Assembly (NCBI RefSeq): GCF_009914755.1
Contig: NC_060935.1
Source: the human T2T-CHM13v2.0 reference genome, Homo sapiens
DNA: 64,000 bases
Strand: one strand, 5' to 3'
Shown: positions 1 through 64,000 of the stretch, piece by piece
Position numbering within the stretch: position 1 is the first letter of the stretch
How the letters are laid out: every line of letters begins with the position of its first letter
Notes under the pieces: model-generated
Databases searched by the model: none
Seen by the model: the letters and a program-made list of their open reading frames with translations, nothing else
Told to the model about the DNA's origin: nothing
Program-made: the position numbers and the translations under genes

Positions 1-28
1 TCTTCCTTTACCTAAATGATTTTCTGGG

Positions 29-385
29 TGTATCAGTTGGTTTTCACACTGCTGATAAAGACATACCCGAGACTGGATGATTTATAAAGAAAAAGAGGTT
101 TAATGGACTCACAGTTCCACGTAGCTAAGGAGGCCTCACAATCATTGCAGAAGACAAAAGTCTACATGGCAGCAGGCAAAAGAGCAAATGAGAGAAAAGT
201 GAAAAGGAAAATGCCTTATAAAACCATCAGATCTTGTGAGACTTATTCACTACCATGAGAACCATATGGGGGAACTTGCCCCCATGATCCAATTACTGCC
301 ACTGGGTCTCTCCCACAACATATGGGAATTATGGAAGCTACAATTCAATATGAGATTTGGGTGGGGACACAGCCAAACCATATCA
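29..385 (-). mobile_element. THE1-family (MaLR) solo LTR
   Basis: TGTATCAG...CCAAACCATATCA ends; THE1 hallmarks 'gctgataaagacatacccgagactgg' and 'gagatttgggtggggacacagccaaacc'; near-perfect 5-bp TSD ctggg/ttggg. Confidence 0.9.
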
Positions 386-899
386 TTGGGCAAGAAACAG
401 CTGGCAAAAGAAGGAAAGGTACAAACTATGCCAGGCCTTACCACAGAATATTCACCTTATGCCATCATAGATTTGCACATTTTTAGTTGAAAATGAGGGT
501 AAAATCAGAAAAAAAGTTATGTTATTAGTTGTTTATGGTAGTATCAGATTGATTCTGAAAACTGTGTTTCAAATTCATGCAATCAATAGCTATAGCAAAA
601 ATGCTTTATACAATAGCAGATTTTATATTTTACCATCAACATTATATTTGAGAATCAATAAGATAAAACAAGCAGAAAATAATATGAACAGACAAATTGA
701 CAATATACCTGTTAAGATGGAGATAACTCTAATTCAAAATATTATTATATCAAAATTGCTTCCTTATAGTGGTTGAGGAATCTATAGACATTAATAACAG
801 AGAAGAGTTAATAGCTCTAGTTACTCTCTGAAGATGAAGGCTTGAGCTGCAAATATGTCCCAAACAAACTAATGAAGATCTATCATTCATAGTCTAAAT

Positions 900-1260
900 G
901 AATATGTGATATGCCTATCCCCTTGATATCTCAGCATTACAAATTATTGCTTTCCCTCACTCCATTGGAAGTAGGCATAGCCGTAAAACTTCCTTTGATC
1001 ATTGCAATTTGAACAGAAGAGGTATGTGTTACTCTTGGGAAGATGCAAAGAAGAGTCCCTATATTCTCTTTCCTCCCAAACTGAGGAGGAAAGTTCCACA
1101 TGATGGAGTGTTCAACTACCTGAAGTCTTTGTGCACGGAATACACCAACATGAAATGAGAATGTACTGTGAGGAAAAAATAAATGTATTTCTTTATTAAA
1201 GTCTCAGAAATTGGAAGATGGTTGGTCATTACGAATAACCTAGAATATTCCAACAGATAT
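900..1260 (+). mobile_element. Old MLT1-type MaLR LTR remnant (boundaries approximate)
   Basis: Degenerate MLT1-like 3' part: 'aaataaatgtatttctttattaaagtctcagaaattggaagatggttgg...ataacctag'. Confidence 0.4.
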
Positions 1261-1603
1261 CAGATATTTTGAAAATGTTACGGAAACAATATGTAAATCT
1301 GAACTCACTGAAAACACATCACCTCAAGAGTCCATTGTGAAAATACTGAGATTAAAGAAAGACATACCTTTCATTACATGAAAGCTCTGGTTTTTAAAAA
1401 CTTGCCCGTATTTGATTACAGATCTCAATGAAAGTGTAAAGAGGAACTAGGATGCTGACTTTGAGAGTTCCTCAATGAAGTGGCCCAGTGAGTCACTCTA
1501 CCGTGAAACCTAAAATGTACAATCTTCACTCAGATACCCATTCTTTCTAAACAGCCTTAAGTTGCCCCAATATTAAATACAAGCTGACAATTAAGAAGCA
1601 CTA

Positions 1604-1840
1604 GATTCCCAGGCAAGACGGATGAATAGGAACAGTTCTGGTCTGCAGCTCCCAGCGAGACCAATGCAGAAGGCGGGTGATTTCTGCAATTCCAACTGAG
1701 GTACCCGGCTCATCTCATTGGGACTGGTTAGACAGTGGGTGCAGCCCAGGGAGGGCGATCAGAAACAGGGTGGGGTGTCGCCACACCTGGGAAGCGAAAG
1801 GGGTTGGGGAACTCCCTCCCCTAGCCAAGGAAAGCTGTGA
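1604..1840 (+). mobile_element. Isolated 5'-terminal fragment of an L1PA (about PA7/PA8) 5'UTR
   Basis: 'ggcaagacggatgaataggaacagttctggtctgcagctcccagcgagaccaatgcagaaggcgggtgatttctgc...' matches the start of the L1PA 5'UTR; relatively CpG-rich; ends abruptly with no ORF1. Confidence 0.85.
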
Positions 1841-1864
1841 ACATTTCAATAAAGAGAAAGAAGA

Positions 1865-2000
1865 GCTTGGGAACCAAGCAGAATTTAATTTGACATCTGT
1901 GTCTGCCATTTCCTCCCATGTAGCTTCAGGAAAGTCACTCCACTATTATGAACCTCAGGATTTCTTATCTCTTGAATGAGAATAATTTCTACTTTGCAAA
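1865..2000 (+). mobile_element. MIR remnant
   Basis: Degenerate MIR core 'tctgccattt...aagtcactccactattatgaacctcagga tttcttatct'. Confidence 0.45.
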
Positions 2001-2745
2001 GTTTTTTTTAATAAAATAATTTTTAAAGGGCTTACATCACCTGTTGCTAAAAAGTTTTATAATATTATTTTCTCTTAAAGAGTGTTCCAATACCCCCATT
2101 AACAGTAGCATTTTACAATTACCATTATTATTAATATGTAAGTATTACCCCATGAAAAGGAAGTAAGTTACTTTTTAGATATTTTTAAATTCCTGAATAA
2201 TTAGAGTAAAATACAAATCATTCTAAACATTCTAATCTGTGGTCGATATTAAAAGGTAGAAGCAGTCATTTTTAAAATATACATATTTTACTCACTTTTA
2301 TTTATTTGGAAAGTAGCAAATGACAGACTAGAAAGTATTTTCAGCTAATGATATGCCTTTTTTTATGATCGTTATGTGATATAAGGAGCTATTAAGAATG
2401 TTCAATGATGGAGTCAAAAGCTCTTAACTATGTGTTTCTAGAAAAGATATGCCATAGTTCTGTTACGTGTCATTGGAAATTTATTTTCTCACTTTATATT
2501 TTAGTTTCACAAATCGAAAGATACGAATGTGAAAGTATATCAGCAATTTTAAAGATTGATGTGCCATTAACTTGGAGGATCTAATGAAAGCTCCGGTCCT
2601 TTCCTGTGGAATAAATGTGCATAGACCTTAACACACAAACTTTGGACTTCACGGCCCTCCAAAATTCCAAGCCTAACATCTTAGTAATGCTTTCAATTAA
2701 TAAAGGAAACCTGAGACAATTTTGTTATCTTAATTGATAAGTTGA

Positions 2746-2764
2746 TGCTGCCATCTAGTGGCAA
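2746..2764 (-). promoter_or_regulatory. CTCF binding motif
   Basis: Minus strand reads TTGCCACTAGATGGCAGCA, a close match to the CTCF core CCACNAGRKGGCRS, in non-repeat DNA. Confidence 0.65.
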
Positions 2765-3825
2765 TGCTTAACAACTTAAGAAGAAACCACGACAGTGTTA
2801 TTTCGCTGGGAATACTGTTTACCCTTAAACGTATTCTGTATTCGCTAAGAGCATGTTAACAAGAGTTGACTTAAGAGTTAAAGATATACAATATATTTCT
2901 TAGTGAAATATTTTATATAAACTTAGAGTAATTTTTTAATTAAAATTTAGTTTTGAAAAATATAATCCTTATACAAATCTGATAATTTCTCAGGAAAAAA
3001 GTTCTACAGAAAGTTGTCACTGGAGTAACTCAGTTGAATTAGTTATTTCTTTTCCTTCACAATTTCTTACCTAAGATTACTAAAAGGAAGGAGAAAAGGA
3101 TGTTTCATAAATAATATGAAAATGTATATTTCATGAGTACTGAAAGCAAACATTATAAAAGCAAAATTTAATGGGTTGGGAAATTGAACTAATATTTAAA
3201 ATTAGGTTTTGAAAACTCAGGATGTAAAGTCATTTTGAGGAAATCTTTACTAACAGAGAAACTGGAGAAAGATGAATCAACATTAATAGTTAATCTTTCC
3301 TTACATTTGTTTCCAAATGGATCTGAAGAAAACAAAAGCCTGTTATGCTCCGTTGGGTTCAACAAACTTTTATTGAATAACTACTCTGTGCCAGACACTG
3401 TACAAGGTTCTCATGATAAACAAGTAGTAGCTCCTTGGGACATATGATTAGGAAGAATTCCTCTATTTCTAGGTAAATAAAATTGTGTTTTAATCAGGAG
3501 CAGATGATGTCCCATGCCTTTCCAACATCCATAAAGATGACTATATGAATATCAATAATAATAAGAAAAAAATCAGCAATAACAAGAATAGAAACATCAT
3601 CCAGCACTTCTAAATACTCTCCTGCAATATCTTATTTAATTTTGATAGTAATACAATGCCCTAGATAATGTTATCCCCATTTTATAGAGAAGAATACAAA
3701 AAAATTTCTATAAATTATGTGTAATTTTGGATACTGATTTTATTTTGAATTTTGCAGTATGTAGCCTCACTTATGTAACCTTAATATAGTTGTGCCATTC
3801 GTATTTAAATTTGTGAATATAATAT

Positions 3826-4412
3826 AGATATTAGATTCTCCAGAGAGACAGAACCTATCAGAGATAGATAGATGTAGACACAGATAGAGATATAGATGCC
3901 TAAGAGGGAATTTATTAGGGGAACTGGTTCATGATTACGAAGTTTAAGTCCCAGGCAGATAATCTGCAAGCTAGAGACCTTAGGATGACAGTAGCATGGC
4001 TCAGTCCAAGCCTAAAGGCCTCAAAAACAGGGAAGCTGATGTTGTAACTCTAAGTCTGAGGCTTGAGGACTGAGAACCTGGGACCACTGGTGCAAATCCT
4101 GGAGTCCAAACGCTGGAGAGCCTGGAGTTCTGATGTCCAAGAGCAGGAAAAGAAGAGTGTCCCAACACTAGGAGAGAGAGAAAAAAAATAGAATTTGCCT
4201 TTCTTCTGTCTTTTTGTTTCATCCAAGCCCCAAGACGATTGGATGGTGCCTGCCCCCATTGAGTGAGGGATGATTTTCCCACCTCAGTCTACCTACTCAC
4301 ATGCCAATCTCTTCTGGAAACACCCTCTCAGACACACCCAGAAATAATTATTTACCAGCTATCTAGGCATCCCTTAGTCCAACCAACTTGACACCTACAA
4401 TTGACTGTCACA
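3826..4412 (-). mobile_element. MLT2B-type (ERVL) solo LTR
   Basis: 'ttctccagagagacagaacc' + GATA-rich tract + 'ggaaacaccctctcagacacacccagaaataat...ttgacacct...tcaca'. Confidence 0.85.
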
Positions 4413-4988
4413 TCCTCCTCTCTCTTTCTCTCTCTCACATACTCACACCATGCACACACATCACTGAATCTAATAGGATTAAAAATAATCTTTTCCTCTC
4501 TCTTTCTTCAAAACATCTTTAAACCTTTTTCTTTCTTTCCTCAAAGTTCCATTTTAAATATGTTTGTCTTCCCAATCAGATGTCCCTTTTCCCTTCTTTT
4601 GGCAAAAAAAAAACCACTCTTTTAGTGGTTCTAAGATAACTTGTCCCTCCCACACCTGGTGTGGCTGTCAACCATGAGGCCCTGAATCTTCAAACCACAG
4701 AGGTAGGCCCCTGATCCAGGAGAATAAGTCAGTTGGAGGATACCAGTACTCTGGACACAACTAACAGGTAAGTAGAAAAAAATTGGGTCAATCAAAGACA
4801 GTTTTTGTTTCTTTTGAATGGTGTCAAATAGTGACAGAAAAGAAATGAGTAGAAAACTTCTCCTAACTATATTGTCCCAATTTTATTTTCCTTTAATGAG
4901 CTAAAGCTTAAAAGCCAAACCAATACAATAGTCGACCAAAGGTGTTACGTGGATGTTCTTTCCCTACCCACCCCCAAAAAAGGGATTT

Positions 4989-5440
4989 TATCAGTTCAGA
5001 TTAGGTTTGCCTACATGTGTTAGGAAATTTAAAGTAGCAGTAACTTAAACAAGTTGTTTAAACTTTATTTTTCTTTCTTATAAAATGAGTAAGTAAATAG
5101 CCAATGTAGGGCAGATAAGGCTACTATACAGTGACAGGAGCCCGAATGTTTCCCCATAGTACAAAATGACTGCCACTGAATCTACATTTAGGTCACAAAA
5201 AGGAGACAGGTGACAAGAAGAATGCTAACCTAAACATCTAAGGAGACTTCCCAGAAGAACCTCACACATTTTCTTCTTACATTTCAGTACTTTGTCATGT
5301 GGCAACAGCCACGTACAAAGGAGATTGAAAAATGTAGTGTTCTATCTTGGTTGCAATGTGACCAGCTAAAAATGGGGCTTCCATTAAGCAAGAGGAGAAT
5401 GAAAGATGGAATTCCTCTTTAGTAGTATTTGCTACAGAGG
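4989..5440 (-). mobile_element. Old MLT1-type LTR remnant (approximate)
   Basis: Degenerate 'tatcagttcagattaggtttg...aacttaaacaag' and 'tgtcatgtggcaacagcc..acaaaggagattgaaaaatgtagt'. Confidence 0.4.
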
Positions 5441-5628
5441 TAAATGTAATTTATTTGGCTTCTTTTCTTCTTAGCCATTTTTTCCCCTTAGATGATCTTC
5501 CTTTCATGCTGGCATTTGTATGATAGCTAAAAGCACAAGTTTTGCTGTCTGAGGACCTGAGTTAGAATCCCAACCCCACTGTAAATAAACTGTATGATCC
5601 TGTCTCCATCATGAGATATATTTGATCC

Positions 5629-5725
5629 TTCTTTTTTTGTAGGGTAATGATTCCTAGCTCTTCTTTTTTTGTAGTAGTGCTGATCCCTAGCTCTTCTTTA
5701 TTTGTAGTAATACTAATCCCTAGCT
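5629..5725. repeat. Tandem repeat, about 33 bp x3, within MIR/L2-like sequence
   Basis: cttcttttttgtagggtaatgattcctagct / cttctttttttgtagtagtgctgatccctagct / cttctttatttgtagtaatactaatccctagct. Confidence 0.8.
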
Positions 5726-7984
5726 GGTTCGCCATTAAATGCACGCTTCTCTCCCTCCAAAGGAGAAAAGAACTTTTCCTGTCTCATTTACTGCTGTATC
5801 CTCAGGACTTGGAATAATGCCTGCTAATCAGGAGTCACCATATACATATTTTTTAACTTAATTTTGACAACTAAAAATCCTCTTGCGAAGAATATCTAAT
5901 AGCACATAATTTATTTTAAAATATTTAGGATTTATCTAGTTAAAAGCAAGCTAAAAATAACATTTAATATAAAATCCTATAAAAATCTTGTAAAAATATA
6001 TATACCTACATATAAGAAAATGCTGGAAGAGTGTAAACAATGGATTTAGCATAGATTATTTATACAAACAAAATTACATGACAAGAACATGTGTTTTTCT
6101 AGATCCCATTGTCTTATAAAATAAACTATCTGCATTTTTATATTTCAGAATCCTATATATATGGTACAAACATATAAATTTTAAATAGTAGAAAAAAATA
6201 TCTATTTTGATGTATATTACCATTGTTTTCATATGTGAGTAGTGAAATTACATGTGAGTTTTACTTTCTTTGTGTTCTGCTTTCCAAACATTCTCTAATA
6301 ATTTTAGGTCTCTAAAAGTATGTATTTATTGCTTTTCCTAGGCAACAAGAGAAAGTATTTTTTTAATTTAGGCCCATATATTTTATATTCTTATTAGGCC
6401 AAAGACGTTTTGATTCAATTAATACATTAAATTATATAATAATCTTACTAAGTGGAACAATTTTCTCATTTCAAGAAAAATGTTGTTTACTACTTTTAAA
6501 ATATGGTAAAAACTGTGGTTGGAAAAAGTGATTTCTGAAATCTCTAAGAGGGTGCAAAGCCTCTCATCACACTCAGGCTACAGACAGTCTGTTTTCTGTC
6601 AACATCATTAGATTTGCCTTCAACCCATTATTTTTGGCATTGGAATTGCTCAAGTGCAATTCAAGGAGATTGCAGTTACTGACCCATTGTTCTGAGTCCA
6701 GACAAGACCGCTTTCCATCTGAACATGTCTATTGGTCTCTCCTTCAATGAGACACCCATGAAATATTGAGAGCCTTGGGGAAAGTTGAGTGTCCACACAT
6801 ATCATCCCAATGTGTTCCAGGGAAGTTTGTAAACACTGGAGAAGATCTGATAGCACCTGATTCATTCTGAAATTGGGGTTCTGTATGAAGAGTTATTTTA
6901 GATGCACAGGATCAGCTCTGCATCCACTTTTCTGACCAGAAACTCTTCCTTAATTTCAAAGAAACAAAAAGATGCTAAAACTATTTTAAAATTTTGTCTA
7001 TTATATTTCTTTTTCAATTTGGAAACAACAAAAAAGGGTAACATGAAAATAGGCTGTAAATTTTCTGTATTTTAATTTACCTCTAACTTTTCCATACCCA
7101 GTGCCTCTGAATTTTAAAAATTTTTCTATTTTACTATTCACTTTCTTGCATTTTATTTCTAGTTTCTATAATAAGCTATTCCCATTTATTTTTACCTAAA
7201 AGAACTAAGAAAAAAACTAAATATCAACAAATAAAGTAATAGCTGAAATGACTTAAGAGTCAAATACACAGAGAGTCATCTGAAAATTATTGCCAGGATT
7301 TGTCTCTGTATGAAATAGTAAGATTCTAGGGTTTTTATTTTTATTGTTGCTCCTCTTTTCCTTTATATTTTATATTTTCTGTTATAATGATGATTTATTT
7401 TGTTTTTAGAATATAAAAATAAAGAAAATAGGCATAAAATAAATTCAAAGGAATATAAGAAAAAGAATTCCTTTTATTTAAAAAATTATTTTTAAGCAAA
7501 GTAACCTTTTATATTTTCAATTCTGTAGATGGGAATGGGGAACACATGTTTTTTTTCCAATAAATCACTCCTGGTGTGGACATTTACATTATTAAATATA
7601 ACTAGTGTGCTAGTAATAACAGTCGCTAGATGGTTCTAATATTCATTAGACTTTATCATATTCCTAGTAATGAAGATTTTGGGGAGACATATAATTGTTC
7701 TGACTCTGTAGGTAACTAAAAATTTTTATCATTTATAGAAAGATGATGAAATGGAGGTTTTTCCAAAAGTAAGTAGTAAAATAAAAGTCAGATGGAAGCA
7801 TAGAAATATGCCATCCCCTAAATTTTGCAAATGGCTTAGTATCTTGGGATGATGACCAGGAAGTCTAACTATGTCTGGAAGCTTTTCCTTTTATCTACTT
7901 TTTGTTCTTGATGAGAATTAAAATTGTAATTTTCTTTTTAAAAAACTTCTTTTTGGTAATCATCCTCCCCATGGCATCTTTTAC

Positions 7985-9253
7985 TTTTTTTATTATTATT
8001 ATACTTTAAGTTTTAGGGTACATGTGCACAACGTGCAGGTTTGTTACATATGTATACATGTGCCATGTTGGTGTGCTGCACCCAGTAACTCATCATTTAG
8101 GATTAGGTATATCTCTTAATGCTATCCCTCCCCACTCCCCCCACCCCACAACAGGCCCCGGTTTGTGATGTTCCCCTTCCTGTGTCCATGTGTTCTCATT
8201 GTTCAATTCCCACCTATGAGTGAGAACACGCAGTGTTTTGTTTTTGTCCTTGCAATAGTCACTGAGAATGATGGTTTCCAGCTTCATCCATGTTCCTACA
8301 AAGGACATGAACTCTTCATTTTTTGTGGCTGCATAGTATTCCATGGTGTATATGTGCCACATTTTCTTAATCCAGTCTATCATTGTTGGACATTTGGGTT
8401 GGTTCCAAGTCTTTGCTATTGTGAATAGTGCCACAATAAACATACGTGTGCATGTGTCTTTATAGCAGCATGATTTATATTCCTTTGGGTATATACCCAG
8501 TAATGGGATGGCTGGGTCAAATGGTATTTCTAGTTCTAGATCCCTGAGGAATCACCACACTGACTTCCACAATGGTTGAACTAGTTTACAGTCCCACCAA
8601 CAGTGTAAAAGTGTTCCTATTTCTCCACATCCTCTCCAGCACCTGTTGTTTCCTGACTTTTTAATGATTGTCATTCTAACTGGTTTGAGATGATATCTCA
8701 TTGTGGTTTTGATTTGCATTTCCCTGATGGCCAGTGATGATGAGCATTTTTTCATGTGTTTTTTGGCTGCATAAATGTTTTCTTTTGAGAAGTGTCTGTT
8801 CATGTCCTTCACCCACTTTTTGATGGGGTTGTTTGTTTTTTTCTTGTAAATTTGTTTGAATTCATTGTAGATTCTGGATATTAGCCCTTTGTCAGATGAG
8901 TAGATTGCAAAAATTTTCTCCCATTCTGTAGGTTGCCTGTTCACTCTGATGGTAGTTTCTTTTGCTGTGCACAAGCTCTTTAGTTTAATTAGATCCCGTT
9001 TGTCTATTTTGGCTTTTGTTGCCATTGCTTTTAGTGTTTTAGACATGAAGTCCTTGCCCATGCCTATGTCCTGAATGGTATTGCCTAGGTTTTCTTCTAG
9101 GGTTTTTATGGTTTTAGGTCTAACATTTAAGTCTTTAATCCATCTTGAATTAATTTTTGTGTAAAGTGTAAGGAAGGGATCCAGATTCAGCTTTCTACGT
9201 ATGGCTAGCCAGTTTTCCCAGCACCATTTATTAAATAGGGAATCCTTTCCCCA
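7985..9253 (-). mobile_element. 5'-truncated L1PA (about PA3-PA4), ORF2 C-terminus + 3'UTR + A-tail
   Basis: ORF2 peptides at 8552-9061 and 8093-8443; 3'UTR 'ccaacatggcacatgtatacatatgtaacaaacctgcacgttgtgcacatgtaccctaaaacttaaagtataat'; imperfect TSD AAAGAAGTA/AAAAAAGTA. Confidence 0.95.
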
Positions 9254-9255
9254 CT

Positions 9256-9280
9256 TCCCTGGTGGTCTAGTGGCTAGGAT
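9256..9280 (+). pseudogene. tRNA-Glu 5' fragment (nt 1-25) captured at the L1 5' junction, antisense to the L1
   Basis: TCCCTGGTGGTCTAGTGGCTAGGAT equals the first 25 nt of human tRNA-Glu (GGCTAGG variant, recalled as Glu-TTC); bounded by L1 ORF2 on the left and OR coding sequence on the right. Confidence 0.85.
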
Positions 9281-10399
9281 ACTTCTTTATTTATCAAGCT
9301 GTAGATGAGAGGTTTCAACATGGGGATGTACAGAACACCAACACTATTTTATTGAGTTCCGGGTAAAAAGTTGCACCTGGTCGAACGTAGCTAAAGAAGA
9401 GAGACCCATAAAAGATGGAAACAGCTGTTAAGTGTGAAGAGCAGGTGGAAAAAGTTTTGTTCTTCCCATTAGCAGAGCAGATCCTCAGAATGTCAGTAAG
9501 GATGTAAAAATAGGAGATTATAATGGTCAGGCTACTGACAACTAGTACAGCTCCAGCCACAATGAAAACTAACAATTTATTGATCCGGGCGTCAGCACAC
9601 ACGAGAGAAAGAAGGAGAGACATGTCACAGAAGAAATGATTGATAATGTTGGAGTGAAAAAAGGGAAAATGAAAAGCAGCCGTTGTGTGAGTTATGGTGT
9701 TGAAGAAATCAGCTGCATAACGTACAACCACCAGCTGGATGCACAGTCTCTATTACATGGCCACTGAGTACAACAATGGGTTACAGATGGCCACATAATT
9801 GTCATAGGCCATGGAAGCCAAGAGAAGATACTCAATGACTACGAAGAACCCAAAGAACCACTGCTGCAAGGGACAGCCCAGGAAAGAGATGGCTTTCCTT
9901 ACAGCAAATAAGTCAGTGAGCAACTTGTGGCCCACAACGGATGAGAAGCAGATGTCCACAAAGGACAGGTAGCTGAGGACAAAGTACATAGGTGTGTGAA
10001 AGCAGGAATCGAGCCAGATGCGAACCATCATGCCCAAGTTTTCTGTCATAGTAATGAGGTAAAAAAGGTAGAAATGGTAAGAAAAGGAAGACTTGCAGCT
10101 GAAGATGATACCTTAAGCCTACAAAAATGAATTCTGTGATCCTTTTATATTTCCATCAGCCATTGGTTGATTTTAGTCTCTATAGTGAGAAAAATAGAGA
10201 ACTGATCATGCATTCAACTTTGATTTTTTAAAATCATAACATATTGCACAGGAAAAGAAATATAGGTGGAACTAACTTAGAAACATTGATATTTTTTAAA
10301 AAGCCCAAATAAAATGCTAGGACATTAGATATATCACAGTTCTAAAAAATAGTATGGTTTAAGCGTTTTATAGAGAAATTTGGGACTTAACTAAGAAAT

Positions 10400-12276
10400 G
10401 GTTAAAACTTTATAAACCTATATAAATTAATCACTACCCTTACAGATTATAGGAAAAAGCATTATTATTATTTCAATCGAATTTGAACAAGAATTTGATA
10501 AAATGCAGCTCTCAAGAAGAACTTTCCAAAACTGGAAATAAAAATAACTATTTAATTTAATACAAAGAATCTTCCAGAAAAAAAAATGTGTGTAGTGTTA
10601 AGACATTAGAAACATTCACATTATAATCAGACACTATTTAAAGATGTCCATAACATATGTATTTAACATTTATATTAAAGATTGTAAAATTCTAAAAAAA
10701 AAAAGATAAATATAAGTACTGTAGTAAAAGTAGAAAGAAATAACTGTCACTATTAGCAGGCAAAATAATCAGCCACATAGAAAACCTAGGAGAATCAACT
10801 GTTAAGATAAATTTTTAGAAAAAAATAATAAAAGTTTAACAAGGTAGTAGAATAGAAAATCAATATGGAAAATCAAAAATAATCAAATGTAAATTATCTC
10901 AGCAAAAATCATATTAATCAACTGGAATTAATAAAAACAAAAACCACTAATAAGCCCAACAAAGCATTTTCAAGATTTCTACGAAGAAAAATACAAATAA
11001 TGGAACTTTAATGAAATAAAAAAAATGACAAAATAAGCCAGAAAAACATAATATTTTTGTTTTTTGATCTCTTCTGGATCAAATGACTTAGTCATAAAGA
11101 GTCTTTTTCTCTTGGAAAAAATAAATTAGCTCCTATTGGGAAAGTAAAAATCTAACTGGCCATTCTTCACACTGGACTAACAGACTTAGATAAATACAAC
11201 TGTAGAGTCAGCAGGAAACAAGATTTCTCCATAGAATATTTTGCAGCTGTAAAGTGTCCCAACAACACTTTTCTTTGAGTAATTACTATTTTATTACTCA
11301 AGAATGACTTTCTATTCTAAAATAATAGGCCATCTAATTTTCTTTTAAATTATATTAGTAGATAAAACAGCTTACTCTCTTCTAGAAGATCTAAGTCACC
11401 TTGACATAGCAAAGCAGTCTTATTTCCAACACAGATACAGAACATCAAACAAGGGGCTTCAAGATGCAATATTCCACATTTACCTTAACTTTGTAATTCC
11501 TAAGGAAGAAGGACCCTGTGTCTGCTTTGTAATTTGAAACTGATGTTGACTGCTTTATAGACAACCCCACTTTGCTTGGTGTATATCAAAAATTCTCTTG
11601 GTATAAATTTTACCTAAACTCAGCCCTTCTCAATGATCCTATAATTACTATCTTTCCTTCATTTAATGAGACGTCCGTAGTTTATAAGCTGTGTGGTCTC
11701 CCTCATTGTGATGGATCAATAAAGGTGATTTGGTGAGAAAAAGGCTTGCTCCTGGTTTTCTTAGGCTATTTGGGTTAAGATACTCACCAAATTATTTCAC
11801 AAATTTAATGTAGTTCCAACCAAAATCGAAACATATTTTAATAAAACAATTTGATTTAAAAATGTATAAAGAAGAAAAATGTTCAACAATAGCCAACACA
11901 ATTTTGAAAAAGAAAACCAAAGACAAAGGATGTGTTATGCCAGGTATCTGCACAGATTATAAAGCTACCATAATTATAACAACAAGGTGTTGTTCCTAGA
12001 CTATATGGAAATATGAGTAGAAGACCCAAAAGCAGATTCATGAACATATGCCAATTTAACATAAATGTTTATTTCAAATTGGGAAAATAATGATGAATTA
12101 AACATAAAAGGTATTATAATATTTGAATGCTTTTGAAAAAATAACAAATATTAAAACTCTACCTTACACTACCTAAATTAAATAATCCTAACTATAAATA
12201 TGTGACAAGATATAATAAAGATAGCATTACAATTTTCTTGTAAGAATGGTCTTCTTAAATAGTACATAAAGGTCAT
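10400..12276 (+). mobile_element. Old L1M ORF2 fragments, interrupted by an LTR (approximate)
   Basis: A-rich degenerate ORF2-like text such as 'ccacatagaaaacctaggagaatcaact', 'aatagccaacacaattttgaaaaagaaaac', 'ctctaccttacactacc'. Confidence 0.6.
11134..11782 (+). mobile_element. ERV1-class solo LTR (MER67-like)
   Basis: Starts T(A)TTGGG, has AATAAA in 'gtgtggtctccctcattgtgatggatcaataaa', ends '...ggctatttgggttaagata'; ctcc/ctca flanks; interrupts L1M. Confidence 0.5.
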
Positions 12277-12299
12277 TTAATTTTTTTTAATTAGCTACA

Positions 12300-13502
12300 T
12301 TTATTTATATATATATTATTATACTTTAAGTTCTAGGGTATATGTGCACAATGTGCAGGTTTGTTACATATTTATACATGTGCCATGTTGGTGTGCTGCA
12401 CCCATTAACTCTTCATTTAAATTAGGTATGTCTCCTAATGCTATCCCTCCCCACTCCCCCCACCCCACAACAGGCCCCGGTGTGTGATGTTCCCCTTCCT
12501 GTGTTCAAGTGTTCTCATTGTTCAATTCCCACCTATGAGTGAGAACATGTGGTGTTTGGTTTTTTGTCCTTGCAATAGTTTGCTGAGAATGATGGTTTCC
12601 AGCTTCATCCATGTTCCTGCAAAGGATATGAACTCATTCGTTTTTATGGCTGCATAGTATTCCATTGTGTATATGTGCCACATTTTCTTAATCCAGTCTA
12701 TTATTGTTGGACATATGGGTTGGTTCCAAGTCTTTGCTATTGTGAATAGTGCCACAATAAACATACGTGTGCATGTGTCTTTATAGCAGCATGATTTATA
12801 TTCCTTTGGGTATATACCCAGTAATGGGATGGCTGGGTCAAATGGTATTTCTAGTTCTAGATCCCTGAGGAATTGCCACACTGTCTTCCACAATGGTTGA
12901 ACTAGTTTACAGTCCCACTGACAGTGTAAAAGTGTTCCTATTTCTCCCCATCCTCTCCAGCATCTGTTGTTTCCTGACTTTTTAATGATTGCCATTCTAA
13001 CTGGTGTGAGATGGTATCTCATTGTGGTTTTGATTTGCATTTCTCTGATGGCCAGTGATGATGAGCATTTTTTCATGTGTCTGTTGGCTGCATAAATGTC
13101 TTCTTTTGAGAAGTGTCTGTTCATTCCCTATTTAACAAATGGTGCTGGGAAAACTGGCTAGCCATATGTAGAAAGCTAAAACTGAATCCCTTCCTTACAC
13201 CTTATACAAAAATTAATTCAAGATGGATTAAAGACTTACATGTTAGACCTAAAACCATAAAAACCCTAGAAGAAAACCTAGACAATACCATTCAGGACAT
13301 AGACATGGGCAAGGACTTCATGTCTAAAACACCAAAAGCAATGGCAACAAAAGCCAAAATTGACAAATGGGATCTAATTAAACTAAAGAGCTTGTGCACA
13401 GCAAAAGAAACTACCATCAGAGTGAACAGGCAACGTACAGAATGGGAGAAAATTTTTGCAATCTACTCATCTGACAAAGGGCTAATATCCAGAATCTACA
13501 AA
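12300..13502 (-). mobile_element. L1PA (about PA4-PA5) with 5' inversion (twin priming)
   Basis: 3' part on minus strand (ORF 12522-13124) is joined at 13123-13124 (AT microhomology) to a plus-strand ORF2 segment 13123-13502; about 60 nt of L1 is missing at the inversion point. Confidence 0.93.
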
Positions 13503-13509
13503 GTGCTCT

Positions 13510-14545
13510 TACAATTCTTTAAGCTGCATCAATTATTTACTTAAAGTCTTCCTACTTTTATGATGTAGGCTTTTATCATAAATTACCCCTTAGTACTGCT
13601 TTATTTTCTATTGCATACGTTTGGTATATAGTGTTTTCTTTTTAACTGTTTCCTTTTGGAAAAACAAATTCTTCTTAACTTCTTCATTGGCCCAATGGTA
13701 ATTCAGAAGCATATTGTTTAATTTTCATATATTTGCATAGTTCCCGAAGTTCCTCTTGTACTGATTTCTAGTTTTATTCTATTGTGGTCAGAAAAATGTA
13801 TGTGATATTATTTCAATTGTTTTTAATTTTTTGAGACTTCTGAATTTTTTGTGGCCTACTAAATGGTCTATAAGGAACTCAAACAACTTTTTATCAAGTA
13901 ATCATAAGAATAATCACATTTGAAAATGGGCAAAAGCTCTGTATAGATGTCTCTCAAAAGAAGATATACGAATGACAAACAGTTATATGAAAAAAATTAC
14001 TCAACATCACTAATCATCAGAGAAATGCAAACCAAAACTGTGATAAGATATTCCTTCACTCCAGTTAAAATGCCTTTTATCAAAAAGTCATGCAATAATG
14101 TGTGCTGGTGAGGATCTGGAGAAAGGAGAACCCTCATACTCTTTTGGTAGGAATGTAAATTAGTACAGCTACTATAGAAAACAGTATAGAGCTTCCTCAA
14201 AAAAACACAAGTAGAACTACCATATGATTCAGCAATTTCACTGCTGGGTACATACCCAAAAGAAAATATATTTGTATGTCAAAGAGCTATCTGCACTCCC
14301 ATGTTTATTGCAGCACTAGTCACAATAGCCAAGAGATGGAATCAACCTAAGTGTTCATAAGCAGATGAATGAAGAAAATGTAGTACATATACACTACAAA
14401 ATATTATTCAGCCATAAAAAGAATGAAATCCTGTCATTTGCAGCAACATGGAGGTAACTGGAGGACATCATGTTAAGTGAAATGAGCCAAGCACAGAAAG
14501 TCAAACATCAATGGTCTCATATGTTGGAGCTAAAAAAAATAAACA
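13510..14545. mobile_element. L1MA-type element with internal inversion (minus 13510-13870, plus 13871-14545)
   Basis: Minus-strand ORF2 'ttagtactgc...tttctagttttattctattgtggtcagaaaa' abuts plus-strand 'taaggaactcaaacaac...gacatcatgttaagtgaaatgagccaagcacagaaag'. Confidence 0.7.
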
Positions 14546-14556
14546 CATAAAAGAAA

Positions 14557-14648
14557 ATATATATATATTGATATATATATGTCATATATATATGACATAT
14601 ATATGTCATATATATATGATATATATATATATATATGTCATATATATG
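14557..14648. repeat. TA-rich microsatellite with palindromic (TA)nTGTCA/TGACA units
   Basis: 'atatatatgtcatatatatatgacatatatatgtcat...'. Confidence 0.9.
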
Positions 14649-15008
14649 ATGGAACACTACTCAGCCAAAAAAAGGAATTAGTTAATGGCATTCACAGCAA
14701 CCTGGGTGAGATTGGAGACTATTATTCTAAGTGAAGTAACGCAGGAATGGAAAACCAAACATCATTATATTCTCACTCATAAGTGGGAGCTAAGCTATGA
14801 GGATGCAAAGGCATAAGAATTACACAATGGACTTTGGGGACTAATGGGGAAAAGGGTGGGAAGGGAGTGAGGGATAAAAGACTACAAATAGGGAGTGTAT
14901 ACTGCTGGGGTGATGGGTGCATCAAAATCTCAAAAAAATCACCACTAAAGAACTTACTCATGTAACCAAACACCACCTGTTCCACAATAACCTATGGGGG
15001 AAAAAAAG
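14648..15008 (+). mobile_element. L1PB1-like 3' end
   Basis: 'gggagctaagctatgaggatgcaaaggcataagaat..caatggactttggggact...gaacttactcatgtaaccaaacaccacctgttcc' followed by an A tail. Confidence 0.85.
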
Positions 15009-15152
15009 AATATATAAATGTGTCTGGAAGGATATATACCACATGAGCAGTCATTATCTCTGAGAACAAAGGGGCAGGGAACCCTACTTGAGTGAGTAAC
15101 TAAAGCTAGCCCTACTTACAATTTTAAGATTTTGTTACAAAGAGAAAATATA

Positions 15153-15647
15153 CAGTTGATCCTCAAACTATACACGAGTCAGGAGCACCAACCCTCTAAG
15201 CAGTTGAAAATCCACGTATAACATTTGACTCCCCAGAAACTTAACTACTGATAGCCTATTGTTCACTGGAAGCCTTACTGATGCTAACACAGTCAATTAA
15301 CACATATTTTGCATATGTTTTATATACTGTATTCTTGCAATAACATAAGCTAGAGAAAATAAACAGTATTAAAAATCTTAAGAAAGAGAATATGTATGTA
15401 TTATTCATTAAATAGAAGTGGATCATTTTAAAGGTCTTTATTCTTGTCTTCATGTTGAGTAGGCTAAGAGGGAATAGGAAGAGGAAGATGTGGTCTTTCT
15501 GTCTTAGGGGTGGCAGAGGTAGAAGAGGTGGAGTAGATAGAAGAGGGGGCAGGAGAGACAGGCACACTGGGTGTAATTTTTGTTTTAAAAAATCCATGTA
15601 AAACCAGACCTCCAGAGTTCAAACCCATGTTGTTCAAAGGACAACTG
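15153..15647. mobile_element. Tigger2-family non-autonomous DNA transposon
   Basis: TIRs CAGTTGATCCTCAAAC...GTTCAAAGGACAACTG, flanked by TA at both ends. Confidence 0.85.
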
Positions 15648-17159
15648 TACATGCATTATATTTGTAATTAAAAACAATCCAAAACCTGACTAAAAATAAT
15701 GAAAATCAAAAGTAATTCCTTCAAGTATTTCAGCAATTAAAAAAGAAAATAGCTGCAATCAGCCTAGTATAAAAACAAGAACCAAGAAATGTGTAAAACC
15801 CAGAAGGTAAAGGATGAGAAACAATTTCAAAATATGCATTTAGAGTTCTAGATTTCTAAAATTCAAAGAAGCTAAGAGAGCCCCACCCTCGTCCTTTATA
15901 AATAAGTGAGGCTCCAAGATGTCTCACCCAAGACTACAGAAATGGTGGCAAATACAAAATCACTTTCCACCATGCAGTGCTGAAGACTGGATATGACTGA
16001 AGCTACAGTGAATATTGTACAACAACAATTGTAAAGTATTCATGACCTACCAGACTGCGCCTCAAGTTCTTCACAAATGACCATATATTTGATTTCCACC
16101 CAAGCTGGGATAAGAAATATTTGGCCCTCCTCATTTCATAGAGCAGGAAATCAAAACTCTGTGGAAGATGATGAAGCAGTCCTAGCACTGCTACTTCCTT
16201 AGGGTGCTGAGATTAAGATATTGCCATGTCTGAATTTACAGCCTCCATTATTACTTTACCACTGTGGCATTCCATCGGGACATTACAAAAATAATGGGAG
16301 ATCTTTCAATGTCCCAATCCAATCCTGTATGCTGTTTCTGAAGTATAGAATCCATCAATTCAAATGCACATTTAACAGTAAAGAGGCTACTACAAAGAAA
16401 GCAATGAGATTCCAGATAAATTTTGTGTAGGGCCCAAGTTAGCTTAAATACAGCAGCTCTCAAACACCTGCAAATTAAGCTCTTATTTATAGTCATCTCA
16501 TTACCTTTCACACCTCATGCCTTCATGGTGATGCAGTGTTCCATACTGATGACACCACTCCCAGAATGGGTGCGGAACCTCTCTCCTGTTCAGGGCACAT
16601 TCATCTATAAATGTGGACTAAGGAAAAGAATAAAGTTATTTGGACTTGAAGACAAATTTAACTTGATCATAGCCCCTTTGTGCATCTTACAAGATTTCAC
16701 ATTATTGTTGCTAGATTTTAATGCAGTATTCTAACCAGTTAATATCTGACATTGGATATTCCTCCATGTCACATTTTAAAGGTCAATCATTTTCATTTTC
16801 CTGTAAATACATTTCATTCATTTTTGTATTCTCAAAGAGTAAACAGAGAGACAGAAATGGATTTTAAAATTGACCTAAACTTACATTCTAATGAAATCTT
16901 TTCTTCTTTGAAGATGACAAAAAGGATTAAAATTTAAATGGAGTAGAAACTGTACTCCTTTTAAATATGCATTCTATCTCCCTCCTCAACCTGTGACTGC
17001 ACAAAGAAGAGGTCAGACTTTCTGGGAGTTACTTGATTTTGTTCTTAATCTTCTTCCCAATAAACTAGTAAAATTCCACTCTGGAATAAATTCAGCATCT
17101 TAATCACTTGTATTAAAATTTGCAGGAGCAGTTATATCATTTTTCATTCTGGAAGAACT

Positions 17160-17265
17160 TATGTCCCCAAAGTATGCTATACCCTGGGGATTTCATCGTT
17201 AAGAGAAGTAAATTAAGATATTCTTGCTGTCTTCAAATGCTGTTTCAAAATCCACTGGGATCAGC
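17160..17265 (-). promoter_or_regulatory. Candidate OR promoter (O/E-like and homeodomain-like sites) for the first OR pseudogene
   Basis: 'gtccccaaag' (also at 43048), 'accctgggga', 'ccactgggat' and 'aaattaa' cluster in unique DNA about 7 kb upstream of the ATG. Confidence 0.35.
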
Positions 17266-18137
17266 TTATTTGTTTTCTGTGTTTGACTGGTAAACTTTTT
17301 CCCCCACTTCTTTCCTAAACAGTTAAATACTTACAGAGTAAAACTTTTGCACAATGATGTAACAACTGCTAAGATTTCCCAACAAGAAGTACTGCAAAAT
17401 TTTTGCAACTGCTCAGCCAAAGTATACTACACTAGAGGATTAGCCACAAGTATACCTTAGACCCCCACTTCCCAAATGCCCTGCTTCTAAAAACTCTGAA
17501 ACCAAAAGAAACGAATGCAGACAGAAACATTTACATAAGGTGTAATGTCGTAATGTTGAGGAAGAAGTCAAATCAAGTATAATTTCAGTCATTTTCAAAC
17601 TTTGCCTTCAGAAATCTTTATCAATTCATTCATGACTGCTTAATCACCTCACCCTTTTTAGATACCAATGTCTTTGGGAAAATGTTCTCTCAACTTAGGT
17701 ATTCTCTTTCTTTTATTTATTTATTTTTCACTCACATGATGTATGCTGAAACTTAATCATCATCACAACACATGTGCACTGTAAGTCACTACTGGCTCTT
17801 CATCCTCATCTCCTCTTCTCTTGCTTCAGTAGAAAAAAAAAAACACACAAACACACACACGTAAACACATTTTTTTCTTATTTTTAAATAACTTGCACAT
17901 TAGGTTCTTTTCCAAATACAGTATCCTGCCCTTTCTCTGATTATGACGCATTATTTCACAGCTGTATATAATTTGTTTTTTCTTTCCTTATCCTTGAATG
18001 AGAATAGAGGATTAATCAATCCATAGGGTATTCACCTAGTGGAATTTGATAGCAGTAGAGAGAACTCTTACCCATCACATTAAATGCTCACAACCTGAAC
18101 TTCTAAACCTCTGGATTATACGGCATTGTTTTTTACA

Positions 18138-19470
18138 TTTTATTTTATTTTAATTTCAACTTTTATTTTAGATACAAGGTGTACATGTGCAGGTGTGTTA
18201 CATGAGAATATCGCCTGATACTGAGGTTTGGGGTATGGATCTGGTCACCCAGGTCATGAACATAATACCCAATAGGTAGTTTTTCAACCCATGCTCCCAG
18301 ACCTCCCTGACCCATTTATCAGTCCACAGTGTCTATTGTTCCCGTATTGATGTCCATGTGTGCTCAATATTTAGCTCCCGCTTACACAGGAGACCATGTG
18401 CTATTTGGCTTTCTATTCTTACATTAATTTGCTTAGGATAATGGCCTCCAGCTCCATTCATGTTGCCACAAAGAACATAATTTCATTTTTTATGGTTGTG
18501 TAGTACTCCATGGTGTATATGTGCCACATTTTCTCTATCCAACTTACCACTGATGGGTACCTAGATTGATTCCATGTCTTTGTTCTTGTGAATTTTGTTT
18601 CAATGAATATATGAATGTGTGTGACTTTTTGGTAGAATGATTTATTTTCCTTTGGGTATATACCCAGTAATGGGATTGCTAAAAGTCACAAGGTAACTCT
18701 GTTTTAAGTTCTTTGAGAAATTTTCATACTGCTTTCCATGGTAGCTGAACTTACATTCCCACCAATAGTGTAGCAGTGTTCCCTTTTCTACACAGCCTTG
18801 TCATCATCTGTTGTTTTTGATTTCTCTTTTTTTTTTTTTTTTTTTTTTTTCACTCTATCTCCCAGGCTGGAATACTGTGGCTTGAACACACAGCTCACTG
18901 CAGCTTCAACCTCCCAGGCTCAAGTGATCCTCACGCCTCTGCTTCCCAAGAAACTGAGACTACAGACAGGGACAGGTGCCACCATACCTGGCTAATTTTC
19001 GGATGTTTTTTGTAGAGATAAGGTTTCACCATGTTGCTCAGGCTCATCTTGAAACTCCTGAGCTTAAGCGACCCACCCACGTTGGCCTCCCACAGTGCTG
19101 GGATTATAGGCATGAGTCATCATGTCAGGCCTAACTTTTTAATAATAATTATTCTAATTGGTGTGAGATGGTATCTCATTGTGGTTTTGATTTGCATTAC
19201 TCTGATGAAAAATACTGAGCATTTTTTCATATGTTTGTTGGCTGCTTGTAAGTCTTCTTTTGAGAAAGTGTCTGTCATGTCCTTTGTTCACTTTTTAATG
19301 GGGCTATTTGTTTTTCACTTGTTGATTTAAGTTCCATATGGATTATGGATATTAGGTTTTTGTCAGATGCATAGTTTGCAAATATCTTCTCCCATCCTGT
19401 AAATTGTTGTTTACTACTCTGTCAGTAGTTTCTTTTGCTGTGCAGATGTTCTTTAGTTAAATCAGGTCCT
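18138..19470 (-). mobile_element. L1PA15/16-age 3' fragment, interrupted by AluJ
   Basis: 'tttcaacttttattttagatacaagg.gtacatgtgcagg...gaggtttggggtatggatc' 3'UTR plus the end of ORF2. Confidence 0.85.
18826..19131 (-). mobile_element. AluJ
   Basis: T-tail at 18826-18850; J-type 'cagctcactgcagcttcaacctcccaggctcaagtgatcctc' and 'ctcctgagcttaagcga'. Confidence 0.9.
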
Positions 19471-19575
19471 CTGGTACATCGTGAAGGTTCAATTAATGAT
19501 AATTATTAATGGAATCATTCAACAAATGGAACTGGGTTAACTGATCATCAAAGAAGGCACTTTAAGAATGCTTTG

Positions 19576-19875
<300 letters not shown>

Positions 19876-20956
19876 AAGAATGCTTTGATCTGCAAGTAAC
19901 ATTTAGATAGAATAAATTTACAATTTAATCTAACTCCTAAGGTACGCTAAATAGTAAACTCTTAAGAATCTATTTTAAAATTATTAAAGAAAATTTAACT
20001 GAGCATGGAATACTTTCATAAGCAAAGAAATATTGGGCAATATGTCAGATTTCTTGAATTGCAAGCAGCATAAATAGGAAATTCATTGCAAGAATACTGG
20101 GTAGCTCACAGGATGAATGGGAAGGTGAGAGAAACAGTATAAACAGAATAAGAGCCAAGACAGCTTTTAGTGTCCCTATGGCAGAGGCTGTACAATCAGG
20201 AGACCTAGCTGAAATGAATGAGTCTCAACCATTTTCCTACTGTGTCACTTGGCTTACAATTCAAAGGCCAGGGAGAAATAATTTTAGCTTAGGTATTTGT
20301 CTATACCATGCTGTGGGAAGTCAAGGACATCTCAGTCCCTCTAAAACTGTATTCTGTAAGTGAGAGATAATTCTCTAAAGGTAAATCCGGGTACCATTGT
20401 AAACATAGAGAACATGGATATCTACAACCAAGAAACAAGTACATATTATAGGGAAAAAATTGCGAAATATAATGCTTTACCAGAAAGTCAAATAGAAATC
20501 ATATCATTAGAACTGCCATATATAGTGATAAATGGAATCATAAAGAAAAAAATCATAAAGAAAAATGTCACTTTTTTCTCTTTAAAAATTACCATTTTTG
20601 ATTATCTTTTGCATGCCAAACTCAATGTTAAGTCATACATATCTTTTAAGTGTGTGTTTATGTATACATATTCAATCTGATGCATTTTTCCATTCTGTGG
20701 GTAGGTCATTCCTACAGGAAAATTTGGCCAGAGCTGTTTTTGAACCAATGCCTGTCCAACTTTAATGTCCATTAAACAAATAATTTAGTATTGGCCACAT
20801 ATTTACCTTTCAATCAACAAATATACATTGAACTCTTACTATATACCAGATTGTAGAATCTCAAAACAAAGCAGTAAACACAAAATATCACTCAGTCCAG
20901 TGTCTTGCCTCTATTAAGTATCACTTCTCAATCTGCAGTATAATTGGTATTCTAGT

Positions 20957-21895
20957 TCACCTACCTATAAGAAACTTCTTTCTTTCAAACTTCTTGCTGA
21001 ATGAATCTTTTACCTCCTTGTTTCTCAGGCTGTAGATAAGGGGATTCAACATGGGGATCACTGCTGTGTAGAACAGGGAAACCACTTTATTGATGTTGAT
21101 AGAGAAACTAGAGCTTGGACATACACAGATAAAGAAGAGTGTCCCATACAGGATGGAGACAGCCATCAGGTGTGAAGAGCAAGTGGAGAAGTCTTTGCGT
21201 CTCGCGTCAGCAGAGCGAATTCTCAGGATGGCAATGACAATGTAAATGTAGGAGACCAAGATGATCACACCACTGAGTACTCCCAGGGCACCCACCAAGA
21301 TAAAAAGTAAACATTTATTAATATGGGTATCTGCATATGCCAGGGAGAGGACAGGGAGAAGGTCACAGAAGAAGTGATTGATGATGTTTGGACCACAGTA
21401 GAGTAGGCGAAAGGTGAAAGTCATATGGGTCATGGTGCTTATAAGGCCCACAGCATAAGGCCCACCACCAGCTGCACACAGACCTGTTGGGACATAATGA
21501 GTGTATACAACAAAGGCTTATAGATAGCCTATACCGGTCATATGCCATGGCAGCCAGAAGGAAACATTCAGTTACTACAAAATGGCCAAAAAACCATAAC
21601 TGGGCAACACAACCAAAGAGATTACTTTTTTCTCCACGAAGATATCAGTCAACATCTTGGGACCGATGGCAGAAGAGGAGCAGACATCCACAAAGGACAA
21701 GTGGCAGAGAGAAAAGTACATGGGGGTCTGGAGTCGAGAATCCATCCAAATAAGAGTGATCATTCCCAAGTTTCCCGGAACAGTGACAAGATAAACAAAG
21801 AGAAATACCAGAAAGAGAGCAATCTTGTGCTGAAAGAGATTTGTTAATCCCACGGAAAAAAATTCAGTAACCAAAGTTTGATTTCTATAGTCCAT
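20957..21895 (-). pseudogene. OR5G5P: Olfactory receptor family 5 pseudogene (probably OR5G5P)
   Basis: MDYRNQT..., [45 protein letters not shown]; three frameshifts near 21615, 21530 and 21460; acceptor 'tttctctttcttgtaacag' 14 nt before the ATG; close paralogue of the 38.7-39.7 kb gene; symbol inferred from order. Confidence 0.88.
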
Positions 21896-22336
21896 TTCTC
21901 TGATTCAACCTGTTACAAGAAAGAGAAATAATTTTATATGCAATAAATTCATAATTAAGTGCTTCTTAATTTCACATCTGAATTTAACTTTTATTTAAGT
22001 TAAGTAGTACAACAGTCTTAAATTCTACTCCTGGTGTCCTACTTACTCTCTGTGAACCATTTCGGTGATACTGAACTATTTACGGAATCTCACTAGGTTC
22101 CTCAGTTTCCTTCTGATCAAAAGAGGATTTTCTTACAGAATTAGAACTTTAGACCTAGAAGTAAACTCTGGAGACTACTTAATGTAATCTTCTAACTGTG
22201 TCAGGTTACCTTTCTAAAAACATCTGCCTTCTAACCAAGGATATTTTAAGAAACACATCATAGAAAAAGGAATTATGAAAGCAATGAATTCAGGCTGATA
22301 CCTGTCATCACACCAGATTAAGAGTAAATAGATATT

Positions 22337-22476
22337 GGCCCAGCACAGTAGCTCATACCTGTAGTCCCAGCACTTTGGGAAGCTGAGATGGGTGGATCCC
22401 CTAAGGTCAGGAGGTCAAGACCAGCCTGGCTAACAAGGAGAAACCCCATCTCTACTAAAAATACAAAAAGAATTAG
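22337..22476 (+). mobile_element. Alu left arm only (AluS-like)
   Basis: 'ggcccagcacagtagctcatacctgtagtcccagcactttggg...tctactaaaaatacaaaaagaattag', then the match ends. Confidence 0.85.
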
Positions 22477-22805
22477 ATAATGTAATGCCCTTTCCAATTC
22501 ACTTCCAATTCTATAGCAACAGTTAATCAAATTGTCTAAAATAATGGAGGGAAGGCTGAAACAAGAGAACCTGTCTTTGGAACAGGACTCAAACAACTCA
22601 ACAATATCTTCTCTGGGATGCCTTCTCAGATCCTCCTGTATTCCTTCATATCATTGGTGTATATACCCATTAACACATTCACTCTTCATCGAATTTTGTC
22701 CGTCAAAGAAGAGACTAGTTCTTCAATATTGAGGAGGTACCATGATCCAATCAGTGTTATCAGTTTCTTGGAAAAGAAAGACAAAGAATTTAAGAAAGAA
22801 AGAGG

Positions 22806-23468
22806 GAACTCCTGGGCATTTATCCCAGAGAAAGGAAAACATGTCCATATAAAAACCTGTACAAGAGTATTCATAACATCTTTATTTATAATAGCCAAAA
22901 ATTTGAAAAAAAAATCCTACAATAAGTGACTGGTTAAACAAACTGTGGTACAACCATACCATAGAATACTACTCAGTGATAAAGAGGAACAAACTATGAT
23001 TCAGGCAACAACTTAGATAGATCTCAGGGACATTACACAGAATTGAGGAAAGTCCGTCTCAAAAGGTACAATACTCTATGATTTCACTCATTTAACATTC
23101 TCAGGATGGCAAAATTATAGAGATGGAGAGCAAGTTAGTGGTTGCCAGAAATTAGGGATGGTTAAAAAAAGGGTGGTGGTGTGATTATAAAGAGTAGCAC
23201 AATAGAGATATTTGTGGTGATTAGATAGTTGTGTATTCTGATTCTGGTTGTGGTTAAACAAATCTATACATAACATAAAATGATATGGAATTCTATGCAT
23301 GCATCATACAATGATACTATAATTGATATCAGTTTCCTGGTTTACATTATTGTACTATAGATACATAATATATAACTTTGGAAAAACTGGAAGAAGAGTA
23401 CACGGGACCTCTTTGTGCTATCTGTGTACCTCTTGGTAATCTATACTTCTTTTAAAATATAAATTTAG
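22806..23468 (+). mobile_element. L1MC-type 3' end
   Basis: 'ctcctgggcatttatcccagagaaa...aaactgtggtacaaccatacc...gttagtggttgccag...gggacctctttgtg'. Confidence 0.75.
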
Positions 23469-24719
23469 AACAAAATTACAATGAAAGAGAAGGGAGAAGA
23501 AGGGGGAATGAGGATGAAGGGGAAAAAGGAAAACTGAGAAAGTCAGGCATACAATTTTTATCTTGAAATATTCATAATGATTCCAACAGAGGAGAAGTAA
23601 TGAAAGAAGGTCTAACAACATTCTCCTCTGATCTAAAAGTTTCAAAAGGATTTTGGTTACCTGAAAATTCATGTAATGAAAAGCCACTGGCTTTTTATGG
23701 TCTCAGAGGCAAAGGAGTTTGAAAAAGAAAAGGCCTGAAGAGATGTAAATTTAAGATTAATAAGGAAAATCTATTACTTTAGTAGTAAAATGTTTCAAGA
23801 ATTCTACTTTTTCTAAACATAGACACTAGCCCCAGGTTATTTATATTTTCATTACTTATCATGCAAAAGAATGGAAATAGAATTTTAAGTGTCAAAATAA
23901 ATTTAGGTTATGGAAAAATTTTAGGAAACTGGAACTGGAATATACACATTGATGGCCTCAGATAATTGCCTCTGTAAATGAAGCTAATGAAGCACATACA
24001 CCATTAATAATTGTTACTTTTTTTTAAACTTGGTATTAAACCTGAAATCTTGTGCAAAACAATAGTTGCTGCAGAAAAGGCTATTAAGCTTTATTTTTCC
24101 CAGTCTTATACAAGCCAAAGATTGTAATAGAGAAAATTGCAATACTATACATGATTGTGATTTGGGGCCTGAGCAAAATGATAATTCAACTCAGCTGATC
24201 CAGAAGTTTCTCTTCTACTTATAATACACATTCTAGGTAAAGTGAAGTAATTACAAGCCAGAAAAGCCAAGGTTTCTTAATTCTAATATTCAATGAACCC
24301 ATAAACCTTCCAGCAAATTTCACTGTCTCTATGCCAAACACAAAATTCAACTGACTTCAGTTGGGCCATTCAGTACATTTAAGTTGGGCCAATGAAACCA
24401 AAAGACACAAATATTCTATTTTTACCAAACCATCCTTCAGGGTGCTCTTAGAGATCACGTTTTTCCAGGCTTCTAAGCTTATTTTTTGCATACATGGCTT
24501 CCTGAATATAATTTGGGTGATCATTTAACTCCCCCATCTGAAGAAACCCTAGACTCTGTGTGCCTATGTCAAAGTGAATCACAAAACCCATAGTTTCTAA
24601 TATTAAAATAAGTTACCCTACAAATGTAGACTTGTCCTCCTTCTCAGATTCTTCAGGTGTCCAAGAAGAGAAATAATATAGTGATACCATCTTGAAAACT
24701 GAACCTTCGAATAGCACTG

Positions 24720-24860
24720 TTAAAAAAGAGTTCATTGACCCAATTCTGCACAGGACACAGGAGAGATTTCTCTAAAGAGTTTTTCAGTAAATTGGCACCA
24801 ACTACCCCAAGGAATCGGAAGCTCAGGGGATCAGGTCCATAGGGAGGATATTAACGTTAT
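24720..24860 (-). promoter_or_regulatory. Candidate promoter/first exon of the 21 kb OR (three O/E-like sites)
   Basis: CCCCAAGGAA, GCTCAGGGGA, TCCATAGGGA plus ATTAA; aligns with 42955-43100; minus-strand donor-like AGG/GTAACT near 24611-24619. Confidence 0.55.
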
Positions 24861-25575
24861 TTTCTAAGAAAATAATCTTAGGAGTTTTAAGTAAAGTGAA
24901 ATTGCACAAAGTATAACTATATCTCTTTCTCTCTCTCTTTGAGTCTGCCCCAAAGAGAAATTCTAGTTGTCAGCCTGCAACTGCTGCCTGAGGAACACCA
25001 GCCCTTGGCACTATGCAGATGTGAGAATTCTAAAAAGAGAGTCCTGCTTCAGAGATTATAGTCAAAAGTGGGGTCTGGGTGCACAGCAGCTCTGGGAATG
25101 CTGTGATTGGTGCAGGAGTTCTAGGCAGGTGACATCTCTGTAACCAGAAGGGTTTGCACATAGTCTCATGGGGGTGATGAATCTCAAAAGGAGGCTAAGA
25201 TATAGGTAAATAAAAGGAAAGTGGACTGAAGGTTTCTATGCAGCAATGAACAGCTATAAATTTGGACAGCATCTCTGCGAGACAAAGAGAGTCCACATCC
25301 ACTGTATAAAAAATTTCAAATGTTAAGTCTGAAAACATATATTTGGCCTTAAACTTCATATAGATTTTAACATTAGGCATAGGAGTTTGAATTTTTTTTC
25401 TGTAAATAATGAGGAGTCTATCAAGGTATTTCAGAAAACAGATGAAATTTATTTACACAATAGATGCCACAGGACATTAATCTTATTGTTGTTTACTGAT
25501 GTGTCACATTCTTCTAAGTGGTTTGAAAGAACTAACTCAATCAAATGGCAAAGGAACCCAAAAAAGAGGATGAAT

Positions 25576-26410
25576 AGGATATGAACAGACACTTCTCAAA
25601 AGAAGACATTTATGCAGCCAAAAAACACATGAAAAAATGCTCATCATCACTGGCCATCAGAGAAATGCAAATTAAAACCACAATGAGATACCGTCTCACA
25701 CCAGTTAGAATGGCAATCATTAAAAAGTCGGGAAACAACAGGTGCTGGAGAGGATGTGGAGAAATAGGAACACTTTTACACTGTTGGTGGGACTGTAAAC
25801 TAGTTCAACCATTGTGGAAGTCGGTGTGGCCATTCCTCAGGGATCTAGAACTAGAAATACCATTTGACCCAGCCATCCCATTACTGGGTATATACCCAAA
25901 GGAATATAAATCATGCTGCTATAAAGACACATGCACACGTATGTTTATTGCAGCACTATTCACAACAGCAAAGACTTGGAACCAACCCAAATGTCCAACA
26001 ATGATAGACTGGATTAAGAAAATGTGGCACATATACACCATGGAATACTATGCAGCCATAAAAAATGATGAGTTCATGTCCTTTGTAGGAACATGGATGA
26101 AGCTGGAAACCATCATTCTCAGCAAACTATCGCCAGGACAAAAAAAACCAAACACCACATGTTCTCACTCATAGGTGGGAATTGAACAATGAGAACACAT
26201 GGACACAGGAAGGGGAACATCACACACTGGGGCCTGTTGTGGGATGGGGGAAGTGGTGAGGGATAGCATTAGGAGATATACCTAACGCTAAATGACGAGT
26301 TAATGGGTGCAGCACACCAACATGGCACATGTATACATATGTAACAAACCTGCACGTTTGCACATGTACCCTAAAACTTAAAGTATAATAATAAGAAGAA
26401 GAAAAGAAAA
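25576..26410 (+). mobile_element. 5'-truncated L1PA (about PA3-PA4)
   Basis: ORF2 C-terminal peptide 25581-26174, 3'UTR and A-rich tail. Confidence 0.95.
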
Positions 26411-26479
26411 GCCTAGGATGTCCTATCTTTCCCCCACTCACCCAGTCCACTTTGCCCTCTTGAAACCAGCAAACCAAGA

Positions 26480-26865
26480 TCCTTCCTCAGAATCTTTGCT
26501 CTCTTTTTTCCTTCTTCTCAAAACAATTCTCTCCAAATAGCTGCACAATTTGTTTCATTTTATCCGAGTTTCTGCTACAATATCCTCTCATCAGAAAGGC
26601 TTTCTCCAATCATCCTTCGGAAAAGAGTACAGCTGACCCCAACTCAGCCTCGTTCACTTCATTTCTCTTTGCCCAGTTTTATTTTTATTGAAAGTAATTG
26701 GTATTAACTAACATTGACTTGTTATTGCATTCACCTACCCCATAAGAATGAGCAGGGATTTTGTAGGATTGTCCACAATATATTCCCAAGCTTCCAAAGA
26801 GTTCATTAAAAAATAAGTGCTCGATGAATATTTTCAGACAAATGAGTAAGTGAATAAATGGACAA
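26480..26865 (+). mobile_element. L2 3' fragment
   Basis: 'tcctctcatcagaaaggctttctcc...agcagggattttgt...aagtgctcgatgaatatttt..aaatgagtaagtgaataaatg'. Confidence 0.55.
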
Positions 26866-26937
26866 ATACTTCTAAGAGTATGGCTGTAAAAAGGGGAGTT
26901 AGGAAATTAATCTAATTTCTTTTAGGGGTTGGATCAT

Positions 26938-27288
26938 GAGAAACCTTATCTTGCACCACATATAAATATCAACCCAAAATGGATTCAAAATTTAAAACCT
27001 CAAACTGTGAGATTAATAGAAAAAAAGATAAAGGGTAAAAGCTCCATCACATTAGTCCGGGCATTATTTTTTTGTGTGTTTGTTTATTAGCCCAAAAGCA
27101 CAGGCAACAGAAGCTAAACTAGACAAATTAAGTTGCAAACTACAAAGCTTCTGAACACGAAAAGAAAAAGTTATCAGTGAAAAAAAACACCCATGGATTG
27201 AGAGAAAAGATGTGAAAACTATATATCTGATCAGGTGCTTCATTTCTTCCTTATCCAAAATGTGTAAGGAACTCACATAACTCAACAA

Positions 27289-27346
<58 letters not shown>

Positions 27347-28045
27347 AAAAGGCTTGATAGACACTTCTCAAAACAAGACATACAGATGGCCAACAAGTAT
27401 ATAAAAAATATTCAACATCATTAACAATCATGAAAATGTAATAAAATATCAACTAGCATCTGTTAGAATGAGTATTATCAAAATACAAAAATGACCAATA
27501 TTGGTAATAATGTGGAGAAAAGATAATCCTTGTAAACTGTTGGTAGAAATGTAAATTAGGGCAGTCATAATTAAAAACAGTGTGGAGATTCCTCAAAAAA
27601 CTAAAAACAGAATTATCATACATTCCAACAATGTTGCTTCTGGGCGTATGTCCAAAAAAATCTAAATCAATATGTTGAAGAGATATCTGCACTTCCATTT
27701 TTATTGCAGCATTATTCACCATAGCCAAGATGTGAGAGCAACTTAAGTATTGATCAATGGATGACTAGAGGAAGAAAAGTTTATGTATTTAGTAGTATAT
27801 TCAGTCATAAAAAATAAGGAAATTTGGTGACAACATTGATATACCTAGAAACATTATGCTAAATAAAATAAGCCAGGCACAGAAAGTTAAATACCACATG
27901 ATCTCACTTACACGTGGATTCTAAAAAAAAGTCAGACTCATAGAAGTAGAGAGTAGAATGATGGCTACCGGGATCTGGAAGTAGGGGTGGGGATAAAAAG
28001 GAGATTTTGGTCAAAAGATACAATTATTCAGACTATATTAGAGTG
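26938..28045 (+). mobile_element. L1MA-type 3' region containing an A51 homopolymer (27290-27340)
   Basis: ORF2 end and 3'UTR 'gccaggcacagaaag..aaataccacatgatctcacttac...catagaagtagagagtagaatgatggctacc'. Confidence 0.8.
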
Positions 28046-29094
28046 AATATCTTTACATAGAGGACAAGAACTAAAAGATTATGAATATTATAGAATGGAA
28101 AAATAAATATCACAAGCAATGATGATATGACAATGACAACAACCAAAAGCTATCAAAAGTGAAAAACAGAATAAGAAAGAATTTGGCAGATGGAATACAT
28201 CCACCCATCTTCTCATCTCATAGGAAATTTCTATCAGAAAGTATTTAAGGTTGACAGCATTCCATGTATATTTTGAAAAGGAAAAAAATTAACCACTAGA
28301 ACCAACAAGAATAATACAACCTAAAAAATTCTAGAATGACAACAAAAAGACACATAAGTATCCTTTTTGAATATTTTTCTTAGCCTGGAATTAACTGATA
28401 AAGTTAAAAAATGCATGATTAACCACTTGAAGAGATAAAAACATATTATAAAGTTATCAAGGGAATATATACCTTTACATAACTCCACAAAACATAAAAA
28501 AATTTACACTGTGTAGCCATTAAATTTTTTAAAGCATTAAATGATAACCTAAAGTTGATAACTACACTATGGTTATGTAAGAAAATATTCCTTTTCTTAG
28601 GAAATACATAAGAAAGTATTTAGGGATAAACAACCATAATAAATATAATACATGTAACCTACATTTAAATGCTTTTGTATGTGTGATAATATACATGTAC
28701 ATGGGAGTAGTGGCAAAGGAAATGGAAAATATTAACAGGAATCTGAGCAAAAAGTATATGCGTGTTCTTTGCATTATTTAAATTTATCTATCTATTCTAT
28801 ATTATTTCTCTAAGGTTAAGAATATTGCCATATAAAAAGTTTTAGGGAAAAGCACTTGAAAGCGAACATCATTTTTAAAAGAAAAGAGAAAACTGAGACA
28901 AAACACATTTCTAATGTGGTTGTTGCAAAATTAGTTTTTTATTACAGAGAACCAGAAAGTAAATATTTATCAATAAGGGGCAGGTCAAACAAATAGTCAA
29001 GGAGAAACAGCTATGTGTTTTTTTGTCAAATAATAGCCAATAAAATTCTTAAGAAAGCAAAAAGTGGCGCAATGTGTACAGTAAACTCTCATTT

Positions 29095-31058
29095 GTTTTC
29101 TTTTTACTTTCTAACTTTTATTTTAGTTTCAAGGGGTACGGGTGCAGGTTTGTTATCCTGGTAAATTACATGTCATGGATGTTTGGTGTACAGACAATTT
29201 TGTCACCCAGATAATCAGCATAATATTTGATACGTAATGTTTTAATCCTTACCCTCCTCCTACCTTCCACCATAAAATAGGCCCCAGTGTCTACTGTTCC
29301 CTTCTTTATGTCCATGTGTAGTCAGTGTTTAGATCCCACTTACACATGAGAACATGTGGTATTTGGTTTTCTGTTCCTGAATTAATTTGCTTACGATAAT
29401 GGCCTCCAGCTCCATCCATGTTGCTGCGAAGAACATATCATTTATTATGGCTGTGTAGTATTTTGTGGTGTGTAATACCAAATTTTTAAAATCCAGTCCA
29501 CCATTAATGGACATCTAGGTTGATTCGATATCTCTGCTATTGTGAATAGTGCTACAATAAACATATGCACGTGTGTGTCTTTATGGTAGAACAATTCACA
29601 TTCCTTTGGGTATATAATCAGTAGTGGGATATCTGGGTCGAATGGTAGTTCCATTTTACATTATTTGAGAAAGCTTCAGACTGCTTTTCACAGTGCTGAA
29701 CTAATTTACATTCCCACCAGCTGTGTGTAAGTGTTCCCTTTTCTCCACAACCTTGTCAGCATTTGTTACTTTCTTTTTAATAACAGCTATTTTGACTGGT
29801 GTGAGATGGTATCACATTGTCGTTTTGATTTGCGATTCCCTAATGATTAGTGATATTTAGCACTTTTTCATATGTTTGTTTGTCACATGTATGCCTTCTT
29901 TTGAAAAGTGTCTGTTTATGTCCTTTGCCCACTTTTTAAATGGGATTTTTTGTTTGTTTGTTTGGTTGTCAATTTAAGTTTCTTATAGATTCTGGATATT
30001 AGACCTTTGTTGGATACATAGTTTGTGAATATTTTCTCCCTTTCTATAGGCTGTCTGTTTACACTGTTGACAGTTTCTTTTGCTTGTGCAGAAACTCTTT
30101 GACTTAATTAGGTCTTGCTTGTCAATATTTGTTTTTTTGTTTTTTTTTTTTTTTTTTTTTTTTGGCCTTTTGGCTAAGATCAAGTGTAGTATCTACTCTT
30201 ATCAGTTTGTTGTAATTGCTTTTGGAATCTTCATCACGAAGTCTTTGCCCAGGTTGATGTCAAAAATGTTATTTCCTAGGTTTTCTTCTTGGATTTGTAT
30301 AGTTTGAGGTTTTATATTTAAGTCTTTAATCCATATCTGAGTTGATTTTTTATATTCTGAAATGTAGGGGTCTAGTTTTAATCTTCTGCATATGGCTAGC
30401 CAGTTATCCCAGCACCATTTATTGAACAGTCCTTTCCTTATTCCTTATTATTTTTGGCTTTGTTGAGATCAGGTGATTCTAGGTGTGTGGCTTTATTTCT
30501 GGTTTCTCTAACCTATTCCATTTGCTTATGTGTCTGTTTTTTGTATCAGTAGCACATTGTTTTAGTTACTATTGCCTTGTTGTATAGTTTGAGTCAGGTA
30601 ATGTGATGCCTCCAGCTTTGTTCTTTTTACTTAGAATTGCTTTGGCCATTTGAGCTCTTTTTTGGTTCCAAATACATTTTAGAATTTTTTTCTAATTCTG
30701 TGAAAAATGTCACTTGTAGCTTGATAGGAATTGCACTGAATCTGTAAATAGCTTTGGGCAGTATGGTCATTTTAACAATATTATTCTTTCTATCCATGAG
30801 CATGGAATGCCTTAGCATTCATTTGTGTAGTCTCTGATTACTTTCAGTAGCATTTTGCAATTCTTATTGTAAAGATCTTTCACCTCCCTGGTTAGCTGTA
30901 TTTCTAGGTATTTTATTTTTTTGTGGCTATTGTGAATGGCACTGCATTCTTAGTTTGGCTGTCAACTTAGATGTCATTGGTGTTTAGAAATGCTACTGAT
31001 TTTTGCACATTGATTTTGTATCCTGAAAGTGCTGAAGTTGTTTACCAGATCTAGTAGC
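29095..31058 (-). mobile_element. L1PA13-15-age 3' fragment (about 2 kb), host of the U2 insertion
   Basis: 3'UTR 'ggggtacgggtgcaggtttgttat..ggtaaattacatgtcatggatgtttggtgtacaga' and degenerate ORF2 peptides at 29445-29654 and 30627-30818. Confidence 0.9.
30164..30208 (+). pseudogene. U2 snRNA fragment (nt 11-55) retrocopy
   Basis: GGCCTTTTGGCTAAGATCAAGTGTAGTATCTacTCTTATCAGTTT is 43/45 identical to U2 as I recall it and includes the branch-point pairing sequence GTAGTA; preceded by T24. Confidence 0.92.
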
Positions 31059-33192
31059 ATACAAAATATGAGCGTACTTAACATCTTGGGAACACCTTGT
31101 TATCAACACAATTCAAATTGAGACAGAAAAATTTCCCTTTTGGGTAATCATATCCCTGAATTCCTTCTACTTTTGTATATATTTGTCTCAGCATCACGGG
31201 ATGAACAGCACCAAAACAAAGCTACCAGAATGGTGGGCACTCATCTTTTAGATACAGATATTACCAGGAGTAAGACTTCATTGGCATAACTGTTTTAGAT
31301 GTTAACTTTAAGCAGGACTTTTAAGGAAGTATCTATACAAAATAATCAAGGTTCATAATAGTACTTCAAAGAAAATAAATATTGGTTTCTAATAATTATG
31401 TGATGAAAACAAGATTCACAATGTATGGTTTCATTTTAAGATGAAATGAACTATAATTAAGATTAATGCTTTCTTTTACAACTTCAAATGAATATTACTC
31501 ATAAAATTAAAAGATCATACCTCCATAAATATTAAAGCCTATCATAGAATTGGTAGCAATTAATATTAGCTTTTTTCTTAGTCTCTCTATATAGTAAACA
31601 AACCAGTTATTTTCTCCCTATTGTGCAAAGCCAAATAGTCAATGTAATTTATTTCAGATTGAGCACTTTTTAGAAAATAACTCAAATATATTCAAAGTTA
31701 ATACTTTGAAGAATCATAGGAATATAAAAGAAAAATGTTAAATTCTTGCACTTTTTACCATTAGAGAGTTCTAATACAATAAAAATTGCTTTCTTTTTAA
31801 CCTGTAAGAGAATAATAATGTGCAGAAAAAGTTAAGATGTTTTTGTTATGCAGGCAATAGTTGTGCTTCAGACTGGAATCTTTTTGAATGTATGTCATTT
31901 TCCTTTTAAAGAGAAATGAGAAAGAAAAAAGAACACTGTGAAATGAATAAAACGTCCCAGTTGCTTTCAACTGATACATTTTTTATACAGGAACTTCTAA
32001 GCAATCACACTGTTGTCATTATAAAGTTTTTTTTGGGTGGTTGGATATTTTTCCTTCACTCGTCTTCATCCTCTAGTAGACCCAGTAAAGTTAACTACAG
32101 AGATCTCAGGGGAATGGTACTTATAAATAGAGAGGCATATATCTCCTCTGAAGGCAGTTGTGTCTCAGCAATTTTCTTCTCATGGCCAAATTAGCTAGTC
32201 TCCATCCATTGATAAGGATAATACATAATAAAAACAAAAAATGCGAAAAGAATTATTGAAATCTCATTTTTTTCTGCTACACAAAAATGGAGCTATAGCA
32301 CTCAGTGTAAACCAAACAATCTGAAAATATTCTGTGCAATACCTGTATGTGGTCAGAGTCTCCTTTGGCCTCAATCCCCTCCTCCACTCCTCTTCTTCTT
32401 TCCGCTGTCACTTCCCTTTATTTCCATAGCAAGTATTGGTGAAATAGATCATTCAAGCATGCTATAACTTCAATGGAAGTCCACTCTCTCATTTGCATAA
32501 CTCTTCGGAATCTACACATGCACATACACTTATACATGTTTCTATATGCAAAAAAGTTCTCAAAAAATACAACATAAATTCTGTTTGGAATGGATAGGAA
32601 GCTTATCTTGTTTACATTTCCTAGTGTACTATTTGAATTTTGTACCATGTACAATCATACTGTATTATAAAAATACACTTTAAAATATAAAAATACTTTA
32701 ATGTAATAAGTTGTATGAAGTTTTTAATCAAATGAAAGGTATTTATATCAATGGATAGAAATCAGGATATAAAATAGCATGTACAGTATATCCATTCACA
32801 GAAAAGACTCACAACTTAGGACCAAAACTTCCATTTTATGAATGTCTTCTCCAAACTTGTAAATTCTCTTTACTGCCACCCTTTTGCAAAAACATAAGTA
32901 ATAATACTATTCTCCAACCACTGACCAAGAAGAAACTCATTTCTTTAAGCCAAAATATGAATATTGATATTCCCAGCAGTTTATTTGAATCAGATTTGTA
33001 TATTCTCCTGACCCACACACAGTCATTTAAAATGAAATGTGGTCACTTTCTCACTGGGCAGGGTCAGTGCATGATGCAACTGTTCCTCCCATTACTAGCA
33101 GAGAATAAGAAGGTTAAAATCAGCTCCTGACTAAATGACTGTCCCTAGATAAAGTATAGATGAAAACTATTTCCATTTGTTGCAATGATCAG

Positions 33193-33830
33193 TATAGCAA
33201 ACTCTGTTTGTGCCTCTCTCTTATCATTTCAGTGCACTTCAGTTCCATCTTCAACTGCTAACACCAAAGGTTTTTGTGTGTGGATTTGTGTGTGTGTGTG
33301 AGGATTTATCTTTCCGCCGCTTTTCTACCTGCCTAACAAGCTGGAAGTGGCAGAAAATGAACACTTTCCAGGAGCAACTGTCAACCAAAGACTGGCTTAT
33401 GTAAACATTTCTTGACTCAGGCTCTCTCAGGTGGGAATACTCTGATTCTTGTGTTTTATGCACTGGCACCCAGAGATCTCCAGCACTGGCAGTGCTCAGT
33501 TGACCACTGCAGTGATCTTCTCATTAACACTTTAAATAGTTCAATAAATAGCTGTATACTACATAGAATCCAAAAGGTAACCACTAGAAGAGATAAGAAC
33601 TGATTACCATGTTTCTAAATTATCAAATGGAATATACACCTTTATACCATCACTCCCAAAATAAATATAGGAAACTCTTCCAGAGAGTATTAATTTCTTT
33701 CCATTCATTATCTCACTTCTAACTTCCCTGTCAATGTTTTAGTTGCTTCCCAAATAAACTATTATCAACCAATGCTTGCACTTGAATCTTTTCCTCAAGG
33801 TTTGTTTCCTGGAAAACTCAAACTAAGATG
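33193..33830 (+). mobile_element. LTR16-type (ERVL) 5' LTR
   Basis: 'gagcaactgtcaaccaaagactg' and 3' end 'cttcccaaataaact...tgcacttgaatc...ggtttgtttcctggaaaactcaaactaagat', followed by internal sequence. Confidence 0.65.
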
Positions 33831-36067
33831 CCTCGTACCAGAGTGACCCTTAAGGTGCAGATTATTGGGATGTAATTCTGGAATCAAATTACTCACTGGA
33901 AAGATGGCAACAATACCCATTGCTGATGGAACAAAATGGTAATAACCATGGGCATGCCTTAGCATCTCAGTTACCAAGACTCACCTGCAGTGAATTGGGA
34001 TAGGGTACAAGTGAGAGATGTATGTTGACTTATGCAACATGAGAAATATGGGGAGCAACAATAATTATTAAACTATGAAATTAATTTACATTAAATGTCT
34101 TTAATATGCTCAATGATGAAAACAGACTCAAATAGGACAATTTTCAACTCAGGCATGGTGTCAAAGTCAGAAAGGCAATGTTCAAAAAACATTCATCTTC
34201 AATTAGAGACCAGACTGCATGAAAACTCTACCCAGACTGCATGAGAACTCAATCAGATTTGTATATTACAGATGTTATACATCTTGTACCAGGTTGCAAG
34301 AAGTAATAATAAAAAAGCTAAATTCAAAGCCTCTTTAGAGCCACAGAACTCTGACAGGGGAAAAGCTGAACACTGAGAATTGGGATTAAGACATCGGTGT
34401 GTATGTGCTTGAGATTTTCCAGTACGCTTGAAACCTTGAACCTGCAGAAGTAGTCCTGTTCCCTTTGCCAGAAGGCAGCAGCCTTCCTTTGCTTAGAGAG
34501 AATAAAGAGGCCTCACATGAGTCAGAGCATTCACAAGAGAGTAATTTCTTTTCTCAGGATGTAGTCTTTCTTCCCCTCATGGCTCTTAGACTTAGCAACC
34601 AGGGTCAAGGCTTAGAATGATGAGGTGTGATGACTAAGGAGAATTGGCTCTACTTTAAGAGGAAAATGATTACCCACCAGGAGTTCAAAGAATTGGCTAA
34701 AATGTGCCACAAGAACAAGGAGAACATATAAAAGCATATATTAATATCTTGAGGGTAATTCTAGGACTGGGGAAATAAAAAGCTGAGTAGGGGAGAATTT
34801 TCTGACATAGGAGAACCTCAGTGACTCAGAAATTAGCTTGCAGGCAGGACACCAGAAGCTGATTCTAATGCACTGTTAGGATGGCTCTTTGAATTTTGGA
34901 AAAAATAACAGCATGCAGTAAAAGAGGTAGGGATGCCATTATTGCCATGCAGAGTGTTGAAGAAAAGGCCCAAATGCTCAAAGAGGTAGAGATGCTTAAA
35001 AAGGATTTATTACACAAGACCAAAGAAGCTACAGATGCATGTATACCTGAGAAGACCCAAAGGACACTTTTTCCACTAAAGCAATAAAGATAAGCACTAG
35101 AGAGCCACCAGCTTGGTGAAAAGCTCAGTCGTTTGAGATGCTGCTATGGATCTAGGCTTCCTGGAGTCACTGGAGATGATAGGATTCCAGAACACTTGAA
35201 TTGGAAATTAATGCCACCACTAAAGACATAAAAAATGTAGCAGCAGTTGTCTCTTTTCCCTCTCTATTTAATTCATCAGCCTGGACCCTGAAGACCCCTA
35301 TGTTTTCTAGAGAATGAATATAGACTGCCTCGAGTTCAGCCAAGTAGTAGCCCCAATAGCAGTGTTATACTAAACACAGAATCATTTAAAAGGTCTCCAG
35401 TATATGATACAGTCAGTGATTTGGGGAATGAATTATTTTCTGTTGCGGTTAGAAAAGAGGATCAGAAATGACTTACATTCATGTGAGATGAACGATACTG
35501 TATTCACTTTCAATTATGTCTCAAGACTATGTTAGTTTTCCTGCCCAAGGAAATATAGAATGAAGATATTGTCCACCTAAGCATTTCTCAAAACATCATA
35601 CTGATTTATTACATTGATAACATCATAATGACAGAGCAAGTTACACAAGTTGTTACTAGAATATTGGAGATCTTGGTAAAGCACATGTGCTACAGGGGGT
35701 ATGAGATAAACCATATTAAGATTTGGGAATTTGGACACTTAGGGAAAGCTTTTGCAGGTTCAGTGCTTAGGGGAATACTAGAATAACTCCTTTGAAGTGA
35801 AGATCACAGAGGCAGTGTCTTGGTAGGACCCTGGGTTTTGGAAGCAACACATTCCATAGCTAAGAATATTGTTCCAGCCGCTATACCAAGTGACACAAAG
35901 GCTGCTAGTGTTAACTGGAATCTGCTGCAGGAAAGGGCTCTGCAGCAGATCCCAGTTGCAGTCCAAGCAGCCCTGCCACTTGAGCCACGTGATGTACAAC
36001 AGATGTTATGATGTTGAAGGTTGCAGTAGTGGGAAAAGAAGCAGTGTGGAGCTTATTACAAGACTCA
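33831..36067 (+). mobile_element. Degenerate ERVL (HERV16-like) internal gag/pol
   Basis: RT remnants: FNS..W near 35265, DLGN..FS...KEDQK near 35420-35470, YIDNI near 35608, ALQQI..AVQAALPL near 35936-35980. Confidence 0.7.
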
Positions 36068-36780
36068 GTGGGAATCTGCCGTTTGACATTTGAATGCATT
36101 CTTAAGTAAATGTGTTTATATTATACATCATTCTAATGGACATGTCTCACTTTATGTTTTTTTTGCTAATGACTTATTACTTGCCATTTATTTTATATTT
36201 ATTTTAGACTGTGGAAATGATGTTAGACAAAAAGCAAATTTGAATGATTATCTTATTCGAGTTCAAAATGGGTTGTAAAGCAGCAGAGACAACTCTCAAC
36301 ACCAGCAATGCATTTGGCCCAGGAACTGCTAACAGATGTACAGTGCAGCAGTGGTTCAAGAAGTTTTGCAAAGGAGACAAGAGCCTTGAAGATAAGGAGC
36401 ATAATGGCCGGCAATCAGAAGTTGGCAATTACCAAATGAGAGCAATCATCAATGCTGATCTTACAACTACACAAGAAGTTGCCAAAAAGCTTGATGTCAA
36501 CCATTCTACAGTCATTGAGCATTTGAAGCAGATTGGAAAGGTAAACAAGCTCAATACATGGGTGCCTCATGAGCTGAGCAAAAATTTTTTAAAAATGTCT
36601 TTTTGAAGTGTTGTCTTCTCTTGCTCTACACAATAACAAACCATTTCCCAATCGGATTGTGAGGTGCAACAAAAAGTGGATTTTATATGTCAATCGGCAA
36701 TGACCAGCTCAGTGGTTGGACTGAGAAGAAGCTCTAAAGTGCTTCCCAAAACCAAACTTGCACCAAAAAAAGGTCATGGT

Positions 36781-37328
36781 TGACAGAGCAGGAGCACCAT
36801 TATCTCAGACAAACACTGCTACTTTAAGTTCCAGCTCCCTTTCTAGCTTCACAGATTCCAAGGAATCACTTTCTCTTCTAACTACAAGCAGCCAGAAAAG
36901 AGCAGACAGTAAAACACAGATAACACAGCTCAGGTGCAGAGGAGGGTGGGGAGGAAGTCTCTTGGGTAACTGCCAAACTTCACGCTCATACAATGGGGCC
37001 CCAGTAATAAGCACATTCCTTTCCTTTCAGGTCCACTAAGATAGGGAAGCTAAAGGCAGACTCGGGCGAGGTGCTTGCAGCTGCAGAAAGGTGTATGGGA
37101 ACTGACACACAACTTTCCCTCCCAGATAAGCACAACAAAGAGACACAGAAGCAGTCCAAGCCTCTAATAAACTCTCCCACACTGAATCCTTAAAAACTCT
37201 TAGTCTGTAAGAGAGTGCAGCTTTTGACCTAACTCAGCCTGAAGTCCCTCCCATGTTTGTTTTCCGAAATAAACCATTAACTGTCAAGCCACCCTTTGTG
37301 TTTCTCTCCTCTTTATTTAATTCTTACT
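36781..37328 (+). mobile_element. ERV1 solo LTR (LTR19-like) inside HSMAR1
   Basis: Starts TGACAGAGCAGGAGCA; AATAAA near 37268; TSD ATGGT at 36776-36780 and 37329-37333. Confidence 0.75.
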
Positions 37329-37708
37329 ATGGTTGCTGTTATGTGGTCTGCCACCAGTCAGATCCACTACAGCTTTCTGAATCCTGGTGAAACCACTACA
37401 TGCTGAGAAATATGCTCAGCAAATCAATGAGATGCAGTGAAAACTGCAATGCCTGCAGCTGGCACTGGTCAACAAAAAGGACCCAATTCTTCTCCACAAC
37501 AATGCCAAACACATGTTGTACAACCAATGCTTCAAAACTTGAATGAATTGGGCTACAAAGTTTTGCCTCATCCCCTATATTCACCTGAGCTCTCACCAAT
37601 CAACTACCACTTCTTCGAACATCTTGACAACTTTTCGCAGGAAAAACACTTCCACAACAAGCAGGTTGCAGAAAATGCTTTCCAAGAGTTTATTGAATCT
37701 CAAAGCAG

Positions 37709-38003
<295 letters not shown>

Positions 38004-38697
38004 AAAGCACAGATTTTTATGCTACAGGAATAAACAAACTTATTTCTCGTTGGCAAAAATATGTTAATTGCAATGTTTCCTATTTTGATTAATGAGGTTG
38101 TGTTTGGGCCTAGTTATAATAATTCAAAATTCACAGTTCAAAACCACAATTACTTTTGCACCATCCTAAATATATATTTTTAGCAATTTGCATTCTCATT
38201 TTTATGAATTGCCTATTCATGAGTTGGCCCATTTATCTTTGTTTTTCTCTTTGATGGACTGTGAATTTGGGCATGTTCTTTGGATATTAGGGATATTGAT
38301 TGCTTAGCACAGGTACACAACTATTTTCTCTCATTTTATTATTTGTCTTTTAACATTGTATGTAGTGCTTTGATCTTTTCTTTATAACTTTTCATTTTTA
38401 TATCTGGGTTCAAAAGTATTCACACACTCAAGATTTTTCAAATGTTCACTTACATTTTCTTCTTGTATATTTTTATATTTATATTCTCAGTCCATCTTTA
38501 TATTTATTTTGAGATTCTCATTATGTCACAGAAAATAAGACTGAGGCAGAAAAATATTTTAAAGCTTATCCATTTTTAAATAATCTATGACCTGTCAGAA
38601 TCAGTACTCACGTGCAGCTTCTGGTTCTCAGTCCAGTTTTGTTTTTATTACATATTTTGCACCAACATCTATGCTACAACACAAATAGAATTCTCTT

Positions 38698-39650
38698 TTA
38701 CCTACCTATAATAAATTTTTTCCTCTCAATTTTTCTTCTGAATGCATCTTTCACCTCCTTATTCCTCAAGCTGTAAATAAGGGGGTTAACCATGGGGATT
38801 ACCACAGTATAAAATAGAGAAATCACTTTATAGATACCCAGGGAGGAACTTGAACTTGGCCGAACATAAATCAAGAAAAGAGTCCCATACAGGATGGAGA
38901 CAGCCGCAAGGTGAGAAAAACAGGTGAAGAAAGCTTTTTGCTTCCCATCAGCAGTCTGGATCTTCAAGATGGTCATCAGGATGCAAATATAGGAGACCAT
39001 GATGATCAGACCACTGAGTACTCCTATAGCTCCAGCCAAGACAAACAGCACAAAGTTATTCACCCAGGTGTCTGCACATGCTAGGGAAAGCAGTGGAAAA
39101 ATATCACAGAAAAAGTGATTGATAATATTTGAACCACAAAAGGGTAAGCAAAAGTGAAAATTGTATGAGTCATGGTGCTTATAAGAGCCATGGCATAAGG
39201 CCCTACCACCAGCTGCATACAGACCTGCTGAGACATAATGAGCGTATACAACAAGGGCTTGCAGATGGCCACATACCGGTCATATGCCATGGCAGCCAGG
39301 AGAAAACACTCAGCTGCCTCAAAGAGACCAAAGAACCACATCTGTGCAGCACAACCCAGAAAAGTGATGTCTTTTTTCTCTGCAAAGATATTACACAGCA
39401 TCTTAGGCACAACAGAAGAAGAGGAACAAATATCTACAAAGGACAAGTGCCTAAGAAAAAAGTACATAGGAGTGTGGAGTCTGGGATCAATCCATATGAG
39501 AGTGATCATCCCCAAGTTACCTCCCAGGGTGATAAGATAAACAAAGAGAAACATGAAGAAGAGAACAATCTTCTGATAGGGATGATCTGTGAGGCCCAAT
39601 AAGAGAAATTCAGTCACTACTGTATGGTTCTTATCTTCCATTGGTTCCAT
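38698..39650 (-). pseudogene. OR5G3: Olfactory receptor 5G3-like gene, frameshifted allele (single-base deletion)
   Basis: All canonical OR motifs are intact ([54 protein letters not shown]). The only lesion is the A4 run at 39150-39153 (T4 on the coding strand); one more base restores [18 protein letters not shown]. Splice acceptor lies near 39665. Confidence 0.9.
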
Positions 39651-39914
39651 TGGTTCATTGTAATCTGTCATAAGAAAGAGGAATTATTTTTATTACAAAG
39701 GAAATCAATGATTAATAGCTACAAATAGTATTTGAAGCTAATGATAGATTATTTTAAACAGGGTTATAAGAGACAATTGTGAAATAGTGTTGGTCTGGGA
39801 GATACTCCTAGATACTAGATGTGAGCAGTTGTGCAAAGATCCTGTGTAAATGTGAACAATTTACTCTTTACCTCTTTGGATCCTATACACTCTCCCACCA
39901 AGAGCCATCCAATT

Positions 39915-40065
39915 GTGGCTCACATCTGTAGTCCCAGCTACTCAGGAGGCTGAGGAAGGAGGATCACTTGAGCCCATGTGTTCAAGGTTGCTGTGAGCTG
40001 TGATTCCACCACTGCACTCCAGCTTGTGTAACAGAGTGAGATCCTGTCTCTAAAAAATAGAAAAT
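39915..40065 (+). mobile_element. Monomeric Alu (FRAM/FAM-like or AluJ right arm)
   Basis: Single right-arm-like monomer; TSD agccatccaatt (39903-39914) / agtcatccaatt (40066-40077). Confidence 0.8.
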
Positions 40066-40202
40066 AGTCATCCAATTATATGACCTAAAATGCCCTCAGA
40101 TTATAAAATTATATTTGAAATGAGAATTATTTTACTCTCCATATTCCATGTCACCATATAATGAGATAATAAACCCACTTAGGAATACCCTAAAGATGTA
40201 AA

Positions 40203-41097
40203 GTGAAGGATATGAACAGACACTTCTCAAAAGAAGACATTTATGCAGCCAAAAAACACATGAAAAAATGCTCATCATCACTGGCCATCAAAGAAATGCA
40301 AATCAAAACCACAATGAGATACCATCTCACACCAGTTAGAATGGCAATCATTAAAAAGTCAGGAAACAACAGGTGCTGGAGAGGATGTGGAGAAATAGGA
40401 ACACTTTTACACTGTTGGTGGAACTGTAATCTAGTTCAACCATTGTGGAAGTCAGTGTGGTGATTCCTCAGGGATCTGGAACTAGAAATACCATTTGACC
40501 CAGCCATCCCATTACTGGGTATATACCCAAAGGATTATAAATCATGCTGCTATAAAGACACATGCACACGTATGTTTATTGTGGCACTGTTCACAATAGC
40601 AAAGACTTGGAACCAACCCAAATGTCCAACAATGATAGACTGGATTAAGAAAACGTGGCACATATACACCATGGAATACTATGCAGCCATAAAAAATGAT
40701 GAGTTCATGTCCTTTGTAGGGACATGGATGAAGCTGGAAACCATCATTCTCAGCAAACTATCGCAAGGACAAAAAGCCAAACACCGCATTGTCTCACTCA
40801 TAGATGGGAACTGAACAATGAGAACACATGGACACAGGAAGGGGAACATCACACACCGGGGACTGTTGTGGGGTGGGGGGAGTGGGGAGGGATAGCATTA
40901 GGAGATATACCTAATGCTAAATGACGAGTTAATGGGTGCAGCACACCAACATGGCACATGTATACATATGTAACAAACCTGCACGTTGTGCACATGTACC
41001 CTAAAACTTAAAGTATAATAATAATAAAATTTTAAAAAAATACTTAGAAAAAATCTAAAAAAAAAAATAATAAAATCTGCAATCAGAGCATTCACCC

Positions 41098-41125
<28 letters not shown>
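40203..41125 (+). mobile_element. 5'-truncated L1PA (about PA3-PA4) with a probable 3' transduction and second poly(A)
   Basis: ORF2 peptides at 40203-40463 and 40572-40814; 3'UTR ends near 41028; extra segment with AATAAA followed by A27 at 41099-41125. Confidence 0.9.
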
Positions 41126-41128
<3 letters not shown>

Positions 41129-42954
41129 AACAAAACAAAACCAATGAGAAGTTCAGATCCTAACATTAGATATCAGGGAAAATACAAGCAGGGGAGTTCT
41201 TATTCTTTTTAAATGATTAGTAACATCCTAATGTTATTAAGGCATAATTCATAAGTGTATTTATCACTGTTTTCCCTATTCTCCCTTATATAAGGACGTG
41301 GAAATGATAACACACTTAACAAAAAGGTTGCTTATTGAAAATTAGTAAAAATAAATTTTAGTTGTTCATGTTTATAAAGACCTGCCCTCAGATCTATGAC
41401 AGATCTGAGGTCAAAAGAGGCATCAGGAATCAAGAATATAAGATGATAGATTGAGAAGGAAGGGCAGGGGCTAGAAATTTCTCTCAACCTTGTAATTCCA
41501 ATAAAGGAAGATGATGCCATGGGAGGAATTGAGAGACCTTCCCTGCCTTTGAGATCAGGTGATCTGGCAAATGTTGTACAGAAACTTGTGATGGAAATTA
41601 CATAGAAAATTAAGATCTGTTGAGCTAAAGTAACACATAATTATTTTACATGCTTTCCTATATTTTATGTAAATATTTTAAGGCACTTATCCTGGAGTCT
41701 GTGAGGCAATATCAATTATAGTAATAATATGTGAAATGTCAAATGCTTAATACTTTATACAGGGAAAACCTTCAAGAAAATACTATGTTTGTGACACATT
41801 TGTCAAGAAATAACAAATAAAACCCCTTAAAATTTCTAGAAGAAGACAATCTTGTAGGATGATTTATGAAAAAAAAGAACCTGGTTTATACAACACCATC
41901 ACTTCAATTAATATCCTGTGTGGATAAAATACAAACAGCATACCATTCTTGAATTAAATACTAATTAATGTGTGAAACTTAGTATATACTCTCAAACAGT
42001 TAATAAATAGTCACTGTATCTATCTGATTTATGATAATTTTATCATTATCATGATTGTTTGTTTCATGCTATTGTGGAATGTATTTTCAGCAGTCACAAG
42101 GACAATTTTAGGCTTACATTAAGAGTATTATCCATTGCAGAAGTGTTTCTGTTTATCCATATTCAAATATGTCAAGATTGGTGTGTGGGGATAAGAGGTG
42201 TACAGACTGATTATAGTTTTAGTCCAAATACTACTTATTTATTTACTTGATTGTAATTCATTTTGAGTTTTCTATAAAATAAAGAGGATGTTCTGTATGC
42301 TTTTCAATATCTAACATTCCATGGTCTTAGAATTCTTCATGAACATTACAGTGCCTTTCTCTTTTTTCATTTTACAGAATTATTTTATTTTATGTAATTA
42401 TTTTATTTTTAATTTGCAAATAAAATTGTTTCTATTTCTTAGGTACAACATGATGTTTTGAAATTTGTATTCATTGTAAAATGGCTAAATCAGGCTAATT
42501 AACATATGCATTGCCTCACATATTTATCATTTTTTGTTGGGAGAACACTTAAAATCTCTCTTAGCAACTTTTAGGAATATAAAACATTGTTACTAACAAT
42601 ATCTCCATATTATTTTTAAAAAACAGGAAATTCAGTTGTTTCATTTCACCAAGATGTGAACAAAATGCCAATGTCTGCTCTCTTTAGAGAAACTGAGGTG
42701 GAAGGTCATGTTCCCAAAGTTCAAACTAATCCTGAGGTTCTTCTACAAAAGTTGCCTCTACCAAAAAGTTTATGTTTTCCAAATGCAGTTTACTCACTTT
42801 TTTATGTATCTCCGTTAACTGCTTCAAAGCAAACGATCATTTTCTATTAGTAAGAATGGAAGATGCAGCTCCCTCCATGGTGGTAACCGTTTTCAAGAAG
42901 TATTAATTTCCAGGTACCTGAAGAGGAAGACAAATCCCTCATATTGATGAGCCT

Positions 42955-43100
42955 AGGTTAAAGAGATACTTTTTGACCCACACATTCATTCACATACTGC
43001 ACAAAATAAGTGACATTTTTAAGGAGTTTTCAGTAATTTAGAATCAGGTCCCCAAAGAACTTAAACCTCAAGAGCTTACACCTGAAGGGACAAAATTAAA
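42955..43100 (-). promoter_or_regulatory. Candidate OR5G3 promoter/first exon
   Basis: CCCCAAAGAA, CCTCAAGAGC, CCTGAAGGGA, TAATTT and ATTAA, colinear with 24720-24860; minus-strand donor GTGAGT near 42793-42798. Confidence 0.55.
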
Positions 43101-43175
43101 CTGGTATCAGTTGCATTGGGACAAAGTAGTATCTCCTTATTGTATCTTAAAGAGAGGATTCCCAAGAAAACTCTG

Positions 43176-43223
43176 TATGTGTGTGTGTATGCACGTGTGT
43201 TTGTGTGTGTGTGTGTGTGTGTG
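43176..43223. repeat. Imperfect (TG)n microsatellite
   Basis: 'tatgtgtgtgtgtatgcacgtgtgtttgtgtgtgtgtgtgtgtgtgtg'. Confidence 0.9.
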
Positions 43224-43433
43224 CCCCTTTAGGATTCTCCTTGCCAAAGAGAGACCACTTTTACATCAGTGGAAAATGATGCATTGAGGAGTAAGCACAA
43301 GCTGGGATGAGGTAGTTTGCTGGCTGGATTCTCACCCTGCAAATCTCCTCCAACACAGAGCTCTGCTCTGGTTGTATCTGAAATACAAAAGATACAGAGC
43401 TCTGCTCTGGTTTTGTATCTGAAATACAAAAGA

Positions 43434-45094
43434 AGCATGTCCAACATCCAGGGCACACTGCTGCAAGGCGTGAGCTCCCAGGTCTTGGGCAACTCTACCT
43501 ACCCCTGTTGCTTTGTAAGGTTCAGTCCCCACAGTTGCTTTCAGGGGTTGGAGTTGAACGCCTGTGGCTTTTTCAGATGCAGTGTGCAAGCTCCTGGTGG
43601 AGCTACCATTCAAGGGTCTAGAGGACTGTGGCTCACTTCTCAGAGCTCCATTAGGCAGTGCCCCATTGGGGACTTTTTGTGGGGCTCCAACCCCACATTT
43701 CCTCTTGGCACTGCCCTAGTAGATGTTTCCTGTGAGGGCGCCATCCCTGTTGAAGGCTTCTGCCTGGGCACCCAGGCTTCCTCATAAATCCTCTGAAATC
43801 TAGGTGGAGACTACCAACTGTTCTTTACTCTTACATTATGTGCACCATAAAGTTTAACACCACATGGAAGCCACCAAGGCTTATGGCTTGCATTCCCCAA
43901 AGTGGCAACCCAAGCTGTACCTGGGTCCCTTTGAGCTCTGGCTAGAGCTGGAGTTGCAGTAGCCAGAATGCAGAGAACAGTGTCCTGAGGCTTTGCAGGG
44001 CAGTAGGGCCCTTGACCATTCCCATTAAAACATTCTTTCCTCCTTAGTCTCTGGGCTGTGATGGAAGGGACTATTGCCAAAGTTTCTGAGATGCCTATCC
44101 GGCCTTTCCCTGTTATCTTTTATAGTAGCACTTGGCTCCCTTTTAGTTATGCAAATATCTCTAGCAACTGGTTGCTCCACAGCCTGCCTGGATTCCTCTT
44201 CCCAAAAGCTTTTTCTTTCTCTGCTACATGACCAGGCTGCAAATTTTCCAAACATTTATGTTCTGCTTCCCTTTTAATTATAAGTTCCATTTTAGTTTTT
44301 TGCTCCTGCATCTGAGCATAGGCTGTTATAAGAAGCCATATCATTTCTTGAACACTTCTAGAAATTGTTTTCATCTGCATCACTCTCAAGTCCAAACTTC
44401 TACACAACCCTACAAAGAATGCAGCCAAGCTCTTTGCTAAGGCATAGCATGTGTGATCTTTGCTCCAGTTCCCAATAAGTTCCTCATTTCTATCTGAGAC
44501 CTCATCATCCTGGACTTCATTGCCCATATTACTATCAGCATTTTGATCACAACCATTTTATGAGTCTCTAGGAAGTTCCAAACTTTCCTTCAACTTCCTA
44601 TCTTCCTCTGAGCTCTTCCCACTTCGAAAGTCACTTCCACATTTTCAGATGTTATCACAATGCCCTACTTTTCAGTACCAACTTTCTGTATTAGGTCATT
44701 CTTTAATCGCTGCAAAGAAATACTTGAGAATGGATAATTTGCAAGAAAAGACGTTTAAATGGTTCATGGTTTCATGGTTCTGCAGGCCATACATCTGCTT
44801 CTGGGGAAGCCTCAGGGAGATTTTATTAATGACGGAAAGTGAAGCAGGAGCAGTCATTTCACATGGAGAAGTCAGGAGCAAGACAGAGAGAGAGAGAGAG
44901 TTGGGGGGTAGGGAGGTGCCATACACTTTTAAATGATCAGGTCTCATGAATACTCACTCACTATTATTGAAAAAGAACAAAACCATGAGGTATCTGCCTC
45001 CATAATCTAATCACCTCCCACCAGGCCCCATCTCCAAATTAGGGCTTATAATCTAACGTGAGATTTGGGCAGGACAAATGTTCAAACTATATCA
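43434..45094 (-). mobile_element. MST (MaLR) provirus: 5' LTR 44687-45094 plus truncated internal region
   Basis: LTR TGTATTAG...AACTATATCA; MaLR internal 'ggctccaaccccacatttcc', 'ctctttgctaaggcatagca', 'gtctctaggaagttccaaacttt'; second LTR absent. Confidence 0.85.
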
Positions 45095-46228
45095 TGCTTT
45101 GAGAGTTAAAGATGGCATAGTCATTTTAAGAAAGACCCAAACAGAACTCCCAAAATTGAAAAACTCACTATAAGAATTTCATAGTACAGTTGGAAGTATT
45201 AACAATGGAATAGACCAAGCTGAGGAAAGAATCTCAGAGCTCAAAAACCATTCGTTCAAACTAACATGGTCAGACAAATAAAAGATGAATAAAATAATAA
45301 CTTAAAAAAAACTCTGATAAATATGGGATTATGTAATGAGACCAAATATAGGACTCACTGGCATTCTTGAGAAATAAGGACAAAGAGTAAGCAACTTGGA
45401 AAACATATGGGAAGATACAGGCCTCACAAAATTTCCCAAGTGCTATAGTGGTTGGCATGCAAATTCAAGAAACTCAGAAGAGAGCCACTGCAAGATGCTA
45501 TAAAAATGACCATCCCCAACACACATAGTCATCGTGTTCTCCAAAGTTAACATGAAAGACAAAAAATCTCAAAGGCAGCTAAAAAAAAAAGAAAAAAAAA
45601 GGGGGGTTCAGGTCACTTACAAAAAAAAAAGCCCCATTAGGCTAACAGCAGACTTTTCAGTAGAAATCTTATAAGCCAGAAGAAATTGGGGGTCTGTTTT
45701 TAGCATCCTTAAAGAAAAGAAATTCCAACCAAGAATTTCATATTTCACCAAACTAAGCTTCATAAGCAAAAGAGTAATAAAATTCTTCCAGACAAGCAAA
45801 CACTAAAGAAATTTGTTACCACTAGACTAGCCTTACAAGAGGTCCTTAGGGGAGTTCTAAATATAGAAACAGGAAAACAATATCTGCTACCACAAAAACA
45901 CACCCAATGTATTTATAGCAGGTACACAATTGAGTTTACAAAGCAAGCAGCTAACAACACAATGACATGATTAAAATCTCACATATCAATATTAAACTTG
46001 AATGTAAATGATTGAAATGCACTGCTTGGCAGAGTGACAAGTTAGAAAAAACAAAACCTAACCATGAACAGTTTTCAAGAGACCCATCTCACACGTAATG
46101 ACACCAACAGGTTCAAAGTAAAGGGATGGAAAATGATCTCTTATGCAAATAGAAAACAAAAAAGAGCAGAGATTACTCTTCTTAAATCACTTAAAGGAGT
46201 CTTTAAATCAACAATAGTGTAAAAGGAC

Positions 46229-47311
46229 TATCAGGGGAGCCAGCCCCCAATATTTCAACGTAGGTTCTTTTCTATTTTCCCTAAGTGTTGGCCAGCCTGA
46301 GAAATAAAGAGAAAGAGTACAAGAGAGAAATTTTACAGCTGGACCTCCAGGGGTGACATCACATATTGGCAGTTTCTGTGATGCCCCTTGAGCTGCGAAA
46401 CCAGCAAGTTTTTATTAGGGATTTCAAAAGGGGAGGGGAGTACAAACAGGGAGTAAGTCACAAAGATCACATGCTTCAAAGGGCAATTTTTATTGCAGAA
46501 GGGCAGAGCAAGATCATAAGGCCAGGGCGAAATTAGAATTTCTGATGAGGTTTCATGTCCCACTGGGCACATATTGTCTTGATAAACATCTTAACAGGAA
46601 ACAGGGTTTGAGAGCAGACAACCGGTCTGACTAGAATTTACCAGGCTGGAATTTCCCAATCCTCGTATGCCTGAGGGCACTGCAGGAGACCAGGGCATAT
46701 TTCATCCCTTATCTTCAACCACATAAGACAGACACTCCCAGAGCGGCCATCAATAGACCTACCCCTGGGAATGCATTCCTTTCCCAGGGTTTTTCCTTGC
46801 TAGGAAGAAAATTCAGTGATATTTCTCCTATTTGCTTTCTGCAAGAAGAGAAATATGACTCTGTTCTGCCAGGCCCCGCAGGCAGTCAGACCTTATGGTT
46901 ATCTCCCTTGTTCCCTGAAAATCGCTGTTATCCTGTTCTTTTTTAGGATGCCCATATCCTAAAGATTTCATATCTTTTAAACACACATGTTTTACAAACA
47001 ATTTGTACAGATAATGCAATCATCACAGGGTCCTGAGGTGACATACATCCTCAGCTTACAAAGATGATGGAATTAAGAGATTAAAGTAAAGACAGGCATA
47101 GGAAATTATAAGAGTATTGATTTGGGAAGTGATAAATGTCCATGAAATCTTCACAATTTATGTTCAGAGATTGCAGTAAAGACAGGCGTAAGAAATTATA
47201 AAAGTATGAATTTGGGGAACAAACAAATGTCCATGAAATCTTCACAATTTATGTTATTCTGCCACAGCTTCAGCTGGTTCCTCCATTCAGGGTCCCTGAC
47301 TTCCCACAACA
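46229..47311 (-). mobile_element. MER11-type (HERV-K HML-8) solo LTR
   Basis: Minus strand starts TGTTGTGGGAAGTCAGGGACCC; about 1.08 kb; perfect 6-bp TSD AAGGAC (46223-46228 and 47312-47317); internal duplication of about 90 bp at 47085-47255. Confidence 0.9.
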
Positions 47312-50300
47312 AAGGACAAAGAAAGACATTACATAATGATAAAGGGTTAAATTCAGCAAGAAGACTTAACTATCATAAATATATACACATCCAACATTGG
47401 AGCACTCAGATTCATAAAATAAGTACTTGTAGACATTTGAAGAACTTAGCTACAAAATAAAAATGAGATCTTTAACACCTCACTAACAGTGTTAGACAGA
47501 TGCATGAGGCAGAAACCTAACAAAGAAACCCTGGACTTAAATTACACTCTTGAATCATTGGACCTAATAGAAAACCACACAATACAACACCTAACAACCA
47601 CAGAATATACATTCTTTTCAACTTCACATGGAACATACTGTAAGATTAACCACATGCTCAGCCCTAAAGCAAGTCTCAATAAATTCCAAAAGATTCAAAA
47701 TCACATCAGTCATACTCTTGGACCACAGTGCAATAAAAACATAAAATCAATACCAAGAAGATTTCTCAACACCACACGATTTCATGTAAATTAAACAACT
47801 TACTCCTCAATGACTTTGGGATAAACAAAAAAATTGATGCAGAAATTAAAAAAAAATTCTTTGAAATTAATGAAAACAGAGACACAACATACCAAAATCT
47901 CTGGGATGCAGTTAAAGCAGTGTTAAGAGGAAAGTTTATAGTGCTAAATGCCTACATCAAGAAGTTAGAAAGATATCAAATTAATAATTTACCATCATAC
48001 CTGTAGGAACTAGAAAAACAAGAAAAATCAAACCCCAAAGATAGCAGAAGAAAACAAATAACTAAAGTCAAAACAGAAATCTACAAAATTGAGATGTAAA
48101 AATCCACAGAAAAGATCAATGAAACCAAAAGTTTGCTTTTTGAAAGAATAAAAAACACTAATAAACTACTAGCTAGATTAACAAAGGGAAAAAAAGGAAA
48201 ATCCAAAAAAGCACAATCAGGAACGACAAAGATGACATTAAAACAAGTCCCACAGAAATACAAAACTCCTCAGAGACTACTATGAGCACCTCTATGTACA
48301 CAAATTAGAAAATCTAGAGGAAATTAAAGAATTTCTAGAAATACACAAATTCCCAAGCTTAAACCAAGTAGTAATTGAATCCCTGAACAGACCAATAACA
48401 AGTTCCAAAATGAATCAAAAATAATTAAAAAAAAAAACTAGCAACAAATAAAAGCCCTGGATGAGATGGATTCACAGCCAATTTCTACCTGACATACAAA
48501 GAAGAGCTGATATCAATCCTACTGAAACTACTGCAAAAAACTAAGAAAGAGGGATTCTTCTCTAAGTTATTCTATGAAGCCAACATCACCCAATACCAAA
48601 ATCTGGCAGAGACACAATAAAGAAAGAGTACTACAGGCTTATATTCATGATGAACATAGGCAAAAAAAGTCCTCAACAAAACATCAGCAAATCAAATCCA
48701 CCAATGCATTAAAAAGTTAATTCGCCATGACCAAGTAGACTTTATTTCTGTGATGCAAGTTTGGTTAAACATATGCAAATGAATTAGTGTGATTCACCAT
48801 ATAAACAGAATTAAAAATAAACTATATGATCATCTCAATAGATGCAGAAAAACTTTCCATAAAATCAAAACTCTTCATGATAAGAACTCTCAAGAGACTA
48901 GGCATCAAAGGAACGTCTCTTAAGAGCCACTTATGATAAACCCATAGTCCACAACACACAGAATGGACAAAAATTGGAAGCATTCCCTTGAGAACTGGAA
49001 CAGAACAAGGATGCCCACTCTTACCATCCTATGCAACATCATACTATAAGTCCTAGCCAAAGCAATGAGGCAAGAGAAATAAATAAAAGGCATTCAAATA
49101 GGAAAAGAGGAAATCAAACTATCTCTTTTCATGGGTGATATGATTGAATCCCTAGAAAACCCTGAAGACTCTGCCAAGAGGCTCCTTAAACTGATAAACC
49201 ACTTTAGTAAACTTTCAGTATACAAAATCAATGTACAAAAATCAGTAGCATTTCTATACACTAATAATGTTCAAACTAAGAACCGAATCAAGAGCATAAT
49301 ACATTTTAAACAATATATACAAAAAGAATAACATGCTTAGGAATAGATCTAACCAAAAGATGAAAGACGTCTACAAGAAGAAATAAAAACCACTGCACAA
49401 AGAAATCAGAGATGACGCAAACAAATGGAAAAAATTCCATGCTCATGGATTGGAAAAATCAATATTATTAAAATTATCATATTGTCCAAAGCAATTTACA
49501 GATTCAATGCTATTTCTACTAACTACCAATGACATTTTTCATAGAACTTGAAAAAAAATTAACAGTTCATATGGAATCATAAAACAAACCAAATAGCCAA
49601 AGCAGTCCTAAGCAAAAAGAACAAAGCTAGGGGAATGACATTACCTGACTTCATATTATACCCCAAAGCTACAGTAACCAAAATAGCATAGTACTCATAC
49701 AAAAATAGACACATAGACCAATGGAACAGAATAGAGAAGCTAGCAATAAAGCTGCACAGCTACACCCATCTGATCTTCAACAAAGTAAAAAAAAAAATAA
49801 GCAATAGAGAAAGAACTCTGTTTAACAAATGGTGATGGGATAACTGGCTAGCCATTTACAAAAGAATGAAACAGGGCCCCCATCTTTAACGACATACAAA
49901 AATTAATATAAGATGGATTAAAGACATCAGTTTAAAACCTCAAACTATTAAAATCTTAGAAGAAAACCTAGAAAGTACTCTTCTTGACATGAACCTTGGC
50001 AAAGAACGTTTGACTAAGTCCCCAAAAGCAATTGCAACAAAAACAATAATTGGCAAGTGGGACCTAACTAAACTAAACAGCTTCTGCACAGCAAAAGAAA
50101 CTATCAACAGAATAAACAGGCAACCTACAGAATGGGAGAAAATATTTATAAACTATGCATCTGACAAAGGCCTAATGTCCAGAATGTATAAGCAACTTTT
50201 AAAAATCAGCAAGCAAAAAATAAATCTCATTACAAAGTGGGCAAAGAACATGAACAGACACTTCTCATAAGAAGAAAACCATGCAGCCAACATACATATG

Positions 50301-50964
50301 AAAAAAGTGCTTATCATCATTAATCATCAAGGAAATGCAAATCAAAACTACATGAGACACCATCTCACACCAGTCAGAATAGCTTTTGTTAAAAAGTCAA
50401 AAAAACAAACAAACAAAAAAATGTTGGCCAAGCTGTAGAGAAAAGAAAATGCTTATGCGCTATTGGTGGGAATGTAAATTAGCTCCTGCACAGTGGAGAG
50501 CAGTTTGGCGATTTCTCAAAGGACTGCGTTGAGCCAGCTATCCCATTAGTAGGTGTACACCTGAAGGAATACAAATCTTTCTACCAAACAGACACCTCAA
50601 CCTGTATGTTCATCACAGCACTATTCACAAGTGCAAAAATATGGCATCAACCTAGGTGCCCATCAATGGTGGATTGGATAAAGAAAATATGACATATATG
50701 CACCATTAAATATTATCCATCCATAAATAAGAATAAAATTATGTTCTTTGCAGTAAGACGGATGCAGCAGGAGGCCATTTTCCTAAAGAAAATAATAGAA
50801 AAACAAATACTGTTATGTTCTCACTTGTAAGTGCGACCTAAACATTGGGTACACATTGACATGAAGACGGGAAAAATAGACACTGGAAAATACAAGAAGG
50901 AGGAGGAAGGGAGGGGGTCAAGGGCTGAAAAATTACCTATTGGGTACTGTCTTCACTTCTTGGT

Positions 50965-51362
50965 TATGTTAGTCCATTTTTGCACCACTATAAATACCCG
51001 AGGCTAGGCAAGTTATAAACAAAAAAAGAGGTTTAATTGTGTCACAGTTCTGCAGGCTGTACAAGAAGCATGGCACCAGCATCTGATTGTAGTGAGGACT
51101 CAGGAGCTCACAATCACGGCAGAAGGTAAAGGGAAAGTAGTCAATGTCACATAGCATAAGTAGGAGTAGGAGATGTGGGGGAAGAGTCACACACTTTTAA
51201 ACAATAGATATTGTGAAAATTCACTCTTTAACTATCATGAGGACAGAACCCAGCCATTCATGATGGATCAACCCTGCAGTATCTTCTGCAAGGCCCCACC
51301 TCCAACATGGGGAATCATATTCACCATCAGATTTGGAGGAGACAGACACCCAAATTATATCA
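50965..51362 (-). mobile_element. MSTB-type solo LTR in the L1 3'UTR
   Basis: 'cacagttctgcaggctgtacaagaagcatggcaccagcatctg...gatttggaggagacagacacccaaattatatca'. Confidence 0.85.
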
Positions 51363-51558
51363 CTGTCTGACAGGTTCAATCATCTTCCAAACCTCAGGGT
51401 CATGCAATACACCTTTTAACAAACCTGCACATGTACCCCCAGGAATCTAAAGTAAAACACGTAATAGACAAAAGAAAAGGAAAGTCAGATACTAGTTACA
51501 TTTCAGGCACTCCTGAAAGTGTAGTCTACATACTGCTTCCCTTTCTTACAACAGTTAA

Positions 51559-51733
51559 TGTGGCAAACCCTGTGCCTCAACCTTATCATTTCAGTGCACG
51601 CTAGCCAATTTTCTTGATGCCAGCTACATTTCTTTATCTGAGGATCATCTTCCCACTACTTTTCCACCACCCAGCAAGCCAGAAGTGTTAAAAAATTTAA
51701 CACTTCCAAAGAGCAACTTTCAACCAAAAACTT
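51559..51733 (+). mobile_element. LTR16-type 5' fragment, paralogous to 33193-33400
   Basis: Shares 'cttatcatttcagtgcac', 'gaggat..atctt', 'caagc..gaagtg' and 'gagcaact.tcaaccaaa' with the 33.2 kb copy. Confidence 0.6.
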
Positions 51734-51739
51734 ATTCAA

Positions 51740-52810
51740 AAAATGAGAAAAGGAAGCAAAAGTGAAAAAATAACTAGTGGGACAAAAGGAAACAACAGAA
51801 AGACTTTAGATTTATGTGCAATCATATCAATAATCACTCTAAATGAAAATGTTCTATATACCCCCAATTAAAATGTAAAATTTATATTAGTATGAATAAA
51901 GCAAGATCAAAAACATACCTCCTAAAAGAAACTTACTTTAAATATTAAGGGACAAATAAGTTAAAGTTAAAAGGCTGGGAAAAGATAAGCCTTGCTAAAA
52001 CTAACCAAAGGAGAGCTGGCACAGCTGTCTTAACATCGGACTAATTAAATGCTACAACAAAGAAAACAAACAGGGATAATGATGGTAATTCCATATTAAT
52101 AGAGAAACCAATTTATCAAGAAGACACAACAATCCTAAGCATTTATGCACTTAATAGCGGAGCTTCCAAATATATGAAGCAAATACTGACAGAAATGTAA
52201 GGAGAAATAAATAAATCCACAACTAGAGTTGGAGATTTCAACATTGTTCCCTAAAAATTAATAGCACAAGTCAAAAAAATATCAGTATTGACATAAAAGA
52301 CTTAGACAACACTATCAAAACAAACATTATCGTTTATAGAACACTTCAATAATAGCAGAAAACACATTGTTTTTAAATGCAGTTAGAATAGTAGCCAAAA
52401 TAGATTATATTTTATCTCAATAAAAAGCCTCAATAAATTTAAAAGAATTCAAGCCATGGAAAGTATGTTCTCTAACTCAATGTAACTAAATGAGAAACCA
52501 ATGATAAATAGAAAGCTCTCTGGAAAATTCCTAAATAGTTTGAAAATAAATAATATAATTCTAAATAATCTATGAGTGAAAAAAGGAACAAAAATAACTA
52601 GAGAAATTATTTTTAATGGATAGAAGATGAAAACGCAATGAATCAAAAATGAGCGGAAACCCAGTAAAGTGGCTCATAGAGGGAAGTTTGTAACGCTAAC
52701 CACCAACATTAGAAAAGGAATATTTCTTAAATGACTCTGAGCCAGAATTCCTCTGATGCCAAAATCATACAAAGACGTTACATGAAAAGAAGATGACAGA
52801 TACCACACTT
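51740..52810 (+). mobile_element. Old L1M ORF2 (endonuclease region) fragment
   Basis: 'atcaataatcactctaaatgaaaatg...caagaagacacaacaatcctaagcatttatgcac...gttggagatttcaaca'. Confidence 0.7.
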
Positions 52811-53094
52811 TGTTCTCTCCTAAGTGAAACTTCGTTCCAACCAACTGCACTGTTCCTTTCTCTTTGCCTCTGTACATCTTCTTATTCCAACCTGGAATGC
52901 CTTTTCTGTTAACTGTGGATAATCACTAACTTCTTGCATGAAATTTTTACCCACCACTATAGCAGACAATCATCCATCCTTCTTCTACAATTCTGCAGCA
53001 TGTTTTGCCTTGAATAAAGCAAATGATACTTTGAACTGCAGGTTTTCTTTATTCTCTTCTTTTTTTAAACACAGGGTGAACTTTTTAAGTACAA

Positions 53095-56000
53095 GATGTT
53101 TTTTCTATTTTAAAATATTTAATTGGCAAATAAATATTGTATCTATTCAAGATGTATAATGCAATGATTTGATATATGTATACATTGTGTAACAATAACT
53201 GCAATCAAATTAATTAACCTATCCATCACACTCATGCTGTAAGTGAGATCCCCAGAACTTAGTCATATTGTAACATAAAGTTTGAAGTTGGACCAACATC
53301 TCCCCATTTTTTCTACACCCAGTGCCCAGAAACCACAGTTTTACTTTGCTTCTGTGGGTTGGACTTTATTAAAATTTCACATATAAACAAGATTATGCAG
53401 TTTTTGTCTTTCTTTGACTGGCTAAATATACTTATAACAATGTCTTCCAAACATTCACGTTGTCACAAATGACAGAATTTTCTTCCTTTCAAAGTCTGTA
53501 TGTATTATATTGTGTATACGTGTCACATTTTCTTTCTTCATTCAAACACTGTTGGACACCTAGGTTGATTCCTTATCTTAGCTATTGTGAATAATGCTGC
53601 AGTGAACCTGGGAGTGCAGATATCTCTTCAATACACTGATTTCAATTACTTGAGATTTGCACCAGAAGTAGGGTTGCTAGAGCATATGGTAATTCTATTT
53701 TTAGTGTTTAGAGAAACCTACACACTGTCTTCCATAATGGCCGTATTAATTAATATTCTCACCAACAGTGTACAGTTGTTCTCTTTGCTCCACATCTTGG
53801 CCAACACTTTTTACATTTCATTTTTTTGATAATTGTTATTATAACAGGTGTTGTCTTTTATCTTTTTGATACTAGTCATTCTAACAGTGATAAGATGATA
53901 TTTGTTTATAGTTTTTAGTTGCATTTCCATGATGATTAGTGATGTTGAACAGTTTTTCAGATATCTGTTAGCCATTTGTACATCTTCTTTCGAAAAATGT
54001 TTACTCAGGTTTTTGTCAGTCTTTAATGGGGATATTCGTTTTCTTGCCATTGAGTTGAGTTCCTTATACATTTTGGATATTATTTGCTTATCAAATGTAT
54101 GATTTGCAAATATTCTCTCTCAGTCTGTGGGTTGTGTCTTCACTCTGTTAATTGTTTGCTTTACTATGCAGAAGTTTTTAGTTTGATGCAATCTCATTTG
54201 TCTATTTTTGCTGTTGCTACTTTTGCTATGTTTCTGGGGTCACATCTAAAGACATCATTGCAAAGACCAATGTCGTGGATGTTTTTCCCTGTGTTTTATT
54301 CTATTAGTTTTACAGTTTCAGGTCTTACATTTAAGTTTTAATCAACTTTAAGTTATTTTTGTATATGGTATGAGATAAGGTCCAATTTCTTTATTCTGTG
54401 TGTGGATATCCAATTTTCCCAAGAACATTTATTGAAGAAACACTCCTTTCCCCATTGTGTATTCCTGGCATCTTTGTCAAAAATCAATTGATCATAAATG
54501 TGTGGATTTATTTCTGGGCTCTCTATTCTGTTTCACTGGTCTATGTGTCTATTTTTATTCCAGTACCATGTTGTTTTGATTACTATATCTTTGTAAGTCA
54601 TTTTGAAGTCAGGTAGTGTGATGCCTCCACTTTCGTTCTCTCTACTCCAGATTTCTTTGTCTATATGGCATCTTTTGTGATTCCATATGAACTTTAGAAC
54701 TTTTTTCCATGTATCTGAAAAATGCCATTGAAAATTTGAGGAGCATTGCATTGAATCTGCAGATTGATTTTTGTAGTACAGACATTTCAACAATATTAAT
54801 TCTTCCAATTTAAAAACATAGGCATCTTTCTATTTACTTGTGTCTTTTTCAATTTATTTCATCAATGTATTTCCATTTTCATTGTAGAGATCTTAAACCT
54901 CCTTGGGTAAATTTACTCCTAAGTATTTTTTGATGCTATTTTAAATGGGATTATTTTCTTAGTTTATTTTTCAGATAGTTCATTGTTAGTGCGTAGAAAC
55001 ACTCTTGATTTTTGCATACTGGTTTTGTATCCTCCGAATTTACTGAATTTATTTACTAGTTCAACAGTTTTTGGTGGGGTCTTTAGGATTTTCTTTTTTT
55101 TTTTTTTACTTTAAGTTTTAGGGTACATGCACAAAACGTGCAGCTTTGTTACCTATGTATACATGTGCCATGTTGGTGTGCTGCACCCATCAACTCATCA
55201 TTTAGCATTAGGTATATCTCCTAATGCTATCCCCCACTCCACAACAGGCCCTGGTGTGTGATGTTCCCTTTCCTGTGTCCAAGTGTTCTCATTGTTCAAT
55301 TCCCACCTATGAGTGAGAATATGCTGTGTTTGATTTTTTGTCCTTGGGATAGTTTGCTGAGAATGATGGTTTCCAGCTTCATCCATGTCCCTACAAAGGA
55401 CACAAACTCATCATTTTTTATGGCTGCATAGTATTCCATGGTGTTTATGTGCCACATTTTCTTAATCCAGTCTATCATTGTTGGACATTTGGATTGGTTC
55501 CAAGTCTTTGCTATTGTGAATAGTGCCGCAATAAACATACGTGTGCATGTGTCTTTGGATAATGTCAACAAACAGAAACAATTTCACTTCTTCCTTTCCT
55601 TTATGGATGCCTCATTTCTTTTTCTTCCCTACTTTTTTGGCTAGGACTCTAGTAGTATGTTGAATAGAGAGATGAAAGGGGCATCCTCATCCTGCTCTTG
55701 TTCTTAGAGAAAAACTTAATTTTTAACCATTAAGAATGATATTTGTTCTGGGTTTTTCATGTATGGCTTTTATTATTTTGAGGTAAATTTCTTCTATATC
55801 TGATTTGTTCAGAGTTCTTGTCATGAAAATATGTTCAATTTTGTCAAATGTCTTTACTGCATCTATTGAGATATTCAAATGGTGTTTTACTTCCACTTTA
55901 ATATAATATATTACATTTATGGATTTGTATATATTGAACCATTCTTGCACCCCAGGGATAAAGCCTACTTAATCTTGATGATTTTTTAATGTGCTGTGAA

Positions 56001-56170
56001 TTTAGTTTGCTAGTATTTTGTCAAGGGTTTTTGCCTCTATCTTCATAAGAATGTCTGCCTGTAATTTACTTTTCTTGTAGTCCCTTTGTCTGGCTTTGTA
56101 TTAGGATAGCGCTGGCTTCATAAAATGTTTTACAAGTAAGTATTCCCTCCTTTTCAATTTATTTTCAATC
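53095..56170 (-). mobile_element. L1MA-type 3' about 2.6 kb, interrupted by a young L1PA
   Basis: 3'UTR 'ttaattggcaaataaatattgtatctattcaagatgtataatg..atgatttgatatatgtatacattgtg' and degenerate ORF2 peptides at 53811-54071 and 55723-55950. Confidence 0.85.
55089..55556 (-). mobile_element. Short 5'-truncated L1PA (about PA4)
   Basis: T-tail, L1PA 3'UTR and ORF2 end peptide at 55296-55571. Confidence 0.9.
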
Positions 56171-56199
56171 TCTATCAGATACAGTATAGAAGTATATTA

Positions 56200-59100
56200 T
56201 GTTCACCTGCAAAGGATAGCGGTATACATTAAGTTTTGCCACAGGGATATTTTAAATTTCCTCTTCTCGTATATAGTACACTTTGAAACAAACTTGATTT
56301 CCTGGGCATTCTGCAAGAAATCATCATGCTAGTGAAAGGGAAAGTTGCCTGAACTAAAAATACACTCAAACATCTGAGATGTTGCAAATAGTTCGACTGG
56401 TTACTCAAATATCTGGAAAAAATGATTGGAAGATATGAGACAAAGAAACCTGGATAAGAAGTATGTGGATATAACTATGGGTATGTGCACAATGGGTGCA
56501 GACTGTTTTGTCTCATATCAATGTCAATGAATATTACCCCCTGTGGAAGTCACCGAACAGGTAGATGGGATGACTTGACCAGTTGATGGCAACCACCCTT
56601 TTTCTTCAACCACCTCAGTGCTAACACAGTGGATTCATGAACAACATAACCATGGTGGTAGGGATAGAAGCTACACAGAAATACAGCAGCATAGGCTTCC
56701 CTTGCCAAGGTTGATCAAACAGCCTCACTAATGCTGTTGATGTTGCTGTTGCTGAACATTCATCTTGCAATAGAAAGGCCTGATTCTGGGCCATCAATAT
56801 AATCCCATCCCTTGACTACCCCAACCCCTGAGCCACAGGTGTTAAGTTGATCATATCAGACTCCTTCCACATTGCAAGAAGCAATGTTTAGATCTCACTG
56901 GATTAACAAAATTTTTAGATAAGAATTTGCCTTTCCAGTCTGTGATGCTGTATTAGTCCACTTTCACACAGCTATAAAGAACTGCTTAAAACTGGGTAAT
57001 TTATTGAAGATAGCAGTTTAATCAACTCAGTTCTGCATGGCTGAGGAAGCCTCAGGAAACTTACAATCATGGTGAAAAAGGAAGCAAACAGGCCCTTCTT
57101 CACATGGTGGCAGAAGAGAGAAGTGCTGAGTAAAGGGGTAAAAGCCCCTTATGAAACTCAGATCTCATGAGAACTCACTCACTATCACAAGAACATCATG
57201 AGAGTAAGAACCCCCAAGATTCAATTACCTCCCACCAGGTTCCTCCCACTACATGTGGGGATTATGGAAACTACAATTCAAGATGAGATTTGGGTGGGGA
57301 CACAGCCAAACCATATCATTTCACCCCTGACCCTTCCCAAATCTCATGGCCTCACATTTCAAAACACAATCATGCCTTTCCAACAGTCCCCCAAAGTCTT
57401 AACTCATTCCAGGCTTAACCCAAAAGTCCAAGTCCGAAGTCTCATCTGAGACAACGCAAGTCTCTTCCATCTATGAGCCTGTAAAATCAAAAGCAAGTTA
57501 GTTACTTCCTAGAAACAATGGGTGTACAAGTATCAGGTAAATACACCTGTTCAAAATAGGAGAAATTGTACAAAGCAAATGGGCTACAGGCCCCATGCAT
57601 GTCTGAATTCCAATAGGCCAGTCATTAAACCTTAAAGTTCCAAAATGATCCTTTGACTCCATGTCTCACATCCAGGTCATGCTGATGCAAGAGGTGGGCT
57701 TTCATAATTTAGGCAGCTCTGCCTCTGGGGCTTTACAGGGTATAGCTCCCCTCCTGGCTGCTTTCATGGGCTGGCATTTCATGTCTACAGCTTTTCCAGG
57801 CACACAGTGCAAGCTGTCGGTGAATCTACTATTCTGGGATCTGGAGGATGGTAGCCCTCTTCTCACAGCTCCACTAGGTAGTGCACCAGTGAGGATTCTT
57901 TGTGGGGGCTCCATCCCCATGTGTCCCTTCCACATTGCCCTAACAGAGCTTCTCCATGAGGGCTCTGTCCTTACAGCAAACATCTATCTGGACATCCAGG
58001 CATTTCCTTACATCTTCTGAAATATAGGAAAGTGGTTTCCAAACCTCAATTCTTGACTTCTGTGCGTCTGCAGGCCCAACACCATGTGTAAACCACCAAG
58101 GCTTGGGGCTTGCACCCTCTGAAGCAATGGCCTGAGCTGTATATTGGTCCCTTTTAGCCATGGTTGGAGCAGTTGTGATGCAGGGCATCATGTCCCGAGG
58201 CTGCATAGAGTAGGGGGTCCCAGGGCCCAACCCATGAAACCATTTTTCCCTCTTAAGTCTCCTGGACAGTGATGGGAGGGGCTGCTGTAAAGGTCTCTGA
58301 TATAACCTGGAGACATTTTCCCTATTGTCTTGGCGATTAACATTTGGCTCCACGTTACTGATGCAAATTTCTGCAGTGGGCTTAAATTTCTCCGCCCCTC
58401 CCCTCCCCATGCCCCCAACCCCCCGCCCAGGAAATGGACTTTTCTTTTCTATTGCATTGTTGAGCTGCAAATTTTCCAAACTTTTATACTTTGCTCCATC
58501 TTGAACGCTTTGCTGCTTACAAATTTCTTCCACCAAATACCCTAAATCATCTCTCTTAAGTTCAAAGTTCCACAGATCTCTAAGGCAGGGACAAAATGCC
58601 ACTGGTCTCTTTGCTAAAGCATAGCAAGAGTCACCTTTGCTACAGTTCCCAAGAAGTTCCTCATCGCCTTAGCCTGGACTTCATTGTTCATACCACTATC
58701 AGCATTTTGGTTAAAGCCATTCAACAAGTCTCTAGGAAGTTCCAAACTTTCCCACATTTCCCTGTCTTCTGAGCCCTCCAAACTGTTCCAACCTCTGCCT
58801 GTTACCAGTTTCAAAGTTGCTTCCACAGTTCGGGTATCCTTATAGCAGCACCCCACTCTACCAGTACCAATTTACTGTATTCATTCATTCTCACACTGCT
58901 AATAAAGACATACCCAAGACTGAGTAATTTATAAAAGAAAGATAACACATCCTTATTCACATGGTGGCAGGAGAGAAAAGTGCCAAGCAAAGGGGAAAAT
59001 GCCCCTTATAAAACCATCGATCTCATGAGAATTCACTATCATGAGAACATCATGAGAGTACCTGCTCCCATGATTCAGTTACCTCCCACTGGGTCCCTCC

Positions 59101-59450
59101 CATGACATGTGGGGATTATTGGAATTACAATTCAAGATGAGATTTGGGTGGGGACACATTCAAACTATGTCAGATGCTTTGTCTATATTATAATTTGAAA
59201 GCTCACAGAGTGTCTAATATATTATCATGGGATTCCATCTAACATTATCTCAGACCAAGGGACATAGTTTATGATGAGAAAAGAGCAATAAGTATATGAC
59301 CATAAAATCAATATGGCTTCCTTCATGCCACATCACCCAGAAGCTACTAGCCAACTGAATGTTGGAATGGCCTTATGAGTAGTGCTAGGGTACACTTTGC
59401 AGGTGACACCTAGCATGATTGGTACACTGTTTTCCTGTATGTTCTACATA
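56200..59450 (+). mobile_element. Degenerate ERVL pol (RNaseH/integrase) split by a THE1 provirus
   Basis: WKI.DKE.W.R.MW near 56428; W.HEQ..HGGRD near 56630; after THE1, HGIP.NI.SDQGT near 59226 and PHHPEA near 59328. Confidence 0.7.
56949..59172 (-). mobile_element. Complete THE1 (C/D-type) provirus: LTR 56949-57318, internal region, LTR 58876-59172
   Basis: Two LTRs with TG...CA ends; THE1-int ORF remnant 57940-58602; perfect 5-bp TSD GATGC (56944-56948 and 59173-59177). Confidence 0.93.
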
Positions 59451-59899
59451 CTTTATTTCCTAAATCTCTCTTCAGAAACACCAAAGATAGGATAAACTTC
59501 TTCTCACTGACATTTACAATGGAACTGAGTTTTGTTTGTACATGTGTCTAAGTGTGAATGCATGTGCATATGACTGCTGTCATCTCCCTGAACACTGGAA
59601 CCCCCACACTATTTTAGCTGAACCCCTTTCATTGTGGACCTCACAAATATACATAATAAATCATATGACACAGGTTTCTATTAGTCATAATTCTTTCTGA
59701 GGATTGGATCTTTATTAGAACAAACTGTGTATTCCCCCTCCCTACACTGACTGTCAAAATTTTTTTGTACAAACAGAAAAAAAAACTAATTATATATATA
59801 GTTTTTTCAAATACAAGTTTTTAAAAGTTTTGTAGCATATTATTGTCAGCTACATCAGGAAGATAAACAAAGAGTGGGACACACCAGTTAAAGTGGTCA

Positions 59900-60430
59900 G
59901 CTATCAATTAATCTAAGCCTTAGTTTTCTTGTTCTATAAAACAGAAAGGATAATAGTATCTGTTTTATACTATTATAACAATAATTAAAGGAGGGAACTT
60001 ATGTAAAAACCCTAGTTTGTTGCCAAATAGCAAGTTGTCAATAAGTGTTAGCGATCATTAAAGTTAATTCAATTAGAAAAGAAGTAGAAAAACCAGAGCT
60101 GGAAGAAACTTTGCAAAACATGTTTAACATCATGGTCAAATCCTAGCTCTGCCATTTAACAAACAAATTACTTGCTCTCTCTTTGCCACATTTTCCTTAA
60201 TTGCAAGTGGATATAATTGTTTGGCTTAAGTCCTATAACACATCTGAAGTATTTAAAAAATATATTGTAATCATAAAAAAAATTAGGCTACCATGATCAA
60301 TATTTTTGGCTTCTTTGCAAATGAGAAAAACACCACCCACAGTAGTTATGAGTAGCCCAAAATCACAGAGCAAGTTACTCTCATTTTTGGAACTAGAACC
60401 CATTCCTTCTGATTCCCATCCTAGTGCAAA
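59900..60430. mobile_element. Cluster of MIR remnants
   Basis: 'ctaagccttagttttcttgttctataaaacag..ggataatagtatct', 'tcaaatcctagctctgccattt', 'gactagaaccc..tccttctgattcc'. Confidence 0.5.
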
Positions 60431-63400
60431 AATGTCTGGGAGCTTACTAAGATCCCAGGAGCAGAAAACTGGAATGGTAGTCTAGATTCAGCAGCTTTTG
60501 AAACCTCGTCAATGACAAGAAAAGACCAAGAGGTGGCAGCACGTCCACATACAAAGAGGTCGGCTATATTGCTTTCCTGTCAGCAAATTCTTTCCTCTTC
60601 CTGCCGAAATATAACAGAAAACCTGACACTCAGCCGTTAATATCTTGACCATGCCACAGTATCTCCTTTTCTTGTGTGAGCTTCTAATATCCTAATTATG
60701 AACTTTGTTACCAACTCAGAACAGAATGTCTCACAACAGTTTTGCTCCTGAAATCCTTATTGTTAGTTGACTTGCAGAACCAAAAACAACCATGACAAAT
60801 TTAAAAAGCATCATTGCACCTAGCATTTACCGATTAAATCATTCTAGTGTTTATCAAGTAGCAAATGTTACCATATGTTTTGTAGGTAGTTCACTAGGGA
60901 AAGTTAAGATGCCTCATCTCCACCCCGACAGCCTCCTCCCACCCAAAACAAATCTTTGAAATAAAAGGAAATTAAGATTGCTCATTCTGAGGTTAGAACC
61001 ACAAATGAGTGTAAAATAATTGGGAACAATATACAAAGTCGCTTTTGAAATATCTGTTTTATTACACTGGGTGGCAATAAGACCAAATTCTTTCTTTATC
61101 TAAATTAGAGCAGATCCATTAGAAGAGGAGTTTGCTGAATGGAACCACGAAAAAAAAAAAATCTCTGAAAACACAGTAAGGAGTAAGCAGAAAATGGAGT
61201 AGGGAACTCTGCAGTGTCAATCTTATGGCAGCCTAGCCAGATGCCACTAATATTCCCTTCTCATGTCATGTTCACCAACCAAGCTTCAAATCAGCATATG
61301 GCACCCCCCCGCAATAAAGCCTCTCCCCAAGAAGCCAGAATGAATCAGGCCCACGTGAGTGTCCCTGCCCAAGAAAAATACATTTCTAACGAAACCTGGC
61401 ACTCCACTACTATGTATCATTCTCTTGCGAGCTTTGGGGGGACTTTTAGGTATCATCTTGGATATTCTTTGGCTGAATTCAGTACCCATAAATCCAATTG
61501 CCCTTGAGACCAAGATTCTGTACTTGAAAACCTAATTAGATCCTGGACTATATTTATCCAAAGTAAATTTTTTTCAGATCTCTTGGCAACCACGAAGCTT
61601 CCTCGCATGACACCTAAAGTCTATGGGACTTACCTTTCATACATCAACTTATCTGCTTTGGGCGTATTCAGTTTTCTTACAAATACGCTCTTATTTTTGT
61701 CCTCTGCCAGGATGGAAATAAAGGTCACTCGCCTACTTCATAGACTTTATGATGGCTACTAATTTGCCATGTAGTCTCTTTCTCAGCCTTATGGGCAATC
61801 AGACAATTGGATGATATCAGAAAGAATACCAAGTCAATGGGGTAAGTATATTCCAGGAGGAACCAAATATGCTGTAATATTGTTTTAGGCCAAATACAAT
61901 GACAACTGAAAATGTCACTCTTTTTTTTTCCCAGTTCAAATGTGACTTGTTAATCTTTCATGTACAACTCCTTCCTTCCATTTGCCAAGACAGTGAAAGG
62001 TGACTGATCTCACTGATTTCACACAAAGCACTTCTTTCTAGTTAAGTGTATCTGGGTGAATTATGTATTCATGGTCACATGAAATATTCAACTGACAGAG
62101 ACACCAGAGATTATGGAATTCAACCTTTTATTTTGCAAATAAGGAAATGAAAATTTCACACAAGCAACCTGACTCATGGTCATGCAGCTATTTGGTGGCA
62201 GAGCTTTAGACTGACTATCATGCCATGGTGGCCACCTGTGCCATGCTAAAAATAACCTCAATAAAAATAATAATGAGATTTCACTTAGGGTAGAATTGAC
62301 CCCAACTTAAACTAGATGAATATTCACTGACATTTCCGGGTTCCAAAGTGGATTTATGGTCAAAAGAATCTATGTGTCTCCATTTGAAGTTTCTCTGAAA
62401 GTCCCTGGTGCCCCCACTAAAAACATATGCAAACACTTGAGTTACCTAGAGTCTGTCAACATGTGACATGCCACGATTAAAATAGCATTACTTTAGCTTA
62501 AGGTTTTATCCATTGTTACATTTGGAATACAACTACACCTGTGAGATAATGTTGCCAGTCGGTCAACACTTGAATAACTCTTCAAAGTAAAAGAACTTCT
62601 TTATCTATAAAGAGCTAGTTGTTAATTCATTGACTTCTTTGATAATGCATTTAAAGAGTTCCTGCTCTTATAAGACAGGGCTAAGAATTAGAAATGAGTA
62701 AGACGGGACTTCTGTTTTCACAGATTTCACAGTCTATCAGGTGAGAGAATGATTTAATAGGATGTGATGCGTCATAGCAGTTTTGTAAAAACACAGTCTT
62801 GTAGCTGCAGAGGGCTGGAAACTAATTTTATTTAATGAAAATGGGGTAGAAAAGAATTAGGGAAGTCTCTTAGAGCAATCCACAGAAGGCATTGATGGGA
62901 GGATATTAGAAAAATTATGAGGGTATTCTATATCTAAGGGGAATGAGGAGAAGACAGTGAGAAAGAGGAGAATCAAAAGCCAGATATCTGGCTTACTTAA
63001 AGCCTGACTTTCTCAATTGCCATTTGATCAAGTCCAGCTAGACCTAAGACAATTTAGATGAGTTGAAAAAAATATATAGACCTTTTACTGTATCACATTC
63101 CAGAGTGAACACAAAACTAACATGATGCATCAATACACAGGGCTGAACAACTGAAACGACTCATGAGACTCCACAGAGTACAGTCTTAATAAAGTAAAGG
63201 ATACTCTAAAGTAGGTGGGGGGAAAGCACAGAAAACCTCAGAAAAGTCCAAGACCTTCAGACCCAGCTTCCAGGATCATTTCTCAATTGATTAGGATGCG
63301 ATTTTAATCTGAATCATGAACTACTAAGATATATACAAGAAAACTTGAGCTCTGGAGAATCACAGTCTTGTCCAAGGAGTGGTCTTTCATATCTGTCTGG

Positions 63401-64000
63401 TCTCATAACCAAAACTGGGCTGCATGACAAAAGCGAACAGAAGAAACGAAGAGAACATAGTAGAAACTAGGTAAAAAACACCAATCTGGAATTTTTTGTT
63501 GTTTTTTTAATGAACAAAGCTAATAAACTACTACAGATCTCTCACTTGGCCTGTCTCAGGTCCTAGCACAGGAATATTTGTCACCAGTTAGTTGAGCTTA
63601 TTCTGATTTGGCTAAGGTTCCAGCAGTGTCTCCAGGAATCTCTGGAAATAAGTCAGTCCTCCCTCCAGACAACAATGGCTCCAAGCATCCCTGGAAATAA
63701 ACATAGGATTGCAGTAGACCAGCTAAGATTAATCTTGTATTTATGTATATAACAGCGCTTCCTCAAACCAGAAGAAGACAATTAAGAATTAAACAGTTAA
63801 AACAAAGACAGAAACAGTATATTTGGCTCCATTTCCACTCTTCATCCCTACCTTCCCCCCCATTCAAATATTTCCCTTTCAGCCTTTATCGGGACTCAGA
63901 ATGTGTCTGAAATCTTCTTGAACTCCAGCTTCAATTGAGACTGATTCCTGCTCTTTCTCCTGGAGCCAGAGTTAGTTGTGAGAATCACCAATACCCAACT

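What the first reader, a model, noticed from the sequence alone, without database searches (positions are those of the whole stretch)
9240..9295. tRNA-Glu 5' fragment captured antisense at the 5' junction of an L1 inside an OR gene
Seen: on the L1 (minus) strand the junction reads OR ...AAT AAA GAA GT|ATCCTAGCCACTAGACCACCAGGGA|AG|TGGGGAAAGGATTCCC (L1 ORF2). The 25-mer is the reverse complement of tRNA-Glu nt 1-25 and stops exactly at the mature tRNA 5' end, followed by 2 extra nt and then L1. Established: the familiar small-RNA/L1 chimeras (for example U6/L1) are co-oriented. Inference: the second-strand target nick primed reverse transcription on a tRNA-Glu or a 5' tRNA fragment, copied it to its 5' end, and was then joined to the L1 cDNA. 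That is twin priming in trans, and it would be a genomic fossil of a tRNA fragment present in a germline L1 RNP. Whether this copy has been described is unknown to me.
Basis: partly seen in the sequence, partly recalled or inferred. Interest (0 to 1): 0.8.

Follow-up and report, generated by a model that had tools for sequence, protein, structure and literature searches.

The report
Backwards tRNA-Glu piece joined to L1
A 25-base copy of the start of a glutamate tRNA sits head-to-head against a truncated L1 retrotransposon inside an olfactory-receptor pseudogene, and it is a real but ordinary extra example of a kind of tRNA/L1 hybrid insertion that was catalogued in print in 2025-2026.

Summary
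Window 9256-9280 (+) is an exact copy of nt 1-25 of tRNA-Glu(TTC). It lies antisense to a 5'-truncated L1 (7992-9253, minus strand) inside OR5G4P, and two bases (9254-9255) separate them. Paralogue alignment shows the target duplication (GT certain, AAAGAAGT/AAAAAAGT likely) brackets tRNA piece plus L1, so one retrotransposition event made both.

A second human locus (chr3, L115) has the same architecture with a perfect 18-bp duplication.

It is not new. Law and Burns (Cell Genomics 2026; bioRxiv 2025) list 21 tRNA/LINE-1 chimeras, 16 of them antisense, and propose twin priming.

This chr11 copy is absent from their readable tables, and its tRNA piece is shorter than any of theirs (25 vs at least 28 nt).

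Two details of the reading weaken:
- The "2 extra nt" are ambiguous. They could be the last two bases of a pre-tRNA leader, L1's own AA with one substitution, or untemplated bases.
- Leader-bearing relatives point to nuclear pre-tRNA templates, not a tRNA fragment carried in an L1 particle.

Verdict: new member of a known kind, modest interest.

The parts
9256..9280 (+). tRNA-Glu(TTC-type) nt 1-25. It ends at the 3' side of the D stem and is antisense to the L1 and to the OR gene.
   Evidence: Exact 25-mer. It has 13 genomic copies, and 8 of the other 12 start ARAGORN tRNA genes.
9254..9255 (.). Ambiguous junction dinucleotide (CT on +, AG on the L1 strand). It may be a pre-tRNA leader remnant, L1 'AA' with one substitution, or untemplated bases.
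   Evidence: 30 of 30 L1 copies read AA here. CT ends the leaders of genes L045, L050, L059 and L078. CT precedes nt 1 in 14 of 59 fragments.
7992..9253 (-). 5'-truncated L1 (3' part of ORF2 plus 3' UTR). It corresponds to about 4775 to the end of a 6.1-kb full-length copy.
   Evidence: L1 reference positions 4775-5272, 95.8%. (92.2-96.3% to 29 of 30 sampled copies over up to 1279 nt).
7983..7991 (-). A7 then GT on the L1 strand: poly(A) remnant plus the 3' copy of the target duplication. The boundary between the two cannot be resolved.
9281..9288 (-). 5' copy of the target duplication (AAAGAAGT on the L1 strand). Its 3'-OH is the inferred primer for the tRNA cDNA.
   Evidence: Paralogues OR5G3 and OR5G5P carry this sequence once, continuous with AAAGAT.
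9281..10209 (-). OR5G4P body upstream of the insertion. It ends ...[15 protein letters not shown].
7898..7984 (-). Displaced C-terminal remainder of OR5G4P (VKDAMGRMITKKK...). It lies beyond the L1.

Best explanation
One L1 retrotransposition event in a primate ancestor split the 3' end of OR5G4P and produced a hybrid insert.

First-strand target-primed reverse transcription copied L1 RNA from its poly(A) tail up to about ORF2 position 4775. On the other DNA strand, the second nick left a 3'-OH ending ...AAAGAAGT. That end was used as a primer on a tRNA-Glu(TTC-type) transcript, starting at nt 25 (the D-stem/anticodon-stem boundary) and running to its 5' end or 2 nt into a 5' leader. The two cDNAs were then joined.

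The result reads, on the L1 strand: target copy, reverse-complement tRNA 1-25, AG, L1, poly(A), target copy.

Shown here: the identities, orientations and order of the parts, and the duplication of at least GT around the whole insert. Inferred: which end primed, the enzyme (ORF2p), and the nature of the template (pre-tRNA, mature tRNA or a 25-nt fragment).
For: - The 25-mer is the tRNA-Glu 5' end.
- The L1 is antisense to it and only 2 nt away.
- OR5G3 and OR5G5P read ...AA(G/A)GA(G/A)GT(G/A)AAAGAT once. OR5G4P has ...AAAGAAGT before the tRNA piece and A7-GT-AAAAGATGCC after the L1 tail. The duplication therefore encloses both parts.
- In tRNA-sense orientation the 3' flank is T-rich (ACTTCTTTATTT). 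Stand-alone tRNA-Glu retrocopies ending at nt 22-25 have A-rich flanks. That difference fits a second-strand nick, not a first-strand one.
- Of 80 tRNA-Glu 5'-end loci examined, only 2 abut an L1 5' end, and both are antisense. The other, L115 on chr3, has a perfect 18-bp duplication GAAAAAGTTGTGGGTACA around reverse-complement tRNA-Glu (about 1-41), a 6-nt reverse-complement leader, L1 2392-6050 and poly(A).
- In print: 21 tRNA/LINE-1 chimeras, 16 of 21 antisense by my count of their table, with tRNA nt 1-3 at the L1 junction, TSDs in 8 of 8 checked cases, and twin priming proposed.
Against: - Only GT is unambiguously duplicated at this locus. The 8-mer matches 7 of 8, and the poly(A) is only about 1-7 nt.
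- There is no microhomology between the primer end (...GAAGT) and tRNA nt 26-30 (TCGGC). Kojima 2010 reports that microhomologies are often seen at 5'-inverted L1 junctions (passages).
- No orthologous empty site could be examined.
- Sequence alone cannot separate priming at the nick from capture of a ready-made tRNA cDNA during end joining.
- The AG dinucleotide is unexplained in three equally workable ways.
Confidence: 0.75

Rival explanations
1. Capture of a pre-made tRNA-Glu cDNA fragment as filler DNA. A short cDNA of the tRNA 5' part, made elsewhere (for example self-primed), was ligated between the target end and the L1 cDNA by end joining. It was not primed from the second-strand nick.
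For: There is zero microhomology at both ends of the 25-mer. [quoted passage not shown]
Against: Random capture predicts both orientations equally. The published class is 16 of 21 antisense, and both tRNA-Glu cases found here are antisense with tRNA nt 1 facing the L1.
Confidence: 0.1
2. Template switching or RNA ligation in the usual U6/L1 manner, but onto an RNA that happened to contain antisense tRNA-Glu sequence, such as a transcript running backwards through a tRNA-Glu gene.
For: Template switching and RtcB ligation are established routes to small-RNA/L1 chimeras (listing; Law and Burns figure 7 legend).
Against: It needs two coincidences. The antisense RNA's 3' end would have to fall within 2 nt of the tRNA 5' boundary, and copying would have to stop at the D-stem boundary. 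The chr3 case ends with a leader, as run-off on a pre-tRNA would.
Confidence: 0.05
3. Two separate insertions: a stand-alone 'tailless' tRNA-Glu retrocopy and an L1 that landed side by side.
For: Stand-alone tRNA-Glu 5' fragments are common. There are 59 distinct fragments among 71 contexts, and 5 of them end at nt 25.
Against: No duplication flanks the tRNA piece alone or the L1 alone, and the GT duplication spans both. The flank polarity is wrong for a first-strand-primed tailless copy. Chance adjacency within 2 nt is very unlikely.
Confidence: 0.05

Closest known systems
Antisense tRNA/LINE-1 chimeric insertions (Law and Burns, Cell Genomics 2026, PMC13174262; bioRxiv 10.1101/2025.02.02.635956)
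   Same: A 3'-truncated tRNA 5' part lies directly 5' of a truncated L1. It is antisense, with tRNA nt 1 at the junction, and both parts sit inside one target duplication. Twin priming is proposed.
   Different: The tRNA part here is 25 nt and ends at the D stem. Their 21 entries span 28-76 nt and mostly end near nt 37. This locus is not in their readable tables. Its duplication is short. No alignment-based dating was done here.
Twin priming / L1 5' inversion (Ostertag and Kazazian 2001; seen only as a reference and through Kojima 2010 passages)
   Same: Two reverse-transcription reactions start from the two ends of the staggered break. The product has an inverted 5' segment inside target duplications.
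   Different: The second template is a tRNA, not the same L1 RNA. No microhomology is visible at the priming site.
Tailless tRNA retropseudogenes (Schmitz et al. 2004, recalled; described in Noll et al. 2015, PMC5322556, passages)
   Same: It is a 5'-complete, 3'-truncated tRNA copy without its own A tail. The truncation lies at a structural boundary. Sister copies carry precursor leaders.
   Different: It has no duplication of its own and no complementarity between target and the tRNA 3' end. It was primed from the opposite (second-strand) nick and is fused to an L1.
U6/L1, U3/L1 and 28S/L1 chimeras
   Same: A small RNA is fused to the 5' end of a truncated L1 in one event.
   Different: Those are co-oriented with L1 and are explained by template switching or RtcB ligation. 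This one is antisense.

Membership tests
Antisense tRNA/LINE-1 chimera (Law and Burns 2026) | tRNA-derived sequence immediately 5' of a LINE-1 fragment | tested here: met
   tRNA 9256-9280 lies 2 nt from the L1 end at 9253.
Antisense tRNA/LINE-1 chimera (Law and Burns 2026) | tRNA antisense to L1, with tRNA nt 1 at the junction | tested here: met
   The L1 reference aligns antisense, and tRNA nt 1 faces the L1.
Antisense tRNA/LINE-1 chimera (Law and Burns 2026) | tRNA part 3'-truncated, typically about half length (1-37) | tested here: met
   It is truncated, but at nt 25. That is shorter than the shortest listed entry, 28 nt.
Antisense tRNA/LINE-1 chimera (Law and Burns 2026) | Target site duplication enclosing both parts, plus poly(A) and an endonuclease-like site | tested here: inconclusive
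   GT is certain, and AAAGAAGT vs AAAAAAGT matches 7 of 8. There is an A7 run. The implied nick CTTT/AT is close to, but not identical with, the consensus, which is recalled.
Antisense tRNA/LINE-1 chimera (Law and Burns 2026) | Contemporaneous arrival of both parts in multi-species alignments | not testable with these tools
   No primate genomes or alignments are held.
Twin priming (classical, in cis) | Inverted 5' segment derived from the same L1 RNA | tested here: not met
   The inverted segment is tRNA-Glu, not L1.
Twin priming (classical, in cis) | Microhomology between the target 3' end and the internal priming site | tested here: not met
   The primer end ...GAAGT does not pair with tRNA nt 26-30, TCGGC.
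Tailless tRNA retropseudogene | Own flanking duplication, with the target complementary to the last 2-18 nt of the copied RNA | tested here: not met
   No duplication encloses the 25-mer alone, and there is no complementarity. The definition comes from Noll 2015 passages.
U6/L1-type template-switch chimera | Small RNA in the same orientation as L1 | tested here: not met
   It is antisense.

The most novel reading that the evidence does not exclude
The templates of these antisense chimeras may be nascent, leader-bearing pre-tRNAs sampled in the nucleus at the integration site. Law and Burns instead suggest tRNA halves made by RNases such as angiogenin, RNase T2 and RNase L. Pieces under about 28 nt, like this one, would then be under-counted by annotation-based catalogues. 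Inverted L1 5' junctions would become a fossil record of Pol III transcripts near germline integration sites, and the nt-25 end would mark a preferred entry point at the D-stem boundary.
Probability: 0.3. Interest if true: 0.45.

Novelty: new member of a known kind. Interest (0 to 1): 0.3.

Why it matters
It adds one unlisted copy, the shortest so far, to a newly described class of L1 by-products. It also shows that a naive reader can recover that class from raw sequence.

The added value lies in two points. First, 25-nt pieces can escape annotation-driven catalogues. Second, leader sequences in sister copies bear on what the template RNA was.

It does not change what is known about how L1 works. 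It has no functional consequence beyond finishing off an olfactory-receptor pseudogene.

Tried and rejected
- **ARAGORN on the window:** 0 genes.
- **Rfam on 9150-9400 at E up to 10:** 0 matches. A 25-nt piece is too short for either tool, so identity was established through genomic copies instead.
- **L1 subfamily:** it could not be told from pairwise identity to 30 sampled copies. Values were 92.2-96.3% for 29 copies and 84.6% for 1, with no separation of the AAGCAA and AAGAAA junction variants.
- **Microhomology readings of the AG junction:** I tried pairing a reverse-complement leader with L1 AAGCAA or AAGAAA. None reproduces the observed sequence without further deletions, so I dropped them.
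- **tRNA-Gly-GCC pilot, to see whether catalogues miss many chimeras:**
  - The 5' 18-mer with up to 1 mismatch gave 54 matches.
  - 31 dispersed loci were examined. 21 chr1 array copies and 2 chr16 copies were left out.
  - 2 of the 31 abut an antisense L1 (L133, L147).
  - Both appear to be the chr5 and chrX rows of the published table. I matched them by chromosome, tRNA type, extent and L1 orientation, not by liftover.
  - Over the two tRNAs, only 1 of 4 antisense chimeras found here is unlisted.
- **Frame check of OR5G3:** one translation was out of frame and was not used.

Full report
**What is there**

On the minus strand the window reads ...AATAAAGAAGT | ATCCTAGCCACTAGACCACCAGGGA | AG | TGGGGAAAGGATTCCC.... 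On the plus strand the 25-mer TCCCTGGTGGTCTAGTGGCTAGGAT occupies 9256-9280, CT occupies 9254-9255, and L1 sequence ends at 9253.

ARAGORN finds no tRNA gene in the window. Rfam finds nothing in 9150-9400. That is expected for a 25-nt piece.

**Is it tRNA-Glu?**

- The 25-mer occurs 13 times in the genome that holds the window. The reversed control occurs 0 times.
- In 8 of the other 12 places it begins at nt 1 of an ARAGORN-called tRNA gene. Seven are tRNA-Glu(TTC) and one is a degenerate 'tta' variant.
- The other 4 places (L006, L010, L011, L012) are dispersed fragments.
- After nt 25 the window (ACTTC) departs from the gene (TCGGC).

The identity and the 1-25 extent are confirmed. Chance is not an issue.

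**The L1**

The 498 nt next to the tRNA piece align antisense to positions 4775-5272 of a full-length L1 copy (L112:498-6600, chosen) at 95.8%. The whole 1279-nt element is 92.2-96.3% identical to 29 of 30 sampled L1 copies and 84.6% to the remaining one.

Its 3' end reads ...GTATAATAATAAT, then A7, then GT, then AAAAGATGCC. I did not classify the subfamily.

**One event or two?**

- The paralogues OR5G3 and OR5G5P in the same window read ...AATAAGGAGGTGAAAGATGC and ...AACAAGGAGGTAAAAGATTC without interruption.
- OR5G4P has ...AATAAAGAAGT before the tRNA piece and A7-GT-AAAAGATGCC after the L1.
- At least GT is therefore duplicated, and probably AAAGAAGT (7 of 8 identical in the 3' copy). The duplication encloses tRNA piece plus L1.
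- The reading frame agrees. It runs ...[15 protein letters not shown] up to the insert and VKDAMGRMITKKK... after it.
- Neither part has a duplication of its own.

The weakness is that the duplication is short, and I had no orthologous empty site.

**A second case that settles the architecture**

I searched the genome for the first 18 nt of the tRNA with up to 1 mismatch. This gave 115 matches against 4 for the control, and 100 places were listed.

I examined 80 loci. Left out were 20 further copies of the chr1 tRNA array and the 15 unlisted places.

Only two loci abut an L1 5' end, and both are antisense: the window and L091 on chr3.

The wider chr3 locus L115 reads, on the L1 strand:
- GAAAAAGTTGTGGGTACA
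- GT plus reverse-complement tRNA-Glu (about nt 1-41, with CpG-type changes)
- AGCCAT
- L1 2392-6050
- poly(A)
- GAAAAAGTTGTGGGTACA

A perfect 18-bp duplication thus brackets tRNA and L1. That is unambiguous evidence for a single event of exactly the kind proposed for the window.

**The background population**

After collapsing near-identical contexts, the 80 instances give 71 contexts: 12 full-length-like copies and 59 fragments. Some 'fragments' are diverged or indel-bearing pseudogenes, because the extension was ungapped.

- Fragment ends cluster at nt 22-25 (27 of 59; 5 at nt 25) and at nt 37 (9 of 59).
- Many have clear duplications. These match what Noll et al. [quoted passage not shown]
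- Several carry 6-8 extra bases between the duplication and tRNA nt 1.
- L010's gtcagct equals the upstream flank of the ARAGORN-called tRNA-Glu(TTC) gene in L078.
- L011's tcatgtct equals the flank of the tRNA-Glu(CTC) gene in L050.

These extra bases are pre-tRNA leaders.

**The 'two extra nucleotides'**

Three readings fit, and I cannot choose between them.

- *Leader remnant.* CT ends the leaders of 4 ARAGORN-called genes (L045, L050, L059, L078). It precedes nt 1 in 14 of 59 fragments and in 4 of 12 full-length-like copies. That compares with 1 in 16 by chance. The chr3 chimera's leader, ATGGCT, also ends in CT.
- *L1 sequence.* 30 of 30 L1 copies read AA before TGGGG (20 AAGCAA, 8 AAGAAA, 1 GGGCAA, 1 AAGTAA). 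AG would then need one A>G change.
- *Untemplated addition.*

The statement that copying stopped exactly at the mature 5' end is therefore not secure.

**Mechanism**

The strand carrying the L1 sense sequence has the target copy ...AAAGAAGT-3' directly continued by the reverse complement of tRNA nt 25 to 1. This is what results if the 3'-OH of the second-strand nick primed reverse transcription on the tRNA.

In tRNA-sense orientation the flank is T-rich, whereas stand-alone nt 22-25 copies have A-rich flanks. This again indicates the second nick rather than the endonuclease nick.

No base pairing is possible between ...GAAGT and tRNA nt 26-30. Entry was therefore either onto the 3' end of a 25-nt RNA or unpaired internal initiation. 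The sequence cannot tell which.

Rivals are less economical. They are capture of a ready-made cDNA, template switching onto an antisense transcript, and two separate insertions. The orientation bias of the class, the 5'-end-at-junction geometry and the spanning duplication all weigh against them.

**Comparison with print**

Law and Burns (Cell Genomics 2026; also bioRxiv 2025) report tRNA/LINE-1 chimeras as a new type. I read the outline, sections 11 and 18, matched passages, and the tRNA sheet of mmc3.xlsx.

- They list 21 chimeras, mostly half-length (1-37) and antisense.
- They found TSDs of 9-19 bp in 8 of 8 cases checked.
- They propose twin priming, and they suggest tRNA halves as templates.
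- By my count of their table, 16 of 21 are antisense, and the shortest tRNA part is 28 nt.
- Their row chr3:191732580-191736229 (L1PA6, tRNA-Glu-GAA 1-51, antisense) matches my L115 by chromosome, L1 length and structure. This is an inference, not a liftover.
- Their only chr11 rows are at 92.0 and 131.7 Mb.
- Searches of the four readable spreadsheets for coordinates starting 5672-5683 found no chr11 entry.
- The PDF supplements could not be read.

The window copy is thus an unlisted member of a published class.

A pilot with tRNA-Gly-GCC found 2 antisense chimeras among 31 loci. Both appear to be in the published table, so under-counting is not general: 1 of 4 is unlisted over the two tRNAs.

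**Verdict**

The mechanism is the best available and matches the published proposal. The claims about an exact mature 5' end and a tRNA fragment inside an L1 particle are not supported by what related copies show.

Novelty: new member of a known kind. Interest is modest.

Noticed in passing
L046, L051, L056, L061, L065, L066, L069, L073, L098, L099, L109: About ten stand-alone tRNA-Glu copies end at nt 20-24 and continue with G-rich then A-rich sequence before their duplication (for example ...TAGG GGGAAATAAA...TAGG GAAAAAGAG...GCT GGGGGAAAAAAA). The gene's 3' end reads ...TCAGGGAA. These may therefore be A-tailed tRNA copies lacking CCA, in which the reverse transcriptase jumped from the 3' acceptor strand to the D arm at the shared AGG. 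I do not know whether this is described.
   Followed up: partly
window 9229-9280 and 7898-7984: The RefSeq span of OR5G4P (9229..10209) includes 52 nt that are really the tRNA piece plus the L1 end. The true C-terminal remainder of the receptor (VKDAMGRMITKKK...) lies about 1.3 kb away, beyond the L1. The repeat mask (7973-9265) stops inside the tRNA piece, so the 25-mer carries no tRNA annotation of its own.
   Followed up: yes
L006 (C1:38981664) and L091/L115 (C3:194428979): Two independent tRNA-Glu(TTC-type) retrocopies share the leader ending TGGCT (gttggct, atggct). No gene among the loci examined has that flank. The source gene may be lost, diverged, or among the places not examined.
   Followed up: partly
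L114 (G000:C1:41858200-41865200), about 2093-2735: One of the L1 copies fetched as a reference candidate has a classical 5' inversion. A 644-nt segment is inverted relative to the rest of the element. It is an ordinary in-cis twin-priming product.
   Followed up: no
L012 (C6:101009629): A stand-alone tRNA-Glu 1-25 copy with an 8-nt leader-like extension (ggtgtgcc) sits in what looks like the A-rich middle of an Alu (label recalled). It has a 14-nt duplication, AAAAAT(G/A)CCAAAAA. It shares the nt-25 end with the window copy and with L010.
   Followed up: no

What the first reader, a model, noticed from the sequence alone, without database searches (positions are those of the whole stretch)
30128..30215. 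U2 snRNA fragment with its poly(A) on the opposite strand
Seen: inside an old L1, the host TTTGTT appears duplicated around T24 + U2 nt 11-55 (sense on +). The A-tail is therefore on the minus strand, antisense to U2, and U2's terminal TTT overlaps the right TSD as microhomology. Established: ordinary U2 retrocopies are 5' pieces that are either tailless or carry a sense 3' A-tail. Inference: one nick primed on a poly(A) RNA while the other primed on U2 U53-55. This is the same geometry as the tRNA capture 21 kb away, which hints at a general inverted small-RNA capture route. Alternative: a tailless U2 copy whose first 10 nt were lost to expansion of the T-run.
Basis: partly seen in the sequence, partly recalled or inferred. 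Interest (0 to 1): 0.7.

Follow-up and report, generated by a model that had tools for sequence, protein, structure and literature searches.

The report
Inverted U2 fragment beside a poly(T) run
A 45-base piece of U2 snRNA sits next to a run of 24 T's inside an old L1 element, most likely a small by-product of L1 reverse transcription starting from both ends of one DNA break, a process already described for other small RNAs.

Summary
The core observation holds. Window 30164-30208 (+) is U2 snRNA nt 11-55 (43 of 45 identical to an RNU2 gene copy), directly preceded by T24, inside an L1 whose sense strand is the minus strand. The claimed TTTGTT target-site duplication is wrong as drawn: in 12 of 12 related L1 copies the two hexamer positions lie side by side, so both belong to L1. 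A 6-bp duplication is still possible with a different left copy (30136-30141).

Best reading (about 0.5): a twin-priming insertion. The + strand end primed on a poly(A) tail. The minus strand end primed on U2 at U53-55. Only the tail of the poly(A) partner survives.

This kind is already published (Doucet 2015; Law and Burns 2026). I also found a full-partner analogue: T23, antisense Alu, then U2 1-41 inside a 38-bp direct repeat.

Genome-wide, only 3 of about 510 U2-like places carry a T10 run just upstream, which is what chance adjacency predicts. All three lack U2 nt 1-10. In-place conversion of the pyrimidine-rich U2 5' end into a T-run is not excluded. Primate orthologues could not be examined. 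The "tRNA capture 21 kb away" could not be verified. Interest is low to moderate.

The parts
29930..30133 (-). Host L1 (ORF2 region), left flank of the insertion as seen on +
   Evidence: 82-88% identity to the 39 scored genomic L1 copies. Aligned to 12 copies up to 30133.
30128..30133 (+).
   Evidence: 12 of 12 L1 copies have this hexamer position directly followed by the second one.
30136..30141 (+). Alternative left copy of a 6-bp duplication (TTTGTT). Under this parse it is the native second L1 hexamer, with two extra T's at 30134-30135
   Evidence: Read from the sequence against the L1 alignment. Inference, not shown.
30140..30163 (-). Pure T24 on + (A24 on minus). Read as the cDNA of a poly(A) tail; T22 if 30140-30141 belong to the duplication
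   Evidence: Absent from 12 of 12 related L1 copies.
30164..30208 (+). U2 snRNA nt 11-55, sense on +, 43 of 45 identical to the RNU2 gene. Nt 9-10 may be hidden in the T-run (C10 is a CpG C)
   Evidence: The CTACTCT variant occurs once in the genome.
30206..30211 (+). Right TTTGTT: native L1 hexamer or right copy of the duplication. Its first three T's coincide with U2 nt 53-55 (3-nt microhomology)
30206..30444 (-). Host L1 continuing to the right of the insertion. 30202-30444 minus encodes ORF2p residues 929-1004

Best explanation
This is a single L1-driven insertion of the twin-priming type into an older L1. Shown: a 66-72 bp block (T22-24 plus U2 nt 11-52/55) interrupts L1 sequence that is continuous in related copies. 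The T-run abuts the left flank, and the 3'-truncated U2 abuts the right flank with a TTT overlap. Inferred: the + strand was nicked, or broken, after the T-rich ...TTTGTT. That 3' end primed on a poly(A) tail and made the T-run. The minus-strand 3' end ...AACAAA paired with U53-55 of a U2 RNA and was extended towards the U2 5' end. The two cDNAs were then joined near U2 nt 9-11. The join may have used pairing of the oligo(dT) end with the purine tract that is the complement of U2 nt 5-10. The poly(A) partner (L1, Alu, mRNA or an adenylated U2) is reduced to its tail. The product is inert, with no function expected.
For: (1) The block is absent from 12 of 12 related L1 copies, and no L1 bases are lost. 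(2) The tail is antisense to U2 and touches the left flank; the U2 3' end at nt 55 shares TTT with the right flank. Kojima 2010 (passages) reports microhomology at all but 4.6% of 5' junctions of inverted L1, with about 70% of them 2-5 bp long. (3) Read in the poly(A) orientation the site is A-rich (AC/AACAAA), so the nicked + strand ends TTTGTT/GT. Read in the U2 orientation it is TT/TTTGTT, with no A's. Doucet 2015 (section 6) saw the same asymmetry in 7 inverted snRNA chimeras, including one U2/L1. (4) A full-partner analogue exists: L105 is T23, then antisense Alu, then U2 1-41 sense, inside a 38-bp exact direct repeat. (5) Ordinary copies differ: 81 of 100 sampled U2 copies start at nt 1-2. 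In this locus 6 of 10 positions differ from U2 in nt 1-10 against 2 of 45 in nt 11-55 (Fisher p 1.8e-4). (6) No other genomic copy carries the CTACTCT variant, so no antisense source locus is seen. (7) A short duplication fits an extremely 5'-truncated poly(A) copy: Kojima 2010 found short duplications enriched in 5'-truncated L1.
Against: (1) No body of a poly(A) partner survives, so the T-run is only presumed to be a tail. (2) The duplication is at most 6 bp and needs two unexplained extra T's; the other parse has none and leaves an unexplained G at 30139. (3) The cleavage site is not the canonical TTTT/AA. (4) Only 3 loci genome-wide have T10 within 22 nt upstream of the U2 core. Chance adjacency alone predicts about 3.2 of 510. 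(5) The two sibling loci, on chrX and chr5, end at the common nt 36 and have 12-13 bp duplications starting AA, which is the U2-first geometry. chrX reads GGGA-T10-CTT-GGCC, which could be U2 A1 and C8-T9 around a converted T2-T7. (6) C-to-T changes are frequent in the U2 5' end: C3 37, C5 12, C8 8, C10 33 of 100. (7) Orthologues could not be examined.
Confidence: 0.5

Rival explanations
1. An ordinary tailless U2 retrocopy (nt 1 or 2 to 55) whose pyrimidine-rich first ten bases were converted to T's by C-to-T changes and then expanded by replication slippage. G 30139 would then be U2 G4.
For: U2 nt 2-10 are pyrimidines except G4. C3 and C10 are CpG C's, changed to T in 37 and 33 of 100 copies; C5 is changed in 12 and C8 in 8. 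L127 shows nt 5-10 as CTTTTT. L051 is a U2 1-55 copy with a duplication starting TTT. The chrX locus looks like an intermediate. The window holds a pure A51 at 27290-27340, so long homopolymer runs occur here.
Against: It needs C5, C8 and C10 all changed (product of sample frequencies about 0.003), plus C3 and A1. That gives about 1e-4 per copy, or 0.05 loci in 510. It also needs growth from T6 to T24 while nt 11-55 changed at only 2 of 45. It would leave a duplication of 2-3 bp only. The target is not A-rich in the U2 orientation, unlike the published tailless consensus TT/WAAAA (Noll 2015).
Confidence: 0.22
2. Two separate events at one spot: a T-run (a tail-only insertion, or growth of the L1's own T-rich tract) and a 5'-truncated tailless U2 copy that landed beside it.
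For: L050 is a U2 11-57 copy with its own 10-bp duplication and no T-run, so a 5' end at nt 11 occurs by itself. The number of T-run-adjacent U2 loci equals the chance expectation.
Against: All 3 T-run loci lack U2 nt 1-10, against 5 of 98 other sampled loci (Fisher p 3.4e-4; chrX comes from outside the sample). In chr5 and chrX the T-run lies inside the duplication. The native L1 tract offers only two T's as a seed at the junction. No second duplication is visible.
Confidence: 0.1
3. A 5'-truncated retrocopy of a polyadenylated transcript that ran antisense through a U2 gene or pseudogene and ended opposite U2 nt 11.
For: The three T-run loci share one end near U2 nt 8-12 and differ at the other end (nt 55, 36, 36). 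That is the pattern of a fixed 3' end with variable 5' truncation.
Against: There is no AATAAA or ATTAAA in the 45 antisense bases before the tail. No other genomic copy has this locus's variant. In chrX, GGGA lies between the duplication and the T-run, and the target is not T-rich on that strand.
Confidence: 0.05
4. DNA-templated patch repair of a break (microhomology-mediated copying from RNU2 DNA), without reverse transcription.
For: A short or absent duplication and microhomology at the right junction.
Against: It does not explain the T24. The 3' end at nt 55 falls in a common class of RNA-derived U2 copies: 3 of 100 end at nt 55 and 8 at nt 57.
Confidence: 0.04

Closest known systems
Inverted snRNA/L1 chimeras formed by twin priming (Doucet et al. 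2015, Mol Biol Evol, PMC4476161; section 6 read)
   Same: A 3'-truncated snRNA lies in inverse orientation to a poly(A)-bearing retrocopy. The snRNA and the target are complementary at the junction. The cleavage site fits better when read in the poly(A) orientation. One U2/L1 case is reported there.
   Different: No L1, SVA or Alu body lies between tail and snRNA; the partner is a bare T22-24. The duplication is at most 6 bp. U2 lacks its first 8-10 nt.
Antisense tRNA-half, 5S and U5 / LINE-1 chimeric insertions (Law and Burns 2026, Cell Genomics, PMC13174262; passages read)
   Same: A 5' fragment of a small RNA oriented opposite to the poly(A) partner, attributed to reverse transcription from both ends of the break.
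   Different: Those were found through an adjacent LINE-1 segment, so tail-only cases would not be caught. Their supplementary tables were not opened here.
Tailless retropseudogenes of U2 (Noll et al. 2015, Genome Biol Evol, PMC5322556; passages read; my sample of 100 loci)
   Same: A U2 5' fragment, 3'-truncated, with no sense A-tail, primed internally through microhomology.
   Different: Those are 5'-complete (81 of 100 start at nt 1-2 in my sample), have 8-35 nt duplications and a TT/WAAAA target. This copy meets none of the three.
L105, C3:143114980 (minus strand) in this genome: inverted Alu/U2 chimera
   Same: The order T-run, antisense poly(A) RNA, sense U2 5' fragment inside one direct repeat.
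   Different: There the partner is a nearly full Alu, U2 starts at nt 1, and the direct repeat is 38 bp.

Membership tests
U2 snRNA-derived sequence (Rfam RF00004) | Sequence and structure match to the U2 model at or above the gathering score | tested here: not met
   42.8 bits against a gathering score of 46, and no gathering-level match in the window. It is a fragment: nt 11-55 match an RNU2 gene at 43 of 45. U2 origin is secure; it is not a U2 gene.
Tailless U2 retropseudogene (Noll 2015) | 5' end complete (within 5 nt of U2 nt 1) | tested here: not met
   Homology starts at nt 11 (nt 9 at best).
Tailless U2 retropseudogene (Noll 2015) | 3' truncation with no sense A-tail | tested here: met
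   Ends at nt 52-55 and is followed by L1 sequence.
Tailless U2 retropseudogene (Noll 2015) | Target-site duplication of 8-35 nt and a TT/WAAAA target in the U2 orientation | tested here: not met
   At most 6 bp. The site reads TT/TTTGTT in the U2 orientation.
Twin-priming inverted snRNA chimera (Doucet 2015) | 3'-truncated snRNA in opposite orientation to a poly(A)-bearing partner | tested here: met
   U2 ends at nt 55. A24 lies on the opposite strand and touches the fragment. The partner is a tail only.
Twin-priming inverted snRNA chimera (Doucet 2015) | Both parts enclosed by one target-site duplication | tested here: inconclusive
A 6-bp pair (30136-41 and 30206-11) is possible but needs two extra T's.
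Twin-priming inverted snRNA chimera (Doucet 2015) | L1 endonuclease motif when read in the poly(A) orientation, but not in the snRNA orientation | tested here: inconclusive
   AC/AACAAA (nicked strand TTTGTT/GT) against TT/TTTGTT. Closer in the poly(A) orientation, but not the canonical TTTT/AA.
Twin-priming inverted snRNA chimera (Doucet 2015) | Complementarity between snRNA and target at the snRNA junction | tested here: met
   TTTGTT begins with the TTT of U2 nt 53-55.
Twin-priming inverted snRNA chimera (Doucet 2015) | Single event: both parts arrive together (empty orthologous site) | not testable with these tools
   No primate genomes are held, and the genome search has no relatives.

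The most novel reading that the evidence does not exclude
'Tail-only twin priming' may be a recurrent outcome. While one DNA end copies a U2 RNA, the other end copies only the poly(A) tail held by ORF2p. The oligo(dT) product then pairs with the purine tract complementary to U2 nt 5-10. That would explain why all three T-run loci in the genome join U2 at nt 8-12. Such copies would be a footprint of ORF2p-poly(A) engagement at the second DNA end. Catalogues that look for an adjacent LINE or SINE body would miss them.
Probability: 0.3. Interest if true: 0.4.

Novelty: new member of a known kind. Interest (0 to 1): 0.25.

Why it matters
It matters little for this locus, which is an inert 70-bp scar inside a dead L1 in an olfactory-receptor pseudogene cluster. 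Its value is as a worked example of two things. First, a hexamer pair that looks like a target-site duplication can be native repeat sequence. Second, inverted small-RNA captures are an already described product of twin priming. If tail-only versions are real and recurrent, they would extend the published catalogues, which require a LINE or SINE body next to the small RNA. They would also give a simple read-out of reverse transcription starting at both ends of a break.

Tried and rejected
(1) A source copy: the 22-mer carrying the CTACTCT variant occurs only at this locus, so no parent pseudogene or paralogue exists.

(2) A segmental duplicate of the locus to serve as a pseudo-orthologue: only the self match covers the full query.

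(3) Primate orthologues: no tool holds them.

(5) The tRNA neighbour: ARAGORN, Rfam and simple T-loop motif scans found nothing. A tRNA half may escape all of them.

(6) A full list of all 510 U2-like places: only the first 100 are listed. The survey therefore covers C1-C15 exact-core hits only. It contains three pairs with identical flanks (L086/L087, L090/L124, L133/L134), so about 97 loci are independent.

(7) The pattern tool's own control, the reversed pattern, gave 0 hits but is uninformative, because the reversed U2 core does not occur. I used T-run density instead.

(8) L127 and L101 were considered as further inverted chimeras. In L127 the T26 lies outside the U2 duplication, so I rejected it. 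L101 (T17, 164 nt, then U2 1-55) has no clear duplication and is left open.

(9) Literature searches for 'U2 pseudogene' with 'poly T' and for 'tailless' with 'twin priming' listed no paper on tail-only inverted U2 copies. This rests on those two searches only.

Full report
WHAT IS THERE

On the + strand the sequence reads ...TTGTCAATATTTGTT TTTTTG T24 GGCC...CAGTTT GTTGTAATTGC.... The stretch 30164-30208 equals nt 11-55 of a U2 gene copy taken from the RNU2 array of the same genome (L010). It matches at 43 of 45 positions; the two differences are adjacent transitions at nt 42-43. Rfam's U2 model finds it at 42.8 bits, E 1.2e-6 in a 2.5-kb scan. That is below the gathering score of 46, as expected for a fragment. 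It is the only snRNA match in the window at E<=0.01. The T-run 30140-30163 is a pure T24.

The host is an old L1. The left flank is 82-88% identical to the 39 scored genomic copies (40 scored matches counting the window's own locus, of 4650 candidates). The minus strand of 30202-30444 encodes ORF2p residues 929-1004 (E about 6e-30 to PDB 8uw3, 3e-30 to the best chain). L1 sense is therefore the minus strand. The U2 piece is antisense to its host, and the A-tail (A24 on minus) points the same way as the host L1.

THE CLAIMED TARGET-SITE DUPLICATION

I aligned 12 related L1 copies across the site.
- They read exactly TTTGTT in 7 of 12 (left) and 8 of 12 (right).
- Both hexamers are therefore native L1, and the pair is not a duplication.

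Two parses remain.
- Parse A: the insert is 30134-30205 (TTTTTG, T24, U2 11-52). There is no duplication, and the G at 30139 is unexplained.
- Parse B: the L1 runs on to 30141, so that TTTGTT at 30136-30141 is the native second hexamer with two extra T's before it. The insert is then T22 plus U2, and 30206-30211 is a 6-bp duplicate.

Either way no L1 bases are lost. The T-run touches the left flank. U2 nt 53-55 (TTT) coincide with the first bases of the right flank.

WHAT ORDINARY U2 COPIES LOOK LIKE

An 18-nt U2 core with at most one mismatch occurs at 510 places in the genome. I fetched the first 100 listed (C1-C15, exact core, own locus included) and aligned them to U2.
- 81 of 100 start at nt 1-2.
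- 33 end exactly at nt 36, 8 at nt 57, and 7 at nt 186-188.
- 40 of 100 have an exact flanking repeat of 8 nt or more.
- Three pairs share flanks (L086/L087, L090/L124, L133/L134), so about 97 loci are independent.

This is the published picture of tailless retropseudogenes: 5'-complete, 3'-truncated, internally primed, with a TT/WAAAA target (Noll 2015, passages). The present copy departs from it in three ways. It has no nt 1-10, at most a 6-bp duplication, and no A-rich target in the U2 orientation.

IS POLY(T) UPSTREAM OF U2 A CLASS?

A T10 within 0-22 nt upstream of an exact 15-nt U2 core occurs at only three loci: this one, chrX 17,686,782-817 (minus strand) and chr5 106,078,892-932 (plus strand).

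From the density of T10 or A10 runs in the other sampled loci (one per 5 kb per strand), chance adjacency predicts about 3.2 of 510. The count alone therefore shows no route.

The three loci are not plain adjacency, however. All three lack U2 nt 1-10, against 5 of 98 other sampled loci (Fisher p 3.4e-4; chrX comes from outside the sample). In chr5 and chrX the T-run lies inside the duplication.

Those two siblings have the ordinary U2-first geometry: a 3' end at nt 36 and 12-13 bp duplications beginning AA.
- chrX reads GGGA-T10-CTT-GGCC. This could be U2 A1 and C8-T9 around a converted and expanded T2-T7.
- chr5 reads T10-A-T5-AT-GCC.

They therefore fit twin priming only if the order of the two primings is reversed. 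They give some support to in-place conversion instead.

A FULL-PARTNER ANALOGUE

In the same sample, L105 (C3:143,114,980, minus strand) is T23, an antisense Alu running to about its nt 8, then U2 nt 1-41 in sense. All of it lies inside a 38-bp exact direct repeat. The order T-run, antisense poly(A) RNA, sense U2 fragment within one duplication therefore exists in this genome with an intact partner. The window's locus looks like the same thing with the partner cut down to its tail.

WHAT IS IN PRINT

- Doucet et al. [quoted passage not shown] Seven were 3'-truncated U1, U2, U5 or U6 pieces in inverse orientation to a 5'-truncated L1 or SVA. Where described, they lie between one pair of duplications. 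The endonuclease motif appeared only in the L1 orientation, and the snRNA was complementary to the target at the junction. They assigned these to twin priming.
- Law and Burns 2026 (passages) report tRNA halves, 5S and U5 (80%) antisense to LINE-1 and reach the same conclusion.
- Kojima 2010 (passages) found that only 4.6% of 5'-inverted L1 insertions lack microhomology at the 5' junction, that about 70% show 2-5 bp, and that short duplications go with 5'-truncated L1.

Two searches listed no paper on tail-only inverted U2 copies.

MECHANISM, BEST READING (ABOUT 0.5)

Shown: the block is an insertion into continuous L1. The tail is antisense to U2 and abuts the left flank. The U2 3' end shares TTT with the right flank.

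Inferred:
1. The + strand 3' end ...TTTGTT, T-rich as an L1 endonuclease product would be, primed on a poly(A) tail.
2. The minus strand 3' end ...AACAAA paired with U53-55 and was extended on U2 RNA.
3. The two cDNAs were joined near nt 9-11.

Because C10 is a CpG C that is T in 33 of 100 copies, U2 may in fact be retained from nt 9. A possible reason for the junction position is pairing of the oligo(dT) end with the purine tract complementary to U2 nt 5-10. This is my inference and is untested. From memory, not from any call, G11 and G12 of human U2 are 2'-O-methylated and might also stall the enzyme. L050, a U2 11-57 copy with a 10-bp duplication and no T-run, shows that a 5' end at nt 11 also arises without a T-run.

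RIVALS

- In-place conversion of U2 nt 1-10 to T's followed by slippage (0.22). It is favoured by the pyrimidine-rich 5' end, the CpG sites and the chrX locus. It is disfavoured by the joint probability of the needed changes, about 1e-4 per copy from the sample frequencies. It is also disfavoured by the contrast of 6 of 10 against 2 of 45 changed positions within the locus (p 1.8e-4), by the 2-3 bp duplication it leaves, and by the non-A-rich target.
- Two separate events (0.10).
- A retrocopy of an antisense polyadenylated transcript (0.05). There is no poly(A) signal in the 45 nt and no source copy.
- DNA-templated patch repair (0.04).

WHAT I COULD NOT DO

- No primate orthologues were available, so I could not test whether the two parts arrived together.
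- No population data on T-run length were available.
- The supplementary tables of the two chimera papers were not opened.
- The 'tRNA capture 21 kb away' could not be found with ARAGORN, Rfam or motif scans. This does not exclude a tRNA half.

VERDICT

The locus is a new member, tail-only, of a known kind. It has low to moderate interest.

Noticed in passing
L105 = G000 C3:143114680-143115600 (U2 on the minus strand): T23, then a nearly full antisense Alu, then U2 nt 1-41 in sense, then 16 nt, all enclosed by a 38-bp exact direct repeat. This is an inverted Alu/U2 chimera. Kojima 2010 found only one 5'-inverted Alu among human- and chimpanzee-specific insertions.
   Followed up: partly
L043/L024 = G000 C23:17686782-17686817 (minus strand): U2 nt 11-36 (exact) preceded by GGGA-T10-CTT, inside a 12-bp duplication AA[T/C]T[C/A]GGTTGAG within another L1. 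The T-run replaces U2 nt 2-7 in a copy with ordinary geometry. Its origin is unexplained.
   Followed up: partly
L026/L115 = G000 C5:106078892-106078935 (plus strand): U2 nt 12-36 (exact) preceded by T10-A-T5-AT, inside a 12-13 bp duplication (AGAATGTATTT(T)AT), about 65 bp downstream of an Alu tail.
   Followed up: partly
Survey loci L044-L143: 33 of 100 U2 copies end exactly at nt 36 (...GTGTAG), usually followed by a duplication starting with A's. This is a very sharp preferred 3' end next to the branch-site-pairing region of U2. 8 of 100 end at nt 57.
   Followed up: partly
L050 = G000 C9:108030974-108031591: U2 nt 11-57 at 100% identity with a 10-bp duplication (ATAC[A/T]AGTTA) and no T-run. 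This is a second copy whose 5' end is exactly nt 11.
   Followed up: no
window 27290-27340: A pure A51 flanked by what looks like sense-strand L1 ORF2 sequence. The orientation is judged from memory of L1 and was not tested. Whether it is an expansion of an A-rich L1 tract or a tail-only insertion was not checked.
   Followed up: no
L101 = G000 C3:81562631-81563248: T17, then 164 nt of non-repeat sequence, then U2 nt 1-55. This may be an inverted mRNA-3'-end/U2 chimera, but no clear duplication was seen.
   Followed up: no
L090 (C1:218839741) and L124 (C6:66464893): Two U2-like copies (nt 1-93, 74% identity) on different chromosomes share the same flanks. This suggests a U2 fragment carried inside a larger dispersed repeat or duplication.
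   Followed up: no
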